Shown: in pieces, positions 1 through 64,000 of the stretch
Numbering within the stretch: the first letter of the stretch is position 1
Layout: each line of letters opens with the position of its first letter
Origin: an uncultured Eubacteriales bacterium
Lineage (GTDB): Bacteria > Bacillota > Clostridia > Oscillospirales > Acutalibacteraceae
Length of the DNA: 64,000 nucleotides
Direction of reading: 5' to 3'
Assembly: GCA_964639205.1 (NCBI GenBank)
Contig: CAZXCG010000002.1
Span: 3,692-67,691, forward strand
Program-made: the position numbers and the translations under genes
The notes under the pieces: model-generated
Databases searched by the model: none
The model's input: the letters and a program-made list of their open reading frames with translations, nothing else
Told to the model about the DNA's origin: nothing

Positions 1-105
1 GAGTTAATTTTATCACAAAAACGCGGGCTTGTCTCTATATTCACAAAACTTTCAGTTTCCCGCAGCGTTTGTCAGCCAAAAGTCCTGCCGAAGGAACCTG
101 CGCCG

Positions 106-1038
106 TTACTTTACGTGCATTGCCTTAAGCTCCTCTAAATCATACGGAGTCTGCTGATAAACAAAGTAATTAAGCCAATTTGAATAAATCAGGCTTGCGC
201 TGCTGCGCCATATGAGAGGGGGATTTTCAGCGGGGTTATCGTTCGGAAAGTAATTATACGGAATACTCGGGTTTATTCCGCGGTTTTTGTCGCGGAAGTA
301 TTCCGTGGCAATTGTGTTGCGGTCATACTCTGCGTGCCCCAGAACAAAAAACTGCCGTCCGTCTTTGGCGGATACAATGGCAACTCCCGCCTTTTCCGAA
401 ACAGAGAGGATTTCAAGCTGTTCAACTTTTTCAATATCCTCCCGTTTGACGGCGGTATTGCGCGAGTGAGGCATTAAAAACGTGTCGTCAAGACCCCTAA
501 GCAGCGGGTGAAGCGGAGTTAAGCTTCTATGCTCGTAAATGCCGGAAAGCTTTTTGTCAAGTACATATTTGGGAATGCCATAATGGTAATAAAGCCCGGC
601 CTGCGCTCCCCAACAGATGTGAAAGGTAGAATAAACATTCTTTTTTGACCATTCCATAATTTTGCACAGTTCGTCCCAATAGTCAACCTGTTCAAAATTC
701 ATCAGCTCGACGGGCGCGCCCGTAATTATCATACCGTCGTAGGTATTGTCTTTTACCTGCTCAAAGGTTTTGTAAAAAACGGTAAGGTGGTGCGCCGAGG
801 TGTTTTTTGAAATGTGCGTAGCCGTCTGCATAAGTTCGATGTCCACCTGAAGCGGAGAATTTCCGAGCAGGCGCAGAAGCTGAGTTTCGGTTTCCACCTT
901 TGTAGGCATAAGGTTGAGGATTATTATTTTCAGCGGTCTTATGTCCTGAGCGACAGCGCGTTCTTCGGGCATGACAAAAATATTCTCTTTTTCAAGAATT
1001 TTTTTAGCCGGCAGCTTGCTGTCTATTTTTATCGGCAT
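106..1038 (-). CDS. metA: homoserine O-acyltransferase (MetA family)
   Basis: 310-aa ORF. N-terminus [24 protein letters not shown] and the HICWGAQAG region are typical of MetA/HTS. GGAGGG RBS; lies 34 nt downstream of proS on the same strand. Confidence 0.9.
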
Positions 1039-1072
1039 TTGTCATCCCTCCGTAAATTTAACGAATTGTAAA

Positions 1073-2515
1073 TCAATATTGCCTGCCCCAGTAAACCTGA
1101 TGCTTTGCCGGCTTTCCGCAGCATACGCAAACGTCGCTTATGTGTTCTTCTTCAAAAGGAATACAGCGGCTCTTTACGCCCTTGGTAACGTCCTTTATTT
1201 TTTCCTCGCACGCGGGATCGCCGCACCACATAGCCTTAATAAAGCCCTGCTGATTTTTTGCTATGTCGCAAAATTCCTCAAAATCCGCAGCGGTGTGTGT
1301 CTTTTTTCGCATATTTTCAAGTGCTTTTTCGTATATGGCGCGGTGGAGCTCCTCTAAAAGCTTTGCAATTTCGGACTCCAAATTATCGAGAGAAACCACC
1401 GTTTTTTCACGGTTATCACGCCGCACAAGCACGCACCGGTTGTTTTCAATGTCGCGAGGACCGAGCTCAAGACGAAGCGGAACGCCCTTCATTTCGTATT
1501 GGCTGAATTTCCAGCCCGGGCTGTTGTCGGAAGAATCACAATTAACGCGGAAGCTTTTCTTGAGGCGGGAAGTAACCTCATAGGCCTTGTCGAGCACACC
1601 AGCTTTTTTCTGGTTAATCGGAATAACCGCTACCTGAATCGGAGCTATTTTGGGCGGAAGAACAAGCCCGTCGTCGTCGCCGTGTACCATGATAATTGCG
1701 CCTATCATTCTTGTGGAAACGCCCCATGAAGTTTGGTGCGGATAATGAAGCTTGTTGTCGCGACCGGTAAAGGTGATGTTAAACGCCTTTGCAAAGCCGT
1801 CGCCGAAATAGTGAGAGGTTCCTCCCTGAAGCGCAACTCCGTTGTGCATCATAGGCTCAATTGTGTAGGTTTCCTCGGCGCCTGCAAACTTTTCCTTTTC
1901 TGTTTTTTTGCCGACAACCGCCGGGATAGCAAGGGTTTCACGGTAGAAATCCTCATAAACCCTGAGCATTCGCAGCGTTTCATCGCGGGCGTCTGCCTCT
2001 GTTTCGTGCATAGTATGACCCTCCTGCCAAAGAAATTCAGAGGTTCTCAGAAAAGGTCTTGTAGTTTTTTCCCAACGCACCACGTTGCACCACTGGTTAT
2101 AAAGCTTCGGCAGGTCGCGGTAGGTGTTGATTATCTTGGCGTAATGCTCGCAGAAAAGGGTCTCCGAGGTTGGGCGCACGCAGAGCCTTTCGCTGAGCTC
2201 TTCACTGCCGCCGTGGGTAACCCACGCAACCTCCGGGGCGAAACCTTCCACGTGGTCCTTTTCCCTTTGCAGCAAGCTTTCCGGGATAAAAAGCGGCATA
2301 TATACGTTTTCTACCCCGGTCTCTTTAAAGCGTCTGTCAAGATCAGATTGAATGTTTTCCCATATTGCATAGCCGTAAGGGCGGATAACCATACAGCCCT
2401 TTACGCCTGAATAGTCCGCCATTTCGGCTTTTTTTACAATATCGGTATACCATTTTGCAAAATCGACGTCGCGTCCGGTTATGGCTTCCACCATTTTTTT
2501 ATTTTCATTTGCCAT
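1073..2515 (-). CDS. proS: proline--tRNA ligase (archaeal/eukaryote-like type, no insertion editing domain)
   Basis: 480-aa ORF with class II aaRS motifs and a C-terminal Cys cluster ending YWGRQY, as in type-3 ProRS. GGAGGA RBS. Confidence 0.93.
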
Positions 2516-2590
2516 TGTTTATCCTCCCGACATTGGCAGCAACCGCATTTTTGCGGAGAAGCGCTTATTTTTTTTTTACATATCTTATTT

Positions 2591-2619
2591 ATTATACATA
2601 AAATCCGGCGGCTTTGCAA
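2591..2619 (-). promoter_or_regulatory. sigma-A type promoter for proS-metA
   Basis: The minus strand reads TTGCAA-17 nt-TATAAT, about 75 nt upstream of the proS ATG. Confidence 0.5.
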
Positions 2620-2686
2620 CATTTTATTTCACGGCTTGGCTTTTTGTTTCTTTGAATATGAAAAACTTTTAAGGTCCAAAAAGTAG

Positions 2687-2715
2687 TTGTAAAATTCTTT
2701 TGTTTAGGTTATAAT
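2687..2715 (+). promoter_or_regulatory. sigma-A type promoter for LRR-dockerin gene 1
   Basis: TTGTAA-17 nt-TATAAT, about 80 nt upstream of the ATG at 2796. The paralog at 51492 has the same hexamers. Confidence 0.5.
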
Positions 2716-2795
2716 TTATTCGATAATGTCCCCCGAAGGCTTGGACGTAATCGATAATTGTAAAGCCTCAAATAAAAATAACGGAGGAAGCTAAA

Positions 2796-4154
2796 ATGAG
2801 AAAAGTAAAAATATCGGGAATTATATCGTCGGCTCTTGTATTTGCGCTGGTGCTTGCAACGCTGACATTCGCGGCGTCGGCTGAAAGCTCCGGCGATTTC
2901 AGCTATACTGTTTTAGAAGACGGCACGGCTAAAATAACCGGCTACACCGGTCCGGGCGGCGATGTTGAAATTCCGTCTGAGATTAACGGCTGCATTGTAA
3001 CTGGCATTGGGAATGCCGCGTTTGTACGGTGTGAAAGCCTTACAAGCGTAACAATTCCCGACAGCGTTACAAGCATCGGTAATTCTGCGTTTTCCGGCTG
3101 TACAAGCCTTACAAGCGTTACAATTCCGGTCAGTGTGACGAGCATTGGTGATTTGCCGTTCTCCATCTGCACGCTATTAACGGCAATTAATGTAGCTGAA
3201 GAAAACGAAAATTACTGTTCTGTTGACGGCGTCCTGTTCAGCAAGGACGTTACCTCCTTGATTGCGTATCCGGCAGGAAAAGAACAATCGTCTTTTGACG
3301 TTCCGCAAAGTGTGACTGACATTGAATGCTATGCGTTTTACTATTGCAAAAATCTTACAGCGGTTACTATCCCCGAAAGCGTTACAAGCATTGAAGGCTA
3401 CGCGTTTTCCGGCTGTACGTCGTTAACGGCGATTGACGTAGATGAAAAAAATGAAAATTACTGTTCCGTTGCCGGAGTTGTGTTCGATAAGAACGTTGAG
3501 GAGCTGATTGCATATCCGATAGGAAATGAACAGACGGTTTATCTTGTTGCGGATGGTGTAACAAGCATTGGCGGCGGTGCGTTTGAGGGCTGTAAAAACC
3601 TTGAAGACGTTACGCTCCCGGCGAGTATGACGAGCATCGGCGACGACGCGTTTTACAGCTGCAAAAATCTTGTAAGCGTTACCCTCTCCGAAGGTCTGAC
3701 AAGTATTGGCGACAGTGCGTTTTTCGCCTGTCCCGGTCTTACAAGCATTACAATTCCCGCAAGCGTGACGGTTATAGGAGCAAACGCTTTTACTCACTGT
3801 ACAAGCCTTGAGCTTGCAACCTTCCTTTGCGATGATGTTGATATTTCGGAAAATGTTTTTAAAGACTGCGCCGAAAATCTTACAATACGCGCAGCGGCGG
3901 GCAGCTCGGCAGCAGAATATGCAAACGCAAACGGACTTACATTCAAAGATTCCGCTTTAGCTCCGGGCGATGTAAATTCCGACGGCAAGGTTGACTCTGC
4001 CGACGCTACTCTTGTTTTGCAATTTTATGCCGAAATTATCGGTGAAAATACAGAAGGGTACAACAACAGCGCCGCCGATTTAAACGGCGACGGCGCTGTA
4101 AATGCTGCGGACGCTACGATTATACTCCAAATGTACGCGGGAATAATAAATTAA
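2796..4154 (+). CDS. secreted BspA-type leucine-rich-repeat protein with C-terminal type I dockerin
   Basis: 452 aa. Signal peptide MRKVKISGIISSALVFALVLATLTFAASA. Repeated units of about 23 aa (SLTSVTIPxSVTSIGxxAFxxC). C-terminal duplicated Ca-binding segments GDVNSDGKVDSADATLVLQ / DLNGDGAVNAADATIILQ (nt ~3948-4151). Confidence 0.88.
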   Translation: MRKVKISGIISSALVFALVLATLTFAASAESSGDFSYTVLEDGTAKITGYTGPGGDVEIPSEINGCIVTGIGNAAFVRCESLTSVTIPDSVTSIGNSAFSGCTSLTSVTIPVSVTSIGDLPFSICTLLTAINVAEENENYCSVDGVLFSKDVTSLIAYPAGKEQSSFDVPQSVTDIECYAFYYCKNLTAVTIPESVTSIEGYAFSGCTSLTAIDVDEKNENYCSVAGVVFDKNVEELIAYPIGNEQTVYLVADGVTSIGGGAFEGCKNLEDVTLPASMTSIGDDAFYSCKNLVSVTLSEGLTSIGDSAFFACPGLTSITIPASVTVIGANAFTHCTSLELATFLCDDVDISENVFKDCAENLTIRAAAGSSAAEYANANGLTFKDSALAPGDVNSDGKVDSADATLVLQFYAEIIGENTEGYNNSAADLNGDGAVNAADATIILQMYAGIIN

Positions 4155-4170
4155 ACCGATTTTTAAAAGA

Positions 4171-4212
4171 GATTGCCGCAGATGTTCTTTCTCATTTGCG
4201 GCAATCTTTTTT
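4171..4212 (+). terminator. intrinsic terminator
   Basis: GATTGCCGCA..TGCGGCAATC hairpin followed by TTTTTT. Confidence 0.7.
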
Positions 4213-4421
4213 ATCGGAGCAGCGTTGCGGAAATTCCGAAAATCATCTTAAAGCAGAGAGTGCTAACAGCTTAAAAAAAGCTCCCGACTGATTTTTACAA
4301 AATTATTTAACCATACCGAATTTGAAACATAACCTGCTAAAAAACAGTGGATTCTTTTTATCTTTTATGCTATACTGTAATCAGCTTTCAAAAAGCCGAT
4401 TTTAAACACAGGATGGTCATT

Positions 4422-5429
4422 ATGCCGTTTCATATCAATTTAGGCGGCTGGGGTTCGATTTTTGCCGTTCCCTCGCAGGTAGTGGACAACGACTTGAAAA
4501 TTGCCAGCGCCTATCAGCTTAAGGTTTTACTTTATCTGCTCCGCCACTGCGGCGAGGAGCTTACATACGAAAAAATAGGTGAAGAGCTTTCTATTCACCC
4601 CGCAGATGTTAAAGATTCGGTGCTTTTCTGGTCGCAGCGCGGACTTATAGTTCAAAACGGCGACGAGCTCACACCTGCCAACGCGGCGTCGGGCGTTCCG
4701 AATGTTTCCGAGCCTCAGCCGCAAGGCTGTACCTCCCCGACCGGTGAAGAGGCGGTTCGGCTGCAGCCACGCCCGCTTACGCGCCAGCCGCGCCCGAGCA
4801 TACAGTTTGTATCTCAGCAGCTTGCCGGCGATTCACAGCTTGCCGGTTTTATGGACGAGGCGCAGACTATTTTGCAAAAGCCGCTTTCAAGCGGCGATAT
4901 TTGCACCCTTTACATGCTTACGGATACATACGGACTGCCTCCCGAGGTTATACTCATGCTGATTCAATACAGCGTAAGCATTGACAAGGCAAATCTCCAT
5001 TTTATTGAAAAAGAAGGAATACGCTGGTCCGACGAGGGAATATCCGATGTCGAGCAGGCGGACGCAAAAATATCCGCGCTTAAAAGCCGCTTTTCCGCGT
5101 GGGGAACGGTCGCCGCAGTATTCGGAATAAAAAACGTCGGCTCGCCCACAAAAAAGCAGCTTGCTTTTGCCGACTGCTGGCTCAACGATTGGAAATTCAG
5201 CCCCAATATGCTCAGAGAAGCCTATGAAAGATGCGTAGACAAAAAGAACGGGGTGGATCTCAGCTATATAAACGGAACTTTGCGGAACTGGCACAAGAAC
5301 GGCGTTAAGTCGGTTGAAGAAATTTCTCTTAAAGATAGCGGGGGGAAAAGCGGCTTAAAAGCAAAAGGCGCTAAAAACTCTTCGTACGACATAGACGAGC
5401 TTGATAAAACAAGTTTTTTTGACGAATGA
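4422..5429 (+). CDS. DnaD/DnaB_2-domain replication initiation protein
   Basis: The ORF track starts at 4347, but I prefer the ATG at 4422 (AGGA 8 nt upstream, and a TGcTATACT extended -10 lies inside the longer ORF). The C-terminal half resembles a DnaD domain (..YGLPPEVILMLIQYS..IEKEGIRW..). A DnaC-like ATPase follows directly. Confidence 0.75.
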   Translation: MPFHINLGGWGSIFAVPSQVVDNDLKIASAYQLKVLLYLLRHCGEELTYEKIGEELSIHPADVKDSVLFWSQRGLIVQNGDELTPANAASGVPNVSEPQPQGCTSPTGEEAVRLQPRPLTRQPRPSIQFVSQQLAGDSQLAGFMDEAQTILQKPLSSGDICTLYMLTDTYGLPPEVILMLIQYSVSIDKANLHFIEKEGIRWSDEGISDVEQADAKISALKSRFSAWGTVAAVFGIKNVGSPTKKQLAFADCWLNDWKFSPNMLREAYERCVDKKNGVDLSYINGTLRNWHKNGVKSVEEISLKDSGGKSGLKAKGAKNSSYDIDELDKTSFFDE

Positions 5430-5445
5430 CACCGGGAGGTAAAAC

Positions 5446-6468
5446 ATGGGATACAGCAGCAGCGTATATCAAACCGCGTACCGTATTATGGAGCAGCGGC
5501 GCATGGATAATCAATCGGCGCTTTTAAAACGTCAGGAAGAAATTTACACAAAAATTCCGCGCGCCGAACAAATCGGGCGCGAGCTCTCCTCTTGCGGCAT
5601 TTCCGCCGCAAGAGCGGTTATATCCGGCGGAAATGCCGCAGTGGAAATAGAAAAGCTCAAGCAAAAATCTCTTGCTCTGCAAACAGAGCTTGCAGCTCTG
5701 CTGACTGACAGCGGCTACCCCGAAAATTACCTTGAACCCTCCTACCGCTGCCCCATTTGCAAGGATAAAGGAACATATGAGGATGAAGCGCACAGCAAAA
5801 CCGTGGTTTGCGACTGCTTCCGCCAATTGCTGACAAAAACCGCCTGCGAAGAGCTTAACAGGCATTCTCCGCTTTCGCTTTCCACGTTTGACAGCTTCTG
5901 CCTTGATTATTATTCAAAGGAAGCTGAAAACGGCTCGTCGTCACCGTATACGCGAATGACGCGTATTTTCGAGTTTTGCAGGCAATATGCCGACGAATTC
6001 GGCGCGGAATCCGCAAGCCTGTTTATGACCGGCGCGACAGGTCTTGGCAAGACGCACCTCAGTCTTGCCATTGCAAACGAGGTTACACGCAAAGGCTTCG
6101 GCGTAATTTACACCTCCGCCCCCTCTGTTCTTTCCGAGCTTGAAAAACTGCATTTTTCCTACAGCTATCAGCAGGAAAACGAAACTGCGGAAACTCTTAC
6201 GGAATGCGATCTGCTGATTATTGATGATTTGGCGACAGAATTTTCTTCTTCCTACAGCAAGGCTGCGCTTTACAATATATTTAACGGAAGAATCCTGAAA
6301 AGCAAGCCGACAATTATAAACACAAATCTTTCTTTTAAAGAGCTCGAAGCCTTTTATTCCCCCCGCTTTGTGTCGCGGCTGTACGGGGAATTTGTTAAGC
6401 TCGATTTTATAGGCAAAGACGTTCGCGTAGCGTCAAAGCAGGGCAAGCCGCCATTACCGCATAAATAA
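5446..6468 (+). CDS. DnaC/DnaI-like helicase-loader AAA+ ATPase
   Basis: 340 aa. Zn-binding CPICKDKG..CDC, Walker A GATGLGKTHL, Walker B LLIIDDL. GGGAGG RBS. Confidence 0.85.
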   Translation: MGYSSSVYQTAYRIMEQRRMDNQSALLKRQEEIYTKIPRAEQIGRELSSCGISAARAVISGGNAAVEIEKLKQKSLALQTELAALLTDSGYPENYLEPSYRCPICKDKGTYEDEAHSKTVVCDCFRQLLTKTACEELNRHSPLSLSTFDSFCLDYYSKEAENGSSSPYTRMTRIFEFCRQYADEFGAESASLFMTGATGLGKTHLSLAIANEVTRKGFGVIYTSAPSVLSELEKLHFSYSYQQENETAETLTECDLLIIDDLATEFSSSYSKAALYNIFNGRILKSKPTIINTNLSFKELEAFYSPRFVSRLYGEFVKLDFIGKDVRVASKQGKPPLPHK

Positions 6469-6470
6469 AA

Positions 6471-6497
6471 AAGTCCCCCTCTGAATAGCGGGGACTT
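6471..6497 (-). terminator. intrinsic terminator (mainly for the minus-strand HPr-like gene; possibly bidirectional)
   Basis: AAGTCCCC..GGGGACTT hairpin. On the minus strand it is followed by TTTTTATTTAT. Confidence 0.6.
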
Positions 6498-6505
6498 AAA
6501 ATAAT

Positions 6506-6751
6506 TTACAGCCCGGCTGCTGCCGTAAAAGGCTCAAGGTCTTTGATAAACTCCTCGGGGACGCTGTCGTTTTCAACCTCAAGCCTTATCGGTTGGGACA
6601 TATCCAGCGATATAACTCCCATTATTGAGTGAGCGTCAATCTTATAGTGGTTATTGTAAAGAAATATACGAAGACCGCTATATTTGCAGGTTATGTTTAC
6701 AAACCGTTTTGCGTCGTCCAAAGAAGTTATGACTATTTCTTCCGTATACAT
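6506..6751 (-). CDS. HPr-like domain protein (Ser46-region motif present, His15 not conserved)
   Basis: 81 aa. KIDAHSIMGVISLDM matches the HPr K-S-I-M-G-x-M-S-L region. The N-terminal GxHARP motif is replaced by SLDDAKRF. Confidence 0.6.
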   Translation of the reverse strand: MYTEEIVITSLDDAKRFVNITCKYSGLRIFLYNNHYKIDAHSIMGVISLDMSQPIRLEVENDSVPEEFIKDLEPFTAAAGL

Positions 6752-6871
6752 TGTTCCTTCCTCCCGAAATTACATTGGTAATTAAATTTTTTGCACTGCA
6801 TCCGAGCGCCGCAGCAGCGGAATATTTTAAGCTTAAAAGCAAAGCAACCCGCTTAAAATAGAGCCTGCGAA

Positions 6872-6923
6872 CATCTGCGCTCAGGTTCAATATTGGGCTT
6901 TGCGCCGTCATTATATTTAACTA
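6872..6923 (-). repeat. chimeric fragment of the intergenic element families
   Basis: Read on the minus strand: a family-1 right end (..GGCGCAAAGCCCAATATTGAA) abuts a family-2-like left end (CCTGAGCGCAGATG). Confidence 0.5.
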
Positions 6924-7043
6924 TGAACACTAAACCAACCTCAGCGCCCTAAGATTCGGACATAATCGCTTAAGATATAATATCACCAAATTTAGAAAAT
7001 AGCAACATTCTTTTGCAATTTTCGGAAAAAAAGGAGAATTCCT

Positions 7044-8339
7044 TTGAATTATAAAGTAATCACCCTTGGCTGCAAGGTCAATCAATATGAGTCGCAGATT
7101 ATGAGCGAGGCTCTTGAGCGCAGCGGATACCTCCCGGCAGTCAATAATACTCCTGCCGACATTACGGTTATAAACACCTGCACGGTTACCTCAGAGGGCG
7201 ACAGTAAAAACAAAAAGCTTGTACGCAGAGTACGCAGAGAAAATCCCGACGGGATAATTATCCTTACCGGCTGTATGCCTCAGGCTTTCCCCGACGATAC
7301 CGAATTGTTTGACAATTGCGATATTGTCCTCGGTAACGCCTCCAGAGCCGAGCTTGTGCCGGCGCTGGAGCGTTTTCTGCTGAATCACAGACAGATTATC
7401 AATATCAGCGCTCACAAAGAAAAGGGCGAGGCATTTGAAGAAATGTCCGCCTCCTCCTTTAACGAACACACGCGCGCCGTTGTTAAGATTGAGGACGGCT
7501 GCAACCGCTTCTGCTCTTACTGTATAATTCCCTATGCGCGCGGCAGAGTCCGCTCAAAAAAGCTTGACGACCTGCGCAAAGAGGTCGAACAGCTTGCCGC
7601 CAACGGCTACAAAGAAGTGGTTTTGGTGGGAATTAATCTTTCCGCGTACGGTCAAGGCACGGAATATAACCTCTGCGACGCGGTTGAATGCGCCGCAGAG
7701 GTTAAAAGAATTGAAAGGGTTCGCCTTGGCTCGCTTGAACCGGAGCGTATGGATAAAGCCACAATAGAGCGCCTTGCCAAATGCAGGAAGCTTTGTCCGC
7801 ATTTCCATCTGTCGCTTCAAAGCGGGTGTGATGAAACCCTGCGCCGAATGAACCGCCGTTATAACTCACGTCAATATGCGCAGATAGTTTCCGATTTGCG
7901 CAGCGCCTTTGACAACTGCGCCGTCACAACCGATATTATGGTCGGCTTTGCCGGGGAAACCGAGGAGGAATTCCAAAAATCACTTGCCTTTGCAAAGAGC
8001 ATGAGCTTTGCAAAAGTGCATACGTTTGCGTATTCGCGCCGCAGGGGAACCGCAGCGGATAATGCGCCAAATCAGGTCGGAAGCGCGGTAAAATCCGAAC
8101 GCAGCAAAATAATGATAGCCGCCGCGGCCGCCTCACGTCTGGAATTTCTGCGTTCACAGACAGGACGCGTCGAAAATGTGCTGTTTGAACGCCGCCGCAC
8201 CGCGGGCTACTGCGAGGGACACACCTCCAACTATACACCGGTACGTGTATTTACAGACGCTGACGTAACAGGCAGACTGATACCTGTTAAAATTGTATCT
8301 GCCGGCGGTGATTTCTGCACGGGAACATTTGAGACTTAG
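7044..8339 (+). CDS. mtaB: tRNA t6A37 methylthiotransferase (MtaB, radical SAM)
   Basis: 431 aa. TTG start with AAGGAG RBS. N-terminus YKVITLGCKVNQYES, radical SAM CNRFCSYCIIPYARG, C-terminal TRAM-like domain. Confidence 0.88.
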   Translation: MNYKVITLGCKVNQYESQIMSEALERSGYLPAVNNTPADITVINTCTVTSEGDSKNKKLVRRVRRENPDGIIILTGCMPQAFPDDTELFDNCDIVLGNASRAELVPALERFLLNHRQIINISAHKEKGEAFEEMSASSFNEHTRAVVKIEDGCNRFCSYCIIPYARGRVRSKKLDDLRKEVEQLAANGYKEVVLVGINLSAYGQGTEYNLCDAVECAAEVKRIERVRLGSLEPERMDKATIERLAKCRKLCPHFHLSLQSGCDETLRRMNRRYNSRQYAQIVSDLRSAFDNCAVTTDIMVGFAGETEEEFQKSLAFAKSMSFAKVHTFAYSRRRGTAADNAPNQVGSAVKSERSKIMIAAAAASRLEFLRSQTGRVENVLFERRRTAGYCEGHTSNYTPVRVFTDADVTGRLIPVKIVSAGGDFCTGTFET

Positions 8340-8366
8340 TGCTTCAGCAATATCCGCAGATTGATA

Positions 8367-9602
8367 CTAAGTAAGCAGGGCGATAACGTTCCGTATTTCC
8401 TCGGCAGCCTCTTCTGTTACGAGACTGTCATAGCTGTAAAGCATAAATCCGTCAAGCTCCTTGTCGCGGATTATCTCAATTTCACGGCTTAAAATATCGC
8501 TGTTATCTTCCCATGTTCCACAGTCGCTGTCGCTGCCCGCTTTATAGCCGGCAATGCCTATATACATTTTTATATTTTCGGCAAGCTCAAGTCCGGTCCA
8601 GTCGGCAAGCGCCGCCTCAAACGTAAGAGTGGGATTATCCAAACTGAAATATATTTGCGGACATATGTAATCCGCATAGCCGCTTTCCGTACACCAGCGC
8701 ACCACGTCCGCGCAGAGCGCCGAGTTGTTGGAAAGATTGCCCTGAGGTGAAACGCCGAAAACAACCCCCTCGCCGCTCTCGTGAACCGTCTTATAAACCG
8801 TGCTGAGCATGCGGTTTACATTATCCATACGCCATTCCTCGAGCGACAGCGGCGCTCCGCCGCCGGAAAAAGCGCTTATATAGGCGGCATACTGCTCGCT
8901 GTCAAAGCTTTTATCCGTTGTAGGATAAAAATAATCGTCAAACTGAATACCGTCAACATCGTAATTTTTTACAATTTCCGCTACGCCTTCGGCTATCAAT
9001 TCCGTTACCTCTTCAAGCGCGGGGTTAAAATACACTCCCCCTTCAACCTCCACGATCAGAGAGCTGTTTTTGACTGCGGGACTGCTTTCGGCAAGAGCAT
9101 ACGCGGATTCTGCGTTTTTTACGCGGTACGGATTTATCCACGCGTGAATTTTCAGCCCGTTGCTATGCGCCTTTTCACACATAACGGCAAGCGGGTCGTA
9201 GCCGCAGTCCCGCCCCTGCTCGCCGCTTAAAATATGCGACATTGGGAATATTTCCGAATAGTACAGAGCGTCGCAGAACGGGCGAACCTGTACCACAAGC
9301 GTGTTAAAGCCGCCGCTCACAGCGTGAGAAACCACCGCGTCAAATTTTTCTTCAAACTCGCTGCGTGTTTTTGCTGTACCCTGCATATCAAGCGTCATAT
9401 AGCTTACCCATATACCGCGCATTTCCTCATCCTCCTGTTTTAAAGCGGTAAACGAGAATTCACTTTGCTTTTGATAGGATTCAACAGTCTTTGCGCCTTC
9501 AACTGCGGTCTGTGCATTTGTAACGGCACTGCGGTTAACGGCTATTGCCGCGCAGAGCAGAACCGCAGACATAATTATCGGCAAAACATTCAGAAATTTC
9601 AT
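8367..9602 (-). CDS. secreted glycoside-hydrolase-like family 10 (GHL10/DUF187, YngK-like) protein
   Basis: The ORF track extends to 9818. The ATG at 9602 gives a signal peptide MKFLNVLPIIMSAVLLCAAIA and has an AAAGGA RBS. Core GFNTLVVQVRP..GLKIHAWINPYRV. Confidence 0.75.
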   Translation of the reverse strand: MKFLNVLPIIMSAVLLCAAIAVNRSAVTNAQTAVEGAKTVESYQKQSEFSFTALKQEDEEMRGIWVSYMTLDMQGTAKTRSEFEEKFDAVVSHAVSGGFNTLVVQVRPFCDALYYSEIFPMSHILSGEQGRDCGYDPLAVMCEKAHSNGLKIHAWINPYRVKNAESAYALAESSPAVKNSSLIVEVEGGVYFNPALEEVTELIAEGVAEIVKNYDVDGIQFDDYFYPTTDKSFDSEQYAAYISAFSGGGAPLSLEEWRMDNVNRMLSTVYKTVHESGEGVVFGVSPQGNLSNNSALCADVVRWCTESGYADYICPQIYFSLDNPTLTFEAALADWTGLELAENIKMYIGIAGYKAGSDSDCGTWEDNSDILSREIEIIRDKELDGFMLYSYDSLVTEEAAEEIRNVIALLT

Positions 9603-9659
9603 TCTTATTTTCCTTTCGAGGTGATTTATATAAATTGGTATGATTTTTTTATTATATAT

Positions 9660-9923
9660 ATGCTTATTATCAATCTGACAGCCGTAGTCTTGACCCTCTT
9701 CGATAAAGCAGCCGCAAAAAAATACCCTTCCGGGAGAATCCGCGAACGCACGCTTATGATTGTTTCGGCGCTGGGCGGAAGCGCCGCAATGTTTATAACG
9801 ATGCGCATAATCAGACATAAAACAAGACGTCTTAAATTTATGCTCGGCATTCCCGTAATTTTTATTTTACAGCTTGCCGCCGCGGCACTGTGCCTTTGGC
9901 TGAGGTTGAGTTATGAAGTATAG
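9660..9923 (+). CDS. DUF1294 family membrane protein
   Basis: 87 aa from the internal ATG at 9660. DKAAAKKYPSGRIRERTLMIVSALGGSAAMFITMRIIRHKT matches my recollection of the DUF1294 signature. Its end overlaps the next gene's start by 11 nt. Confidence 0.65.
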   Translation: MLIINLTAVVLTLFDKAAAKKYPSGRIRERTLMIVSALGGSAAMFITMRIIRHKTRRLKFMLGIPVIFILQLAAAALCLWLRLSYEV

Positions 9924-10776
9924 AGAGTTTAAATTTACCGTAGCGGGGTCTGACTCCGGCGTGCAGGCAAAAACCTTTCTGCGCGGCGCTTGCGCAATAT
10001 CCGCCCGAACGCTTGCCAAGCTTAAACGCACTCCGGGCGGTATAACCGTCAACGGCAAACCGCTGCGTGCAATCGACACGGTTTTTGCCGGAGATGAAAT
10101 ACGTCTTGCCCTGCCTGAAGATACCAACGAAATAACCCCGGTTAACGGAAGAATTGAAATTCTGTATGAGGATGAATACATTATCGCTCTGAACAAGCCG
10201 GCAAATATGCCGGTGCATCCGGTTAAAAGCCACCAAAGCGACACGCTTGCCAACCTTCTGAGCGCATATATGATAAAGCGCGGTGAAAACTACACCTTTA
10301 GAGCGGTGAACAGGCTCGACAAGGACACCTCCGGAATAGTGTTGGCGGCAAAGGACAGAATAACCGCAGCCAAGCTTGCTCACAACGTCAGAAAGCAATA
10401 TTTTGCAATATGCGAGGGCGAGATTTACCGCTCCGGGAAAATAGATTTGCCTGTCAGTCTTGCACAAAACAGCAAAATGCTCCGCACCGCGGGCTGCGGC
10501 GGCTCCCCCGCCGTAACGCTTTACACTCCGGTAAAGAGCCTGCATGGCTGCACTCTGCTCAATGTACGCACGGAAACCGGCAGAACGCATCAGATACGCT
10601 GCCACCTCTCGCACATATGTCATCCGCTCGCCGGAGACGACCTGTACGGCGGCAGCCGGAATTTAATAGGCAGACAGGCGCTTCACTGTGCCCAAGCTTG
10701 CTTTGTTCACCCTGTAACCGGCGCGGAGCTTGAAATCCGCGCTCCTGTTCCCGAAGACTTCTTTATACGCATTTAA
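9913..10776 (+). CDS. RluA-family pseudouridine synthase
   Basis: 287 aa. N-terminal S4-like region; catalytic motif RLDKDTSGIVLAAKD; GRTHQIRCHL. Confidence 0.88.
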   Translation: MKYREFKFTVAGSDSGVQAKTFLRGACAISARTLAKLKRTPGGITVNGKPLRAIDTVFAGDEIRLALPEDTNEITPVNGRIEILYEDEYIIALNKPANMPVHPVKSHQSDTLANLLSAYMIKRGENYTFRAVNRLDKDTSGIVLAAKDRITAAKLAHNVRKQYFAICEGEIYRSGKIDLPVSLAQNSKMLRTAGCGGSPAVTLYTPVKSLHGCTLLNVRTETGRTHQIRCHLSHICHPLAGDDLYGGSRNLIGRQALHCAQACFVHPVTGAELEIRAPVPEDFFIRI

Positions 10777-10798
10777 AACCCGGCACACCCGGGGGTAC

Positions 10799-10827
10799 TT
10801 GCAATTTTTTCCGCAGTTTGCTATACT
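10799..10827 (+). promoter_or_regulatory. sigma-A type promoter for metG-tatD
   Basis: TTGCAA-17 nt-TATACT, 35 nt upstream of the ATG. Confidence 0.5.
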
Positions 10828-10862
10828 GGATTTAGATATATTGATTATGGAGAGATTTAACT

Positions 10863-12803
10863 ATGTGTAAAAAAGAGCCCTATTATATAACTACCGCGAT
10901 TGCCTACACCTCGCGCAAGCCGCACATAGGCAACAGCTACGAAATTGTGCTGACGGACGCCCTTGCAAGATACAAACGCTTACAGGGTTATGACGTGTTT
11001 TTCCTTACCGGAACCGATGAGCACGGTCAAAAAATCGAAGAAATCTCACGTGCCGCCGGAATTTCGCCAAAGGAGCATGTTGATAAAATAGCCGGAGAAA
11101 TTAAGGATCTATGCAAGCTGCTGAATATTTCTTACGATAAATTTATCCGCACTACGGACGGTTACCACGAAAAAACCGTGCAAAAAATTTTTAAAAAGCT
11201 CTACGAACAGGGAGATATATATAAAAGTGAATATGAAGGACTTTACTGTACACCCTGCGAAAGCTTTTGGACGGAATCTCAGCTTGTCGACGGCAAATGT
11301 CCCGACTGCGGCAGAGAGGTAACGAAAGAAAAAGAAGAAGCGTACTTTTTGAGGCTTTCAAAGTATCAAAAACAGCTTGAACAGTTCCTTGAAGATAATC
11401 CCCGCTTCATCTACCCCGAACAACGCAAAAAGGAAATGATTAATAACTTTATTAAGCCGGGCCTACAGGATCTCTGTGTTTCAAGAACAAGCTTCAAGTG
11501 GGGCATACCCGTTGATTTTGACGACAATCACGTAATATATGTATGGATCGACGCGCTTTCAAACTATATTACGGCAATCGGCTATGACCCCGACGGCAGC
11601 TCAGAGCTTTACAAAAAATACTGGCCGGCAAACGTGCATATAATCGGAAAAGATATTTTGCGCTTCCACACCATTTACTGGCCTATTATGCTTATGGCGC
11701 TTGGCGAACCCCTGCCAAAGCAGGTGTTCGGACATCCCTGGCTGCTTTTCGGTACCGATAAGATGAGCAAATCCCGCGGGAACACCATATATGCCGATGA
11801 TCTTGTCGCCTTGCTCGGCGTTGACGCCGTGCGTTACTATCTGCTCTCCGAAATGCCTTATACAAGCGACGGCTCAATAACCTACGAAACAATCATAGAG
11901 CGCTTTAATTCGGATCTTGCCAATACTCTCGGCAATCTTGTCAACCGAACAATAGCGATGAGCCACAAATATTTCGGCGGCAAGGTGCTTGCGCCAAGCG
12001 CGCCGGAAAAAGCGGACGGGCAGCTTTCCGCCCTTGCTCTGCAAACGGTAAAAGATGTTGACGGTCTGCTGTCGGAATACCGCGTTTCAGATGCTTTAAA
12101 CGCCATTTTCAATCTTGCGCGCCGGTGCAACAAATATATAGACGAAACTACGCCGTGGATACTCGCCAAAGACGGAACTAAGAAGGAGCGCCTCGCAACA
12201 GTGCTTTATAATTTGCTTGAGGGAATCCGATTTACAGCGGTTTTACTCTCACCGTTTATGCCGGATACCTCCAATGCAATATTTGAGCAGCTCAACTGCA
12301 CCGTAACAAGCTATGAGAGCCTCTCTTCTTTCAGCGGCACAAAAGTCGGAACTGTTCTCAACCAACCGGTCGCTCTGTTTAACAGAATAGATACCGAAAA
12401 AATGCTAGCGGACATAGCCGTAAGGCAAGAAAAAAATGCCGCCGAGGAAAAATCCTCAGATCGGAAAAAGCCCGAAGGCGTGGCTCTTATCGGCATTGAC
12501 GACTTTCTCAGGGTTGATTTGCGCGTTGCGGAGGTCAAAGCGTGCGAGCCCATTAAAAAGGCAAAAAAGCTTTTAAAGCTTACTCTCGATGACGGCTGCG
12601 GCGAGCGCACCGTTGCCAGCGGCATTGCAAAATTCTATACTCCCGAACAATTAATCGGCAGAAAAGTTATCCTGGTTGCAAACCTAAAGCCCGCCGTGCT
12701 TTGCGGGGTTGAAAGCCGCGGAATGATACTTGCCGCTGCAAGCGGAGAAGAAATAAAGGTTCTATTTGCAGATGAAATGCAGACAGGGGCGAAAATAAGT
12801 TGA
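10863..12803 (+). CDS. metG: methionine--tRNA ligase with C-terminal tRNA-binding domain
   Basis: 646 aa. HIGN (HIGH-like) and KMSKS motifs, CPxC..CPDC zinc knuckle, C-terminal EMAP/Trbp111-like domain. Confidence 0.95.
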   Translation: MCKKEPYYITTAIAYTSRKPHIGNSYEIVLTDALARYKRLQGYDVFFLTGTDEHGQKIEEISRAAGISPKEHVDKIAGEIKDLCKLLNISYDKFIRTTDGYHEKTVQKIFKKLYEQGDIYKSEYEGLYCTPCESFWTESQLVDGKCPDCGREVTKEKEEAYFLRLSKYQKQLEQFLEDNPRFIYPEQRKKEMINNFIKPGLQDLCVSRTSFKWGIPVDFDDNHVIYVWIDALSNYITAIGYDPDGSSELYKKYWPANVHIIGKDILRFHTIYWPIMLMALGEPLPKQVFGHPWLLFGTDKMSKSRGNTIYADDLVALLGVDAVRYYLLSEMPYTSDGSITYETIIERFNSDLANTLGNLVNRTIAMSHKYFGGKVLAPSAPEKADGQLSALALQTVKDVDGLLSEYRVSDALNAIFNLARRCNKYIDETTPWILAKDGTKKERLATVLYNLLEGIRFTAVLLSPFMPDTSNAIFEQLNCTVTSYESLSSFSGTKVGTVLNQPVALFNRIDTEKMLADIAVRQEKNAAEEKSSDRKKPEGVALIGIDDFLRVDLRVAEVKACEPIKKAKKLLKLTLDDGCGERTVASGIAKFYTPEQLIGRKVILVANLKPAVLCGVESRGMILAAASGEEIKVLFADEMQTGAKIS

Positions 12804-13570
12804 CCGATCGATTTTCTAACATTTTTGACGCGCACGCTCACTATGACGACGATAGCTTTTCCGACCGCGATTCGGTTCTTATGTCGCTGCCGGAAAAGGG
12901 CGTATGCGGTGTTGTCAATGCGGCCGTAAACCTCGAAACCGCCCGCGAATCCGTTAAATATGCGGAAAAATTCTCATACATGTATGCCGCCGTAGGGTTC
13001 CACCCGGAAAATATTGAAGACGCGCCCGCAGATTATCTTAATCAAATGGAACCGCTTCTTCGAGGCAAAAAGGCTGTGGCTGTAGGCGAAATCGGGCTTG
13101 ATTATCATTGGGATATACCGCGCGGTCTTCAGCAGCGCTTTTTCGGCGAGCAGCTCGGTTTTGCAAACGATATTTCAATGCCTGTTGTTGTACACGACCG
13201 CGACGCCCACGGCGATACGCTTGATTTTATAAAAAAATACCGCCCGAAGAAGTGCCTTATCCACTGTTACTCGGGCAGCCCTGAGCTGCTGCGGGAGTTT
13301 GTCAAATTAGGCTGCTGCATAAGCTTAGGCGGCGCTGTTACGTTTAAAAACGCAAAGAATCCGCTTGCGGTCGCCGCTGCCGTTCCGATTGACCGCCTGC
13401 TTTTGGAGACCGACGCCCCCTATATGGCTCCGGTTCCGTTCAGAGGCAAGCGCTGCGACAGCTCGATGATTGTATATACCGCGCAAAAAATAGCGGAAAT
13501 CCGCGGCATAAGCACTCAAGCCCTGCTTGATATTACTGCGGAAAACGCAGCGGTTTTTTATTCGCTTTAA
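12800..13570 (+). CDS. TatD-family metal-dependent hydrolase
   Basis: 256 aa. TTG start overlaps the metG stop by 4 nt. FDAHAHYDD, GEIGLDYHW, ETDAPYMAP motifs. Confidence 0.88.
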   Translation: MTDRFSNIFDAHAHYDDDSFSDRDSVLMSLPEKGVCGVVNAAVNLETARESVKYAEKFSYMYAAVGFHPENIEDAPADYLNQMEPLLRGKKAVAVGEIGLDYHWDIPRGLQQRFFGEQLGFANDISMPVVVHDRDAHGDTLDFIKKYRPKKCLIHCYSGSPELLREFVKLGCCISLGGAVTFKNAKNPLAVAAAVPIDRLLLETDAPYMAPVPFRGKRCDSSMIVYTAQKIAEIRGISTQALLDITAENAAVFYSL

Positions 13571-13577
13571 TAACAAA

Positions 13578-13620
13578 ATTCCCTGCACCTCAAAGCGTGG
13601 CGCAGGGAATTTAAAATTTT
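13578..13620 (+). terminator. intrinsic terminator after tatD
   Basis: ATTCCCTGCaCC..GGcGCAGGGAAT hairpin followed by TTAAAATTTT. Confidence 0.6.
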
Positions 13621-13638
13621 AAAGTGTACCGACCGGAG

Positions 13639-13785
13639 TTCAATAAGGGGCTTTGCCCCGTCATTCAACGCAGCAAAGAGCAGCGTTAGCTGCCTGAAAA
13701 ATCAGTGTGGGATGCAGTATTCCCAACTGATTCCGAAAGTGGAACCCGCCGCCTTATAGGCGGGAGACATCTTTGCCTGAGTTAT
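13639..13785 (-). repeat. structured intergenic element, family 1, copy A
   Basis: The minus strand reads TATAACTCAGGCAAAGATG..CCCGCCTATAAGGCGGCGGG..GGCAGCTAACGCTGC..TTGAATGACGGGGCAAAGCCCCTTATTGAA. It lies just 3' of the hexosamine kinase gene on the same strand. Confidence 0.85.
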
Positions 13786-13800
13786 ACCTGTTACAGCGGA

Positions 13801-13835
13801 AACGCCTGAGCCGTTTTTAAATCGGCTTAGGCGTT
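13801..13835. terminator. hairpin between the kinase stop and repeat copy A
   Basis: AACGCCTGAGCCG-9 nt-CGGCTTAGGCGTT. The T-run is present only on the plus-strand side, so terminator function for the minus-strand operon is uncertain. Confidence 0.35.
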
Positions 13836-13843
13836 ATTTTTAA

Positions 13844-14947
13844 TTATTTGGCGTATTTTTTTACAATTGCCTGCATTTCGTCCATTTTCTTTTCCATGTC
13901 GTCAACCAGCTTAAACTGAGTACGGCAACGGTCAAGATTGTGGCGTTCTCTGTGAATCTTAAAGTACGTATCTCCGCTCAGATAGTCGGCAAGGAAGCGT
14001 ATGCCGCATTCGAAGGTCATAATTTTTGCACCGATTGCAAGGCTGTAAAGCTCGGTTTCGGTCAAAAATTCTTTGGCAACGCTCAGATAGCCCTTTGTGA
14101 ACACCTCAAACAGATGCAGACTCATTTCAATTTTGGAAAGGTCTGTCTCGTCCTCGGCGCCTGTACTTGCACCGAAACGGATGCTGTCACCGAAGTCATA
14201 GGCAGCCGCTCCGGGCATAACTGTATCAAGGTCAATAATACAAAGCGCTTTGCCGGTTTGCGCGTCAAACAAAATATTGTTCAGCTTGGTGTCGTTATGC
14301 GTAACGCGCAGAGGCATTTTTCCGTCGCGAAGAAGATTTACAATTTCGCAGGCCGATTCTTTGCGCTGAAGAGCAAACTCGATTTCCGGCTGAACGTCCT
14401 TGGCTCTGCCCATAACGTCCTTTTTAACGGCCTCTTCAAAGTCGCGCAGACGGCTCTCGGTATTGTGGAAATTCACGATTGTTTCACAAAGCTCGTCGGC
14501 CGGGTAATCGGCAAGCTGCCGCTGGAAGTTGCCGAAAGCTGCACCGCAGTTATAGAAATCTTCATCAGACTCAATGCTTTGGAAGCAATTGGTTCCTTCA
14601 ATAAAATCATAGGCTCTCCAATAGTTGCCGCCCTCGTCGTTGTACAGAAATTTACCGTCCAGAGTTTTTATGACCGTCATTGTTTCGCGGTTGGGGTCGC
14701 CTCCGTTTTTAACGATAATATCCTTTAAAAAGTTAGTAACGCCCCAAATGTTATTCATCAGTCCGTCGGTATCGGTAAATATTGAGTGGTTTATTTTTTG
14801 GAAAATCACCCTTTTTTGAGTTCCGTCGGCGTCTTGAATTGTCGCCGCGAAGGTGTCGTTTATATGACCCTCGCCGTGCGGGCGGATGTCAACGCATTTT
14901 TTGTCCCCGACAAATGCAGAAACTATCTTATCAAAATTATAGCTCAT
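13844..14947 (-). CDS. N-acetylhexosamine 1-kinase-like phosphotransferase (NahK/LnpB-like, APH fold)
   Basis: 367 aa. PHGEGHINDTF nucleotide-binding region, HNDTKLNNILF catalytic loop, IDLDT. It sits in the operon with the GH112 phosphorylase. Confidence 0.75.
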   Translation of the reverse strand: MSYNFDKIVSAFVGDKKCVDIRPHGEGHINDTFAATIQDADGTQKRVIFQKINHSIFTDTDGLMNNIWGVTNFLKDIIVKNGGDPNRETMTVIKTLDGKFLYNDEGGNYWRAYDFIEGTNCFQSIESDEDFYNCGAAFGNFQRQLADYPADELCETIVNFHNTESRLRDFEEAVKKDVMGRAKDVQPEIEFALQRKESACEIVNLLRDGKMPLRVTHNDTKLNNILFDAQTGKALCIIDLDTVMPGAAAYDFGDSIRFGASTGAEDETDLSKIEMSLHLFEVFTKGYLSVAKEFLTETELYSLAIGAKIMTFECGIRFLADYLSGDTYFKIHRERHNLDRCRTQFKLVDDMEKKMDEMQAIVKKYAK

Positions 14948-14971
14948 TTTAATTATCCTTTCCCGGGCAAA

Positions 14972-15892
14972 TCAGCCGATAAGTGTAGCGGGATATTCGC
15001 CCGCGCTTATTTTTTTCTGAATTTCTTTTACAACATACGGCTTATCCTCTTTATAGGTAACGCCTATCCACGTGGCGCTGGTTTTTAGAACCTCAACCGT
15101 CGCCCTACCCTGATCAATAAGCTCCTTTACAACACTCGGAAGAAGGTACTCGGACTTGAGCGGGTTGGATACGGCGTCGCCGTCAAGAAACTCCTTGAAC
15201 CTTTTGGCAACTTCCTCAATAAACTGCGGCGGGAAGCACCAGCAGTTCATAGAAACTATGCAGTTTTCGTCGAGGTCAACCCAATTTTCTTCGTCCTCGG
15301 TGTATTTAACTTTTCCGTCTTCGCGGCGCATAATTTTTGTGCGCTCAACAATGCTTGTAAGATAGTGGTTTTCGTCCACTTCACACACTCCGCGTGCAAC
15401 GTGACCGTTTTCGGTGATTGTATTTTTGAGGATATAACCCGCCATACACATCTTCATAGGGTAGGAATTAATATCCATACCGTCTATCCACTGCGAAACC
15501 TTAGCAAACGCCTCTGCGCCGTAGAAATCATCTGCGTTTATTACGAGGAAGGGCTCCTTTACTTTGCCTAAGCAGCACATAATTGCGTGCGCAGTGCCCC
15601 AGGGCTTAACCCTGCCGTCAGGTACCGAATAGCCCTCGGGGAGATTGTCAAGCTTCTGGAAAATATACTCAACCTCAATTTGCTGAGCCATTCTGTCGCC
15701 GATAACCTCTTTAAACAGCTCAAAGTTTTCCTCTTTAATGATGAAATAGACCTTATCAAAGCCTGCTTTTTTTGCGTCATATATGGAGTAATCCATAATA
15801 ATTTCGCCGTTCGGTCCCACAGCGTCAATCTGCTTCAGACCGCCGTAGCGGCTACCCATGCCCGCCGCCATAATTACCAAAGCCTTTTTCAC
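14972..15892 (-). CDS. sugar-1-phosphate nucleotidyltransferase
   Basis: 306 aa. GTG start with AGGAGG RBS. N-terminal MAAGMGSRYGGLKQ signature of NTP-transferase fold enzymes. Confidence 0.75.
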   Translation of the reverse strand: MKKALVIMAAGMGSRYGGLKQIDAVGPNGEIIMDYSIYDAKKAGFDKVYFIIKEENFELFKEVIGDRMAQQIEVEYIFQKLDNLPEGYSVPDGRVKPWGTAHAIMCCLGKVKEPFLVINADDFYGAEAFAKVSQWIDGMDINSYPMKMCMAGYILKNTITENGHVARGVCEVDENHYLTSIVERTKIMRREDGKVKYTEDEENWVDLDENCIVSMNCWCFPPQFIEEVAKRFKEFLDGDAVSNPLKSEYLLPSVVKELIDQGRATVEVLKTSATWIGVTYKEDKPYVVKEIQKKISAGEYPATLIG

Positions 15893-15927
15893 GGGATATA
15901 ACCTCCTTTTTTTATTGTATTTTCAAC

Positions 15928-18138
15928 TTATATTTCGTACCAGAGAATCTGGTTCGGCTCCATATCAAGCTCAAAGCCGGTGCCGTCGCCCTTATAAACG
16001 GTTGTGCTCTGTCTTTCGTAGGTATTGTTTACAACACAGTATTTTCCGTTTGCAACATAAGCGTGAACGTCAACATTATAGTTTGAGCTGAACCACTTGT
16101 GAAGATCTTTCTCTGAGCTTGAAGCCCACATAACGGCGCGGTGAAGCACACGCGCGTTTTCAAAGCTGTAGGGCAGTCCGCTGATATAAACCCCGCGTCC
16201 TTTCCCGAATTGCTTTACGGCAAGCTGAACGTCCCTGTTATTCCTCCTGAGGTGGCTCTCGCCCTCGGGACCGTTATGGTCATGACAAACGACGACTGTT
16301 GTGCCCTCCAAAGCAAAAATGTTGTCCTTGCCCTCGCCGAAGTCGATTTCGCCCTCTACATCCTCGGTGATGAAATGACTGTGCTCCTCCCAATTGTATT
16401 TATCATAATTGAGATTAAAGCCCCTTTCCTTTTCAACGCCCAGAACAGTGGAAAGCTGGAAAAATTTGCCCTGATACTGGCAGGCAGTCGGCTCGCCTAC
16501 TCCGATAAAGCCCCCGCCGTTATAAACAAAGCGCTTAATCGCGGTGACAATGGCTTCATCCTTCCAGTTATCTCCGCCGGAATACGCGGTTTCCGCATCG
16601 CCGATGTTTATAATTACGTCAATTTTGCCGAGAATATCGGGATTTTCGCGAATATCATCAAAGCTTATAAACGAAACGTCATAAGGAGCGCCGCTGAGAG
16701 CCTCTATTACGCCAAAGTAAGAGTAGTTCTGCTTGAAGTAGATTCCATGGTGAACCATAAAATTACCCCAGGAGCGGCACTTGCCCCAGCAGTTGAGGAC
16801 AGCTACCCTTTTAATGCAGTAGGGCGTGGTTCCTTTGGCGTTTTCGTACAGAGTGCGGAATTCCTCGCAAACTCCTGCCACATAATCTATAAATTCCGGG
16901 ACCTTCAAAGCAAGCTTCAAATAACCACCGTAGCCGATTCTGTCGATAGGCTTTCTGAGGATAGCTCTGCGGGCGGTTACCCAATTGTATTTTGCCTCGC
17001 CGACCGGATCTCCGCCCTCGTGAAAGGTATCCGGGAAGAAATAAGGCAGAAAACGACCTTCCGTGTATTTTACTCCGGGAATGTCGCTTATAAGACGCAG
17101 GGTCGTGCCGTTTCCTACTGAGCCTACCACAGCGTCAAGACCTATGCTCTTGAACTCCTCAAGATACGGCTCGGTGCCTATCCAATGATCGCCGAGAAAC
17201 ATCATGGCTTCTTTACCGTATTCGTGAGTAATGTCCACCATTTCCTTTGCAAGCTTGGCGACCTCGCGGCGCTGAAAATCCTGAAAGTCCTTGAATTCCT
17301 TTGAAGGAACGCGGTAGGGATTGTTCATATAGCCCTGATCGATTATAAATTCCGGTCTGAATTTATAACCCGCTTCTTTTTCAAATTGCTCTAAAATATA
17401 GGGAGAAACGCTTGCGGCGTAACCGTACCAATCCACAAACTTTTCTCTTGCAAGCTGGTCAAAAATAAGCGTAAACTGATGAAAGAAGGTAGTGTAGCGA
17501 ATAACCTTTACATAAGGATGATCCTCGATAAATTTGCGCAGCCTTTTCATTGTAAACTCGTGTGTTTTGGGCTGGCGGACGTCAAAAGTAATTTGATGCT
17601 CAACATTCGTCCAGTTGTTTACAACGGCGTTGTACATATGCACAGGATCCCACATTATGTAAGCAAGAAAGCTGACTGTGTAGTCGTGAAATTCCCGGAC
17701 GTTTTCAATTATAACGTCCCCGGCGGCTTCATCGTATGACCAGCTGTCAACCGGCACAACTTCGCCTGTGGTTCTGTCGATAACCTCCCACCAACGCTTA
17801 ATATCGTCGCGGGAATTAACCTTGAGCATTTCCGGGTAAAGGCCGGACATAAGGTGAATCCGCAAATTTTCTTCGGTCGCGGTATTAACGGACGTAACGA
17901 CATACATTTGCTGGATTTCTTCCGGATGCGCTTTAGCCCAGGCATTGTCCTTCCTTGTAGTGTAATAGGTTGAATAAACCTTAGCGTCAACGGATTTTAA
18001 TTCCTCCGGAAAATCGGTTCCGTCGCAGTCGCGGATTGCATCCGCGCCCCAGCGCTGAATAAGATCAAGAGTTTCAGGTACTACGTCAACATCGGTTGGA
18101 ATTGTAACTCTGCCAAAATCTCTCGTCGGTTCTTGCAT
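15928..18138 (-). CDS. 1,3-beta-galactosyl-N-acetylhexosamine phosphorylase (GH112, LNBP/GLNBP)
   Basis: 736 aa from the ATG at 18138 (GAAAGGA RBS; the track's TTG at 18156 lies within the RBS). N-terminus ..GRVTIPTD..LIQRWGADAIRDCDGT resembles Bifidobacterium LnpA. Confidence 0.85.
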   Translation of the reverse strand: MQEPTRDFGRVTIPTDVDVVPETLDLIQRWGADAIRDCDGTDFPEELKSVDAKVYSTYYTTRKDNAWAKAHPEEIQQMYVVTSVNTATEENLRIHLMSGLYPEMLKVNSRDDIKRWWEVIDRTTGEVVPVDSWSYDEAAGDVIIENVREFHDYTVSFLAYIMWDPVHMYNAVVNNWTNVEHQITFDVRQPKTHEFTMKRLRKFIEDHPYVKVIRYTTFFHQFTLIFDQLAREKFVDWYGYAASVSPYILEQFEKEAGYKFRPEFIIDQGYMNNPYRVPSKEFKDFQDFQRREVAKLAKEMVDITHEYGKEAMMFLGDHWIGTEPYLEEFKSIGLDAVVGSVGNGTTLRLISDIPGVKYTEGRFLPYFFPDTFHEGGDPVGEAKYNWVTARRAILRKPIDRIGYGGYLKLALKVPEFIDYVAGVCEEFRTLYENAKGTTPYCIKRVAVLNCWGKCRSWGNFMVHHGIYFKQNYSYFGVIEALSGAPYDVSFISFDDIRENPDILGKIDVIINIGDAETAYSGGDNWKDEAIVTAIKRFVYNGGGFIGVGEPTACQYQGKFFQLSTVLGVEKERGFNLNYDKYNWEEHSHFITEDVEGEIDFGEGKDNIFALEGTTVVVCHDHNGPEGESHLRRNNRDVQLAVKQFGKGRGVYISGLPYSFENARVLHRAVMWASSSEKDLHKWFSSNYNVDVHAYVANGKYCVVNNTYERQSTTVYKGDGTGFELDMEPNQILWYEI

Positions 18139-18233
18139 ATTTCGTATCCTTTCCAAAGCAATTCTTTACCCGATGCTAAAGTATTAACACCGGGTAAATA
18201 TAAATTTTCAGAATGTAAATTGTTCGTAAAATA

Positions 18234-18479
18234 TTATTTAGACTTTTTTGCCTTTTTTTGGGGCTTTACGTCATACTTTTTGAAGCCTTTATTATAAAAG
18301 TAAAGCTGAGTGAGCAGAATAGCGATACCCACAAACTCTAAAAGCAAATTCCACGCAGAATGCTGGGCAACGCCGAAGTGCGCGAGAAGATCGCCGTTCT
18401 GACCGCAAATAACCAGCCATATGCCGACAACAAAGGCAAGGATATTAATTATAATTTTTGCGTATTTCATTTTGAACAC
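18234..18479 (-). CDS. small two-TM membrane protein of unknown function
   Basis: 81 aa with two hydrophobic helices and a Lys-rich tail. Lies between the permease and phosphorylase genes on the same strand. Confidence 0.5.
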   Translation of the reverse strand: MFKMKYAKIIINILAFVVGIWLVICGQNGDLLAHFGVAQHSAWNLLLEFVGIAILLTQLYFYNKGFKKYDVKPQKKAKKSK

Positions 18480-18523
18480 AGCACAGGCAAAAGACTGCGC
18501 CGCCTAACCTCCCCTGCTCTTTA

Positions 18524-19405
18524 TTAACCTTTAACACCGCCGGCGGTCATGCCTTCGGTAAGCTTACGCTGAACGCACATATAAATAACGAGAACCGGAA
18601 TCATTACTATAACCATACCTGCAAACAGCCGACCCCATTCAGCCTTCTGCATCGACGCCTGATTCAACGACATCAAGCCGACCGGTAGCGTGTATTGCTC
18701 TCTATCGGTCATCAACGTTATTGAAACAACGTACTCGTTCCAGAACGACAGGAAGTTGAAAAGAATAACAGTTATAATACTCGGCTTGGCCATAGGTATC
18801 ATAATTCTTGTCATTGTGTGGAAATATGAGCTGCCGTCAACATAAGCCGCCTCTTCAAAATCTCTCGGAAGCGTAACAAAATAGCTTGAAAGCAGATAAA
18901 TTGTAAAAGGCAACGCCGTAGAAGCAAGAACCAGCGCCAGAATAAACTTGTTATTCAGGAAAAACTCCACGCTGAAATGATTTCTCAAAAATTTATCTCC
19001 GCCGTTAAGCATAAGGAATATGGGAACGGCGATGTAGCTTACGTTTACAAACAAGCCGCCCATAAACGCCGTGTTCAACACATTACGCAGCGGGAACTTA
19101 AATCTTGAAAGTGCGTATGCCGCAGGCAGAGCCATAACAAGAAGAAGGCCGAGAGCCAACACCGTAACAATTACGGAATTTAAGAAATATTTGCCCATGC
19201 TGGCTTTTGTCCACGCGTTGGCGTAGTTTTCCCAATGGAGACCCTCTTTAGGCAAGCCTACGGAGTTCCTTATGAAGTCGTTATTACTCTTGAGCGATGA
19301 AACAAACGTCCAGATAAGCGGAATTACAATAAGGATAACCAGCACAAAAAGGACAACATAAATTAAAACTTTAACGGCAATCTCTTTGCCGGATCTTTTT
19401 TTCAT
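18524..19405 (-). CDS. carbohydrate ABC transporter permease (MalG/BPD type)
   Basis: 293 aa, multi-TM, with an EAA-like loop FEEAAYVDGSSYFHTMTRIMIPMAKP. Confidence 0.88.
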   Translation of the reverse strand: MKKRSGKEIAVKVLIYVVLFVLVILIVIPLIWTFVSSLKSNNDFIRNSVGLPKEGLHWENYANAWTKASMGKYFLNSVIVTVLALGLLLVMALPAAYALSRFKFPLRNVLNTAFMGGLFVNVSYIAVPIFLMLNGGDKFLRNHFSVEFFLNNKFILALVLASTALPFTIYLLSSYFVTLPRDFEEAAYVDGSSYFHTMTRIMIPMAKPSIITVILFNFLSFWNEYVVSITLMTDREQYTLPVGLMSLNQASMQKAEWGRLFAGMVIVMIPVLVIYMCVQRKLTEGMTAGGVKG

Positions 19406-19427
19406 AACTTTTATGCTCCCCTTTCAG

Positions 19428-20339
19428 TTAAAATTCCAAAACTTCACGCTTTGTAACAGCGCTGACAATGCCGGACATGAGGAACGAGAACAGGAATACC
19501 ACAACGCCGACCGCCATCTGCGAGCCGTAGCTGCCCGCGTTATTTGTCATATAAAACAACAGGACGTTTGCATTATCCTTTACGGTTGAACCGATGAAAG
19601 CTCGGATAAACGTATAGGAAAGGTTGATGGTGCTTATGATAAAGAAAGTAAGCGTTGTTCTTATGTTGTTCCACACCAGCGGAATGGTAATTTCAAAGAA
19701 GACCCTCAGTCTGCTGGCGCCCTCAATGCTTGCGCTTTCGTAAATACTTTCCGGAATGGCGGAAATACTTGACATATACATAACCATATAATAACCGATA
19801 GCCTGCCAGATAAGAGCAAAAGCGATCGCCCATATAAGAATTCTGCCGTTGCCGCCCATAAAATCTATGTAAGACTGGTTGGCGCTCCAGGTATCCGAGT
19901 CTGTGCCGGAAAGTATCCTTAAAATACCGTTTATGAGCCCTTCGGGAGCACGGTAAGCCATAGCAAAAATATTTGCTATAACAACTATTGATAGAATATT
20001 AGGAATATAAAATATGATGCGGAAAAAGTTTTGACCCTTTATTTTTTCCCTGCTGAGAACCGACGCATAGATAAGCGCAAGAGCGAAGGTTACTATAGCT
20101 ATAATTACGATTAGAAAAACAGTGTTCTGGAATGCTGCGATAAAGCTGCTGGTTTTAAACAATGCAACAAAATTGTCCAATCCGACAAAGGTTTTATCAT
20201 CCTGAGCATATTTACTAACCTTAAATAAAGACAGATAGAAAACCTCAATTGTTGGGATAACCATAAAGATTATGAACATCAGGGTAGCAGGGAGAACGCA
20301 AAGGATGGCAAATCTTGTTTTGCCTTTTTGCTTAGTCAT
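19428..20339 (-). CDS. carbohydrate ABC transporter permease (MalF/BPD type)
   Basis: 303 aa, multi-TM, with an EAA-like loop YESASIEGASRLRVFFEITIP. Confidence 0.88.
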   Translation of the reverse strand: MTKQKGKTRFAILCVLPATLMFIIFMVIPTIEVFYLSLFKVSKYAQDDKTFVGLDNFVALFKTSSFIAAFQNTVFLIVIIAIVTFALALIYASVLSREKIKGQNFFRIIFYIPNILSIVVIANIFAMAYRAPEGLINGILRILSGTDSDTWSANQSYIDFMGGNGRILIWAIAFALIWQAIGYYMVMYMSSISAIPESIYESASIEGASRLRVFFEITIPLVWNNIRTTLTFFIISTINLSYTFIRAFIGSTVKDNANVLLFYMTNNAGSYGSQMAVGVVVFLFSFLMSGIVSAVTKREVLEF

Positions 20340-20470
20340 ACTACATCTCTCCTGTCAAAACTGAAAACGGCAGGCAGTCAGCTGCCTGCCGTCTTCGACT
20401 TATAATCAGATTAAATCACGTTATTTTTTTATTTTCCGATAATTTAAATCAAAAATGGTATCAATCCGAA

Positions 20471-21826
20471 TTAAAGGAGTACTTCCTTCCACTGGTTGCA
20501 AGCGTCAACAATCTCTGCCTGCCACTCGTCAACTGTAAGGGTACCGCCAACGATTTCGTCCATGTTGTTGAAGAATACATCCTGTACATTGAGGTTGTCG
20601 ATAACTTCTGTTGCAGCAAAGCCGCCCTGAACGGAAGAAGCACCGTTGTCATATACGCTGTAGAAGAGCTTGCTGTCGCCTTCGAGAGTATCAGCAACAC
20701 CCTCTATAGGCTGGATAGCGCCGGAAGCAGCAAAGATAGCCGCAGCTTCGTCGGAATAGCAGAACGCCATGAAAGCGTCGGCAGCATCGGGATTAGCGCA
20801 ATCCTTGAAGGACCACATTTGCTCAATCCAGCTGAAGGATACAGGAGCGTTGTCGGGGTTAACAGCGGGAACAGCAGCAAAGCCCCAAACGAAATCTTCG
20901 GGAGTTGAATCTATCATTTCGTTTACAACCCATGTGCCGTTAGGCATGCAGATTGCTTTGCCGTCGATAACAAGCTGCTGGTTCAGTGAGAAGCTTGAAT
21001 TGTTAGCGTTACCGACTGTTGTGGGTTCTGTGTAATCAGCAAGCTTAGCTACTGTCTCGAGAACCTCTTTCATTTCGTCGGTGTCCCAGCCCTCATAATT
21101 CATAGCCGCGTTGAACATATCAGCGCCGCCCTGTGAGTAAATAAGAGCATACATAAATGCGTCGAAGTAACCGGCGGTCGGATATGTAAAGAGGTAGATA
21201 CCCTTTTCAAGAGCCTTGTCGCCGAGCTCCCACATTTCGTCCCAAGTTGTCGGGAAGGTCCAGCCGTTTTTCTCAAGAACGTTAGCGTTGTAGAACAAGC
21301 CGCAGGGGCTGTAGAACATAGGAGCCATATAGGTCTTGCCGTCTGAGTATGGGTTTGTAAGAACAGTGTCTGTAAAGCCGTCGATTATCTTGTCGGCAGG
21401 AGTGTCGCTCTCACCGGCGATTGTTGTGTTGAGCATATCTGTAAGATCTCTGAGGAGAAGGTTGTCTCTAACTTCTTCCGTAAGACCGTCGTCACGACCT
21501 GTAGCAAGGTGAACAACATCGGGATACTGCTCTGCCTGAATCTGAGGATCAAGGATTGCCTCGAGCTTAGCGTCAACCGTGAGATCAACAGTTACGTCGG
21601 GATAATAGTTGTTAAATGCTGCAACTACGTCCTCCCACATCTGTGAACCGTAAGCTGAGTCAAGCGCGTAAACAACAAGAGTACCGGAAATCTCTTTTTC
21701 ATCGGTAGCTGCATCCGTGGGTGCATCCGTGGGTGCGTCTGTGGTTTCTTCCTCTGTGCTGCCGCAGCCGACTGCCAAAGAAGCAACCATCATGGAAGCC
21801 ATGATGAGCGCCAAAAACTTCTTCAT
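20471..21826 (-). CDS. extracellular sugar-binding lipoprotein of the ABC importer
   Basis: Start moved to the ATG at 21826, giving a lipoprotein signal MKKFLALIMASMMVASLAVGCGS. Family-1 SBP-like sequence. Confidence 0.85.
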   Translation of the reverse strand: MKKFLALIMASMMVASLAVGCGSTEEETTDAPTDAPTDAATDEKEISGTLVVYALDSAYGSQMWEDVVAAFNNYYPDVTVDLTVDAKLEAILDPQIQAEQYPDVVHLATGRDDGLTEEVRDNLLLRDLTDMLNTTIAGESDTPADKIIDGFTDTVLTNPYSDGKTYMAPMFYSPCGLFYNANVLEKNGWTFPTTWDEMWELGDKALEKGIYLFTYPTAGYFDAFMYALIYSQGGADMFNAAMNYEGWDTDEMKEVLETVAKLADYTEPTTVGNANNSSFSLNQQLVIDGKAICMPNGTWVVNEMIDSTPEDFVWGFAAVPAVNPDNAPVSFSWIEQMWSFKDCANPDAADAFMAFCYSDEAAAIFAASGAIQPIEGVADTLEGDSKLFYSVYDNGASSVQGGFAATEVIDNLNVQDVFFNNMDEIVGGTLTVDEWQAEIVDACNQWKEVLL

Positions 21827-21920
21827 AATTACTTTCATCCTTTCTGAAAATGAAAAATAAATTTGCCGTATAGGCATTTGAATTGAAAGGTTAGAACTTT
21901 GCGCCTATCCTTTATGCTAT

Positions 21921-21949
21921 AGTATAATCAATCAAACACTTTTTTTCAA
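21921..21949 (-). promoter_or_regulatory. sigma-A type promoter for the LNB/GNB-type operon
   Basis: The minus strand reads TTGAAA-17 nt-TATACT, about 90 nt upstream of the SBP start. Confidence 0.45.
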
Positions 21950-22299
21950 TATTTTTGTTGCTCGAATTTTTATCTTTATTGCTACATTCGTTAAGTTTTA
22001 TAATATTTTTACCAAAATTGCCGCTATTTTTATGTCGCAAATTTGCCATAGAAGCTTTTAAATATCAGGCGGCGCCTGCCTTTCCCGCCGGAAAACGGGT
22101 CTGAGATTATCTTTCTTTTAATAAATATAATATAAAATAAACTAAATATAACCCGAACGCAGACGTCGCGGCAAGTGTTTTTATTCGGCAATTTATTGCA
22201 ATTTATCAAAAAAAGTGTTAAAATATCTAAAAAGCTTAAAAACATAAATATTTATACAATTATTGCGATATTGTGATAAATCGCGGAGGATACACCGTA

Positions 22300-23169
22300 A
22301 TGAGCAACCGGCTGTTTACAATAGACTCAAAAAACGACAAGCATTTGCAGGTAAATCTGCTCTACGTTTCCAAAGCAAAATTAGGAGCCGACTGGCACAG
22401 TACCATGCATTCGCATTACTTTACCGAGCTTTTCTACATAACTAAAGGCAGAGGACTTTTTGCCGTGGAAAAAAAGGAATTTCCCGTGGAAGAAAACGAT
22501 ACCGTCATTATCAACCCCGGGGTAAGCCACACAGAAAAATCCGCGGGAGACCCTAATTTTGAATATGTTGTCATCGGCATAGATGGCGTTTCTTTTGAGT
22601 TTAACGAAAATCCCGAATCGGAGGAATATTCTGTTTTCAGTTATAAAAAGAAAAAGGAAAGCACCGACTTTTTCCTGAATACGCTGCTTTCCGAGGCAGA
22701 CAAGGATTTACCCTACCGAGACGCCGCCTGCCAAAACATTATGGAGCTTATGGTCATAAATATTCTGCGAAGAACCAATTCCACGGTGTCGGTTGAATCA
22801 GTCAAAAGCGTAAACCGCGCCTGCCGCGCCGCAAAGCGCTATATTGACGAAAATTTCCGCAATCCCATAACTCTTGACGAGCTTGCCGCAATTGCAAAGG
22901 TTAACAAATATTATCTTTCGCACGCGTTCGCCTCCGATTATCAGATTTCGCCGATTAATTATCTTATAGGGAAGCGTATAGAGGAGTGTAAAAATCTTTT
23001 GGCTTCAACAAACTACTCTATTTCGCATATTGCGGGATTTATGGGCTTCTCTTCGCCTTCGTACTTTTCGCAGTGCTTCAAGCGCAACACAGGTATGCGC
23101 CCCGAAACATACAGAAAAAAGTTCCGTCTCTCTCAAATGCAAAATCCGCCGGAGGAAGACAATACTTAA
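22300..23169 (+). CDS. AraC-family transcriptional regulator (cupin sensor + HTH)
   Basis: 289 aa from the ATG at 22300 (GGAGGA RBS). C-terminal AraC HTH ..ISHIAGFMGFSSPSYFSQCFKRNTGMRPETYR. Divergent from the sugar operon. Confidence 0.88.
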   Translation: MSNRLFTIDSKNDKHLQVNLLYVSKAKLGADWHSTMHSHYFTELFYITKGRGLFAVEKKEFPVEENDTVIINPGVSHTEKSAGDPNFEYVVIGIDGVSFEFNENPESEEYSVFSYKKKKESTDFFLNTLLSEADKDLPYRDAACQNIMELMVINILRRTNSTVSVESVKSVNRACRAAKRYIDENFRNPITLDELAAIAKVNKYYLSHAFASDYQISPINYLIGKRIEECKNLLASTNYSISHIAGFMGFSSPSYFSQCFKRNTGMRPETYRKKFRLSQMQNPPEEDNT

Positions 23170-23223
23170 ACAGCGGCGGAGCTTCCGCGCAGAGCTGAAT
23201 TAAATTCCCCTTAAAGCCGGGCT

Positions 23224-24627
23224 TTAAGGGGAATTGCTTTCGGGTGATTCGGCTTTCTCGCTTAATTCGGCCACCTTCATCATAACGGCGCATTCGATGC
23301 GCTTGCGGTGCAGGACGCAGCCCGTTTCGTAGCACCCGTTAAGACTGCCGGTGAAATTATATGCGTTTGCCGTACAGCCGCCGCTGCAATACATACGCGC
23401 AAAGCAGTTGTCGCAATGAGGGCGGGTATAAATGTTGCTTTGTTTAAAACGACTGCGTATCTCTTCGTTTGTGATTCCGTCGAACACCGTGCCGAGCCGG
23501 AACTCTTCTTTACCTACAAACTGATGGCAGGGATAAAGCTCCCCCGTGGGAGTAACAGCAAGATATTCGCTCCCCGCCCCGCAGCCCGAAATACGTTTAT
23601 ATACGCACGGACCGCTTTGCAAATCAACCATATAATGATAAAAGGTAAAACCGCGCCCCTCCTTTTTCCGCTTAAGCATTTCAAGCGCAAGCTTATCGTA
23701 CTGATTTAAAATTTCCGGAATATCCTCCGGTTTAAGGGCATAATCCGCGTCCGGCGGGGCAACCACCGGCTCCATTGCAAGCTCTGTAAAGCCCAAATCT
23801 GCCATATGAAAAATATCTTCGGTAAAATCGGTATTATAATGAGTGTATGTGCCGCGAATATAGTACCCCTTGCCGCCGCGCTTTTCCGCAAGCTTTTGAA
23901 AATTCGGCAGTACAAGGTCGTAGCTGCCCAAGCCCGAGCGTGAAACCCGCATACGGTCATTGGTAGCTTTCCTGCCGTCAAGGCTGAGCACCACATTATA
24001 ACATTCTTTGTTTGCAAAATCTATTACTTCATCGTCAAGATTTATTCCGTTTGTTGTAAGGGTAAAGCGGAAATTTTTATTGTACTGCTTTTCCCGGCTG
24101 CGCGCATACGCCACAATATCCTTTACAACACCGAAATTAAGCAGAGGCTCGCCGCCGAAGAAATCAACCTCAAGATTACGGCGCGTACCCGATTGAGAAA
24201 TAAGAAAATCTATGGCTCTTTTGCCCACTTCAAAGCTCATAAGCGAACGCGCAGAATTGTATTCTCCGTTTCCGGCAAAGCAGTATTTGCAGGCAAGATT
24301 ACACCCATGAGCAATATGCAGGCACAGAGCCTTAACCGCAGCAGGGCGCTGCGCAAGCTCCTGCGCGAACGGACGGTAGACGTCCTCACTGAAAATCTTG
24401 CCCTGCCGCTTTAGGCTGTCTATATCGGACAAAATCTCCAAAATCTCGCCGCGCGTAACGTCCGGCGTACGGGCGTATTTTTCAAGAATCCGCTCGACTA
24501 TTTCATTGCGCGGCACCGTTTCGTACATGGAGATTACATCGTAAGCGACCTCATCCACAGAATGAACGCAGCCGCTGTTGCCGTCTATTACAATATTATA
24601 ACCGTTATTTTTATAAAGATGAACCAT
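23224..24627 (-). CDS. scfB: radical SAM/SPASM thioether-forming SCIFF peptide maturase
   Basis: 467 aa. CNLACKYCF radical SAM cluster; C-terminal SPASM Cys clusters (CGAGSEYLAVTPTGELYPC, CDNCFARMYCSGGC). The SCIFF precursor gene lies directly upstream. Confidence 0.88.
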   Translation of the reverse strand: MVHLYKNNGYNIVIDGNSGCVHSVDEVAYDVISMYETVPRNEIVERILEKYARTPDVTRGEILEILSDIDSLKRQGKIFSEDVYRPFAQELAQRPAAVKALCLHIAHGCNLACKYCFAGNGEYNSARSLMSFEVGKRAIDFLISQSGTRRNLEVDFFGGEPLLNFGVVKDIVAYARSREKQYNKNFRFTLTTNGINLDDEVIDFANKECYNVVLSLDGRKATNDRMRVSRSGLGSYDLVLPNFQKLAEKRGGKGYYIRGTYTHYNTDFTEDIFHMADLGFTELAMEPVVAPPDADYALKPEDIPEILNQYDKLALEMLKRKKEGRGFTFYHYMVDLQSGPCVYKRISGCGAGSEYLAVTPTGELYPCHQFVGKEEFRLGTVFDGITNEEIRSRFKQSNIYTRPHCDNCFARMYCSGGCTANAYNFTGSLNGCYETGCVLHRKRIECAVMMKVAELSEKAESPESNSP

Positions 24628-24638
24628 TAAAAGCTCCT

Positions 24639-24770
24639 ATAACTTTAGCGCGGACGTCCCCCGCCCCTGAGGCGGCGGGTTGCGGCTCGGAATTTAAGCG
24701 GGAGTTACAATTTGAAAAGCTGACGCTCCCCCCGCGCACGCTGCAACCGCAGCGTTACCTCGATTTAAAC
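24639..24770 (+). repeat. structured intergenic element, family 2, copy F
   Basis: TATAACTTTAGCGCGGACG..CCCGCCCCTGAGGCGGCGGG..CCGCGC..GCTGCAACCGCAGC. It shares the left module and the CCGCC-loop-GGCGG hairpin with family 1. Located between scfA and scfB on the opposite strand. Confidence 0.7.
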
Positions 24771-24771
24771 C

Positions 24772-24818
24772 TGTGCAAACAAAACCGCCGCACGGAACCG
24801 AACCGCACGGCGGTTTTG
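24772..24818 (-). terminator. intrinsic terminator/attenuator after the SCIFF precursor
   Basis: The minus strand has an AAAACCGCCG..CGGCGGTTTT hairpin followed by GTTTG, 9 nt after the scfA stop. Confidence 0.65.
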
Positions 24819-24826
24819 CGTTTGAA

Positions 24827-24976
24827 TTACTTTTCAGTCTTCTTTTCGCACTGCTGGTTAGCAATGCCGCAGGAAGTTTTGCACGCCGACTGGCAGGACG
24901 TCTGACACTCGCCGCAGCCGCCCTTCTTTGCGGATTCGGAAAGATTCCTGGTTTCAATTGTCTGAATTCTTTTCAT
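24827..24976 (-). CDS. scfA: SCIFF (six-cysteines-in-forty-five) ranthipeptide precursor
   Basis: Hand-translated 49-aa ORF, not in the track: MKRIQTIETRNLSESAKKGGCGECQTSCQSACKTSCGIANQQCEKKTEK. It has six Cys and the GGCGECQTSCQSACKTSC core. Confidence 0.9.
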   Translation of the reverse strand: MKRIQTIETRNLSESAKKGGCGECQTSCQSACKTSCGIANQQCEKKTEK

Positions 24977-25009
24977 ATTAACACTCGCTTTCTGAATTAT
25001 TTATAAGTT

Positions 25010-25038
25010 ATTTTAAAGGATTTGGCGCAATATGTCAA
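25010..25038 (-). promoter_or_regulatory. sigma-A type promoter for scfA-scfB
   Basis: The minus strand reads TTGACA-17 nt-TAAAAT, about 33 nt upstream of the scfA ATG. Confidence 0.55.
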
Positions 25039-25054
25039 TGTGTTGAGCAAACTT

Positions 25055-26479
25055 TTATTTTACAACACATATTTTACCGTCTTTTTCAATGCCGGCGCCT
25101 TGAATATTTACCCCCTGCGCTTTAAGGGAAAGAACGCTTTTAACGGCTTCCCGCGTAATCTCCTCCCCGGCTGCAAGCAGCGGAACGCCCGGAGGATAAG
25201 CATAAACAAAGCCTGCGGCGGTTTTCCCCACGGCTTCGCTCGGAGCGATGAATTTTTTTTCGGATTCAAGCGCCGTATAAGGGAGCATTTTTTGCTTTGG
25301 CAGCGGCAAAACAAATCGCTGCCTGCCGAAGCCTGAGTATGCAGAAATCCGTTCGTCTGTTTCAAGCAAAGCCGAAATCAGGCGGTGAAAGCCGCTGTCG
25401 GTGTCGCAAATTGAGGTTACGGCAAGAGCGGAGTCGGCGGTGTACATTTCGAGCTGCAATTTGTAGCGCTCTTTAAGAACGCGGTAAAGCCCGCGCCCGC
25501 TTATATTCGCCGCTCCGGCAAAAATATTGAGCTTCGACGGGTCACGGGCAAACACTTGACTGTAATTTTTGCAATTGTCCGCTCCGCACCCGAATACGGA
25601 AAGATGCTTTAAATTCGCACACGCCTGCGAAAATTCCGAAAGTCTGCGCGCATAGGCCGAAAAAAGCTCTCGGGAACGTTCTTGTAAAATTGAGACGCAA
25701 TTATCAATCCCGCACATAAGCACATACGACGGACTGCTTGTTTCAAACATTTGCAGCGCCGATTCAATCTCGGCTTCATCCACACGCTCCGTGCAGATAT
25801 GCAAAAGAGCGGTTTGCGTAAAGCAGGGCAACGTTTTGTGAAGGCTTTGCACAACCACATCAGCCCCCAAACGCACGGCGGATTCCGGAAATTCGGCGTT
25901 AAACCCAAGGTGAGCTCCGTGCGCTTCGTCAACAAGCAAAACCGCGCCGTATGAATGAACAATATCGGCAATTGAGGCAATATCGCTCACCACGCCCTCA
26001 TATGTAGGAGATGTAATCACGGCAAGACATATCCCCGGGTTGCACTCAAAAGCCGCCTTGACAGCCTCGGGCGTTACGCTGCCGCAGAAGCCGAATTTTT
26101 CTACGGCTGGCGGGCATACATACACCGGCTCGAGCTTGTTAAGGCAAACGGCGTTATAAACCGATTTATGGCAGTTGCGTGCGACAAGAACCTTTGCGCC
26201 GCGCTTTGAAAGCGCATAGACCGCACTTAAAATGCCCGACGTACTCCCTCCGGTCAAAAAAAATGTGCGGCGCGCCGAAAACACCTCCGACGCGCGGTTC
26301 ATTGCCGCAAGCAGAATTCCCGAAGCGCAGTGGAGGTCGTCGGTATCGTCAAGCTCTGTCAAATCAACGGAAAACGGCTCTCGGAGCGAAAAAAACTCCG
26401 GATTACGTTTATGACCGGGCATATGAAACGGGTAATACCCGCTTTGCACATATCCGCGCAGATCGGTTTCAAGCTTCAA
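25055..26479 (-). CDS. PLP-dependent Orn/Lys/Arg decarboxylase family protein
   Basis: 474 aa. N-terminus YYPFHMPGHKR and SLHKTLP (PLP Lys) are typical of the YaaO/SpeA-like major-domain decarboxylases. Confidence 0.82.
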   Translation of the reverse strand: MKLETDLRGYVQSGYYPFHMPGHKRNPEFFSLREPFSVDLTELDDTDDLHCASGILLAAMNRASEVFSARRTFFLTGGSTSGILSAVYALSKRGAKVLVARNCHKSVYNAVCLNKLEPVYVCPPAVEKFGFCGSVTPEAVKAAFECNPGICLAVITSPTYEGVVSDIASIADIVHSYGAVLLVDEAHGAHLGFNAEFPESAVRLGADVVVQSLHKTLPCFTQTALLHICTERVDEAEIESALQMFETSSPSYVLMCGIDNCVSILQERSRELFSAYARRLSEFSQACANLKHLSVFGCGADNCKNYSQVFARDPSKLNIFAGAANISGRGLYRVLKERYKLQLEMYTADSALAVTSICDTDSGFHRLISALLETDERISAYSGFGRQRFVLPLPKQKMLPYTALESEKKFIAPSEAVGKTAAGFVYAYPPGVPLLAAGEEITREAVKSVLSLKAQGVNIQGAGIEKDGKICVVK

Positions 26480-27449
26480 TGCGGCTGCCGTCCTCCTTTT
26501 CCGCCTTTGCGGCGTTATTTTCGTCGAAATTGGTAAGCTTCACTATATACACCGGTCTGTCCTTGACCTCTAAATAAATTCTTGCAATATACTCTCCGAG
26601 CACTCCTATGGAAAGCTCTGTAATGCCCCCGAGAAACAGTGTTACGCAAAGCTGGCTTACATACCCCGGCACATCTATGCCGAAGATAAAGGTTTGAATC
26701 AAAGTGACAACAATATATATGAAAGCAACAGCGCTTATTATTAAACCCAATACCGCCAAAAAACGCAGGGGCGCCACGGAAAAAGAGGTAATACCGTCAA
26801 TGGCGTATTTAAACAGTCCCCAAAAGCTCCATTTGGTTTTTCCGAATTCACGCTCAACATTTTCGTACGGAATCCACTTCGTATTAAAGCCGACCCAGCA
26901 AAAAATGCCCTTGCTGAAGCGCTGCACCTCGCAAAGTTCCAAAATGGAATCAACCATTTGCCTTGTCATAATGCGGAAATCAACCGCGCCATACGGCATT
27001 GAAACCTCGGTGATTTTATTGGAAAGTCTGTAAAACATACGCGAAAAGAAGCTTCTGACCTTTGACTCGCCTTTCCGGCTTGTTCGCATGGCGGCACAGC
27101 AGTCATAGCCCTCTTGTATTCCCTGTATCATTTGGGGGAACATTGTCGGAGGATGCTGTAAATCGGCGTCCATAACTATTACATAATCGGCGCTGGAATA
27201 CTTGAGCCCGGCATACATTGCCGCCTCTTTGCCGAAATTACGCGAAAATGAAATATATTTAACATTCTCAAACTCTGAAGCGAGGCGCTTCATAACCAAA
27301 AATGTTTCGTCGCGGCTGCCGTCGTTTACCAAAATATACCGAAAGCTGTAATCGGGTATGGAGTTAATCACTCTGTTTGTTTCTTCAACAAAGTGCGGCA
27401 GCACCTCCTTTTCATTATAGCAAGGCACGACCAAATCGATTGTTTTCAT
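26469..27449 (-). CDS. family 2 glycosyltransferase with C-terminal TM helices (GtrB/polyprenol-phosphate glycosyltransferase-like)
   Basis: 326 aa from the ATG at 27449 (AGGGGG RBS). VVPCYNE..VNDGSRDET..MDADLQHPP motifs; two C-terminal TM helices. Overlaps the decarboxylase start by 11 nt. Confidence 0.85.
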   Translation of the reverse strand: MKTIDLVVPCYNEKEVLPHFVEETNRVINSIPDYSFRYILVNDGSRDETFLVMKRLASEFENVKYISFSRNFGKEAAMYAGLKYSSADYVIVMDADLQHPPTMFPQMIQGIQEGYDCCAAMRTSRKGESKVRSFFSRMFYRLSNKITEVSMPYGAVDFRIMTRQMVDSILELCEVQRFSKGIFCWVGFNTKWIPYENVEREFGKTKWSFWGLFKYAIDGITSFSVAPLRFLAVLGLIISAVAFIYIVVTLIQTFIFGIDVPGYVSQLCVTLFLGGITELSIGVLGEYIARIYLEVKDRPVYIVKLTNFDENNAAKAEKEDGSRIEA

Positions 27450-27672
27450 AAAAAGCCCCCTGCGGCAACGGTATTTTTTTATCCGCCGCACATATTTAAG
27501 TATATCCTACGTACGGGTAAAAGTCAATTATCTTGTAATTTGTTTCTTTTCCCGTTCTAAAATAATTAAGAAAGAAGATTGAAGCAAGGCAAATTAAATC
27601 TGCCGGGAAAATGTTTAACTAAATCTGCGGAGCGGTTCAAATAGGGCGGTTAGTTCGTTGGCGTGTCTTTAA

Positions 27673-27699
27673 TTAGCACTCTGAGATAAAGAGTGCTAA
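27673..27699 (+). promoter_or_regulatory. CIRCE element (HrcA operator)
   Basis: TTAGCACTC-TGAGATAAA-GAGTGCTAA is an exact match to the CIRCE consensus TTAGCACTC-N9-GAGTGCTAA. Confidence 0.85.
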
Positions 27700-27900
27700 T
27701 TTTTCATAAATCGTTCATATCCGTATCACAAACAATTCGCAAAGGCGGCGTACAATCAAAACAGAAAAGGGAAAGAAGGTGAATCCGATGGGTCGGTCAG
27801 AAACAGCTGCAATAAAATCAGCGGTTAAAAATCTAACGATCCGCTGAACACGATTCCCGGTCTACCCCATCGGTATAGAGTTAAAAAGGGCGGACATAAT

Positions 27901-28048
27901 ATAACTTAGGCAAAGATGTACCCCCCGCCTCCAAGGCGGCGGGTTCCATTCTCGGAATCAGCGGGGGGATACAATCTCCCAATGTGATTTCACAGACAAC
28001 TAACGCTGTCCTTTGCCACGTTGAATGGCGGGGCAAAGCCCATTATTA
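27901..28048 (+). repeat. structured intergenic element, family 1, copy B
   Basis: (T)ATAACTTAGGCAAAGATG..CCCGCCTCCAAGGCGGCGGG..CTAACGCTGTCCTTTGCCACGTTGAATGGCGGGGCAAAGCCCATTATTAAA. It ends 28 nt before the hsp20 ATG on the same strand. Confidence 0.85.
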
Positions 28049-28075
28049 AACACAACAATTTTGGAGGTATTTATT

Positions 28076-28534
28076 ATGTTTGAACTTAGACCTTATCGCA
28101 AGCATCAGAATGAAATCGCTTACAATCCGTTCAGGGAAATGGAAGAATTTGAAAAGAAGTTCTTTTCGGAGCCGTTCGGCTCCTTCTTCGGCAACGGAGA
28201 TATTGCGGAATTCAAGACGGATATTACCGACGAAGGCGACCATTATGTTTTGGTAGCTGATTTGCCCGGATTCGATAAGAAAGATATTCATCTTGATATT
28301 TCCGACAGCACTCTGACAATTAACGCCGAGCGTCACTCGGAACACGAAGAAAAAGATAAAAAACAAAAGTACGTCCGTGTAGAACGTTCTTACGGAAAGT
28401 ACAGCCGTCAGTTTGATGTATCTTCGGTCGACACCGATGGCATAAAAGCAAAATACGAAAACGGCGTTCTGAAATTGACCTTGCCGAAAAAGCAGGAAGA
28501 GCTTCCCGAAGCGAAACATCTGGAAATTGAATAA
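28076..28534 (+). CDS. Hsp20/alpha-crystallin family small heat-shock protein
   Basis: 152 aa from the ATG at 28076 (GGAGG RBS). The track's start at 28025 lies inside the repeat. Alpha-crystallin domain DITDEGDHYVLVADLPGF..GVLKLTLPK. Confidence 0.9.
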   Translation: MFELRPYRKHQNEIAYNPFREMEEFEKKFFSEPFGSFFGNGDIAEFKTDITDEGDHYVLVADLPGFDKKDIHLDISDSTLTINAERHSEHEEKDKKQKYVRVERSYGKYSRQFDVSSVDTDGIKAKYENGVLKLTLPKKQEELPEAKHLEIE

Positions 28535-28540
28535 GCACAT

Positions 28541-28582
28541 GGGCGGTGTGAGAAATCACACCGCCCTTAATTATTTTGTTTT
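28541..28582 (+). terminator. intrinsic terminator after hsp20
   Basis: GGGCGGTGTGA-GAAA-TCACACCGCCC followed by TTAATTATTTTGTTTT. Confidence 0.8.
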
Positions 28583-28583
28583 A

Positions 28584-29360
28584 TTACTTATGTATGTCCT
28601 TGGGATCAAGCCTTCTGCCTTTTCTGTTTTTCTTTCCGCTTTTTTCTTTATCCCAATTTTTGGGCTCTATCTTCTTTTCCTGACCTTTAATTATGCGCAC
28701 AATATTGGCGTGGTGCTTGGCAATTACAAGTATGGCTATAACCGCGGTAAATACCGTGCAGACTATTACATATTCAATCTTAACGGGAACATACCCCTCG
28801 GGGACATTCTTTAAATCCGATACATACAAAAAGAAGAAAGTGTAAACAGGGTACAGAATTGCTGAAATCAGAGACGAAAGCGATATAATGCGCGTTATTA
28901 TGAAAGCAAAACCGAAAGTAAGTATAATCATACCGAAAACGCGGATGTCGGTGACAAGCATAACCGCCGCCGCGGTTGTTACTCCCTTGCCGCCCTTAAA
29001 CTTAAAGTAAACGGGGAACATATGACCGAGGATAACAAACAGTCCGCCGGTGTATGAGCCGTAACGCAGCAGCTCGTTGAGTAGGGTTTGATCCGAGGAG
29101 AAGGACGTAAAAATCATACCGCCCAAAAACGCAGCAAAAACTCCCTTTAAAAAATCAAAGAAGATTGTCATTACAGCGGGACCCTTGCCCACGGAACGCA
29201 AAACATTTGTAAAGCCCGCATTACCGCTGCCCATACCGCGGATATCCTTGTGGAGAGCAAGCCTTGTTATTATGATTGCGGGATTAATACTGCCGATTAA
29301 ATATGAGACAACAGCAACAATTAAAATGATTATCCAGTTTTGCAATAGAATGTCGATCAT
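28584..29360 (-). CDS. plsY: glycerol-3-phosphate acyltransferase PlsY (long form with basic C-terminal tail)
   Basis: 258 aa. LIGSINPAIIITR..GSGNAGFTNVLR..FKGGKGV motifs. Overlaps the der stop by 4 nt. Confidence 0.9.
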   Translation of the reverse strand: MIDILLQNWIIILIVAVVSYLIGSINPAIIITRLALHKDIRGMGSGNAGFTNVLRSVGKGPAVMTIFFDFLKGVFAAFLGGMIFTSFSSDQTLLNELLRYGSYTGGLFVILGHMFPVYFKFKGGKGVTTAAAVMLVTDIRVFGMIILTFGFAFIITRIISLSSLISAILYPVYTFFFLYVSDLKNVPEGYVPVKIEYVIVCTVFTAVIAILVIAKHHANIVRIIKGQEKKIEPKNWDKEKSGKKNRKGRRLDPKDIHK

Positions 29361-30682
29361 ACCTTTTCTCCTTTTTCTCTTATTACAAAGCGAACCGGAG
29401 TTCCCTCCAGACCGAATGTTTCACGTATGCGGTTTTCGAGATAGCGCTGATATGAAAAATGAAAGAGCGCGGCGCTGTTGCAGAAAGCGACGAATGTGGG
29501 CGGCTTTGTGGAAGCTTGCGTCATAAAATAAATTTTAAGCCGTCTGCCCTTATCCGTAGGAGGCTGAACACGCGCGGTTGCCTGAGCCAAAAGCTCGTTG
29601 AGCATGCCTGTGCGTATCCGCATAGCGTTTTGATTGGCAACGAAGCAAATCAGCTCAAAAAGGCGGTCTACACGTTGACCTGTTTTCGCGGAAATAAAAA
29701 TTATCGGAGCATATGACATAAAGGCAAGCTCGGTTTCTAAGCGTTTTTTGAACTCGTTCATTGTTTTGCCGTTTTTTTCTACCGCGTCCCATTTATTAAC
29801 GGCTATGATACATCCCTTGCCGGCTTCGTGCGCCATACCGGCAATTTTACTGTCCTGCTCTGTATAGCCGACCTCCGCATCTATCATTATAACACAAACA
29901 TCGCATCGGTCAATAGCCATTTTTGCGCGGAGTATGCTGTATTTTTCGATGGCGTCGTCCACCTTGCTTTTCCGGCGTATTCCGGCGGTATCTATAAAAT
30001 TAAACACACCGTATTTATTACTGATTTTTGTATCTATGCTGTCGCGCGTTGTTCCGGCAATGTCGGAAACTATACAGCGGTTTTCACCGGTAATTCTGTT
30101 TATCAGCGACGATTTGCCGGCATTGGGCTTCCCTATTACCGCAACGCTTATTTCCGCGCTTTCCGTCTCCTCATCCCGGCAATTCGGCAGGCTTGCAAAA
30201 ATTGCCTCAAGCAAATCGCCCGTTCCGTGACCGTGTACCGCCGAAACCCGAATCGGGTCGCCTAAGCCCAAATTGTAGAATTCATAAAAATCCGCGGGCG
30301 GTTCTCCTATTGAGTCGCATTTATTTACGCATAATATAACGGGCTTGCCGCTTTTTTGCAGCATTTGCGCCACTTCAATATCGGTTGCGACCGGTCCGGA
30401 GCGTACGTCGGTAACCAAAACGGCAACGTCGGCTGCTTCTATGGCAAGCTCCGCCTGACGGCGCATTTGAGCAAGTATAATATCGTCGGAATATGGCTCG
30501 ATTCCGCCGGTATCTATAAGCATGGCGGTTCTCCCGCCCCACTCGCATTCGCCGTAAATACGGTCCCGCGTAACGCCGGGAGTATCGTCCACAATTGATA
30601 TTCGCTTGCCTACAAGCTTGTTAAACAATGTCGATTTGCCCACATTAGGTCTGCCTACAATTGCAATTACAGGTTTTGCCAA
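29357..30682 (-). CDS. der: ribosome-associated GTPase Der (EngA)
   Basis: 441 aa with two tandem G domains (GRPNVGKST, GKPNAGKSS) and a KH-like C-terminus. Confidence 0.95.
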   Translation of the reverse strand: MAKPVIAIVGRPNVGKSTLFNKLVGKRISIVDDTPGVTRDRIYGECEWGGRTAMLIDTGGIEPYSDDIILAQMRRQAELAIEAADVAVLVTDVRSGPVATDIEVAQMLQKSGKPVILCVNKCDSIGEPPADFYEFYNLGLGDPIRVSAVHGHGTGDLLEAIFASLPNCRDEETESAEISVAVIGKPNAGKSSLINRITGENRCIVSDIAGTTRDSIDTKISNKYGVFNFIDTAGIRRKSKVDDAIEKYSILRAKMAIDRCDVCVIMIDAEVGYTEQDSKIAGMAHEAGKGCIIAVNKWDAVEKNGKTMNEFKKRLETELAFMSYAPIIFISAKTGQRVDRLFELICFVANQNAMRIRTGMLNELLAQATARVQPPTDKGRRLKIYFMTQASTKPPTFVAFCNSAALFHFSYQRYLENRIRETFGLEGTPVRFVIREKGEKV

Positions 30683-30709
30683 AGCGGTCAGCTCCTTTGC
30701 TTTTTTTAT

Positions 30710-32008
30710 TTATTTTACAATGGCGCAAATAAATTGCTCTCCGTTATTATTAACGGGCAAGACGGGAACATTCAGAGCCTGCTCGACCTCGGCGGGGGTG
30801 GTATCGTCCAAGAAAACAGTATTGTCAAAATTGAGCATAACCGATGGAATCAGCAGGCGCTCGCCAAGCGGTTTGCCTTGAAGCTGATTGATGAGGTCGC
30901 GGCCGACTACAAGCCCGGAAACATTGATTCCGCCGCCGAAAAAATCGTTTTTTATCGGATATATATTGACGGAAACATTGGGGAACTTCCGCCTGACGCT
31001 GTTGGTAATTTCACGCAGATAAGGCGCTGCGCTTGTGCCGCAGGCAATGCTTAACGTGCGGTGAAGCTCCGCGTTGAATGGGGTTTCTTCCAGTTCAAGG
31101 TTTACCTCGTCCCTTAAAAGCGCTATCAATCCCACGCCGTTTTCGAGCGCAGGAAAATCCTCGTAAAACTGCGCGTCGGGAATTTCTCTGCCGGCTTTGA
31201 TGTACAGCTCGTCGGCGGCAAAAAATCTTCTGCAGCCTGTCCGACGCTTGCTTTCGTTCCCAAAACGCTCCACAATGTCTACGGTTTCCGCGGCGCTTTC
31301 CTTTGTATAGGGCGTAAGCGGATAAAGACCCTCCCTGTATCTTGTGAGCCCGACCGGCACCACAGCGGTCATTGCAACCTTCATATCGTTAAGGTCGTTA
31401 AGAGTTCTTACAAGTTCCGCGCCATCGTTTATTCCGGGGCATGCAACAATCTGGCAGTTTATAACAATGCCTTCGTCGGCAAATCTGCGCAGCGTTTTGA
31501 GCGATTCGCCCGCAAAACGGTTATGCATCATTTTAACCCGCAATTCTGGATTTGTTGTATGAACCGAAACATTTATCGGACTTATATGCATTTTTATTAT
31601 GCGGCTGATTTCATGCTCCGTAAGATTGGTAAGCGTTATATAGTTTCCAAACAAAAAGGAGAGACGGCTGTCGTCGTCTTTAAAATAGAGTGAGCTGCGC
31701 ATTCCCTTTGGAAGCTGATCAATAAAACAAAAAATACATTTGTTGCGGCAGCTGTGCTGCTTGTCCATAAGATAAGTGGAAAATTCAAGCCCTATTTCTT
31801 CGTATTCGGCCTTTTTGAGCTTCAGCAGGCGGCGCTTTCCCTCTTTGGAAACAAGCTCGAGCGAAAGCTCTCTTTCAAGCTGATAGAAGCGGTAGTCGAG
31901 CACGTCTACAATTTCGTGTCCGTTTATTGAACACAGCAATTCACCGGCTTTAATTCCGTATTTATAAGCGGGGCTATTTTCCTTGACGGACGCAATTGTT
32001 ACGGACAA
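30710..32008 (-). CDS. DUF512 / PDZ-radical-SAM-like protein
   Basis: I prefer the TTG at 32008 (GGGAGG RBS 8 nt upstream) to the track's ATG at 32059. N-terminal PDZ-like region (VKENSPAYKYGIKAGELL), then CRNKCIFCFIDQLP. The der-upstream position is typical in Firmicutes. Confidence 0.75.
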   Translation of the reverse strand: MSVTIASVKENSPAYKYGIKAGELLCSINGHEIVDVLDYRFYQLERELSLELVSKEGKRRLLKLKKAEYEEIGLEFSTYLMDKQHSCRNKCIFCFIDQLPKGMRSSLYFKDDDSRLSFLFGNYITLTNLTEHEISRIIKMHISPINVSVHTTNPELRVKMMHNRFAGESLKTLRRFADEGIVINCQIVACPGINDGAELVRTLNDLNDMKVAMTAVVPVGLTRYREGLYPLTPYTKESAAETVDIVERFGNESKRRTGCRRFFAADELYIKAGREIPDAQFYEDFPALENGVGLIALLRDEVNLELEETPFNAELHRTLSIACGTSAAPYLREITNSVRRKFPNVSVNIYPIKNDFFGGGINVSGLVVGRDLINQLQGKPLGERLLIPSVMLNFDNTVFLDDTTPAEVEQALNVPVLPVNNNGEQFICAIVK

Positions 32009-32118
32009 CCGGCACACCTCCCTGCCGCAATTTTGAAATAAAGCGCGCCTAAAAAACAAAAGGGCGGTCAGAGATATAATACCCGCCGCCTAAAAACTTT
32101 TGTTTCAAGATTTTGAAA

Positions 32119-32301
32119 TTAAGCCTCTTTTACAATGACCTGTCTGCCGTTGTACATACCGCAGTTACCGCAAACCTTGTGCGGAGCCTTAAATTCGCCG
32201 CAGTTAGGGCAAACGCAAAGGGCAGGTGTCTGAAGCTTCCATACGTTGGAACGTCTTTTATCTCTTCTTGCCTGTGAATGTTTTCTCTTAGGTACTGCCA
32301 T
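32119..32301 (-). CDS. rpmF: 50S ribosomal protein L32
   Basis: 60 aa. MAVPKRKHSQARRDKRR.. with a CPNCG..CGNCG zinc ribbon. Confidence 0.95.
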   Translation of the reverse strand: MAVPKRKHSQARRDKRRSNVWKLQTPALCVCPNCGEFKAPHKVCGNCGMYNGRQVIVKEA

Positions 32302-32323
32302 TTCAAGGACCTCCTTTAATGTG

Positions 32324-32818
32324 TCAATCTATCAATTGCTTCAGCTTTTCAAGTCTGTAATCAGCCAAGCCGCGATCGCACCCGCATTCCGCCTTGTTAA
32401 GGTTTTGTCCGCATTTTATGCACAACCCCTTGCAGTCGTCGCTGCACAAATATTTTCCGGGAAGCTGCAGCAGAATGTCTGTGATCGCCAGTTCGTCAAG
32501 ATCAAGCTTGAAATCGGGCGTTTCAATGTAATCGCCGTTATTTTCCTCATTAAGAGAAGCGACAAGATTATGATGAAACTCAAAGTGCATATTTGTCGTT
32601 ACCTCGTCAAGACAGCGGTCGCAGGGTCTTGAATAAGCAAAATCCGCCTGAATGTCAAGACGAACCAGACTTGCCCTGTTGAAAGCAACGACCTTTATCT
32701 TTACAGGCTCCTTAAAAGGACGGATACTGTCAATTTCAATATCATTCATCAAAAGCTCTTTTTCAACTTCAAGCTTTTCTCCGATATTTTGAAATACTTT
32801 TTTTAAATCAAGAAGCAT
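32324..32818 (-). CDS. YceD-family (DUF177) 23S rRNA accumulation protein
   Basis: 164 aa from the ATG at 32818 (GAGGTG RBS). The track extends to 33106 without support. C-terminal CxxxCKGLCxxCGxNLN motif; conserved pairing with rpmF. Confidence 0.85.
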   Translation of the reverse strand: MLLDLKKVFQNIGEKLEVEKELLMNDIEIDSIRPFKEPVKIKVVAFNRASLVRLDIQADFAYSRPCDRCLDEVTTNMHFEFHHNLVASLNEENNGDYIETPDFKLDLDELAITDILLQLPGKYLCSDDCKGLCIKCGQNLNKAECGCDRGLADYRLEKLKQLID

Positions 32819-33173
32819 TTTACACCTCGGAGCTTCGGCACGGATTCTGTAAACGCTAAAGCTTATTATACCGAAAGCGCCTTTGTTTGTCAATACAAAA
32901 TTTAAATTTTTTGTTGTAAGCGGGGGCGTCCTTTGCTCCAAAAAGACGCAAATTTTTTGAAACGCCGCATTTCCCAAAAATATCGGGAAATAATAAACTG
33001 CGCCAAACATAAAGCGCGGCACGGACCGCCTGCCGAGGTTTTCGCGCCAACGGCGGTTTATTCCGCCCGAAAGTTTCGGTTGAAGATATAATCTCACGCT
33101 TAACATCCGCGGAGCAGGCGCCCCGATTTAAATATTGATGATTCGCCGTGATTCAAAGGAGGAAAGAAAAAGC

Positions 33174-34376
33174 ATGAGTATTGACCCGAGAGCCGTTTTG
33201 GAAGCGGCCGAGCGAATAAAACCGGAGATTATCGAAAATCGTCGGAAGCTCCACAGTGAGCCTGAAATCGGAAATAATCTTCCTAATACAAAAAAATATG
33301 TAATGCAGCGGCTGCTCGACATGGGTTACCGTCCGACAGAATTATGCGAAAGCGGGATCGTCGCGACAATTTCCGGCAGGAAACCCGGTAAATGCATACT
33401 GCTGCGCGCAGATATGGACGGACTGAGGTTGGAAGAAAAAACCGGCCTCGCTTTTCATTCAGCAAACGGGAATATGCATGCCTGCGGTCATGATATGCAC
33501 ACCGCTATGCTGCTCGGCGCGGCAAGGTTGCTCCGGGAATTTGGGGAGAAAATACACGGCAGCGTGAAGCTGGTGTTTCAGCCGGATGAAGAGGGTTTTA
33601 CAGGGGCAAAAGCCATGCTGCGCTCCGGCGTTCTTAAAAATCCGGAACCTCAGGCGGCGCTGGCTCTCCATGTCCACTCCGGGACGCCCTGCGGTATGCT
33701 GCCCTTCGGGCGGGGCGTTACCATGGCCGGCTGTACGCTCTTCCGAATTACGGTAAAGGGCGCAGGCTGTCACGGAGCAATGCCGGAGACGGGCGTTGAC
33801 CCAATTAATATTGCAGCGCATATTTTAATTGCCCTTCAGGAAATTAACGCAAGGGAAACCGCCGCTAAGCAGCCCGCCGTCATAACAGTCGGGAAAATGA
33901 GCGGGGGTTACTCGCCGAACATTATTCCTCGGAAAGCCGTTTTGGAAGGGAGCGTCCGAACCTTCGAGCGTCAGCTAACAGAAAAAATATTAAGCCGGAT
34001 TGAGAGCATTTCCGCAGATATTGCGGGAGCGTTCCGGGGACAAGCGCAGGTACGGGAGCTTGCCTCAGCCCCACCGCTGATAAACGATATTCCGCTGACT
34101 GACCGAATGTCCGGATATGCCGAGGAGCTTTTTGGGCGGCAAGCCGTATACCGCATGGACGAGGGCGGGATGGGATCCGAGGATTTTGCCTCGTACACCT
34201 ATGAGCTCCCCTGCTCATACATCCTTATCGGTGCAGGATCGGCGGCGGAAAATCCTTTATACGGACTTCCGATGCACAGTGAAAAAGTAGTGTTTAGTGA
34301 AGATATTTTAACAAAAGGCGCGGCGCTGCACACATATTGCGCCCTGCGCTGGCTCGAGCAATCCGACACCCAATAA
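33174..34376 (+). CDS. M20-family amidohydrolase/peptidase (N-acyl-amino-acid amidohydrolase-like)
   Basis: 400 aa from the ATG at 33174 (AAGGAGG RBS). HACGHDMHTAMLLGAA metal-binding motif. Confidence 0.85.
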   Translation: MSIDPRAVLEAAERIKPEIIENRRKLHSEPEIGNNLPNTKKYVMQRLLDMGYRPTELCESGIVATISGRKPGKCILLRADMDGLRLEEKTGLAFHSANGNMHACGHDMHTAMLLGAARLLREFGEKIHGSVKLVFQPDEEGFTGAKAMLRSGVLKNPEPQAALALHVHSGTPCGMLPFGRGVTMAGCTLFRITVKGAGCHGAMPETGVDPINIAAHILIALQEINARETAAKQPAVITVGKMSGGYSPNIIPRKAVLEGSVRTFERQLTEKILSRIESISADIAGAFRGQAQVRELASAPPLINDIPLTDRMSGYAEELFGRQAVYRMDEGGMGSEDFASYTYELPCSYILIGAGSAAENPLYGLPMHSEKVVFSEDILTKGAALHTYCALRWLEQSDTQ

Positions 34377-34581
34377 ATGAAAATCTCTGCGATTAAAAAA
34401 TCTTGAACAAACCTGATTTTGCATAGTAAAGCAGGAGCTGTCTCTCCCTGCGCGGTGAATCGCTCCGTGTTTTTAAAATCCTTTTCTGCCCGGGACAAAA
34501 AACAAAAAATTACAGGGATCGGCGCAGAGCCGACCCCTGTAATTATTAAATACAGATATTATTTTTTCGGCGCGTTTGGGG

Positions 34582-37500
34582 TTACTGCTGAATGGGGAAT
34601 TTACTGATAATATTAGCGTAGATCTGAAGAATCAGCGTTGCGTCTGAAGAGTCTATTACATTGTTGCCGTCAACATCAGCCGCTTTTTTAACGAACGTCT
34701 CGTAATTATCATCAATAATTTCTGCGTAACGCTGCAGAACAAGCGTCGCGTCGGCCGAGTCAACAGCGCCGTTTCCGTCAACATCGCCGAGGGTGTACTG
34801 CTCTTCGGCAGAAGAGCCTACCACGCGTATTTCTGCCGCAGATGAGTAATCTACATCCTGAGAATCCGAGTAAGATTCTACCGATACAAGCTTTACATAC
34901 TTTGTTTCTACCGTATCGAAGGAAGCGGTTTTAAGGGCTGAATCCGCCGACCATTCGCCTTCGCAAACAGTCTTCCATTCGTTACCGTCTTCACTTACTT
35001 CAATGCGGTATTTTGTGATTGTACCGTTAAGGTCAGACTGTGAGGGCAGGTAAGTTACAGCGTAAACGCCGTAGTCACCGTCCAGCTCCAGAATGATGTA
35101 ATGCAGCGAGCGGTCAGACCCGTTTAAATCGGTTTGCCAAATCGTGTTTACATCATCGTCAAGAGCCATCTCGGCTCCGGCGCCGACGGAGCTGCTGCCT
35201 GCCGTTGCGGTGATGCTGTCGGCCGGAATTACATCATCGGTTCCGTAAATGGTAACGTTCTGTGAAGCAAAGGTAACTGTTTTTGCAGTGTCCTTCAGCA
35301 TTGCCTGCACTGTTACGGTGTAGGTTCCACCGGGCAAATTTTGAAGCAGCGCGTCCGTATCGACCCAATCGCTTGTTGAAAAGTTATAGCTGCCGTTTGC
35401 TGCGGATACAAACACATATGCAACGTCTTGACCGTAGGCGCCGGAGAGCGCGTCGGCATCCAACTCAATTTGGTTCTGAGAAACGGTAAGCTGAGGAACA
35501 ATACTGCTGCTCTCATAGCCCATCGGGGTTTCGTACCAGTTGTTGTAAACCGCGCTGTTTAAAGAATCAAGTCCGAGAGCGTCAATAAACATACGCGCCA
35601 TATAGATGTGTCCGTTAGCCGACGGGTGCAGATTATCCGTTGAGTTAAAGAACAGGTAATCCGCTCTTGCGCCTAATGAATCGCCGTTTGCAATGTAGGT
35701 AAGGGAATTAACAAGATTCGTCGTTTCTTCAAACTGATTGATGAAGATAAGTCCGTTTTCTTCGGCAACTTCTTTGGCCGCCTGAACATAGTCGGGCTGG
35801 TTTGCATTGTAGTCAAGCCTTACAATAGGAGCGCGTATAACGGCTATTGCTCCCTTAGCTTCAATAGCATCGACAATAGACTGGAGATTTGCTTTATAGG
35901 TAGCCACGGGAATCAAATTGGCAAGCGTTGCGTCGTTTGTACCCAGTTGAACAGACACAACATCGGGGGAATAACGGTTAAGTCTTTCGTTTATTCTCGC
36001 AAGAGTAGACGTTGTGGTTGCCGATGAAACGGCGGTATTTATAACCGTGTCGTCAACTCTGCCCAAATCCTCGCGAATATATTTTGTGAATATATCCGCA
36101 ATGTTGTCGTAGGCTTTGCCGTAACCCATGGCAACGCCGTGAGTAATGGAGTCGCCCATAAACATCCATGTGAGCGGCTCGTCGCCGTTTACAAGGTCGG
36201 CAATCTGCTGCTGCTGTTCGTCAAGCTCTCGCTGATATTTAACGGCTGCGCTGCCTTCCTGTATAACGCCCTGCATTACCGTAAGCTGCGTTGTTCCGTC
36301 TTCGGAGCAAACCGTCAGGTAATATTCTGCGCCGGCGGGAAGAGCTTTAAACTCCGCCGTATTGCCGGACAGGCAGGAAACCGTGTACGAACCCTCAACT
36401 GTAAGAGCGTAATTCCAGTTTGTGCTTTCGTCAACGCCGGAGAGCGCCACGCTTAGGGATGTTTGACCCGCTGTAGCTGTGATTACCGCGTCGGCGTCGT
36501 AAACTGAGGGCCCTTCAACGGAAACAAGATTGAGGTTACTGCTTGTAAGAGATGAAGAAGCGCCGATCGCCTTTGCCTCAAACTGCTTGGAAATTGAAAG
36601 ATGACCCGTCGCGTTAAGAGAACCGTCCTCGTTAAGCGATGTGCTTAAGAAGCTTGCGTTATCCGTGCTTGCAAAGTGGTTTACAACCGCAACCCGTGCA
36701 AGCTGATCCTCCGGAAGAGCCGATACAACCTCGTTTACCGCAAGAGCATACGCGATTGCGTTTTCTCTGAGCTGTTCATCTGCGGGAGCATACGGGTTCT
36801 GAATTACCACATAGCCTGTTCCGCTTCTGAGGTTAAGTCCTTTTTCTATAAATGCGCTGAGGTTTGATTTAAATGCTTCAAGCGCGGAAGCTGAAGCGTC
36901 GTCTGCATAATCTTCGGCACCTACCATATATGAAACGGCTTTGGGGTCGAAGGCTGTAACAAGGGCGTCAAAGTCTTCAACTATATCGGCAAGAGTTCTG
37001 CCGGTTTGACCCTCGTTGATAACATAGCGTTCTCTGTTCGGGTTGCCCGTCAGGCTGTTTGTACCGTCCGCGCTGCCGGGGTTATTGTCGTAGGTGTATT
37101 CCTTAAACTGGGAAACATAGTTTTTAGCGCCGCCTACGTCAGAGAAAGGACCCTGAACAACGCGACCGCCGACAAACACCCATGTGTTGCCGCTTTCACT
37201 GTTGAACATTGTTGAAGCGCTTATCGAAGAACCGCTTGAAATATTGGGGACGGCGGTTTCTATTGCCGTGCGCTCAATAAGCTCCTCGTCCGAAAGCGGG
37301 ATGGAATAAGCTTCGGCAAAAGCAATTGTGCCGCCGAAATAATATGCCGAAGCGCCCGCGCGCATGGTCGAACCCAACTGGACTGTGTCAAGCCCTGTAA
37401 TATTGCTTATAAAGCTTGTTCTGCCGTCAAATGTGCCTACAAGGACGCCGTTGGCAAATACCTTGTACTGCTGCAAATCCTTATCGTACTTAACGGCTAT

Positions 37501-40500
37501 GGCGTTTTCACTTCCGCTGTTTAAAACCGCGCCGGTTGTAAACGAGTTGGTTGTGCCGCTTGCAATGTTGTCGCGCGATTCCATTCCGATAACACCGGCA
37601 GGCGTAATGTAAATGTGGAAGTGACGGTTGCTGTTGCCGGCAGTGTTGTTGGAAACGCTGATAAGCGACTGTATGGCATAGCTGGAGGTGGAAGTAAATT
37701 TAATGATGAACGTTCCCTCGTCCATAGCCATAACCCGACTTGCATAATCTTTACTTGTGAGTGAAACTCCGTTATTTGTGCTTACTTCAACGTTTTCTTC
37801 ACGGAAGATCAGCCCCTGAGCCGAGGCAATAATGTTAAAATCACTTTCTGAAGAATAGGAACCGTTTTCCGCCCTTACACGGATTGTGTAGGTTTGACCG
37901 TCTGTAAGCGCCTGCGAACCGATTTTCAAAACGCTGCCGTCGATTGCAAAGAGGCTGTTTTGATTATTTTCGCCTACAAGGGAATATGTGTAATTCCCTG
38001 CGGGAGCCACTGTGCTGACGGACAGAACGCCTATCTGCGCGCCGGCGGTTAAATCGGAAGCAATGTTGTTGCTGAGGAGGACGCCGAAGGTTACCTCCAT
38101 TTCGTCCGAAAGCGACGCTTGCTGCGAAGCAAACGTTACCGAAGTCGGAGTTGCTTTGAGCTCGGCGGTAACAGAAACCGTGTAATTTCCGTTTTCAAGG
38201 TTGGAGAGCGTCACCGTCGTTTCGGACGCTGTCGCCACGGTTTTGCTGAAAGAATTGCCGTCTTTATCAGCAGCTGTAAGAGTTACATAACCCAGGTCGC
38301 TGCCGTACTGCGAGGCAAGCTCGGACGCGTCTAAAACAATTTTACCCGGAGCGGCGGAAATCGACGGGGTAAGCGTGCTTGTCGATTCTGTCTTTGAAAT
38401 TTTGTACCAGTGGTTATAAACGGCACTGTTGTATGTGTCGAAGCCGAGGCTTTCGATAACTGTGCGCGCCATAACTATATGACCGTTTGCATTGGGGTGA
38501 ATGGCGTTTCCGAGCAGCAGATAATTTGCAAGGCTGCTGCCGTTAAGGTAGCTGGCGTTGTCTGTCAGCTCGCCGAAGGCTGCAAACTGGTCGGCAAATA
38601 TGACGTTGTCGTACGTTGCGGCTACTTCTCTTGTCTGCTGAATAACGGTTGCAAGATTTGTAACGTAAGAGCTGCCGGAGCTTGCGGGGGTTGAGGTTCT
38701 GAGCACTACTATAGCGCCCATCTCCTGAGCCTTATCTATAATCTGCGTAAGCTGCGTTTTAAAGTTTGCAAGGTTGCTCGCGGAGTCGTTCATACCGAGC
38801 TGAATTAAAACAACGTCGGGGCTGTAGTCGGTAAGTCTGCCGCTTATATTGTTTAACGTACTCTGGGCGGTCGCGCCGGAAACTGCGGTGTTGAGCACAA
38901 CGTCGTCGGTTCTGCCGAGCTCCTCTTTGATGTACTTTTCAAAAATCTGGCTGACGGAATCGTAGCCTGCCGTCCAAAGCGCTCCGTGAGTAATGGAATC
39001 GCCCATAAACAGCCATGTAAGCGATTCCTTCTGTTCCATTAAGTCGGCGATCGCCTGCTGGTTTTTATCCAATTGAGCGGTCTTTTTAACCGCTTTGTCG
39101 TTTTCGGCAACCGTGCCGCTCATTACGGTGTACTGTGTTACTCCGTCGGCGGTTGTTACCGTGAGCGTATATTCCTCGCCCTGCGGAAGCGCGGCGGTTG
39201 TAATGCCGCTTTCGGTATACTGAGAAGTTTTTGAAAGCGTGTAAGAATCGGTTTCAACAGTATATGTGTAGCTGTCGCCTACCGTAAGCTTATCCGAGGT
39301 GAAAGTAAGCGTGTTATCGCTGTTCACCACAGCGGTTACTTCAACGTCCGAATAAACGGTGGGACCTTCTTCAAGCTGCAAGGAAAGGTTTGAATCCGTT
39401 ATGCTGTAGCTCAAGCCGATTGCCGAGCAAAGCTCCCTTGCAATTTCAAGCTGACCGTTTGCGTTAAGATAACCGGATTCATTGATTTTTGAAGCGAAAG
39501 CCGCCGAACCGGAGGTGAGGCGGTTGTGGTTGACAACCAGGACGCGCGGCTGAACCGTGCTGTCAAGAGCGCTGACAACCTCGTTTACCGCAAGAGCGTA
39601 GGCTTTTGCAGCCTCCGCTTGATTTTCATCGGCGGGAGTATAGGGGTTTTGAATAACTACGCGCCCGGTATTGTCTCTTTGAGCAAGACCCTTTTCTATA
39701 AAGCTCTTGAGATTTTCCTTAAAGGCGGTAAGCACGGTATCCTCGGTTCCCTTGCTGTAATCCTCGTACCCAACAAGATAAGCTATAGTCTGGGGATTAA
39801 CCTCTGCAAGAGACGCATCCAGAGAACCTACCACCTTTGCTATGTCGTTGCCTGTAGCGCCGAAGTTTGTAACAAAGCGCGCCATATTCACGCTGTAGCC
39901 GCCCGACGAGGCGTTAGTTGCGTCGCCCGAACCGGGGTTATTCTGCCAGCGGATTGCCTCTTCAAACTGCCTTACATAGTTTCTTGATCCGCCCGCCTCG
40001 GCATATGTTCCCTGAACGTCGCGCCCGCCGAAGAAAGCCCAGGTGTTCTTTTCAACGTCAGACGAAGGAGCAGTTTTTGATTTAACGTCTGCGCCCGTGG
40101 CAAGGTCGGGAACCGCGTCGGGGTCAACGGGCAAAGCCGTAATAACGGCAAGCTCATCCGCTGTGTAAACCTCTTCGGAAATTAAGGCAAAGTAAATAGT
40201 GCCGCAGAAAAGCCTCATATTTCCGGCAACGGTGCCGTCCAAGCCGCCGAGATACAGGCGGTCAATTTCAGTATTGCTGAAAAATTTTGCAGCACCCGAA
40301 AAAGACTGAGCGTTTGCGCCGTCGGACGCCGCAACGGTTGAAGTTCCGCTTACCGTGGAAAAAGCATATATGTGCTTCTGACCGTCGTTTATGCCGCTCT
40401 GCGCTCCGTTTGCGCCCCAGTAAGTACTGGTAGTGGAGCTGTTATTAAACGAAAAGCGAAAAGTATTGCTTTTAACTCCCGTCCAGAAATGATTGAAGCT

Positions 40501-41115
40501 GCCGGAACCGAAAACAGCATAGGTGCCGGTGCTGTTGGTTGAGGTGTTGGAGTTGGTTGTAGCAATGCTGTAAATAACCGAACCCTGTGACAAAGCCTTA
40601 AGCTTTGCAATAACATCCGGATTTGTTGTCTCGCTTGTTCTTACGTTGGGGCCGGCAAGCTGAACTACGCTGTCTGTGGAATCGCCTGCAAAAACCTCGC
40701 CGGCGTCGCCGTAGTCAACAGCTACCAGAGCGTTTTTCTTCAACGCTTCAAGACCTGTTTGCTCGCTGACCGTTGCGCTGCCAACGGTTTCTGAATTCTT
40801 TTTGACGGTGTAGGTTTCGCCGCCCTCGGTTCCGGTGGCAACCGGAACAATCGCGGTGTAGTAATATGTGCCGTCGGCGGAAACATGCGTTATGGTTGCC
40901 GACGAGGTTATATCACCGCTTGAATTTTCAACAGTAAACGTTGCCTCGTCAGAGCTTTGCCATTCGATTTTATGGGACTTGTAAAGAGCAGACGCAGTAA
41001 CCGCATTTCCCGCGTCCTCAGCGCCCGCCGTGAACGGAACCGCGGTGAATACCGAAAGCACCATAATCACGGAAAGCAGAATGGAAAGCGTTCTTTTTGA
41101 ATAAGCTTTCATCAA
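34582..41115 (-). CDS. giant secreted multidomain protein: 2 x (LamG-like + degenerate SGNH + Ig-like + intact SGNH esterase + Ig-like), F5/8 type C (discoidin/CBM32-like), dockerin
   Basis: 2177 aa. Signal peptide MMKAYSKRTLSILLSVIMVLSVFTAVPFTAGA. GDS motifs at residues 705-707 (nt 38995-39003) and 1654-1656 (nt 36148-36156), with LGMNDS/LGTNDA and HPNANGH/HPSANGH blocks. GGR replaces GDS at residues 363-365 and 1316-1318. Discoidin-like region ..DDDVNTIWQTD..KYRIEVSEDGNEW... C-terminal dockerin GDVDGNGAVDSADATLVLQ / DVDGNNVIDSSDATLILQ. Confidence 0.88.
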   Translation of the reverse strand: MMKAYSKRTLSILLSVIMVLSVFTAVPFTAGAEDAGNAVTASALYKSHKIEWQSSDEATFTVENSSGDITSSATITHVSADGTYYYTAIVPVATGTEGGETYTVKKNSETVGSATVSEQTGLEALKKNALVAVDYGDAGEVFAGDSTDSVVQLAGPNVRTSETTNPDVIAKLKALSQGSVIYSIATTNSNTSTNSTGTYAVFGSGSFNHFWTGVKSNTFRFSFNNSSTTSTYWGANGAQSGINDGQKHIYAFSTVSGTSTVAASDGANAQSFSGAAKFFSNTEIDRLYLGGLDGTVAGNMRLFCGTIYFALISEEVYTADELAVITALPVDPDAVPDLATGADVKSKTAPSSDVEKNTWAFFGGRDVQGTYAEAGGSRNYVRQFEEAIRWQNNPGSGDATNASSGGYSVNMARFVTNFGATGNDIAKVVGSLDASLAEVNPQTIAYLVGYEDYSKGTEDTVLTAFKENLKSFIEKGLAQRDNTGRVVIQNPYTPADENQAEAAKAYALAVNEVVSALDSTVQPRVLVVNHNRLTSGSAAFASKINESGYLNANGQLEIARELCSAIGLSYSITDSNLSLQLEEGPTVYSDVEVTAVVNSDNTLTFTSDKLTVGDSYTYTVETDSYTLSKTSQYTESGITTAALPQGEEYTLTVTTADGVTQYTVMSGTVAENDKAVKKTAQLDKNQQAIADLMEQKESLTWLFMGDSITHGALWTAGYDSVSQIFEKYIKEELGRTDDVVLNTAVSGATAQSTLNNISGRLTDYSPDVVLIQLGMNDSASNLANFKTQLTQIIDKAQEMGAIVVLRTSTPASSGSSYVTNLATVIQQTREVAATYDNVIFADQFAAFGELTDNASYLNGSSLANYLLLGNAIHPNANGHIVMARTVIESLGFDTYNSAVYNHWYKISKTESTSTLTPSISAAPGKIVLDASELASQYGSDLGYVTLTAADKDGNSFSKTVATASETTVTLSNLENGNYTVSVTAELKATPTSVTFASQQASLSDEMEVTFGVLLSNNIASDLTAGAQIGVLSVSTVAPAGNYTYSLVGENNQNSLFAIDGSVLKIGSQALTDGQTYTIRVRAENGSYSSESDFNIIASAQGLIFREENVEVSTNNGVSLTSKDYASRVMAMDEGTFIIKFTSTSSYAIQSLISVSNNTAGNSNRHFHIYITPAGVIGMESRDNIASGTTNSFTTGAVLNSGSENAIAVKYDKDLQQYKVFANGVLVGTFDGRTSFISNITGLDTVQLGSTMRAGASAYYFGGTIAFAEAYSIPLSDEELIERTAIETAVPNISSGSSISASTMFNSESGNTWVFVGGRVVQGPFSDVGGAKNYVSQFKEYTYDNNPGSADGTNSLTGNPNRERYVINEGQTGRTLADIVEDFDALVTAFDPKAVSYMVGAEDYADDASASALEAFKSNLSAFIEKGLNLRSGTGYVVIQNPYAPADEQLRENAIAYALAVNEVVSALPEDQLARVAVVNHFASTDNASFLSTSLNEDGSLNATGHLSISKQFEAKAIGASSSLTSSNLNLVSVEGPSVYDADAVITATAGQTSLSVALSGVDESTNWNYALTVEGSYTVSCLSGNTAEFKALPAGAEYYLTVCSEDGTTQLTVMQGVIQEGSAAVKYQRELDEQQQQIADLVNGDEPLTWMFMGDSITHGVAMGYGKAYDNIADIFTKYIREDLGRVDDTVINTAVSSATTTSTLARINERLNRYSPDVVSVQLGTNDATLANLIPVATYKANLQSIVDAIEAKGAIAVIRAPIVRLDYNANQPDYVQAAKEVAEENGLIFINQFEETTNLVNSLTYIANGDSLGARADYLFFNSTDNLHPSANGHIYMARMFIDALGLDSLNSAVYNNWYETPMGYESSSIVPQLTVSQNQIELDADALSGAYGQDVAYVFVSAANGSYNFSTSDWVDTDALLQNLPGGTYTVTVQAMLKDTAKTVTFASQNVTIYGTDDVIPADSITATAGSSSVGAGAEMALDDDVNTIWQTDLNGSDRSLHYIILELDGDYGVYAVTYLPSQSDLNGTITKYRIEVSEDGNEWKTVCEGEWSADSALKTASFDTVETKYVKLVSVESYSDSQDVDYSSAAEIRVVGSSAEEQYTLGDVDGNGAVDSADATLVLQRYAEIIDDNYETFVKKAADVDGNNVIDSSDATLILQIYANIISKFPIQQ

Positions 41116-41144
41116 ATTCCTCCTGTCTGATTAAAATTAACTCA

Positions 41145-41289
41145 AGCCGTCGGCTTGCCTTTAATGGGCGAAGTTTACAGCAGACTGCATGCGCCGCGGG
41201 AAGCTTCGGCTCTTTAAAGCTTAGGCGGAAGCCGTCCCGGCGTGAAGCCCCGCCGCCTTAGAGGCGGTGGCCGTCCGCGCTCAGGTTAT
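41145..41289 (-). repeat. structured intergenic element, family 2, copy G
   Basis: The minus strand reads TATAACCTGAGCGCGGACGGCCACCGCCTCTAAGGCGGCGGGG... It lies in the sense orientation within the predicted 5' UTR of the giant gene. Confidence 0.7.
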
Positions 41290-41314
41290 AATTGCGTTAA
41301 ACTACTCCACTTAT

Positions 41315-41343
41315 ATTGTATACATTTATGACAAAGATGTCAA
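41315..41343 (-). promoter_or_regulatory. sigma-A type promoter for the giant dockerin gene
   Basis: The minus strand reads TTGACA-17 nt-TACAAT, about 195 nt upstream of the ATG. Confidence 0.55.
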
Positions 41344-41387
41344 GTAAAAAGCCTTGCTTTTTGTTGTAAATTGTTGCTCTAATTATT

Positions 41388-41431
41388 TCTAAAAATCAAG
41401 GTTCGGCAGCAAAAAAGAATGCTGCCGAACC
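41388..41431 (-). terminator. intrinsic terminator after ilvC
   Basis: GGTTCGGCAGC-10 nt-GCTGCCGAACC. The minus strand continues TTGATTTTT. Confidence 0.7.
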
Positions 41432-41510
41432 CTTTGTAAATGTTTCCAAATCGGAGCAGCGCAGCGTAAAGCTCGCTTAAAACGTACCCGCGGAGCGCTT
41501 ATGCGCAGAA

Positions 41511-43050
<1,540 letters not shown>

Positions 43051-43067
43051 AACGCACCTCCGTCTGC

Positions 43068-44687
43068 TTAAATGGACGGCGTTGCCGGATGAACATTGCA
43101 CACCAAAATAAACGGCTTGTCCGACCTGAGCATTTCGGCGGCGGCGGCGCACGCCTGTTCATTGGAATTTGCCTCGGCGGCGTCGATTCCGTATGCCTCG
43201 GCTATCGTAAGAAAATCCGGCTTTTCACAGAGAGTTGTCGCCGAATATCGCCCGTTATACAGCCTGTCCTGAAGCTCGCGAACCATACCCAAGCGGTTGT
43301 TGCGCATTATTATTATTTTGATGTTTAAATTATTCTGCACAAGCGTTCCGAGCTCGTTCATATTCATCTGAAAGCTCCCGTCGCCGCAAACCGCTATTAC
43401 CTCGCGCGACGGTCTTGCAAGCTTTGCTCCGATTGCCGCCGGCACAGAGTAGCCCATTGTACCCATACCTCCGGTAGTCAGAAAACGCCCTTCGCGAATT
43501 TTAAAATTATTGGCGCACCATATTTGATTTTGACCTACATCGGCAACCAGAATAGCCTTGCTGCGCACCATACCGCTCAAACTTGCGATAAACGAGCGCG
43601 GCTCCACAAAGCCTTCAAACTGCTTGGGCTCGCGTGTTATGCCCTTCCACTCGCGTATCTGCGCGCTCCAGCGCGGATTCACACGGTAACCGCCCAAAGC
43701 CTCGCTCAGCTTGACGATTACGTTGCGCATATCTCCTACTATGGGTACCGTGGCGCGCACGTTTTTTCCGATTTCGGCGGGGTCTATATCTATATGTATT
43801 ATTTTTGATTTTGAAGCGATTTGATCCGGAGCAGCCACCGCTCTGTCGCCCAGTCTTGCGCCGCATACTATAATTAAGTCGCTTATATGCAGAGCGCGGT
43901 TTGCCGCCGCCTTGCCATGAGTACCGAGCATACCGAGATAATTCTCGTTCTCCGTGGGAAGCACGCCTATGCCCATCATGGTTGAAACAACCGGAATACC
44001 TGTGGCGTTGACAAGCTCCGCCAGCTTAAGCTTCATTCCCGAGCTTAACACGCCCCCGCCCGCGACAATAAGCGGACGACCGCTTTCCTTTATGAGCTGC
44101 GAGGCGCGTTTAATTTGAACCGCGTGTCCCTGAGTATTGGGCTTGTAGCCTATTATATTGACCTTGTCGGGATAAACAAAATCTTTAATTTCCTTTTGCT
44201 GAACATCAATCGGAACGTCGATGAGAACCGGACCGGGACGCCCCGTTGCGGCAATATGAAACGCTTCCCTGAAAACACGCGGCAAATCCTCCGTTTTATT
44301 AACAAGGTAGCTGTGCTTAACAAACGGCTCGCAGGCGCCGGTTATATCCGCTTCCTGAAAAACGTCGCGCCCCAGAAGATCGCTGCGCACCTGCCCGGTA
44401 ATTGCAATAACGGGAATCGAGTCGGTATATGCCGTTGCAATTCCGGTTATAAGATTTGTAGCGCCGGGGCCCGAGGTGGCAACGCAGACGCCCGGCTTTG
44501 AACACGCGCGCGCATATCCGCTGGCAGCGTGAACCGAGTTCTGCTCCTGCCTTACAAGAATATGCTTTATGTCTGAATTCAAAAGCATATCGTAAAACGG
44601 ACAGATGGCGGCTCCCGGATAACCGAAAATAACAGACACACCCTCCGCTTCAAGGCATTTTACCATAATTTCTGCGCCGCTTACCAT
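43068..44687 (-). CDS. ilvB: acetolactate synthase large subunit (biosynthetic, ThDP-dependent)
   Basis: 539 aa. ThDP motif GDGSFQMNMNELGT..N; N-terminus GAEIMVKCLEAEGV. Confidence 0.95.
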   Translation of the reverse strand: MVSGAEIMVKCLEAEGVSVIFGYPGAAICPFYDMLLNSDIKHILVRQEQNSVHAASGYARACSKPGVCVATSGPGATNLITGIATAYTDSIPVIAITGQVRSDLLGRDVFQEADITGACEPFVKHSYLVNKTEDLPRVFREAFHIAATGRPGPVLIDVPIDVQQKEIKDFVYPDKVNIIGYKPNTQGHAVQIKRASQLIKESGRPLIVAGGGVLSSGMKLKLAELVNATGIPVVSTMMGIGVLPTENENYLGMLGTHGKAAANRALHISDLIIVCGARLGDRAVAAPDQIASKSKIIHIDIDPAEIGKNVRATVPIVGDMRNVIVKLSEALGGYRVNPRWSAQIREWKGITREPKQFEGFVEPRSFIASLSGMVRSKAILVADVGQNQIWCANNFKIREGRFLTTGGMGTMGYSVPAAIGAKLARPSREVIAVCGDGSFQMNMNELGTLVQNNLNIKIIIMRNNRLGMVRELQDRLYNGRYSATTLCEKPDFLTIAEAYGIDAAEANSNEQACAAAAEMLRSDKPFILVCNVHPATPSI

Positions 44688-44773
44688 AAAATAAAACGCT
44701 CCCGTTTAAATATTAAAAGCCGATTTAATCCGCTTTGCATAACGAGCAAGGCTTCTCGCCCCGGGTTACGGTA

Positions 44774-44802
44774 AGTATAGCACATTTATTTAAAAATGTA
44801 AA
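44774..44802 (-). promoter_or_regulatory. sigma-A type promoter for ilvBNC
   Basis: The minus strand reads TTTACA-17 nt-TATACT, about 85 nt upstream of ilvB. Confidence 0.45.
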
Positions 44803-44851
44803 GCGGTGCGGCCGTAAGTTTTAATTTTTGACCGCCGTTTTCAGCCGCAAG

Positions 44852-44880
44852 TTGACATCTCGGCTTCTTTAATGTATACT
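44852..44880 (+). promoter_or_regulatory. sigma-A type promoter for the PPTase gene
   Basis: TTGACA-17 nt-TATACT, divergent from the ilvB promoter. Confidence 0.5.
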
Positions 44881-44902
44881 CTTTTGTAAAATAACGTTTT
44901 TA

Positions 44903-45505
44903 ATGGCATATCGGGCGGCTGACTGCCGCCCTTTTTACGGGGGGATAATGTTGCTGTATCTGAAAACTGTTAAAAATTTTGCTTCTCTCCCCTTAAACGC
45001 GCGTTACCGCGCTCAGCATGACGCGGGCGTCAGGCTGCTCAGCCGCGCCGTACTCTTTGAATACGGAATAAAAATTTCGCTCAGCGATATTGCCGCAAAC
45101 GAACACGGTAAGCCCTATTTTATCAAAGCGGCGGATATACATTTCAGTATCTCTCACAGCGGCGAATACGCAGCGGTGCTTTTAAGCAAATATCCCTGCG
45201 GAGTGGATATTGAACGCGTCAAGCGTGTTAAGCCCGCGCTCATTCCGCGCTACTGCACCGATTACGAGCAGGAGCTTATTAAAAAGAGCGGCGGTCTCCG
45301 GCACAGCGCCGCAGCGCTCTGGACGCTTAAAGAAAGTTACGTAAAAGCAATCGGCAGGGGCGCCGGATTCGGGTTTAAAAACATAGAATTCAAGACCCTC
45401 GGCGATAAACCCAAGGCAAACCGACCGGGAATATTTGAAACCGCCGTATACGGCGACGCGGTAATTTCAAGCTGCATTTTAACAGACAACAAGCCCCGTG
45501 TTTGA
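44903..45505 (+). CDS. Sfp-type 4'-phosphopantetheinyl transferase
   Basis: 200 aa. The start is uncertain (ATG 44903 or ATG 44948); neither has a well-spaced SD. Motifs GKPYF, ISHSGEYAAV, GVDIE, WTLKESYVKAIG. Confidence 0.8.
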   Translation: MAYRAADCRPFYGGIMLLYLKTVKNFASLPLNARYRAQHDAGVRLLSRAVLFEYGIKISLSDIAANEHGKPYFIKAADIHFSISHSGEYAAVLLSKYPCGVDIERVKRVKPALIPRYCTDYEQELIKKSGGLRHSAAALWTLKESYVKAIGRGAGFGFKNIEFKTLGDKPKANRPGIFETAVYGDAVISSCILTDNKPRV

Positions 45506-45586
45506 TTTAATTTAACAGCGTAAATTTCCAATGCGGTTAAAGCCTGAAATTTCACCGCCGCAATTTACTTTGAGAATTTCAAAATA

Positions 45587-45615
45587 TTGCCTTTTCCCCA
45601 CGGTTATGGTAAAAT
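45587..45615 (+). promoter_or_regulatory. sigma-A type promoter for typA (extended -10)
   Basis: TTGCCT-17 nt-TAAAAT with TGg immediately upstream of the -10. This gives a leader of about 140 nt. Confidence 0.4.
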
Positions 45616-45760
45616 AATATTTTGCAGATAATAACGCCGGTCAGTAATGCCTGTGATATGCGGTCATAAGACTTTAGTCCGGGAATGCTGCTCCGCTTCA
45701 AATATGCGCAACGGGATTGAATGCTAACGGTACCGAATAATTAAAAAGGACGGATTAAGA

Positions 45761-47578
45761 ATGGCAAAACAGGAGAATTTACGCAACATAGCCATTATAG
45801 CTCATGTTGATCATGGGAAAACCACCTTGGTTGACCAGCTTTTAAAGCAAAGCGGTATTTTCCGCTCAAACGAATCGGTTGCCGAAAGAGTTATGGACAG
45901 CAACGATTTGGAACGTGAACGCGGAATCACAATACTTTCCAAAAACACCGCCGTTATGTATAATAACGTTAAAATAAATATTGTAGACACGCCGGGTCAC
46001 GCCGATTTCGGGGGCGAGGTTGAGCGTATTCTGATGATGGTTGACGGAGTGCTTCTTCTTGTAGACGCGTTTGAAGGCTGTATGCCTCAAACAAGATTTG
46101 TGCTGAAAAAAGCTCTCGGCTTAGGCAAAAAGCCTCTTGTAGTTGTTAACAAAATCGACCGTCCGGGCGCTCGGCCGGAGGAGGTAATCGACGAAGTGCT
46201 CGACCTGTTTATTGAGCTCGGAGCCGACGAAGACCAGCTTGAATTCCCCGTTGTATATGCTTCTGCCCGCGACGGTTACGCAAGCCTTGACCCTCACGTT
46301 AGGGGAGAAGATATGAAGCCGCTGTTTGAAAAAATCATAACCGAAATCCCCGCCCCCGAGGGAGACCCCGAAGCAGGGCTTCAGCTTTTGTTTTCCAACA
46401 TAGATTATGATGATTATATAGGCAGAATAGGCGTCGGCAGAGTGGAACGCGGCACGGTCAGAATCGGTCAGCAGGCGGTTTTATGCCGTCACGACGGCTC
46501 TGCAAAAAACGTAAAAATCGCGAAGCTTTATCAATTTGAGGGCTTAAAGCGCGTTGAGTGTGAATCGGCAAGCGTAGGCGATATTGTATGCGTAAGCGGC
46601 ATTTCCGACCTTAATATAGGTGAAACAGCCTGCTCGCCGGAATGCATTGAACCTTTACCTTTTGTTAAAATAGACGAGCCTACCGTTTCAATGAATTTTA
46701 TGGTAAACAACAGCCCGTTTGCGGGCAGAGAAGGCAAGTTTGTTACCTCGCGCAACATACGCGACCGCCTTTTTAAAGAGGTGGAAACAAACGTAGCGAT
46801 GCGCGTTGCCGAAACCGACAGCGCCGACACCTTTAAGGTTTCCGGCAGAGGCGAGCTTCATCTTTCAATTCTCATTGAAACCATGCGCCGCCAAAACTAC
46901 GAATTTCAGGTATCGCGCCCGCAGGTAATTACAAAGGTCATAGACGGGGTTCTCTGCGAGCCTATGGAATATCTTATGATTGAGGTCGCGCAGGACTATG
47001 TGGGCACAGTTATGGAAAAGCTCGGCTCAAGAAAGGCTGAGTTAATTAACATGGGCGCTCGCGACGGCGGCTCTACCCACATTGAATTCCGTATTCCGTC
47101 GCGCGGTCTTATGGGCTACCGCTCGGAATTTCTGACCGATACCAACGGAAACGGAATTATAAATCACGTATTCGACGGCTACGAGCCGTATAAGGGCGAG
47201 ATTGTTACCCGCCGCCAGGGGTCTCTAATAGCTCACGAAACAGGCGAAACCGTTGCTTACGGACTTTTTCAGGCTCAGGAAAGAGGCAGGCTGTTTGTGG
47301 GGCCCGGAGTTGAGGTTTATGAGGGTATGATAGTAGGTGCAAGTCCCAAGTCTGAGGATATTACCGTGAACGTATGCAAAAAGAAACATATCACAAACAC
47401 TCGCGCCGCAGGCTCCGACGACGCGCTCAAGCTGACTCCGCCGAGCGTGCTTTCACTTGAACAGTGCCTCGAATTTATTGCGGAAGACGAGCTTGTGGAG
47501 GTCACGCCAAAATCAATACGTATGCGCAAGAAAATTTTATCAAAAGAACTCAGAATGAAGAAAGCTTTCAAAAAATAA
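45761..47578 (+). CDS. typA: translational GTPase TypA/BipA
   Basis: 605 aa. AHVDHGKTTL, DTPGHADF, NKID motifs; full-length BipA architecture. Confidence 0.95.
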   Translation: MAKQENLRNIAIIAHVDHGKTTLVDQLLKQSGIFRSNESVAERVMDSNDLERERGITILSKNTAVMYNNVKINIVDTPGHADFGGEVERILMMVDGVLLLVDAFEGCMPQTRFVLKKALGLGKKPLVVVNKIDRPGARPEEVIDEVLDLFIELGADEDQLEFPVVYASARDGYASLDPHVRGEDMKPLFEKIITEIPAPEGDPEAGLQLLFSNIDYDDYIGRIGVGRVERGTVRIGQQAVLCRHDGSAKNVKIAKLYQFEGLKRVECESASVGDIVCVSGISDLNIGETACSPECIEPLPFVKIDEPTVSMNFMVNNSPFAGREGKFVTSRNIRDRLFKEVETNVAMRVAETDSADTFKVSGRGELHLSILIETMRRQNYEFQVSRPQVITKVIDGVLCEPMEYLMIEVAQDYVGTVMEKLGSRKAELINMGARDGGSTHIEFRIPSRGLMGYRSEFLTDTNGNGIINHVFDGYEPYKGEIVTRRQGSLIAHETGETVAYGLFQAQERGRLFVGPGVEVYEGMIVGASPKSEDITVNVCKKKHITNTRAAGSDDALKLTPPSVLSLEQCLEFIAEDELVEVTPKSIRMRKKILSKELRMKKAFKK

Positions 47579-48501
47579 TGGATTTTGTAATTTTAGACCT
47601 GGAGTGGAGCGCGGCTTACAGCAGAAAAAATAAAAAATTTATAAATGAAATTATTGAATTCGGCGCGGTAAAGCTGAACAGCAGACTTGAGCAGATCGGC
47701 GAGTTTGCAATGCTTATCACTCCGCAGTTGAGCAAAAAGCTCAACCCGTATGTCCGGAGGCTTACGCATCTTTCAATGGAGGAACTCAATAACGCTCACA
47801 ACACCTTCGCGCACGCGCTCGGCAAATTTGCAAAATTTGCCGCAGACTGCGTGCTTATGACGTGGAGTACGTCCGACATTATTGCTTTGAAGGACAACCG
47901 AGAATATTTTTCCCCCGGTCTTTCTCTCGATTTTTTACAGTATTACTGCAACGTTCAGCCGTATTGCGAGGTGATGCTCGACAAACGGGAGAGCGCAAAG
48001 CAGCTTGCGCTTTCCGCCTGCTGCGAGCTTGTCGAAGTTGAATATGATGAAAACCGCCGTCACCGCGCAATTGAAGACGCGCGCTTAACCGCCGAATGCT
48101 TGAGAAAGCTTTACGACCCCGAACTCCTGAATAAATTTATTATGAAAGCAGACGCTGAATTTTATAAGCGGCTTGCTTTCCGTACGCACTACGTTACAAA
48201 TACAAAAATGCACAACCGGCAGGTTAAAAAGCTGAGCTTTTTATGTCCTCATTGCAGCGCCTCGCTCGCTCCCGAAAGCAAATGGATAACCAAGGGGCAT
48301 TCCTTTTGCGCCCCGTTTTTCTGTTCCGAATGTCAGAAAAAGCTTTTGGGTACAGTTACATACAAGGCAACATATGACGGAATAATCCCCAAATTCCGCA
48401 TGACGGACGTTTGCGAGTTAAATTCCTCAGAAAACGAGCCGGCTTCCGATGAAAACAGCACAAGCAAAAAAGCACCTATGCCCTCGACTGCGGACAAGTA
48501 G
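47578..48501 (+). CDS. DEDDh 3'-5' exonuclease domain protein with C-terminal CxxC zinc-ribbon region
   Basis: 307 aa from the ATG at 47578, which overlaps the typA TAA (TAATG). Exo motifs ILDLEWS, WSTSD, HRAIEDA. C-terminal CPHC..CSEC. Confidence 0.75.
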   Translation: MDFVILDLEWSAAYSRKNKKFINEIIEFGAVKLNSRLEQIGEFAMLITPQLSKKLNPYVRRLTHLSMEELNNAHNTFAHALGKFAKFAADCVLMTWSTSDIIALKDNREYFSPGLSLDFLQYYCNVQPYCEVMLDKRESAKQLALSACCELVEVEYDENRRHRAIEDARLTAECLRKLYDPELLNKFIMKADAEFYKRLAFRTHYVTNTKMHNRQVKKLSFLCPHCSASLAPESKWITKGHSFCAPFFCSECQKKLLGTVTYKATYDGIIPKFRMTDVCELNSSENEPASDENSTSKKAPMPSTADK

Positions 48502-48545
48502 CCGGGCAAGCGGCGGATTAGCGTAAAAGGGAACGAAATAAAGGT

Positions 48546-51371
48546 ATGAAAAACGACAAAATAATTGTAAAAGGCGCAAAAAAACACAACCTGAAAAACA
48601 TAGATCTGGAAATCCCCCGCGATAAGCTGACGGTTCTTACCGGAATTTCCGGCTCGGGAAAATCTTCCCTTGCGTTTGACACACTGTATGCCGAGGGACA
48701 GCGGCGCTACGTTGAAAGCCTTTCCTCCTACGCACGCCAATTTTTGGGACAAATGGAAAAAACCGAAGTTGAAAGCATAAGCGGTCTTTCTCCCGCCATT
48801 TCCATTGACCAAAAAACCACGTCCAAAAATCCCCGCTCGACCGTAGGAACCGTAACCGAAATATACGATTATCTGCGCCTGCTCTATGCAAGGATAGGCG
48901 TTCCGCACTGCCCGGTTTGCGGCAATGAAATCAAGCGACAGAGCATAGACCAAATTGTCGACCGCGTTATGAGCCTGGGGAACGGGGCAAAAATTCAAGT
49001 AATGGCTCCGATTATCCGCGGCAAAAAGGGAGAGCATGTCAAAGAGCTCGACAAGGCGCGCAAAAGCGGATTTGTCCGCGTGCGTATCGACGGAATAATC
49101 TACGATTTGTCGGATGAGATAAAGCTTGAGAAAAACAAAAAACACATTATTGAAATCGTGGTGGACAGGCTTGTAATAAAGCCTGATATACGCTCGCGTC
49201 TTGCCGACAGCGTTGAAACCGCTTCAAAGCTTACGGACGGACTTATTTCCGTAAGCGTAACGGGCGGCGACGATATATTGTTTTCACAGAGCTTTTCGTG
49301 TCCCGACCACCAGATAAGCATCGACGAGCTTACCCCGCGTATGTTCTCCTTTAACAATCCGTTCGGCGCGTGCGACAAATGCACCGGTCTCGGTGTGTTT
49401 ATGAAAATAGACCCCGACCTCGTAATACCTAATTACAAGCTTTCGATAAATCAGGGCGGAATTAAAGCCGCCGGCTGGGCAATGGAAGGGAACTCGATTG
49501 CCGCCATGTATTTTAAGGCTCTTTCCGAAAAATACGGCTTTTCTCTTGATACGCCGCTCGAAGAGCTTTCGCCTGACATTATAGACATTTTGCTTTACGG
49601 TACAAAAGGCGAGCCTTTACAGCTTCAGCGTGAAGGCAAGTATTTTAAGAGAAGCTATGAGCAGCCCTTCGAAGGAGTAATAAACAATCTTGAGCGCCGC
49701 TTCCGCGAAACCTCAAGCACATGGATAAAGGAGGAAATCGAGGGCTTTATGTCTTCCATTCCATGCGACAAATGCGGCGGCAAGCGTCTTTCTCCTATCA
49801 GCCTTGCGGTAACCGTCGGCGGAATAAACATTGCCGACTTCTGCGATATGTCGGTTCAGCAGGCGCTTGTCTTCCTTGACAAGCTTCAGCTTACTCCCCG
49901 GGAAATGCTTATAGGCCGAGACGTACTGCACGAGATTAGGGAACGCCTTAACTTTTTAAGCAGCGTCGGGCTTGCTTACCTTACTCTTTCGCGCAGCGCA
50001 GGAACACTCAGCGGGGGCGAAGCCCAGCGAATACGTCTTGCCACTCAAATAGGAAGCTCGCTTATGGGCGTTATGTATATTCTTGACGAGCCGAGCATCG
50101 GACTTCACCAGCGGGACAATTCAAAGCTGCTTGCCACGCTTAAACGTCTGCGTGATTTAGGCAACACCGTGATTGTTGTAGAACACGATGAAGAAACAAT
50201 GGAAAACGCCGATTATATTGTGGATATAGGACCCGGGGCGGGAGTGCACGGCGGCGAGGTGGTCTGCTGCGGCAGCGTTGAAGATATAAAAGCATGCGGC
50301 GCCTCCGTTACCGGTCAGTACCTCAGCGGTAAAAAGCAAATTCCGATCCCGGAAAAACGCCGCAAAGGAAACGGAAATTTTCTTGAAATAAGGGGAGCTG
50401 CGGAAAATAACCTTAAAAACATCAACGTTAAAATCCCGCTCGGAAAATTTGTGTGCGTAACCGGAGTTTCCGGTTCGGGCAAATCTTCGCTTATCAACGA
50501 AATTCTTTATAAAAAGCTTGCCTCGGAACTCAACCGCGCCAAAACGCGTCCCGGAAAGCATAAATCCATTAATGGTATGGAGTACCTTGACAAGGTGATT
50601 GAAATAAACCAAAATCCAATCGGCAGAACTCCGCGTTCAAATCCGGCGACCTACACCGGAGTTTTTACGGATATACGCGAGCTCTTTGCCTCCGCCAACG
50701 GCTCTAAAATGCGCGGATACACCGCCGCGAGGTTTTCCTTCAATGTAAAAGGAGGCAGGTGCGAAGCGTGCGAAGGCGACGGAATTAAAAAGATTGAAAT
50801 GCATTTTCTGCCGGATATTTATGTCCCGTGCGAAGTGTGCAAGGGCAGACGCTACAACCGTGAAACGCTTGAGGTAAAATATAAGGGCAAATCAATATAC
50901 GACGTTCTCGAAATGACGGTTGAAGAAGGTCTTGAGTTTTTTTCAAGCCACCCGAAAATATTCCGGAAGCTCTCCACCTTAAACGAAGTGGGGCTCGGAT
51001 ATATTAAAATAGGTCAGCCGGCAACCACGCTTTCCGGCGGAGAAGCACAGCGCGTAAAGCTTGCAACCGAGCTTAGCCGCCGCAGTACCGGAAAAACAAT
51101 TTATATACTCGACGAGCCCACCACAGGACTGCATATCGCGGACGTTCACAGACTTATTGAGGTTTTGCAAAAACTGGTTGACAGCGGAAATACGGTTGTG
51201 GTTATTGAACATAACCTCGATCTCATTAAAACCGCCGATTATATTATAGACCTCGGTCCGGAAGGAGGCAGCGGCGGCGGTGAAGTAGTCGCGCACGGTA
51301 CTCCGGAACAGCTTGCCGAATGTGAAAATTCCTACACCGGAATGTATCTCAAAAAAATGCTTAATAAATAA
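48546..51371 (+). CDS. uvrA: excinuclease ABC subunit A
   Basis: 941 aa with two ABC ATPase modules ([20 protein letters not shown]), LSGGE signatures and zinc fingers. Confidence 0.97.
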
Positions 51372-51491
51372 AAACTCGCTCCTTTTTGTGTGAAGCAATT
51401 TCATACGAAAGAGGGGCTTTTATCTGACTGATTTTTTTTGCAAAGCCCAGCTCCGCAGCCTTCAGACAGGTTAAATTTATGCTGAAAATGC

Positions 51492-51520
51492 TTGTAATGT
51501 TTTTTAAGGTATGATATAAT
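51492..51520 (+). promoter_or_regulatory. sigma-A type promoter for LRR-dockerin gene 2
   Basis: TTGTAA-17 nt-TATAAT with TGa (extended -10). Confidence 0.5.
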
Positions 51521-51616
51521 ACTTTAAATATAAATCTTACAAAATAAATGATTGTCATTAAACACAAACACAAAATTAACACTGCTTAATTTCAAATTAA
51601 AAAGGAGTGAATCCAA

Positions 51617-52690
51617 ATGAAAAAGATTATGTCTGTTTTATTGTCGCTGCTGTTTATAATTACCGCTGTGCAGCTCTCGATTATTCCGTCTTCGGCATTC
51701 ACAGACGAAATCGACTTCCGCTACACCCCTAAGGAAGACGGAACCGTAAGCGTATTTTCATACAATTGTTACCACTTACCATATGACACTTCTGTCCTTA
51801 TTCCTGCAGTATTGGGCGGTTGTCCGGTATCTGAAATCGGAGTTGCCGCATTTTATCACAACTCCCGTATAGAGCTTGTAGTTATTCCGGAAGGCGTAAC
51901 AACTATTTCAAACATGGCTTTCAGCGGCTGCACGGCTCTTGTCAATGTAACATTACCGAGTACCTTAACGTATATCGGCGCAGATGCATTCAATTCATGT
52001 GAAAATCTTACGACGATCGAACTGCCGTCCGGGCTGGAAACAATCTGTAGTAACGCTTTTCGTGAGTGCAGCAGTCTTGAAAGCGTTGTTATTCCATACG
52101 GTATAACCGATTTAAGCGGCGCTCTGTTTGCCGACTGCTCATCTCTTACATACGTTGAAATACCTGAAAGCGTTGTCAGCATAGGGGGAACAACTTTTTC
52201 ACGTTGTTACTCCTTAGAAAGCGTAACGCTTCCGTCAAGCGTTAATGAAATAGGCATCGGAGCTTTTATGAATTGCACAAGTCTTGAAGAAATTGCGATT
52301 CCGGACAGCGTTGAGGTGATATACGAGAACGTTTTCAGCGGATGCACGAGCCTCAAAAAGGCATTTATACCTGCCGGTGTGAATAAAATTTATACCTCCG
52401 CATTTGATAATTGCAGTGAAGAATTGGTTATTTACGGATACTCCGGCACTACCGCCGAAACATACGCCGCTGCTCAGGGTATTAAATTTGTTGCGCTGGA
52501 CGGCGGCAAAGGCGATGTAAACGCAGACGGAGAGATCAACGCTGCGGACGCTACCCTTATTTTGCAATACTATGCCGAAATTATTGGTAAAGATACTTAC
52601 GGATACCACGCTGCCGATATGAACGGCGACGGTCTGGTAAACGCAACTGACGCCACGCTTATACTTCAGATATACGCCGGCATAAATTAA
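51617..52690 (+). CDS. secreted BspA-type leucine-rich-repeat protein with C-terminal dockerin (paralog of 2796..4154)
   Basis: 357 aa with a signal peptide. LRR units (LxxVxIPxGVTxIxxxAFxxC). Dockerin GDVNADGEINAADATLILQ / DMNGDGLVNATDATLILQ (nt ~52499-52687). Confidence 0.88.
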   Translation: MKKIMSVLLSLLFIITAVQLSIIPSSAFTDEIDFRYTPKEDGTVSVFSYNCYHLPYDTSVLIPAVLGGCPVSEIGVAAFYHNSRIELVVIPEGVTTISNMAFSGCTALVNVTLPSTLTYIGADAFNSCENLTTIELPSGLETICSNAFRECSSLESVVIPYGITDLSGALFADCSSLTYVEIPESVVSIGGTTFSRCYSLESVTLPSSVNEIGIGAFMNCTSLEEIAIPDSVEVIYENVFSGCTSLKKAFIPAGVNKIYTSAFDNCSEELVIYGYSGTTAETYAAAQGIKFVALDGGKGDVNADGEINAADATLILQYYAEIIGKDTYGYHAADMNGDGLVNATDATLILQIYAGIN

Positions 52691-53064
52691 ATTACTTGCG
52701 GCGTTTTACCCAACGATCTTATTTTAAAGGCTAAACAATCAGCTATCCGGCGGCATCACTTTGACATTAAACAGAATTAAGGAGAATTTTTATCATAAGA
52801 ACTTATCCATCATTAATACAACCTGAAGAAAAGGTATTTGCGTTGACGAATATCTGACAAATAAGCGTGAAGGCGTGTTTAAGTTACGGCTTGACTGCAA
52901 GCGTTGGGGCAAGCGGCGCAAGGCTCTTACCGAGCGGGATGGGATACAGAAAACCGAAAGGAAGAGCGTCCGAAACAGGCTCAGGCAGCTGCAGGATCAG
53001 GGCAGGCAGCAAAAGCCACGCAAGAAATCCTTTGACAAAGAAAGGTAACTCTAAGACGGAAAAC

Positions 53065-53110
53065 AACCCCGCAGGGCAGGTTTCCTGCTCTGCGGGGTTA
53101 CGTATATTTT
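53065..53110 (+). terminator. intrinsic terminator-like hairpin in an otherwise gene-less stretch
   Basis: AACCCCGCAGGGCAGG-TTT-CCTGCTCTGCGGGGTT followed by ACGTATATTTT. Confidence 0.5.
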
Positions 53111-53151
53111 GACAGAAAAGCACCCGGCAAGATTTTTGCATCTTGCCGGGT
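53104..53151 (-). terminator. intrinsic terminator after the MacB-type ABC operon
   Basis: ACCCGGCAAGAT-6 nt-ATCTTGCCGGGT. The minus strand continues GCTTTTCTGTCAAAATAT. Confidence 0.6.
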
Positions 53152-53152
53152 A

Positions 53153-53203
53153 TTCAATAAGGGACTTTGCCGCGCCATTCAACGTGGCAAAGGGCAGCGT
53201 TAG
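53153..53203 (-). repeat. structured intergenic element, family 1, truncated copy C (right-end third only)
   Basis: The plus strand reads TTCAATAAGGGACTTTGCCGCGCCATTCAACGTGGCAAAGGGCAGCGTTAG, matching copy A up to the GCAGCGTTAGC hairpin. After that the similarity stops. Confidence 0.7.
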
Positions 53204-53244
53204 GTACAGCTCGGCAAAGAGATTTTTTTAAAATAAGACAGCAT

Positions 53245-55971
53245 TTATTCCGCGTTTTTAAGCGCCTCGTCCATGGGGACCCTCTTAATCCGTCTGAAAT
53301 CAAACAAGACAACGATACAGTAGCCGATAAGCACAAACAGGAACATCTTAGCGTAGCCGACCGCACTGATTTGGAAGGTGAACCACCCGCTGTACTCTGA
53401 CATGATTGCCTCCCACGCCTTATTCATGAAAAGTGAACCGAGCACCACGCCGACGGCGTCGGCAATCAGCAGGACGAGCGCTGTGGATTTCAGATACAGA
53501 CTTGCAATTTCCCGATTTTCGTAGCCGAGTATTTTGGTCATTGAAATGGCGTTCTCGTTTTTCTCAATGATGATTTTGCTCAGCAGGTAAATCATCGCCG
53601 CCGACAGCAGTATGCAAAGCACCTGAAAGTATTGCATATACGAGCCCATGGAGTGGTCGAGCTGATCGCACATTTTTGTTATATCCCGCTCGGTAATTAC
53701 GGCGGCAACGGTATCCTCGCCGAGATCGGTTATTTCCGTGTCGGACAGAAAACCGTTGAATTCCCCCTCTTCCAAAGCAAAAACAGAGCGGAAATTATCA
53801 ACCGTCATAAACACCGCAATGCTCGCGGATTTATCATAAAAACCGGCAACCCGGAAGGAATACTGCTTATTCTCATACTTTTCGTCAAGCGTCACCGTGT
53901 CTCCCGGGGAAACGCCGTATTTATCACGGAAAGATTCGGAAATATAAACCTCGTTTTCACCGAGGGAGGGCAGTTCCTCTATGGTAACATAACGGCTTGC
54001 GGGCGAAATTCCGTAAACGGAAATTTCCTCATCGAACGCTTCGCTTTTCAGTTGCAGGGATTTCGTGCAAAACTGCTCTGCGTCGCCGTTTAGGGTTGTG
54101 ACGGCATTTCCGTCGTCATCCTCGCAGGATTTCAGCACATATTGATATTTTGAAAACATCATATCACCGACATTTTCTTTATAATAATCCAAGGTTTCGG
54201 GCATACCCACTGCCATGGCCATCATAACCATAACAAAAAAGATACCGAAAAACAAAATGATATAATTCGGGATATTTTGAAAGATTATGCGCAGGCGGAA
54301 GCGGCGGAAAAATCTCCATTTTGGCAGGCGCATGGCCTTTTTGCGCCCGCTCCTCTTTAAATCTCCGCGAAGGAATCGGAGAGGCGTGTGCTGCATTTTT
54401 ACCGAAATTATCAACAGATTGACAAGGAACATCAACGCCAGCGGAATCAGTGTGGTTTTCAGAAACGCGTTTGCGTTCCATACAGTTTCGTAAGTCGGCA
54501 GACTGTAGCTGTTGTAGTACATAGAAACCACAACATCCTTGAAAACCGTGTAACCGAGTATATTGCCGACCGCCGCCGAAATCAGTGTGACAATCACGGG
54601 CATAGTCATATAGTGCCTGATAAGCTCGCCCTTTGTGTAGCCGGACGCGCGCAGTGTACCGATGGTTTTAGATTCTCTTGTAACAGTATTGCTGATTGTA
54701 ACGGCAAAAATGAACGCGATGATCAAAGTCAGAATATCAAGGAGAACTCCGCCTATAGCCAGATCGCTGCCCATATCGTCGCCTGCGAAATGTATCGCCT
54801 GATTGGCATATGCGGGGAGAAAGTCCTTAAGCTCGTTTTCGTAAACAACGGTTTGCGTCAAAAGCGCCGGGAGAAAATCGTCGGAAAAAGCCTTCTCTTC
54901 ATTCTCATCCGCAGGGTCGTTATCGTACTGCCAAGCATAGGAATAGTGAATTTCGCCTTTCAGGCGTGCAAAGCCGCTTTCTGTCACCATGGCTGTATCA
55001 AATTTGAGCGCGTCAAAAATCAAATCCGTGTTCTTTTCGTGCAGCGTAGAATAGTTGACATAGGCAATCAACCCGACTACCCGGTAGCTTTCCGCGCCTA
55101 CGGTAATGCTGTCTCCGACCTTTATGCCCGCATTATCCGCATGCATACGGTCAACGGCAATTTCGTTGCCGTTTTCGGGAAAACGGCCGTCCATCAGGCA
55201 GGCAAGATTGACGTCCTCGGTCTTTTTGAAGACGCGGATTGTGCCGTCGGCAGCTCCGTCGTTATTATTGTCCTCTTCCTCGTTTCGGTAGAAATTCTCA
55301 TATAAAGTGACCGGAACGCTCTGAAAAGACGAATCGTTTAATTTATATTTTTCTTCCGCTTCGGCATATTCTTCGTTTATTTCAGTCAGAATTTCGTCCC
55401 AAGCTTCGTCATAAGCCTCAGCATATGCTTCACTGTAAGCGCCGGCATAAGCTTCCTCATAGGCGCTGTCATAGGCCGCCTGATAATTTCCGCTCTGTTT
55501 TGCCTGCTCGATAGCCGCCGGAAGCATGGCGTATACAGCAGCTTCGTCCGACGTCTGCGCCGTCAAAGCGCTTTTTATTTGATCAGTAAAAGAAGCTTCA
55601 AATTCATCGGCAAATTTTGCGTCAAATTCCTTTGTAAATTCCGCTTTGAATTCGTCCTCAAATTTTTCGTCGAGCTCCGCCTTTGCTTCTTCGATATAAT
55701 ACGCTTTTACATCCGCTTTTTCTCCGGAGGCAATCGCGGAAAGCAATTTTTCGTCCGCTTTGTCGTTCAGTTCAAAGTGGCCGTCCTCAAGCTTGTATTT
55801 CACAACACTTTCGTCCGCTGCCGCCATCATGCTGCCGTTTGCCACATACATACCGGAAACAAAGCCGATAACCAAAATCAGAAACAGACCGACCACAAGA
55901 TATTTCCGCCAGTCGCCGAGTATTTCTCTCCGGATACGTTTTACAAGCGGATTATGAATTTTTCTTTTCAT
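53245..55971 (-). CDS. ABC transporter permease with two FtsX/MacB-type domains and a large extracytoplasmic region
   Basis: 908 aa from the ATG at 55971 (AAGGAG RBS overlapping the ATPase stop). TM clusters at about aa 400-540 and 790-915 of the track ORF. Acidic repeat-rich insert near the N-terminus. Confidence 0.85.
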   Translation of the reverse strand: MKRKIHNPLVKRIRREILGDWRKYLVVGLFLILVIGFVSGMYVANGSMMAAADESVVKYKLEDGHFELNDKADEKLLSAIASGEKADVKAYYIEEAKAELDEKFEDEFKAEFTKEFDAKFADEFEASFTDQIKSALTAQTSDEAAVYAMLPAAIEQAKQSGNYQAAYDSAYEEAYAGAYSEAYAEAYDEAWDEILTEINEEYAEAEEKYKLNDSSFQSVPVTLYENFYRNEEEDNNNDGAADGTIRVFKKTEDVNLACLMDGRFPENGNEIAVDRMHADNAGIKVGDSITVGAESYRVVGLIAYVNYSTLHEKNTDLIFDALKFDTAMVTESGFARLKGEIHYSYAWQYDNDPADENEEKAFSDDFLPALLTQTVVYENELKDFLPAYANQAIHFAGDDMGSDLAIGGVLLDILTLIIAFIFAVTISNTVTRESKTIGTLRASGYTKGELIRHYMTMPVIVTLISAAVGNILGYTVFKDVVVSMYYNSYSLPTYETVWNANAFLKTTLIPLALMFLVNLLIISVKMQHTPLRFLRGDLKRSGRKKAMRLPKWRFFRRFRLRIIFQNIPNYIILFFGIFFVMVMMAMAVGMPETLDYYKENVGDMMFSKYQYVLKSCEDDDGNAVTTLNGDAEQFCTKSLQLKSEAFDEEISVYGISPASRYVTIEELPSLGENEVYISESFRDKYGVSPGDTVTLDEKYENKQYSFRVAGFYDKSASIAVFMTVDNFRSVFALEEGEFNGFLSDTEITDLGEDTVAAVITERDITKMCDQLDHSMGSYMQYFQVLCILLSAAMIYLLSKIIIEKNENAISMTKILGYENREIASLYLKSTALVLLIADAVGVVLGSLFMNKAWEAIMSEYSGWFTFQISAVGYAKMFLFVLIGYCIVVLFDFRRIKRVPMDEALKNAE

Positions 55972-55985
55972 ACCGTAAGCGCTCC

Positions 55986-56702
55986 TTACCATTCCAGATC
56001 GGCGGCTGAAGCTTTGCAGCCGTTATGTTCGTTCAGACGCACTTCGCCGTCGCGCAGCTTGATTATGTGATCTGCCATACCCTTAATAGGCTCGTTGTGA
56101 GTGACCATAATAACCGTGTTTTTATACTTGACGTTTATATCCTCTATAAGCTTTAAAATTTCCTTTGAAGTAGTATAATCCAACGCGCCGGTCGGCTCGT
56201 CGCACAGCAGTATATCCGGATTTTTGACAATCGCCCTGCCTATGGAAACCCGCTGCTGCTGTCCGCCGGAAAGCTGGTTGGGCAGCTTATGGCGGTGCTC
56301 GTAAAGTCCGAGTGTGTTCAGCAATTCGTCGATGTCCAGCGGGCTGTCCGACAAATACGCTCCCACCTCGATATTTTCCTTAACATTCAGATTTCCGATG
56401 AGATTATAAAGCTGGAATACATAGCCGAGGTGCTTGCGGCGATATTGTGTCAAACGCTTTTCGCTCATATCCTCCAATTTATCTCCGCCGATGTAAATAC
56501 AGCCGGAATCGGCGCTGTCTATGCCGCCTATGATATTCAGCAGAGTGGACTTTCCGGAGCCGGAAGGACCGAGGAGCACGCAAAATTCCCCTTTTGCAAC
56601 GGAAAAGCTCAAACCGCGGAGCACCTCTTGGCGGGTTTCTCCGCTCCCAAAAGATTTTCTTAAATCAACTATTTTCAAAAAATTCTTTTCTGCATCTGAC
56701 AT
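55986..56702 (-). CDS. ABC transporter ATP-binding protein (MacB/LolD-like)
   Basis: 238 aa. [35 protein letters not shown]. Confidence 0.93.
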
Positions 56703-56869
56703 ACTGAAATCTATCCCTTCTTAATGTATTAAACGGCGAAAGCTTTTTATGCCTCGGTATGTATAACACAGTGCTTTGCGCCGGGTTAATCTAAAACGGC
56801 GATTGCCCGTTTTATCTTTTAGGCGGGCGGGAACGGAGATATTGGGTTAGCTCCGTCTAACCCTGCGGC

Positions 56870-56897
56870 AAAATAAAAGCGCCTGCTGTTAGCAGCG
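56870..56897 (-). terminator. promoter-proximal terminator-like hairpin in the ABC operon leader
   Basis: The minus strand reads CGCTGCT-AAC-AGCAG(G)CG followed by CTTTTATTTT, starting about 10 nt after the predicted TSS. An overlapping alternative hairpin is GTTAG-TCGCTG-CTAAC. Confidence 0.4.
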
Positions 56898-56913
56898 ACT
56901 AACTTCATGATTT

Positions 56914-56943
56914 AGTATACCACAGATGTGTCCCGCTTGTCAA
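56914..56943 (-). promoter_or_regulatory. sigma-A type promoter (extended -10) for the MacB-type ABC operon
   Basis: The minus strand reads TTGACA-18 nt-TATACT, preceded by TGg. About 205 nt upstream of the ATPase ATG. Confidence 0.55.
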
Positions 56944-56979
56944 GATACCTCCGGAGGAAATTCCGTATTTATGCCATAT

Positions 56980-57022
56980 GGAGAGATTAGAAACAGAGCC
57001 GGTTTACACTTAACCGGCTCTG
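56980..57022 (-). terminator. intrinsic terminator after the ABC exporter pair
   Basis: CAGAGCCGGTT-7 nt-AACCGGCTCTG. The minus strand continues TTTCTAATCTC. Confidence 0.6.
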
Positions 57023-57036
57023 CATTGTACACCTGT

Positions 57037-58782
57037 TTAGCCAATCATCGGCTTTTGGCTTTCGGTTTGCAGTCCTACCATATGGGTATAAATGCCGTTC
57101 TGCCCCAGCAGCTGATCGGGGCTTCCCTGCTCGGCAACCATACCGTCTGAGAGAACAACAACCTTATCCGCACCGGCAACGGTACGCATTCTATGCGCAA
57201 TCAAAAGAACCGTTTTGTTTCTTATCAGGCGGGAAAGCGCCGACTGAATTGCCGTCTCGTTTTCCGCATCAAGGCTTGCCGTCGCCTCATCGAGCAGGAT
57301 AATCGGCGCGTCCTTGAGGAAAGCGCGGGCGATGGAAATGCGCTGCCGCTCACCGCCGGAAAGGAAGCTTCCGTTTTCGCCGATGCTGCTGTTCCATTTG
57401 TCGGGCAGCTTCTCAACAAACTCTTCACAGTTTGCAAGCCTCGCCGCCTCCATGACTTCTTCGTCGGTCGCATCCTTTCTGCCGATACGAATGTTCTCCA
57501 TAACGGTATTGTTAAAGAGGGTAACATCCTGAAAGACGATTGAAAAGACCGTTAAAAGCCGCTCGGGATCGACTGACTGTACATCGACGCCGCCGACAGT
57601 GATTTTCCCCTCATCGGCGTCCCAGAACCTTGCCGCAAGCTTTGCCGCCGTAGATTTGCCGCCGCCTGATGGACCGATCAGCGCAGTCACCTCACCCTGT
57701 TTTGCGGTAAAGGTAACATTACGCAATACTGTCTCATCGGTGTTGTAGGCAAAGCCGACATTATCAAAGACAATGTCGTAACCGTTCGGGTGAAATTCCT
57801 GTCCGCCGCTTTGCTCCTTGCAGTTTTCAATCTCGTTCATACGGTCAATATTAATTTGCAGTGAATTTATCGCTGCCAAATTCTGCAATGATAAAGACAT
57901 AGGCTCATAAATTCTGGATACCGCGAGCAAAAACATAAAGAAAGTAATCAGCGACAGCGTGCCGTCCGTCAGAAAAACGCTGCCTGCAAGCGCCACGGTC
58001 GCGATACCCAGCTTTAAAATCATCTGAGCCGGTACGACAAACATGGCAACGCCGAGCTCGCTCTTGATATGGCGTTTTTCCAACGCGTCGATTTTGCGGT
58101 ACAACCCGCCCAGATATTTCTGCTCCGCATTGTTGCTTTTGAGGTCGCGAGCGGTTTCCAAATACTCCTGTATGCCGTCCTGCACTGCAATCTGTGCCGC
58201 GCTTTGTTTACGGCTGAAACAGTTCTGTGCCTTTTTGGAAAGTCCCACGATTAAAAGCGCTACGGGTAATACCCACAGAGCGGCAAGCGCCAGACGCCAA
58301 TCGTAAAAGAACAAACTTATTGCAATCAGACAGGTGTAAATAATAGAGGCATAAAACTGCGGGACATAATGGGAAAGCATCTGCTCGGTCGTTGCCGCAT
58401 CGCCCAGGATAGTGTCGGTAAGATCCGCAAGATCCTTTTTTCCGAAGAACGAAAGCGGCAGTCTGCGGAGCTTTTCCGCAAGACGGATTCTGCATTTCCC
58501 GGATTCTCTGTAAGTAGAAAAGTAGGTGGAGTTGTATTTCCAAAGCTCCGATAAAAATATCAGAAGGAGCGCCGCGGCAATTCCGACCCAATATAATGCA
58601 CAATGATTCTCCGGTACTGCTCCGCCGAGAAAATCATTTACCAAAAAGTACAGAAGCCCCACCGGGAACATCAGCGCAATATCACCGACCGCGCAAGCGG
58701 CAGTCGCCCATACAAGTCCTTTTGCTCCCTCGCGGGAGAGTGCAAACCGTTTCATAATTCTGCTTATCATACCGCACCTCAT
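57037..58782 (-). CDS. ABC exporter half-transporter (TMD-NBD), subunit 2 of a heterodimer
   Basis: 581 aa with six TM helices then an NBD (GPSGGGKST, LSGGERQRISIARA, ILLDEATASLD). The ATGA overlap with the upstream gene fits the start at 58782, but ATGs at 58770 and 58755 are alternatives. Confidence 0.9.
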   Translation of the reverse strand: MRCGMISRIMKRFALSREGAKGLVWATAACAVGDIALMFPVGLLYFLVNDFLGGAVPENHCALYWVGIAAALLLIFLSELWKYNSTYFSTYRESGKCRIRLAEKLRRLPLSFFGKKDLADLTDTILGDAATTEQMLSHYVPQFYASIIYTCLIAISLFFYDWRLALAALWVLPVALLIVGLSKKAQNCFSRKQSAAQIAVQDGIQEYLETARDLKSNNAEQKYLGGLYRKIDALEKRHIKSELGVAMFVVPAQMILKLGIATVALAGSVFLTDGTLSLITFFMFLLAVSRIYEPMSLSLQNLAAINSLQINIDRMNEIENCKEQSGGQEFHPNGYDIVFDNVGFAYNTDETVLRNVTFTAKQGEVTALIGPSGGGKSTAAKLAARFWDADEGKITVGGVDVQSVDPERLLTVFSIVFQDVTLFNNTVMENIRIGRKDATDEEVMEAARLANCEEFVEKLPDKWNSSIGENGSFLSGGERQRISIARAFLKDAPIILLDEATASLDAENETAIQSALSRLIRNKTVLLIAHRMRTVAGADKVVVLSDGMVAEQGSPDQLLGQNGIYTHMVGLQTESQKPMIG

Positions 58783-60542
58783 ACCCTACGGCTCGCAAAA
58801 GTCTGACAGCTGCGCCACATATTTGCATACACGCCGCCCTTTTCCGCAAGCTCGTCATGCGTGCCGGATTCTTCGATTCTGCCGTCCTTAAATACGAATA
58901 TCCTGTCCGCGTTTCTGACCGTTGTCAGTCTGTGTGCGATCATAATAACCGTTTTACCTTTTGAAAGCTCCTCAAAAGCGCGCTGAACAAGGAACTCGTT
59001 TTCCGGATCGGCAAACGCGGTTGCTTCATCCAAGATAATTATAGGAGCGTCCTTCAGCATTAAACGGGCAATGGCAATGCGCTGCTGCTCTCCTCCGGAA
59101 AGATACACACCCTTGGTTCCGATGACGGTATCTATCCCGTCGGGCAGCTTGGTGATAATATCATCGCACTGTGATTTGTGAAGAGCGTTTTCCACCTCTT
59201 TACGAGAGGCGTCAGGCTTAGCCTGTCTGACGTTCTCCAAAACGGAGGTCTTTAAAAGCCTGCTGTCCTGAAAAACATAAGCGACAGTTTTCGCAAGCTC
59301 TGATTTTTTGATATTCTTCACATTTACTCCGCCAACCAAAATCTCGCCGCCGGTCACATCCCAAAATCGGGAAACAAGCTCTGCGGCAGTGGTCTTTCCC
59401 CCGCCCGACGGACCGACCAGCGCCACTGTTTTACCCGCCTCCGCTTTGAAGGAAACGTCACTCAGCGCGTCCGTTTCCGAGCCGCTGTACCGGAAAGAAA
59501 CATTTTTGAATTCAACAGAGTTACCCTTCGGACTTTCGCTTTTCTGAGCCTCTGGCAAGGGTTTAAGCTCGAGAATCGAATGTACGCGGGACAGCGCGTC
59601 GCTTACCGTCATGCTGTTCTCACTCATAAACATAACCTTTGACATAGCTGTGGAAATTACCGGCGTAAAAATGACATAGAAAATGAAGCTGAGCAAAACC
59701 GACGACGTGACCGCCTCACCGCCTGACAGAATCAGTGCCAGCGTAATCAGAAACGCAAAGGCGCTGTTGATGAAGACCGTATACAGCAGCATAGGCATAC
59801 GGCATTTTTTGCAGTATGCAATGCAAAATTGATAATAGCGGTCTATGGAATCTTTGAAGCGTTTGAAGGTATGCACCGTTTGACCGAAGGTTTTTACAAC
59901 GGGGATACCGCGGACATATTCCACCGCTTCATTGTTCATATCGGAGAGCGCGTCTTGGTAGTTTTTCATATCGCTTGCCATCTGCGGTCCGGTCATTTTA
60001 AACATCGCCGCAAAACCGAGCGCAACCGGAATAAGGCAGATAAGCCCAAAGCGCCAATCAAACAAAAACAGCATTACTATCATACCAAGCGGAGTCGCAG
60101 TAGCTCCCGCCATATCGGGAAGCTGATGGGCAAGGTAGGTCTCGGTCGCCGCACTGCTGTCGTTGACTATGCGGCGAATCCTGCCGCTGCCCATTTCTCC
60201 GCTAAAGCCCGGCGGCAGCTTTGCGATATGATCCAGCAGTGTTTTGCGCATATTGCCCGCAATACGGAATGCAGACAAATGCGAACACATAAGCGCGCCT
60301 ATGTAAATGACAATGGAAATCAGCGCAAACAGTACCGCCATCCGGCCGTTGCAGGCTACACCTGACGCCTGAGAAAAGTTCGGGGCGACCTCTATAACCT
60401 CTCTGATGATAAAGAAGATAAAGACGAAAGGAAGCAGCGCAAGAATTGCACTGACGACCGATAATACGAGCGATGCATAGGTCAAATACCTGTGCTTACC
60501 GGCATAGCTCATAAGCTCTGAAAAATTCTTATTCTTTTGCAT
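58779..60542 (-). CDS. ABC exporter half-transporter (TMD-NBD), subunit 1 of a heterodimer
   Basis: 587 aa. GPSGGGKTT, LSGGEQQRIAIARL, IILDEATAFAD. AGGAGG RBS. Confidence 0.92.
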   Translation of the reverse strand: MQKNKNFSELMSYAGKHRYLTYASLVLSVVSAILALLPFVFIFFIIREVIEVAPNFSQASGVACNGRMAVLFALISIVIYIGALMCSHLSAFRIAGNMRKTLLDHIAKLPPGFSGEMGSGRIRRIVNDSSAATETYLAHQLPDMAGATATPLGMIVMLFLFDWRFGLICLIPVALGFAAMFKMTGPQMASDMKNYQDALSDMNNEAVEYVRGIPVVKTFGQTVHTFKRFKDSIDRYYQFCIAYCKKCRMPMLLYTVFINSAFAFLITLALILSGGEAVTSSVLLSFIFYVIFTPVISTAMSKVMFMSENSMTVSDALSRVHSILELKPLPEAQKSESPKGNSVEFKNVSFRYSGSETDALSDVSFKAEAGKTVALVGPSGGGKTTAAELVSRFWDVTGGEILVGGVNVKNIKKSELAKTVAYVFQDSRLLKTSVLENVRQAKPDASRKEVENALHKSQCDDIITKLPDGIDTVIGTKGVYLSGGEQQRIAIARLMLKDAPIIILDEATAFADPENEFLVQRAFEELSKGKTVIMIAHRLTTVRNADRIFVFKDGRIEESGTHDELAEKGGVYANMWRSCQTFASRRV

Positions 60543-60559
60543 TTTCTGTCCTCCTAATT

Positions 60560-60703
60560 ATAACTTAGGCAAAGATGCCCCCAGCCTCTAAGGCGGCTGG
60601 TTTCATTTTCGGAATCGGTGAGGGGATACAATCCCCCATTGATTTTTAAGGCGGCTAACACTGCCCTTGCCACGTTGAATGACCGGCAAAGGGCATTATT
60701 GAA
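60560..60703 (+). repeat. structured intergenic element, family 1, copy D
   Basis: (T)ATAACTTAGGCAAAGATG..CCAGCCTCTAAGGCGGCTGG..GGGGATACAATCCCC..GGCGGCTAACACTGCC..TTGAATGACCGGCAAAGGGCATTATTGAA. It starts 18 nt from the exporter ATG on the opposite strand. Confidence 0.85.
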
Positions 60704-60810
60704 AATTTTTACGATAAATACTCCGCCGCAGCCGGATTCCGATATTGCTTGTTAGTTAGTAAAAACTAACCTTTTGTCAAAAAAATAAATAATAAATACA
60801 GCTATACAAT

Positions 60811-60840
60811 CTAAGCCTAAGCTAACTAAGCCTAAGCTAA
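60811..60840. repeat. perfect 15-nt tandem duplication (CTAAGCCTAAGCTAA x2) built from CTAAGC units
   Basis: Read directly: ctaagcctaagctaa ctaagcctaagctaa, followed by gcataagc. Confidence 0.9.
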
Positions 60841-60846
60841 GCATAA

Positions 60847-60890
60847 GCGCAGATGTTACTCTAACTCAGGGGACGTCTGCGCTCAGTTTA
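60847..60890 (-). repeat. fragment resembling the family-2 element left end
   Basis: The minus strand reads AAACTGAGCGCAGACGTCCCCTGAG.., compared with copy F TAACTTTAGCGCGGACGTCCCCCGCCCCTGAGG. It also forms a GCGCAGA..TCTGCGC hairpin just after the tetR stop. Confidence 0.45.
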
Positions 60891-60896
60891 CAGGAT

Positions 60897-61529
60897 TTAC
60901 TGTCCCATAATTTTCATCCACCCCGCGGTGTGAAACGCGCACAGCTCCAACAAATAATTTTCAGCATCGCGCAGCGGCATCTGATGAATAATCAGCTCAA
61001 AATAAGCGTTGAACATGCCTGTTATAAGAATATGCTCCAGCCTCGGGTCAATGACCGGGGACGGCCGACCGAGACGCCTTAATACTTCCTGATAATCGTG
61101 CGTTCCTTTAATCTCAATTTCAACCATCTCATCGACCATTCCGGCAAAGCGTGTACCCTCCGAACAGCATAAAAGGAGCTTAAATTCTTCAAGATGATCA
61201 TATGCGTAGAGAAGCATATCGTGCATACATTTTACGCTTATCTCGCTCATATGCTTCGGCTGCTCATCAGGCGGAAGATGTGCAAAATCCGCCTGCGCCT
61301 TGCGGTAGCAGGTCATCATATAGTTATACTGTTCGCCTACCAGCGCTTCAAACAGCTCTTCCTTGCTGTTATAGTACCCGTAAAAAGCGCCCAGCGTAAC
61401 GCCTGCCGTTTTGACAATCTGCCGCAGGGAAGCAGACCTGAAACCGTATTCCGTAAAAGCCGTCTTTGCGGCGGCGCGGATTCTTTCCAACGTCGTCTTT
61501 TCCGCATCGCTCAATTTTCCCGCCCCCAT
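60897..61529 (-). CDS. TetR/AcrR-family transcriptional regulator
   Basis: 210 aa. N-terminal HTH FTEYGFRSASLRQIVKTAGVTLGAFYGYYNSKEELF. Confidence 0.9.
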   Translation of the reverse strand: MGAGKLSDAEKTTLERIRAAAKTAFTEYGFRSASLRQIVKTAGVTLGAFYGYYNSKEELFEALVGEQYNYMMTCYRKAQADFAHLPPDEQPKHMSEISVKCMHDMLLYAYDHLEEFKLLLCCSEGTRFAGMVDEMVEIEIKGTHDYQEVLRRLGRPSPVIDPRLEHILITGMFNAYFELIIHQMPLRDAENYLLELCAFHTAGWMKIMGQ

Positions 61530-61557
61530 ATATCAGTGATATATATCACTGATATAT
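61528..61557. promoter_or_regulatory. perfect 30-nt palindrome, candidate TetR operator
   Basis: ATATATCAGTGATAT|ATATCACTGATATAT. It spans from the last 2 nt of the -10 box to the first 2 nt of the tetR ATG. Confidence 0.65.
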
Positions 61558-61584
61558 TATATGCGCCTTTTTATAATTTGTCAA
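61556..61584 (-). promoter_or_regulatory. consensus sigma-A promoter for tetR
   Basis: The minus strand reads TTGACA-17 nt-TATAAT, both hexamers matching consensus exactly. Confidence 0.65.
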
Positions 61585-61727
61585 GAGTAAAGTTAAATTC
61601 AGTTTTCCCGATTGAGTTAAAAATTGCGTTAAAAATTGTGCTTAAAGCCCTTGGCAGCGGGAAGCGCTGCGGATGTCATTAACCCCGCGATTCCGCAAAG
61701 TTTGCGAAAATCGAGTACGGACATGCC

Positions 61728-61767
61728 CGTCATACAAAATAAGCGGCAAGCTGCAAGAGCTTGCCGC
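61728..61767 (-). terminator. intrinsic terminator after tRNA-Ser
   Basis: GCGGCAAGCT-5 nt-AGCTTGCCGC. The minus strand continues TTATTTTGTAT. Confidence 0.7.
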
Positions 61768-61771
61768 GAAA

Positions 61772-61863
61772 TGGCGCAGAAGGAGGGATTTGAACCCTCG
61801 CGTCGGCGTTACCGACCTACCGGTGTTCGAAGCCGGACCCTTCAGCCGCTTGGGTACTTCTGC
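61772..61863 (-). tRNA. tRNA-Ser (anticodon CGA), class II with long variable arm, CCA encoded
   Basis: Minus strand: GCAGAAG TA CCC AAGCGGCTGAA GGG T CCGGC TTCGAAC ACCGG TAGGTCGGTAACGCCGACGC GAGGG TTCAAAT CCCTC CTTCTGC G CCA. 7-bp acceptor stem, 3-bp D stem, T-loop TTCAAAT, anticodon loop TT-CGA-AC. Confidence 0.9.
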
Positions 61864-62030
61864 ATATTTGTTTTAAGAAGAAGCCGCAATGATACTTTAT
61901 TGTTCAAATCACTTACGGCACAATTAAAACGCCTTTGAGGTAAAAACAGCCTCGCCGTATACACACGGGGCTGCTCCCTGCATACAATATAATAGTATCT
62001 TTTTAATAATTTGTCAAGTATCAAGTAAAA

Positions 62031-62786
62031 TCACGAGCTCTTACTATCCTTGCCGGAAGAGTCTTCTGAGTTTTTCTTTTCGGAAGTATTCTTTCTCCCT
62101 TTAAGGTAATGTGCAATAATATAGACAGTAAAAAACACAACAAGAACCGCGGCGGCAATAATAATTTCCCTGTTTTCGGCGGAAAGCGCTTTGAGCTCAA
62201 CAGAGGTTTTATTGCTTTCATACGATTCTTCCGTGTAAGCGTCTTGAGAAGCCTGACTGTTGTAATTTGAATTTGTACTGATGCTGAAATTGCTGCTCTT
62301 TATGCTGCCGACCGAAAGCTCGCCGCTGCTTTTCTCGGTGACGGTAAACGGGCAGCTGAAGCTTTCATTAAATTCAAGAGGCTGCCCGTTTGAGTCGATC
62401 GCTTCCTTTACGGTTACATCAAAGCTGCCGGAGCCGCCGTTTTTTGAAATAAACTTCAACCCCAGCAATTTTGAAGCTTCGGCAGAATCAATAGGCTCGG
62501 TAACAAGAAAAATAACGTTCACAACACCGTTTTTATCATAGGTCTCGACCCGCGAGCCGCTCACTGTCTTTTCAGTACCGCGAAACTCCACAACGTCGGA
62601 ATTATACTTAACAGAAAAAAGCACGGAACAAAACGAGGAGGTTCCATCCTGTATATAAAAATCCAAAGTAAAAATCCGGTTATAACGCGTACCCTCACTG
62701 TATGCGGAAAACTCCGCCGCAGCTGCGGAAAACAGAAACAAATTAACAAGAAGAACGCCGGTTATAAAAGCAACCAATCTTTTCAT
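62031..62786 (-). CDS. cohesin-like domain protein with signal peptide and C-terminal membrane anchor
   Basis: 251 aa. Signal MKRLVAFITGVLLVNLFLFSAAAA. Beta-rich domain of about 130 aa whose pattern (FCSVLFSVKYNSDVVEFRG .. VNVIFLVTEP .. LLGLKFISKNGGSGSFDVTV) parallels cohesin modules. Ser/Asn linker, TM helix IIIAAAVLVVFFTVYIIAHYL, basic tail. Confidence 0.55.
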   Translation of the reverse strand: MKRLVAFITGVLLVNLFLFSAAAAEFSAYSEGTRYNRIFTLDFYIQDGTSSFCSVLFSVKYNSDVVEFRGTEKTVSGSRVETYDKNGVVNVIFLVTEPIDSAEASKLLGLKFISKNGGSGSFDVTVKEAIDSNGQPLEFNESFSCPFTVTEKSSGELSVGSIKSSNFSISTNSNYNSQASQDAYTEESYESNKTSVELKALSAENREIIIAAAVLVVFFTVYIIAHYLKGRKNTSEKKNSEDSSGKDSKSS

Positions 62787-62834
62787 AATCTTTGCACCGT
62801 ATTTTCAAGGCGAAATAAGCACTGCGCGTTATCT

Positions 62835-62979
62835 ATAACTTAGGCAAAGATGCCCCTCCGCCTCTAAGGCAGCGGATTCCGTTTTCGGAATCAGTGGGGG
62901 ACAATCCGCCATTGATTTCACAGGCAGCTAACGCTGCCCTTTGCCGCGTTGAACGACGGGGCAAAGCCCCCTTATTGAA
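62835..62979 (+). repeat. structured intergenic element, family 1, copy E
   Basis: (T)ATAACTTAGGCAAAGATG..TCCGCCTCTAAGGCAGCGGA TTCCGTTTTCGGAATCAG..GGCAGCTAACGCTGCCCTTTGCCGCGTTGAACGACGGGGCAAAGCCCCCTTATTGAA. Lies between the AKR stop and the cohesin-like gene start, on the opposite strand. Confidence 0.85.
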
Positions 62980-62988
62980 CAATAATAA

Positions 62989-63990
62989 TTAAGGCTTATT
63001 TTGCAAAATTTTTTCAATGTCCTGCAGCTCCTCCGCCGTAAATTCCGGAGCATTTACAATTCCGGCGTCATCGATAATCTGCTCGGGCTTTGAAGCGCCG
63101 ACAAGAACGCTCGTAACCGCATTTTCGCGCAAAACCCAGGACAGTGCAAGCTGAGCAAGCGTCTGACCGCGCTGCCGTGCAATTTCCCGCAGCATGCGCA
63201 GCTTTTGGAGCTTTTCCGCGGTAATATCGCTTTCCTTAAGAAAACGACCGTCCCTGCGGATTCGGCTGTCCTGCGGGATTCCGTTTAAATATTTGTCTGT
63301 AAGCTGACCCTGTGCAAGAGGAGAAAAAGCTATTATTCCTATTCCGTTTTCCTGTACATAGTCGGTTAACCCGTCTGTTTCGATATTTCTGTCAAGCATA
63401 GAATAACGGCGCTGATTTATAATAAAGGGGGTTTTAAGCTCTCTTAATATTTCACAGGCACGGCGCGTTTGACAGCAGTTATAATTTGAAATACCTACAT
63501 AAAGCGCTTTGCCGCTTCTTACAATCTGATCCAAGGCAAGCATAGTTTCCTCAAGCGGGGTTTCGGGGTCAAAGCGATGATGATAAAACAGATCTACATA
63601 CTCAAGACCCATACGTTTGAGACTTTGGTCAAGGCTTGCAATCAAATATTTGCGCGAGCCCCAATCGCCGTAAGGTCCCTCCCACATCTTATATCCCGCT
63701 TTTGTCGAAATAATCAGTTCATCGCGGTAAACGCCCAAATCGGATTTTAAAATTCTCCCGAAATTTTCCTCGGCGCTTCCGTCGTACGGACCGTAATTGT
63801 TTGCAAGGTCAAAATGGGTTATGCCAAGGTCAAATGCTGTTCTGCACATAGCGCGCATATTGTCAAAGCTGTCGCGGCTGCCGAAGTTGTGCCAAAGTCC
63901 GAAAGACACCAGCGGCAGCTTAACGCCGCTTTTACCGCATCTGCGGTACTTCATATTTCCGTAACGTCCGGGTGCTGCATTGTATTGCAT
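62989..63990 (-). CDS. aldo/keto reductase (YghZ/Tas, Kv-beta-like)
   Basis: 333 aa. ..MKYRRCGKSGVKLPLVSFGLWHNFG..THFDLANNYG.. Confidence 0.9.
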   Translation of the reverse strand: MQYNAAPGRYGNMKYRRCGKSGVKLPLVSFGLWHNFGSRDSFDNMRAMCRTAFDLGITHFDLANNYGPYDGSAEENFGRILKSDLGVYRDELIISTKAGYKMWEGPYGDWGSRKYLIASLDQSLKRMGLEYVDLFYHHRFDPETPLEETMLALDQIVRSGKALYVGISNYNCCQTRRACEILRELKTPFIINQRRYSMLDRNIETDGLTDYVQENGIGIIAFSPLAQGQLTDKYLNGIPQDSRIRRDGRFLKESDITAEKLQKLRMLREIARQRGQTLAQLALSWVLRENAVTSVLVGASKPEQIIDDAGIVNAPEFTAEELQDIEKILQNKP

Positions 63991-64000
63991 AATTGTTCCT

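Follow-up and report, generated by a model that had tools for sequence, protein, structure and literature searches.

BOX of Streptococcus pneumoniae is built as boxA-boxB(n)-boxC and has no known mobilising enzyme. REPs are single hairpins of 20-40 nt that occur mostly in Proteobacteria, often as inverted pairs, and flank a RAYT gene; REP/BIME units are probably mobilised by an HUH enzyme that recognises the hairpin beside a conserved short motif. Classical MITEs (Correia, ERIC, RUP, bcr1) have inverted repeats at their termini and duplicate the target (often TA), and integron attC sites form a single long imperfect palindrome with RYYYAAC at the 5′ side and GTTRRRY at the 3′ side. In IS608, hairpins lie ~19 and ~10 nt from the ends. 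IS200/IS605 elements and PATEs insert as a single strand 3′ of a transposon-adjacent motif (TAM; known examples include TTTAT and TTCAT), without duplicating the target (PMC10055086). PATEs, first named in Haloquadratum (PMC3119063), are gene-less derivatives of IS200/IS605 that are driven in trans (PMC10055086, which also gives the TEM concept).

The window, that is, the whole 64,000-nucleotide stretch of DNA analysed here, contains eight copies or fragments of a non-coding element, 130-175 bases long, that resembles several of these systems in part. Like PATEs, it is small, non-coding and present in many copies, lacks terminal inverted repeats and target duplication, and has a fixed short AT-rich motif on its left (TATAA here, TTTAT/TTCAT in PATEs), a related right-end motif (TTGAA or TTAAA), a hairpin close inside either end and dispensable internal parts. 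The hairpins stand ~18 nt (left) and 8 nt (right) from the ends, much as in IS608. The element differs from PATEs in four respects: among the fetched copies and in 1.66 Mb of flanks we found neither an autonomous element nor a TnpA/TnpB that shares its ends; its left and right hairpins are unlike, whereas in IS200/IS605 they are alike and one TnpA binds both; its copies show no strand bias in the window; and its body is a covarying multi-helix junction that goes beyond two end hairpins.

The likeness to BOX is one of architecture only, with conserved 5′ and 3′ modules, variable inner modules, a strong fold, and intergenic positions in both orientations. Sequence and host order differ, however, and the element has a fixed flanking TATAA and shows compensatory changes in a long-range closing helix. 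With REP/BIME it shares the character of high-copy extragenic palindromic units, but REPs are 20-40 nt single hairpins and the element is a 130-175-base multi-helix junction. Classical MITEs are similar in size (100-200 nt), intergenic position, and possible co-transcription with neighbours and folding in mRNA, but have the terminal inverted repeats and target duplication that the element lacks. We rejected an integron attC site: TATAAC fits RYYYAAC in part, the 3′ GTTRRRY is missing and the fold is a multi-helix junction. Our best reading is that the element is mobile but not autonomous, and of one kind with PATEs, BOX or REPs.

Within that known class of small structured non-autonomous repeats, it is apparently an undescribed member. 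A literature search by keyword and by sequence string found no account of it. At gathering thresholds, Rfam 15 returned only tRNA for the whole window, the sole match being a tRNA gene, its variable arm long, at 61775-61863 (-; 48.2 bits). When F, B and a canonical beta copy (see below) were searched against Rfam 15 by E-value, nothing rose above noise: scores reached 20 bits at the most, whereas the thresholds are 37-90.

Forms of the element and their distribution

The commonest form, beta, is ~175 nt long. In its canonical version, folded as a single strand, hairpins P2, P3 and P4 sit in a junction closed by helix P1, and a 3′ domain (P5-P7) follows (Table 1). The alpha form, called family 1 in an earlier note on this DNA, has its first 60 nt and P3/P4-like hairpins in common with beta and differs in GGCAAAG/CTTTGCC and in the 3′ end GGGGC-AAA-GCCCC-TTATTGAA. 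Across alpha and beta, conservation is as high in the junction strands and loops as in the stems.

The earlier note proposed two families within a modular element superfamily. The superfamily is borne out by forms that combine both types, and by a covariance model made from foreign beta copies only, which finds the four alpha copies A-D of the window at 49-65 bits. In hybrids (L099 and many others; L-numbers, such as L015 or L120, label fetched loci), inner hairpins like those of family 1 stand together with a 3′ end of family 2. Composites at L129 (two copies), L139 and L145, all of MAG CALXWJ01, consist of a complete alpha plus the 3′ part of beta. This alpha-beta composite stands at four loci with different left flanks, and appears to have spread by its alpha left end and beta right end. 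Deletion derivatives that retain both termini have spread and occur at several loci (for example, short forms at L126, L140, L167, L182 and L219 and minimal ones such as that at L142). The two forms are thus related well beyond a shared GC-rich hairpin, but they are not discrete families.

Copies F and G are decayed members of the much commoner 175-nt form. Compared with canonical beta, F is missing one strand each of P3 (the 3′ one) and P4 (the 5′ one), and its P5-P6 region has collapsed; alignment to the covariance model makes its 3′ hairpin the counterpart of the collapsed P5-P7 region. The minimum-energy fold of F is a three-branch junction closed by exactly GCGCGG/CCGCGC, with a stability relative to shuffles of z = -2.53 on the element strand and -1.04 on the complement. 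Under a model made from copies of other genomes only, F scores 67.8 bits (E = 6e-17) and G 54.3 bits. The closing helix of G is imperfect: GCGCGG (41280-41275) can face CCGCGG (41199-41194) or CGGCGC (41196-41191), forming 5/6 pairs in either of two registers, and the fold is not better than that of shuffles (z = -0.68).

The earlier description of F was accurate in its TATAAC start and CCGCC..GGCGG hairpin, both of which F and G have in common with the four family-1 copies, in the exact position of CCGCGC, and in placing GCTGC-AACC-GCAGC after the closing strand. Its positions for GCGCGG (24647-24652) and for the whole copy (24639-24770) were each off by one base (Table 1). G, given as 41145-41289 (-), is indeed a copy, but starts at 41290 and more likely ends at 41160 (CCCATTAAA) than at 41145.

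Table 1. Parts of the canonical beta form, copies of the element in the window, and the genes beside copies F and G
Feature	Position	Strand	Sequence or remark
Canonical beta, 5′ start			TATAACCTAA, then P1 5′ strand GCGCAG, then ATGTCC
Canonical beta, P2			CCCGCC / TCTAAGGC / GGCGGG, then TTCCATT
Canonical beta, P3			TCAG..TTCAGTGGGAG / loop TTATAAT / CTCCCACTGAA..CTGA
Canonical beta, P4			GGAGC / TAAC / GCTCC, then P1 3′ strand CTGCGC
Canonical beta, 3′ domain			P5 TTGC..GCAA; P6 GCTCTGCT..AGCAGAGC; possible P7 GGAGC-GTT-GCTCC; end GATTTAAA
Copy A, alpha type (family 1)	13635-13786	-	Sense, 3′ UTR of kinase-like gene, upstream of terminator
Copy B, alpha type	27900-28052	+	Sense, 5′ UTR of hsp20 gene
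Copy C, alpha type	60559-60708	+	Antisense between two - strand genes
Copy D, alpha type	62834-62985	+	Antisense between two - strand genes
Copy F, decayed beta type	24638-24769	+	TATAAC (24638-24643) to end GATTTAAA
F, P1 5′ strand	24648-24653	+	GCGCGG; from sequence and fold
F, P1 3′ strand	24732-24737	+	CCGCGC; from sequence and fold
F, hairpin P2	24660-24679	+	CCCGCC, loop CCTGAGGC, GGCGGG
F, 3′ hairpin	24738-24755	+	ACGCTGC-AACC-GCAGCGT; from alignment to model
Copy G, diverged beta type	41160-41290	-	3′ boundary uncertain, 41131-41160
Copy H, 5′-truncated alpha	53149-53225	-	Sense, 3′ UTR of FtsX/MacB-like gene
Degenerate tandem	6833-6979	-	Model hit of 15 bits, E = 0.014
SCIFF precursor	24827-24976	-	PF13165
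Radical-SAM maturase of SCIFF	23224-24627	-	
Gene downstream of G	34582-41115	-	2177 aa; GDSL-lipase, sialidase-N, F5/8-C and dockerin domains

The window has six matches to the hairpin motif (expected, 0.00), and nhmmer and the covariance model added the truncated copy H and the degenerate tandem. In the tandem, an alpha-like copy (6979 to 6886; TATATCTTAAG...AATATTGAA) directly adjoins a beta 5′ module (CCTGAGCGCAGATG, from 6885) without a TATAA of its own; the pair lies antisense between a DnaI-like and a MiaB-like gene. The host gene of H, FtsX/MacB-like, occupies 53245-55992 (-), and a terminator hairpin follows H. Copies A, B, G and H are sense to a neighbour, and C, D and F antisense; C touches, with its 5′ end, the ribosome-binding site belonging to an ABC transporter gene. 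The neighbours in the window comprise hsp20, ABC transporters, a TetR regulator, an aldo-keto reductase, kinase-like and FtsX-like genes, SCIFF and the lipase/dockerin gene. At 22147-22190 (+), TATAACCCGAACGCAGACGTCGCGGC fits the pattern of the 5′ module, with no recognisable body, and is either a remnant or a chance match.

Several further roles for parts of the element were considered and rejected. A 33-codon ATG frame after GGCAAAG in one copy suggested a small peptide gene, but indels shift the frame among copies. A promoter at TATAAC lacks the final conserved T of a -10 box and has nothing conserved upstream, a promoter from the P3 loop TTATAAT lacks a usable -35 box, and joining the 3′ end to the 5′ end, as in the circle-junction promoter of IS110-like elements, gives no -35/-10 pair. 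A pseudoknot of the 5′ CTTAG with CTAAG in the P2 loop is feasible in alpha but impossible in beta.

The first two genome scans used over-degenerate patterns, and most hits outside Clostridia were chance matches that were removed with nhmmer; a sharper pattern gave about 100 true hits. The 103 fetched loci hold 139 distinct copies, every one from Clostridia assemblies (Oscillospiraceae, Ruminococcaceae, Ruminococcus, Candidatus Ornithomonoglobus, Eubacteriales and unclassified Clostridia), and the one cultured carrier among them is Fumia xinanensis NSJ-33. Searches of viral contigs and plasmids gave 0 hits, and phage records a single 44-nt partial match. Many copies lie at contig ends, especially in MAG CAZKBV01, which is the expected behaviour of a high-copy repeat. 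Exact-protein look-ups for other strains matched only Logan sample SRR10165008; the Logan contig breaks at copy D. An unannotated, strongly folding repeat would explain assembly breaks in gut and rumen Oscillospiraceae. The element is easily mistaken for a riboswitch or small RNA, and the covariance model built here would let annotators mask it.

Other modules also occur within or between copies. A second recurrent module (CGCAATGCGCTRCGCTGTTTCGCTTTGGGCTGTTCGCCCAAAGGC) is inserted inside or after P2 in several beta copies of MAG CAZKBV01 (L015, L149, L154, L164 and L198), as a hitch-hiking sub-module carried by the element. At L203:6220-6350, two 5′ modules stand tail to tail (TATAAC... facing ...GTTATA), making a MITE-like unit whose inverted ends are built from two left ends.

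Covariation of the closing helix

Where family 1 has GGCAAAG...CTTTGCC, F has GCGCGG...CCGCGC, and the earlier note took this exchange of a whole helix, complementarity preserved, as the mark of selection on a closing helix. Further compensated variants agree with that reading: P1 is found as GCGCAG/CTGCGC, GTGCAG/CTGCAC, GCGCGG/CCGCGC and GGCAAAG/CTTTGCC. Of the copies whose 3′ domain can be recognised, 14 combine GCGCAG with CTGCGC and 10 GTGCAG with CTGCAC, and few are mixed. The pairing of F is not lost elsewhere but recurs in L010, L126, L140 and L167; these four lack the inner hairpins, and the two strands pair there as a local hairpin.

Gathering the copies and testing their helices for covariation, as the same note had proposed, gave a clear signal for beta. 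In 35 beta copies, standard pairs fill 93.8% of pair cells, against 36-50% when the pairing partners are slid, i.e. displaced by 1 to 3 columns. Cells with a double change number 40 in these copies, against 9.9 in column shuffles (reached in 0/500), although this control ignores phylogeny and the close relatedness of many copies inflates the cell counts above the number of independent events. At the second pair of P1 (column 12/116), 23 copies have C-G and 8 have U-A. P2, P3 and P6 also covary; the third pair of P2 occurs as C-G, U-A and A-U, and P6 has three adjacent covarying pairs. Since the closing helix changes by matched substitutions, the fold matters.

The alpha form is less clear-cut. 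The structure that RNAalifold predicted from alpha copies aligned with MAFFT was poor, and CTTTGCC has two possible partners, the 5′ GGCAAAG and a 3′ GGCAAAG. The local 3′ hairpin covaries (CTTGTCC/GGACAAG in MAG CALXWJ01, where the 5′ strand is left without a partner). Thus, the complementarity that was noted for family 1 is real, but its long-range helix has a local, covarying competitor and is less secure than P1 of beta.

The fold is most likely kept for the spread of the element itself and not for control of neighbouring genes. Mismatches in the helices comprise 42 G·U and 38 A·C, and because G·U but not A·C would be acceptable in a working RNA, their near-equality points to neutral decay of inserted copies. 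In the model that we favour, lineages that propagate would keep their helices by compensatory changes because the machinery that copies or moves them needs the fold, and single inserted copies would decay neutrally after insertion. Covariation alone is therefore no proof of a host function, since here, in a case of unusual clarity, a compensatory long-range helix is found in a selfish repeat.

Genomic context, ends and mode of spread

Between co-directional genes, 30 copies are sense and 17 antisense (17/47 = 36%), and a further 25 lie in convergent and 23 in divergent spacers, all by crude ORF calls. The neighbouring genes share no function, and the constant sense orientation upstream of related genes by which a leader or riboswitch is recognised is not seen. 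We are highly confident that the element is a dispersed repeat that moves or once moved, and no dedicated regulator.

The opposite view, which we consider improbable, is that the copies belong to a host-selected family of regulatory or structural RNAs (leaders, 3′ UTR elements or small RNAs of many genes, serving for instance as a protein platform, an RNase barrier or a thermosensor), in which F and G control the SCIFF and dockerin genes. Several helices are supported by covariation, and the conservation of junction strands and loops to the level of stems is not predicted by simple recognition of end hairpins and would suit a functional RNA. Sense copies are in slight excess, and some stand 10-30 nt upstream of a ribosome-binding site (B at hsp20, G, L013, L032, L043, L057 and L061); in addition, the 3′ domain has mutually exclusive pairings that resemble a switch. 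However, more than a third of copies between co-directional genes are antisense, F included, G·U and A·C mismatches are equal, and the neighbours have no common function. Copies number in the dozens or hundreds and include genome-specific subfamilies and deletion derivatives, and L120 has no element at the same SCIFF site. F and G themselves are truncated, and the fold of G does no better than shuffles.

In another reading, to which we give very little credence, the element is a domesticated REP/BIME- or BOX-like repeat, immobile now and homogenised by gene conversion within each genome, with a role in mRNA stabilisation, transcription punctuation or nucleoid-protein binding. Its intergenic position in either orientation, its enrichment in convergent and divergent spacers, its BOX-like modularity and the failure to find a transposase fit this reading, as does the greater similarity of copies within a genome: copies average 88.6% identity within genomes and 82.6% between them, and in 17/19 cases the most similar copy belongs to the same MAG. 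Yet deleted and composite forms at several loci with different flanks indicate copying to new sites, the left boundary is always a precise TATAA, and junctions between copies suggest targeted insertion.

The ends are sharply defined. Conservation begins exactly at TATAAC and stops exactly after GATTTAAA in beta or TTATTGAA in alpha. In flank logos TATAA always precedes the element, and neither the logos nor the sequences contain terminal inverted repeats or a target duplication. Three types of junction, each a single ancestral event, suggest that TATAA is a retained target and that the element proper would start at the C after it. At L015, two copies stand head to head and overlap in the palindrome TTATAA. 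In the window's tandem, at 6886/6885, the second copy starts with CCTGAG directly after ..ATATTGAA, with no second TATAA. At L129, L139 and L145, the alpha 3′ end runs into T+CTCCC, the point in the P3 loop of beta that comes exactly after TTATAA. Scans for further tandem, nested or head-to-head junctions found none.

Our interpretation, which we hold to be the probable one, is that F is a partly decayed copy of a repeat that is mobile DNA now or was so recently, and whose fold is needed for propagation. In its favour are the high copy number and narrow host range, the unrelated neighbours, the mixed orientation, the clustering of copies by genome, which reflects amplification within genomes, the spread of deleted forms and the empty SCIFF site of L120. 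Insertion might proceed through a single strand, with hairpins as guides, on the 3′ side of a short motif, the mode of IS200/IS605 and the gene-less PATEs, and the driver would be an enzyme acting in trans and encoded elsewhere. An IS200/IS605-like mechanism specifically is the likeliest one, but we advance it only as a tentative and rather doubtful proposal. The left hairpin P2 starts ~18 nt from the left end and the right hairpin (GGAGC-GTT-GCTCC or GGGGC-AAA-GCCCC) stops 8 nt short of the right one, but the two are dissimilar, CCCGCC(8-nt loop)GGCGGG against GGAGC(GTT)GCTCC or GGGGC(AAA)GCCCC. In the window, 4 copies lie on the + and 4 on the - strand, a small sample; the near-uniform GC skew suggests that the window lies within one replichore, and its copies show no replication-strand bias.

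Searches for the driver itself and for unoccupied sites gave the following. No copy is of autonomous size, none exceeding ~260 nt. The 64-kb window contains no transposase gene, all other scanned ORFs being housekeeping, and a regex screen of 1.66 Mb of flanks found no Y1-transposase-like or TnpB-like ORF. A search for empty sites by joined flanks returned filled orthologues only (L183/L224 and L191/L222), and the only empty site is the SCIFF locus of L120, a relative too distant to reveal the exact target; none of high identity turned up. An indel between L184 and L195, considered as another empty site, is instead a His-rich coding repeat.

The fold might also serve as an RNA encoded by the element, for example as the omega-RNA scaffold of a TnpB/IscB nuclease, carried by a gene-less PATE. 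On this account, which seems to us unlikely, the whole 150-175-nt element would be transcribed into its 3′ flank and the nuclease's need for a scaffold would drive the covariation. PATEs 'often encode omega-RNAs' that work with TnpB supplied in trans (PMC10055086), and the 5-nt TATAA-type motif is like the known TAMs TTTAT and TTCAT. The size, the multi-helix build and the conserved loops and junctions suit an RNA scaffold better than end hairpins alone. A sense of strand is visible in F, which beats shuffles on the element strand only, and in one subfamily, whose P4 (GGAGA../..GCTTT) has a fixed G·U that would be A·C on the other strand; overall, however, G·U equals A·C. No Rfam 15 family matches, the regex screen of the flanks found no TnpB-like ORF, and an internal promoter is not evident, TATAAC having neither the last T of a -10 box nor a -35 box.

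With similarly low probability, an enzyme acting in trans that is unrelated or only distantly related to TnpA/TnpB recognises the four-way junction of a self-propagating 175-nt module, as folded single-stranded DNA or as a guide-like RNA, in an undescribed mobilisation system of Oscillospirales. Insertion beside TATAA would then sometimes fall in -10 boxes, so that host promoters would transcribe the element. The mobilising enzyme, if found, would be of interest for genome engineering through its TATAA target rule and its RNA or DNA cofactor.

Copies F and G beside the SCIFF-maturase and dockerin genes

Copies near ribosome-binding sites (F and C) or in 5′ UTRs (B and G) may alter host expression, and the genes possibly affected include those for SCIFF maturation, heat shock and cellulosome-type functions. 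On the model of mobile DNA that we prefer, such effects would be side effects. F and G could change the translation or stability of adjacent transcripts; in the comparative data we saw no selection for effects of either copy on neighbouring genes.

F lies between the SCIFF precursor and its maturase, as the earlier note stated. That note missed its orientation: both genes are on the - strand, which makes F antisense to the operon. Its 5′ end abuts the maturase ribosome-binding site. In L120, a relative with the same synteny and a 76% identical maturase, the spacer runs from SCIFF through a terminator hairpin to the maturase ribosome-binding site without the element, and the gap from the upstream decarboxylase gene to the maturase, which holds SCIFF, measures 299 nt against 428 nt in the window. 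On the - strand of the window, at 24776-24815, a hairpin and T run (AAACCGCCGTGCGG..CCGTGCGGCGGTTTT) follow the SCIFF precursor and precede the maturase. They are conserved in L120, which lacks the element, and probably form an intra-operon attenuating terminator that sets the ratio of precursor to maturase.

Speculatively, F would put a hairpin-rich segment (~-50 kcal/mol) into the SCIFF-maturase transcript in the form of the element's complement. This segment stands between the intra-operon terminator and the maturase ribosome-binding site, immediately before the latter. Any effect on the SCIFF operon or the dockerin gene would be a by-product, in the form of an extra stable hairpin in the transcript beside the ribosome-binding site.

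G lies sense in the 5′ UTR of the dockerin gene, and the earlier placement of its start ~18 nt after the likely transcription start fits a predicted promoter, TTGACA-17-TACAAT, that ends at 41315. We speculate that G might supply a similar hairpin-rich segment to the leader of this 2177-aa dockerin gene. Between G and the ribosome-binding site of the gene, a terminator-like hairpin (CAAGCCGACGGCTTG then AGTTAATTTT) stands at 41143-41157 (-), and may be a leader attenuator or a piece of the degenerate 3′ end of G. A second dockerin protein, of the BspA-type LRR kind, is encoded at 2796-4154 (+), and with two dockerin-bearing proteins in the window the source is probably a Ruminococcaceae or Oscillospiraceae organism of the cellulosome type.

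Follow-up and report, generated by a model that had tools for sequence, protein, structure and literature searches.

An uncatalogued, probably non-autonomous mobile DNA repeat with a strongly covarying fold in Ruminococcus and related Clostridia

The element at positions 62834-62979 (+) of the window, by which we mean the whole 64-kb stretch of DNA analysed here, arose by insertion and has recently increased in number within genomes, and it is very probably a mobile, non-autonomous DNA repeat and not an RNA gene. The family to which it belongs is uncatalogued, as far as Rfam 15 and the literature searched show, and represents a familiar type of element; nothing relevant was found in the literature on Ruminococcus repeats or on TATAA as a transposon-adjacent motif (TAM). 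The first-pass annotation had left the choice between a non-autonomous mobile element and a structured RNA family. The former is well supported by the evidence set out below and the latter is not.

The window is a piece of ordinary core chromosome. It carries metA, proS, dnaD/dnaI, metG, tatD, a sugar ABC transporter, ilvBHC and typA, together with ABC exporters, a TetR gene, an aldo/keto reductase gene and dockerin/LRR proteins, and no transposase, recombinase or reverse transcriptase is encoded anywhere in its 64 kb. Nine pieces of the family are found in it, namely four full copies, a 3′ fragment and four further pieces. Besides the focal copy, which scores in the range of 131-140 bits with the covariance model described below, full copies occupy the hsp20 leader between the CIRCE operator and the ribosome-binding site (27900-28050, + strand; 131 bits), the gap between an ABC-transporter gene and the TetR gene, antisense to both (60559-60703, + strand; 135 bits), and the gap between the convergent tatD and phosphotransferase genes (13639-13786, − strand; 138 bits). 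The 3′ fragment (53153-53208, − strand; 21.8 bits) retains a remnant of hairpin 3 followed by X′, GTTGAA and the tail. These are the five pieces from which a multicopy ~145-nt element had originally been proposed, with coordinates that differ from ours by 1-5 nt, but that list was incomplete; a repeat search and the covariance model added a solo tail, a deletion derivative and two variant copies. The variant copies are old members of a second subfamily; one is degenerate, with the 5′ arm AGCGCGGAC and the 3′ end CGATTTAAA (24638-24768, + strand; 42.7 bits), and the other lies upstream of the ribosome-binding site of a 2177-aa ORF (41137-41293, − strand; 20.7 bits). The solo tail (6886-6915, − strand) consists of TATAA (6915-6911) and TGACGGCGCAAAGCCCAATATTGAA (6910-6886). 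Joined straight to its TTGAA is the second-subfamily deletion derivative, C-CTGAGCGCAG-ATGT-TCGCAGG... (~6825-6885, − strand, the 3′ limit being approximate), which was assigned by comparison with the sequences of subfamily C. Signature patterns for the 5′ and the 3′ part each match four times in the window, where shuffled sequences lead one to expect 0.00-0.02 matches. The density of pieces is about 1 per 10 kb, and the earlier figure of hundreds of copies per genome is an extrapolation from density.

All subfamilies share one plan: TATAA, a C with a lineage-specific arm X, hairpins 1 to 3, the complementary arm X′ with GTT, and a 3′ module. In the focal copy, which is read on the + strand throughout, the TATAA adjoining the element (62834-62838) is probably a TAM-like host target lying outside the mobile unit. 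The unit starts with C-TTA and the 5′ arm X, GGCAAAG (62839-62849, with X at 62843-62849), which pairs with X′ at 62939-62945. Hairpin 1 (62850-62882) is the candidate left-end hairpin. It has a lower stem of ATG/CGT and an upper stem in which TCCGCC (62857-62862) pairs with AGCGGA (62871-62876), and its 8-nt loop, TCTAAGGC (62863-62870), whose near constancy had been noticed among the copies of the window, is nearly invariant across the superfamily. Hairpin 2 (62887-62919) is a long one, GGAATCAGTGGGGG / CCGCCATTGATTTC, with the conserved top CAGTGGGRG-..AATC-CYCCCACTG, and is followed by hairpin 3, GGCAGC-TAAC-GCTGCC (62923-62938), the stem letters of which are fully swapped between lineages with the pairing retained. 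X′, CTTTGCC (62939-62945), is succeeded by GC and by GTTGAA (62948-62953), the whole segment covering 62939-62953. The GTT of this segment pairs with the AAC of TATAAC, and its TTGAA, within 62948-62953, repeats the terminal motif internally, at the point where core and tail meet. The tail unit, CGAC-GGGG-CAAAG-CCCC-C-TTATTGAA (62954-62979), is the candidate right-end hairpin and ends in the terminal motif TTGAA (62975-62979), which resembles a transposon-encoded motif (TEM).

Members outside the window were sought in a species-representative genome collection with a pattern consisting of TATAAC, a gap, and the conserved CCGCC-loop-GGCGG hairpin, the letters of the closing helix being left free. 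At least 110 loci were returned; among the matches listed, ~100 are genuine and ~8 are chance matches in coding DNA of unrelated phyla. The loop of hairpin 1 was the anchor that recovered these ~100 genuine copies in other genomes. Every genuine locus listed comes from Ruminococcus, Ruminiclostridium, Oscillospiraceae or unclassified Clostridia, mostly from metagenome-assembled genomes (MAGs) of rumen and gut. A covariance model, such as the first-pass annotation had recommended, was built from 12 diverse members and run over ~760 kb of the matched loci, where it finds 120 copies. The family is not confined to the region in which it was noticed but is present in at least 25 genomes of Ruminococcus, Ruminiclostridium and Oscillospiraceae. 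It can be locally dense: locus L045 has five copies within one 8-kb block, and a rough tally over the loci of the CALXBK MAG gives ~1 extra copy per 19 kb. The collections of annotated plasmids and phages contain no match to the family, and a scan of viral contigs for the tail motifs was likewise without a match; the copy in locus L111 is the only one found on a viral contig.

Copies within a genome are 93-100% identical to one another, compared with ~55-80% between most genomes. For instance, the five copies in JAFPYQ are all identical, the 19 copies in CALXBK have a median identity of 97%, and the CAJTWN subfamily, which is without hairpin 3, is nevertheless represented by five copies at 95% identity. 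The window's own copies are older, at 81-85% identity. Copies are also found at contig ends, where they break assemblies (e.g. L112, L194 and L198), and a Logan contig of the window's organism stops within the focal copy.

Comparison of filled and empty sites in relatives reveals the element as an addition to the chromosome. Between rimO and pgsA the gap that holds the element spans 170 nt, whereas relatives at 81% protein identity that lack the element have 14 or 76 nt there. L067 and L198 carry the element at rluA, where L199 has an empty site, and at the 3′ end of a histidine-kinase gene L033 is filled and L057 empty. Three relatives (83-85% identity) have a terminator or other DNA after the aldo/keto reductase gene, in place of the focal copy, and the covariance model finds no match in the DNA downstream of the reductase gene in these three. 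A metagenome scan with the neighbouring aldo/keto reductase yielded a best relative of 68% identity and no orthologous locus, and exact-protein look-ups for hsp20 and TatD returned no record. The deletion derivatives in L002 and L042 were considered as proof of a mobile minimal element and set aside, their junctions being different, as expected of independent deletions.

The 5′ boundary of the element is remarkably constant. Copies found through hairpin 1 alone, in a search that did not require the motif, are preceded by TATAAC in 116 of 118 cases and by AATAAC in the other two. In three filled/empty pairs (70-81% identity) the empty site has host sequence that aligns with TATAAC. At rimO the stop codon keeps its exact place, the sequence being GTA TAA C| where the site is filled and GTC TGA C| where it is empty. 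Long ORFs that are open up to the element stop at the TAA inside TATAAC in 9 of 14 cases, where one third would be expected, and in the viral-contig copy (L111) the TAA of TATAAC again supplies the stop of an ORF. The left pentamer TATAA is most likely derived from the host, while the right one is the element's own. All filled/empty pairs are 70-85% identical, too diverged to yield an exact empty site, and the host origin of TATAA is accordingly supported rather than firm. An apparent tandem in L051 might have indicated that TATAAC travels with the element. Its upstream piece is a solo 3′ hairpin with an inverted loop, and there is no direct tandem.

At the other end, the 3′ module contains X again and terminates in TTGAA, TTTAA or TTTAAA. 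In the window's subfamily it is a tail of 24-26 nt, TGAC-GGGG-CAAAG-CCCC-TTATTGAA. The 3′ ends read TTATTGAA in 40 copies, GATTTAAA in 14 and GCTTTGAA in 10. The terminal TTGAA or TTTAA differs at one or two positions from the TATAA that adjoins the element on the left. Hairpin 1 starts 11-19 nt after TATAA|, and a cut after TTGAA would fall 8 nt past the 3′ hairpin where this is of the GGGG/CCCC type, or 12 nt where it is formed by X′/X. The candidate guide bases (ATGT and TGAC, or the X arm) were compared by inspection with the occurrence of TTGAA versus TTTAA, and no convincing complementarity or covariation was seen.

Target-site duplications of 2 to 8 nt were looked for, and their counts are within the permutation range at each length, with none at lengths of 6 or more. 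The one feature of the flanks is A/T at positions −1 and +1. This agrees with the absence of duplications recorded at first sight, and it weighs against a conventional miniature inverted-repeat element (MITE) moved by a DDE transposase, the ends of which would be the imperfect inverted repeat TATAAC-X ... X′-GTTGAA. Such a repeat of ~15 nt does close the core, in the form TATAAC-nnn-X / X′-nn-GTTGAA, and the earlier statement that there are no terminal inverted repeats is only partly right; a tail of ~24 nt lies beyond the right arm. The element is also short, gene-less and AT-flanked, as a MITE would be. However, the right arm of the repeat is situated 24 nt inside the 3′ end, the ends are asymmetric, and several internal hairpins covary independently, which two terminal repeats placed back to back would not explain. 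We consider a MITE of this kind very unlikely.

The same closing helix invites comparison with folded single-strand sites of the integron attC type, or with another substrate of a tyrosine recombinase. In such a site the R boxes would correspond to AAC...GTT and the L boxes to X/X′, with the hairpins as a variable terminal structure. The pairing of AAC with GTT is conserved at 91% and is parted from X/X′ by an unpaired spacer (TTA versus AC), GTTGAAT fits GTTRRRY, and the core of ~120 nt lies within the length range of attC sites. The copies, however, stand singly among housekeeping genes and in both orientations instead of forming one-directional cassette arrays, and no integrase is encoded in the window. 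Moreover, a conserved 24-nt tail follows the supposed R′ box, and a host-side TATAA does not suit exchange at G|TT. An attC-like site is, in our estimation, the most improbable of the alternatives.

The tail behaves as a unit in its own right. Nine solo tails were found, all nine directly 3′ of TATAA and each matching the subfamily of its own genome. In ~41 composites the tail follows the TTGAA of the core (38 of these as TTGAA+TGAC, the others with variant spacers), and tandem tails are present in L006, L107 and L022. T-W-K-A-A junctions connect the pieces (core, tail, and a copy of another subfamily), and the units are accordingly bounded as T-W-K-A-A| ... TTGAA|. A short hairpin that occurs solo, in tandem and in composites, always at a fixed junction motif, is reminiscent of the REP/BIME repeats, and one might regard the 24-nt tail hairpin as a REP unit maintained by a domesticated REP-associated Y1 transposase (RAYT), with the ~120-nt core as an accessory module. 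The extragenic position, high copy number and occurrence in both orientations also fit this idea, as does the fact that no autonomous IS was seen. On the other side, the tail hairpin, 24 nt in length, starts with TGAC and lacks the conserved 5′ GTAG of REPs; the predominant unit, with its four or five hairpins, is 145 nt long; and insertion 3′ of a host pentamer that is related to the terminal pentamer is the arrangement of IS200/IS605 elements. No RAYT gene was found among the 4,003 ORFs of the loci, which is a weak test. A repeat of the REP/BIME kind is quite unlikely in our view.

The fold was assessed in an alignment of 113 distinct sequences that had been fitted to the covariance model, a procedure that itself favours the structure. 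The compensatory changes first noticed in hairpin 1 extend over the whole fold. The cells of the alignment assigned to pairs are actually paired in 89.6% of cases compared with 76.9% in shuffles, none of the 500 shuffles reaching the observed value. Compensatory changes occur at 37 of the 41 pairs, with a covariation score of 0.225 versus at most 0.043 when the partners are slid. The closing helix has compensatory changes at all six of its pairs (91% of cells paired), and its X arm reads GGCAAG, GCGCAG, GCAAGC, GCAGAG, GCTGC or AAATTAAG according to lineage. Helix 1 (AAC/GTT) is paired in 91% of cells and the upper stem of hairpin 1 in 97%. In the lower stem of hairpin 2, changes on both sides are seen at seven of nine pairs (94% of cells paired), and hairpin 3 has compensatory changes at all six pairs, with four to six pair types each (95% of cells paired). 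The loop sequences are invariant between subfamilies that are only 55% identical overall. Since the covariation is strong, the fold is under selection.

These same properties are an argument for a functional structured RNA, be it a riboswitch or cis-regulatory leader, an sRNA gene, or the omega RNA scaffold of a TnpB/IscB-type nuclease. To the multi-helix covarying fold and the invariant loops may be added the position of many copies, which stop 10-40 nt short of a ribosome-binding site with its start codon (hsp20, L111, L048 and others). There is also the complementarity of X, X′ and X, which would allow a switch or pseudoknot. The first-pass annotation had pointed to this three-way complementarity of GGCAAAG, CTTTGCC and GGCAAAG, which is indeed present, and to the two mutually exclusive folds that it permits; these stand as a fact of sequence, but nothing shows that they are relevant at the RNA level.

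Several results speak against an RNA. At the gathering threshold, Rfam 15 finds only tRNAs in the window and 14 loci, and in E-value mode it produces only chance miRNA matches on the focal copy; no Rfam 15 family, the IS605- and HEARO-type families included, matches any subfamily. Orientation relative to genes is mixed, as had been noted at first sight, and is in effect random, with 28 copies sense, 22 antisense, 17 between convergent and 11 between divergent genes, and a tally of neighbouring copies gives the same and the opposite orientation about equally often. No promoter was found at the 5′ edge of the copies and no terminator after them. The two strands fold equally well, the mean folding energy being −65.5 kcal/mol for the given strand and −66.5 kcal/mol for its complement. 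G·U cells are not in excess over A·C cells (74:126, or 42:36 outside columns with fixed mismatches), and Watson-Crick pairs account for ~95% of the pairs in single-copy folds. Finally, near-identical sequences specific to each genome are unexpected for vertically inherited RNA genes. Nothing points to selection on the fold at the RNA level, and a functional structured RNA is unlikely, although of the alternatives it is the one we would give most weight. In its omega RNA version the guide would be the 3′ flank, and this is compatible with the element also being a PATE (palindrome-associated transposable element).

Two narrower readings of the sequence were also discarded. As a −10 box, TATAAC lacks the final T, it is accompanied by no conserved −35 box or TG extension, and the promoter scan makes no call. 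A tRNA-like cloverleaf does not fit in either the sizes or the sequences of the loops.

On balance we favour, as somewhat the likelier account of its movement, the view that the repeat is a gene-less, PATE-like element that travels by the single-strand "peel-and-paste" route of the IS200/IS605 type with a putative transposase supplied in trans. Under this model a Y1/HUH transposase encoded elsewhere in the genome would recognise hairpin 1 on the left and the 3′ hairpin on the right, both on one DNA strand. The putative enzyme would cut after the host TATAA and after the element's TTGAA and so free a single-stranded circle, the junction of which is predicted to read ...TTGAA|C-TTAGGCAAG.... The circle would then be pasted 3′ of another TATAA. 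Use of the internal TTGAA in place of the terminal one could give rise to the solo and tandem tails. More speculatively, the closing helix and hairpins 2 and 3, which are perfect DNA hairpins, may compact the strand and bring its ends together. The strong covariation of hairpins 2 and 3, for which TnpA-type transposition has no need, counts against the model.

A search for the enzyme was made within the window and the loci. No Y1 homologue was detected in the 4,003 ORFs from ~0.9 Mb of loci, a weak test given that these amount to ~30 kb per genome. No transposase adjoins the copies that have the 5′ module only, and no full-length parent with the element's ends was seen in the window, beside partial copies, or among the ORFs of the loci. 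Copies in which the 5′ module is followed by foreign DNA were examined as possible autonomous parents and dismissed; by eye, the neighbouring ORFs resemble a primase, a histidine kinase, a LytR-type protein, a protease and a transporter.

It is doubtful that the fold is a guide-RNA scaffold, used in trans, for a TnpB/IscB-type nuclease or a nuclease-dead, TldR-type regulator, or that the family owes its movement to an enzyme for which no link to folded single-strand substrates has yet been made in Firmicutes. If it were a guide-RNA scaffold, the hundred or more copies of a genome would each offer the sequence on their 3′ side as a guide, and together they would constitute a genome-wide set of RNA-guided maintenance or regulatory sites.

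Whatever moves it, the family is abundant in rumen and gut Ruminococcaceae/Oscillospiraceae, where it breaks metagenome assemblies, rewrites the ends of genes through its stop codons, and occupies 5′ leaders and the gaps between stop codon and terminator. The supply of stop codons and the positions in leaders and before terminators follow incidentally from the use of TATAA as a target within the AT-rich boundaries of genes. Because the element breaks assemblies, supplies stops and sits in leaders, a catalogue of the family should aid the assembly of MAGs, gene calling, and the interpretation of intergenic "structured RNAs". The family also illustrates, in a clean natural case, how TAM and TEM operate in single-strand transposition; its structural covariation is unusually strong, its modules are chained together, and its TATAA target would predict the TAM of any RNA-guided nuclease associated with it.

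Among the repeats of Firmicutes, BOX of Streptococcus pneumoniae and bcr1 of the Bacillus cereus group are modular and structured as well. They are intergenic, have optional or repeated modules and a strong predicted fold, and the enzyme that mobilises them is obscure or acts in trans. A TTTAT duplication has been reported for bcr1, and BOX is built of A-B(n)-C modules without a fixed flanking pentamer; neither has sequence similarity to the present family. With the REP/BIME repeats and their RAYTs the family shares short extragenic hairpin units of high copy number, which are single, tandem or composite, and presumably HUH chemistry. REPs, however, measure 20-40 nt and carry a 5′ GTAG, whereas our family has a main unit of 145 nt and TATAA or TTGAA as its junction motif.

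The resemblance to IS608, IS605 and ISDra2 lies in insertion next to a tetra- or pentanucleotide, in the geometry of the cut sites, and in the lack of terminal inverted repeats and duplications. The left end of IS200/IS605 elements inserts 3′ of a tetra- or pentanucleotide that is outside the IS (PMC5027513, PMC3201880); IS608, for instance, inserts 3′ of TTAC (PMC5027513) and is cleaved 19 nt 5′ and 10 nt 3′ of its subterminal hairpins (PMC3201880). Unlike our family, those elements are 1.3-2 kb long and encode tnpA, either alone or along with tnpB. The hairpins at the two ends of IS608 are alike, whereas those of our family are dissimilar. The lagging-strand orientation bias of IS608 and ISDra2 is not seen here, to judge from the numbers of sense and antisense copies given above. 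Such a bias is not strictly defining, because GstTnpA excises on either replication strand (PMC10055086).

The closest parallel is provided by the PATEs. Gene-less PATEs are exemplified by the ISGst-related minimal elements of Geobacillus stearothermophilus (PMC10055086) and by the PATEs of Haloquadratum (PMC3119063); in the former study TAM and TEM differ at about two positions and alternative TEMs are usable (PMC10055086). The present family is unlike them in that no cognate TnpA, TnpB or IscB element was found for it here, in its TATAA motif, of which no report was found in the literature searched, in its dissimilar end hairpins, in having an interior that is a closed multi-hairpin fold with strong covariation, and in showing no orientation bias. 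Like the PATEs, it is gene-less and makes no target-site duplication, its left end abuts a fixed pentamer to which the right-end pentamer is related, its subterminal hairpins stand at IS608-like distances from the cut sites (here 11-19 and 8-12 nt), alternative right-hand sites are in evidence, and its many copies have a sequence specific to each genome.

In the window, hsp20 is preceded at 27673-27699 by a perfect CIRCE operator (TTAGCACTC-N9-GAGTGCTAA), to which HrcA binds. A copy of the element, the hairpin-rich repeat of about 145 nt, occupies 27900-28050, between this operator and the ribosome-binding site (GGAGG, 28064-28068) and ATG (28076) of hsp20, giving a heat-shock leader into which a hairpin cluster of about 150 nt has been inserted.

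Copies are also found immediately before other genes. An old copy of the second subfamily is directly upstream of the ribosome-binding site of a 2177-aa ORF (34582-41115, minus strand), which itself contains internal DNA repeats (pairs 36137/38984 and 36715/39565). In locus L048 of another genome, a short form of the element (6496-6619, minus strand; closing helix TTGTCACG/CGTGACAA) ends in GTTGAAT without the 3′ tail; immediately after it, a methionyl-tRNA synthetase-like gene has its ribosome-binding site and start codon.

The element adjoins TATAA at its 5′ side. Two copies in other genomes, both on the minus strand (L045, around 6471-6611; L067, around 1393-1509), exhibit a second TATAAC 2-3 nt past the 3′ end with no element following it, where by a rough estimate about 0.2 would be expected by chance; these extra motifs could represent a footprint or an unused target. 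The sequence TATTAAC-TTAGGGCAAG-CCCC-TTATTTGA, located around 6460-6490 (plus strand) of L080, matches the product predicted for a deletion running from one direct copy of arm X, the 5′ arm of the closing helix, to the other. Recombination between direct repeats inside the element appears to occur.

Elements of two MAG species (L086 versus L101; CALXBK versus CASFZT) share 94% identity (up to 99%), while the coding DNA of these species is 73% identical in the single syntenic stretch compared. The greater similarity of the elements in this one syntenic pair suggests either horizontal spread or strong constraint on the element. Two copies are present in L013 (CAZYDW01), from a MAG labelled “uncultured Bacteroides sp.”; the element is otherwise confined to Clostridia, and the L013 contig is probably mis-binned or mislabelled.

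The window also contains a pair of 45-nt stretches (61554-61598 and 61987-62031; 76% identical); a TetR gene lies downstream of one and an 89-nt tRNA (61775-61863, minus strand) downstream of the other. On the minus strand each carries a near-perfect predicted sigma-70 promoter, which reads TTGACA-17-TATAAT in the first (61584-61556) and TTGACA-17-TATTAT in the second (62017-61989).

As for the host, two window proteins, encoded on the plus strand at 2796-4154 and 51617-52690, contain BspA-type leucine-rich repeats and end in a type I dockerin at the C-terminus, and the dockerin-coding DNA of the two genes is 78% identical. These proteins point to a cellulosome-bearing organism of the Ruminococcus type.
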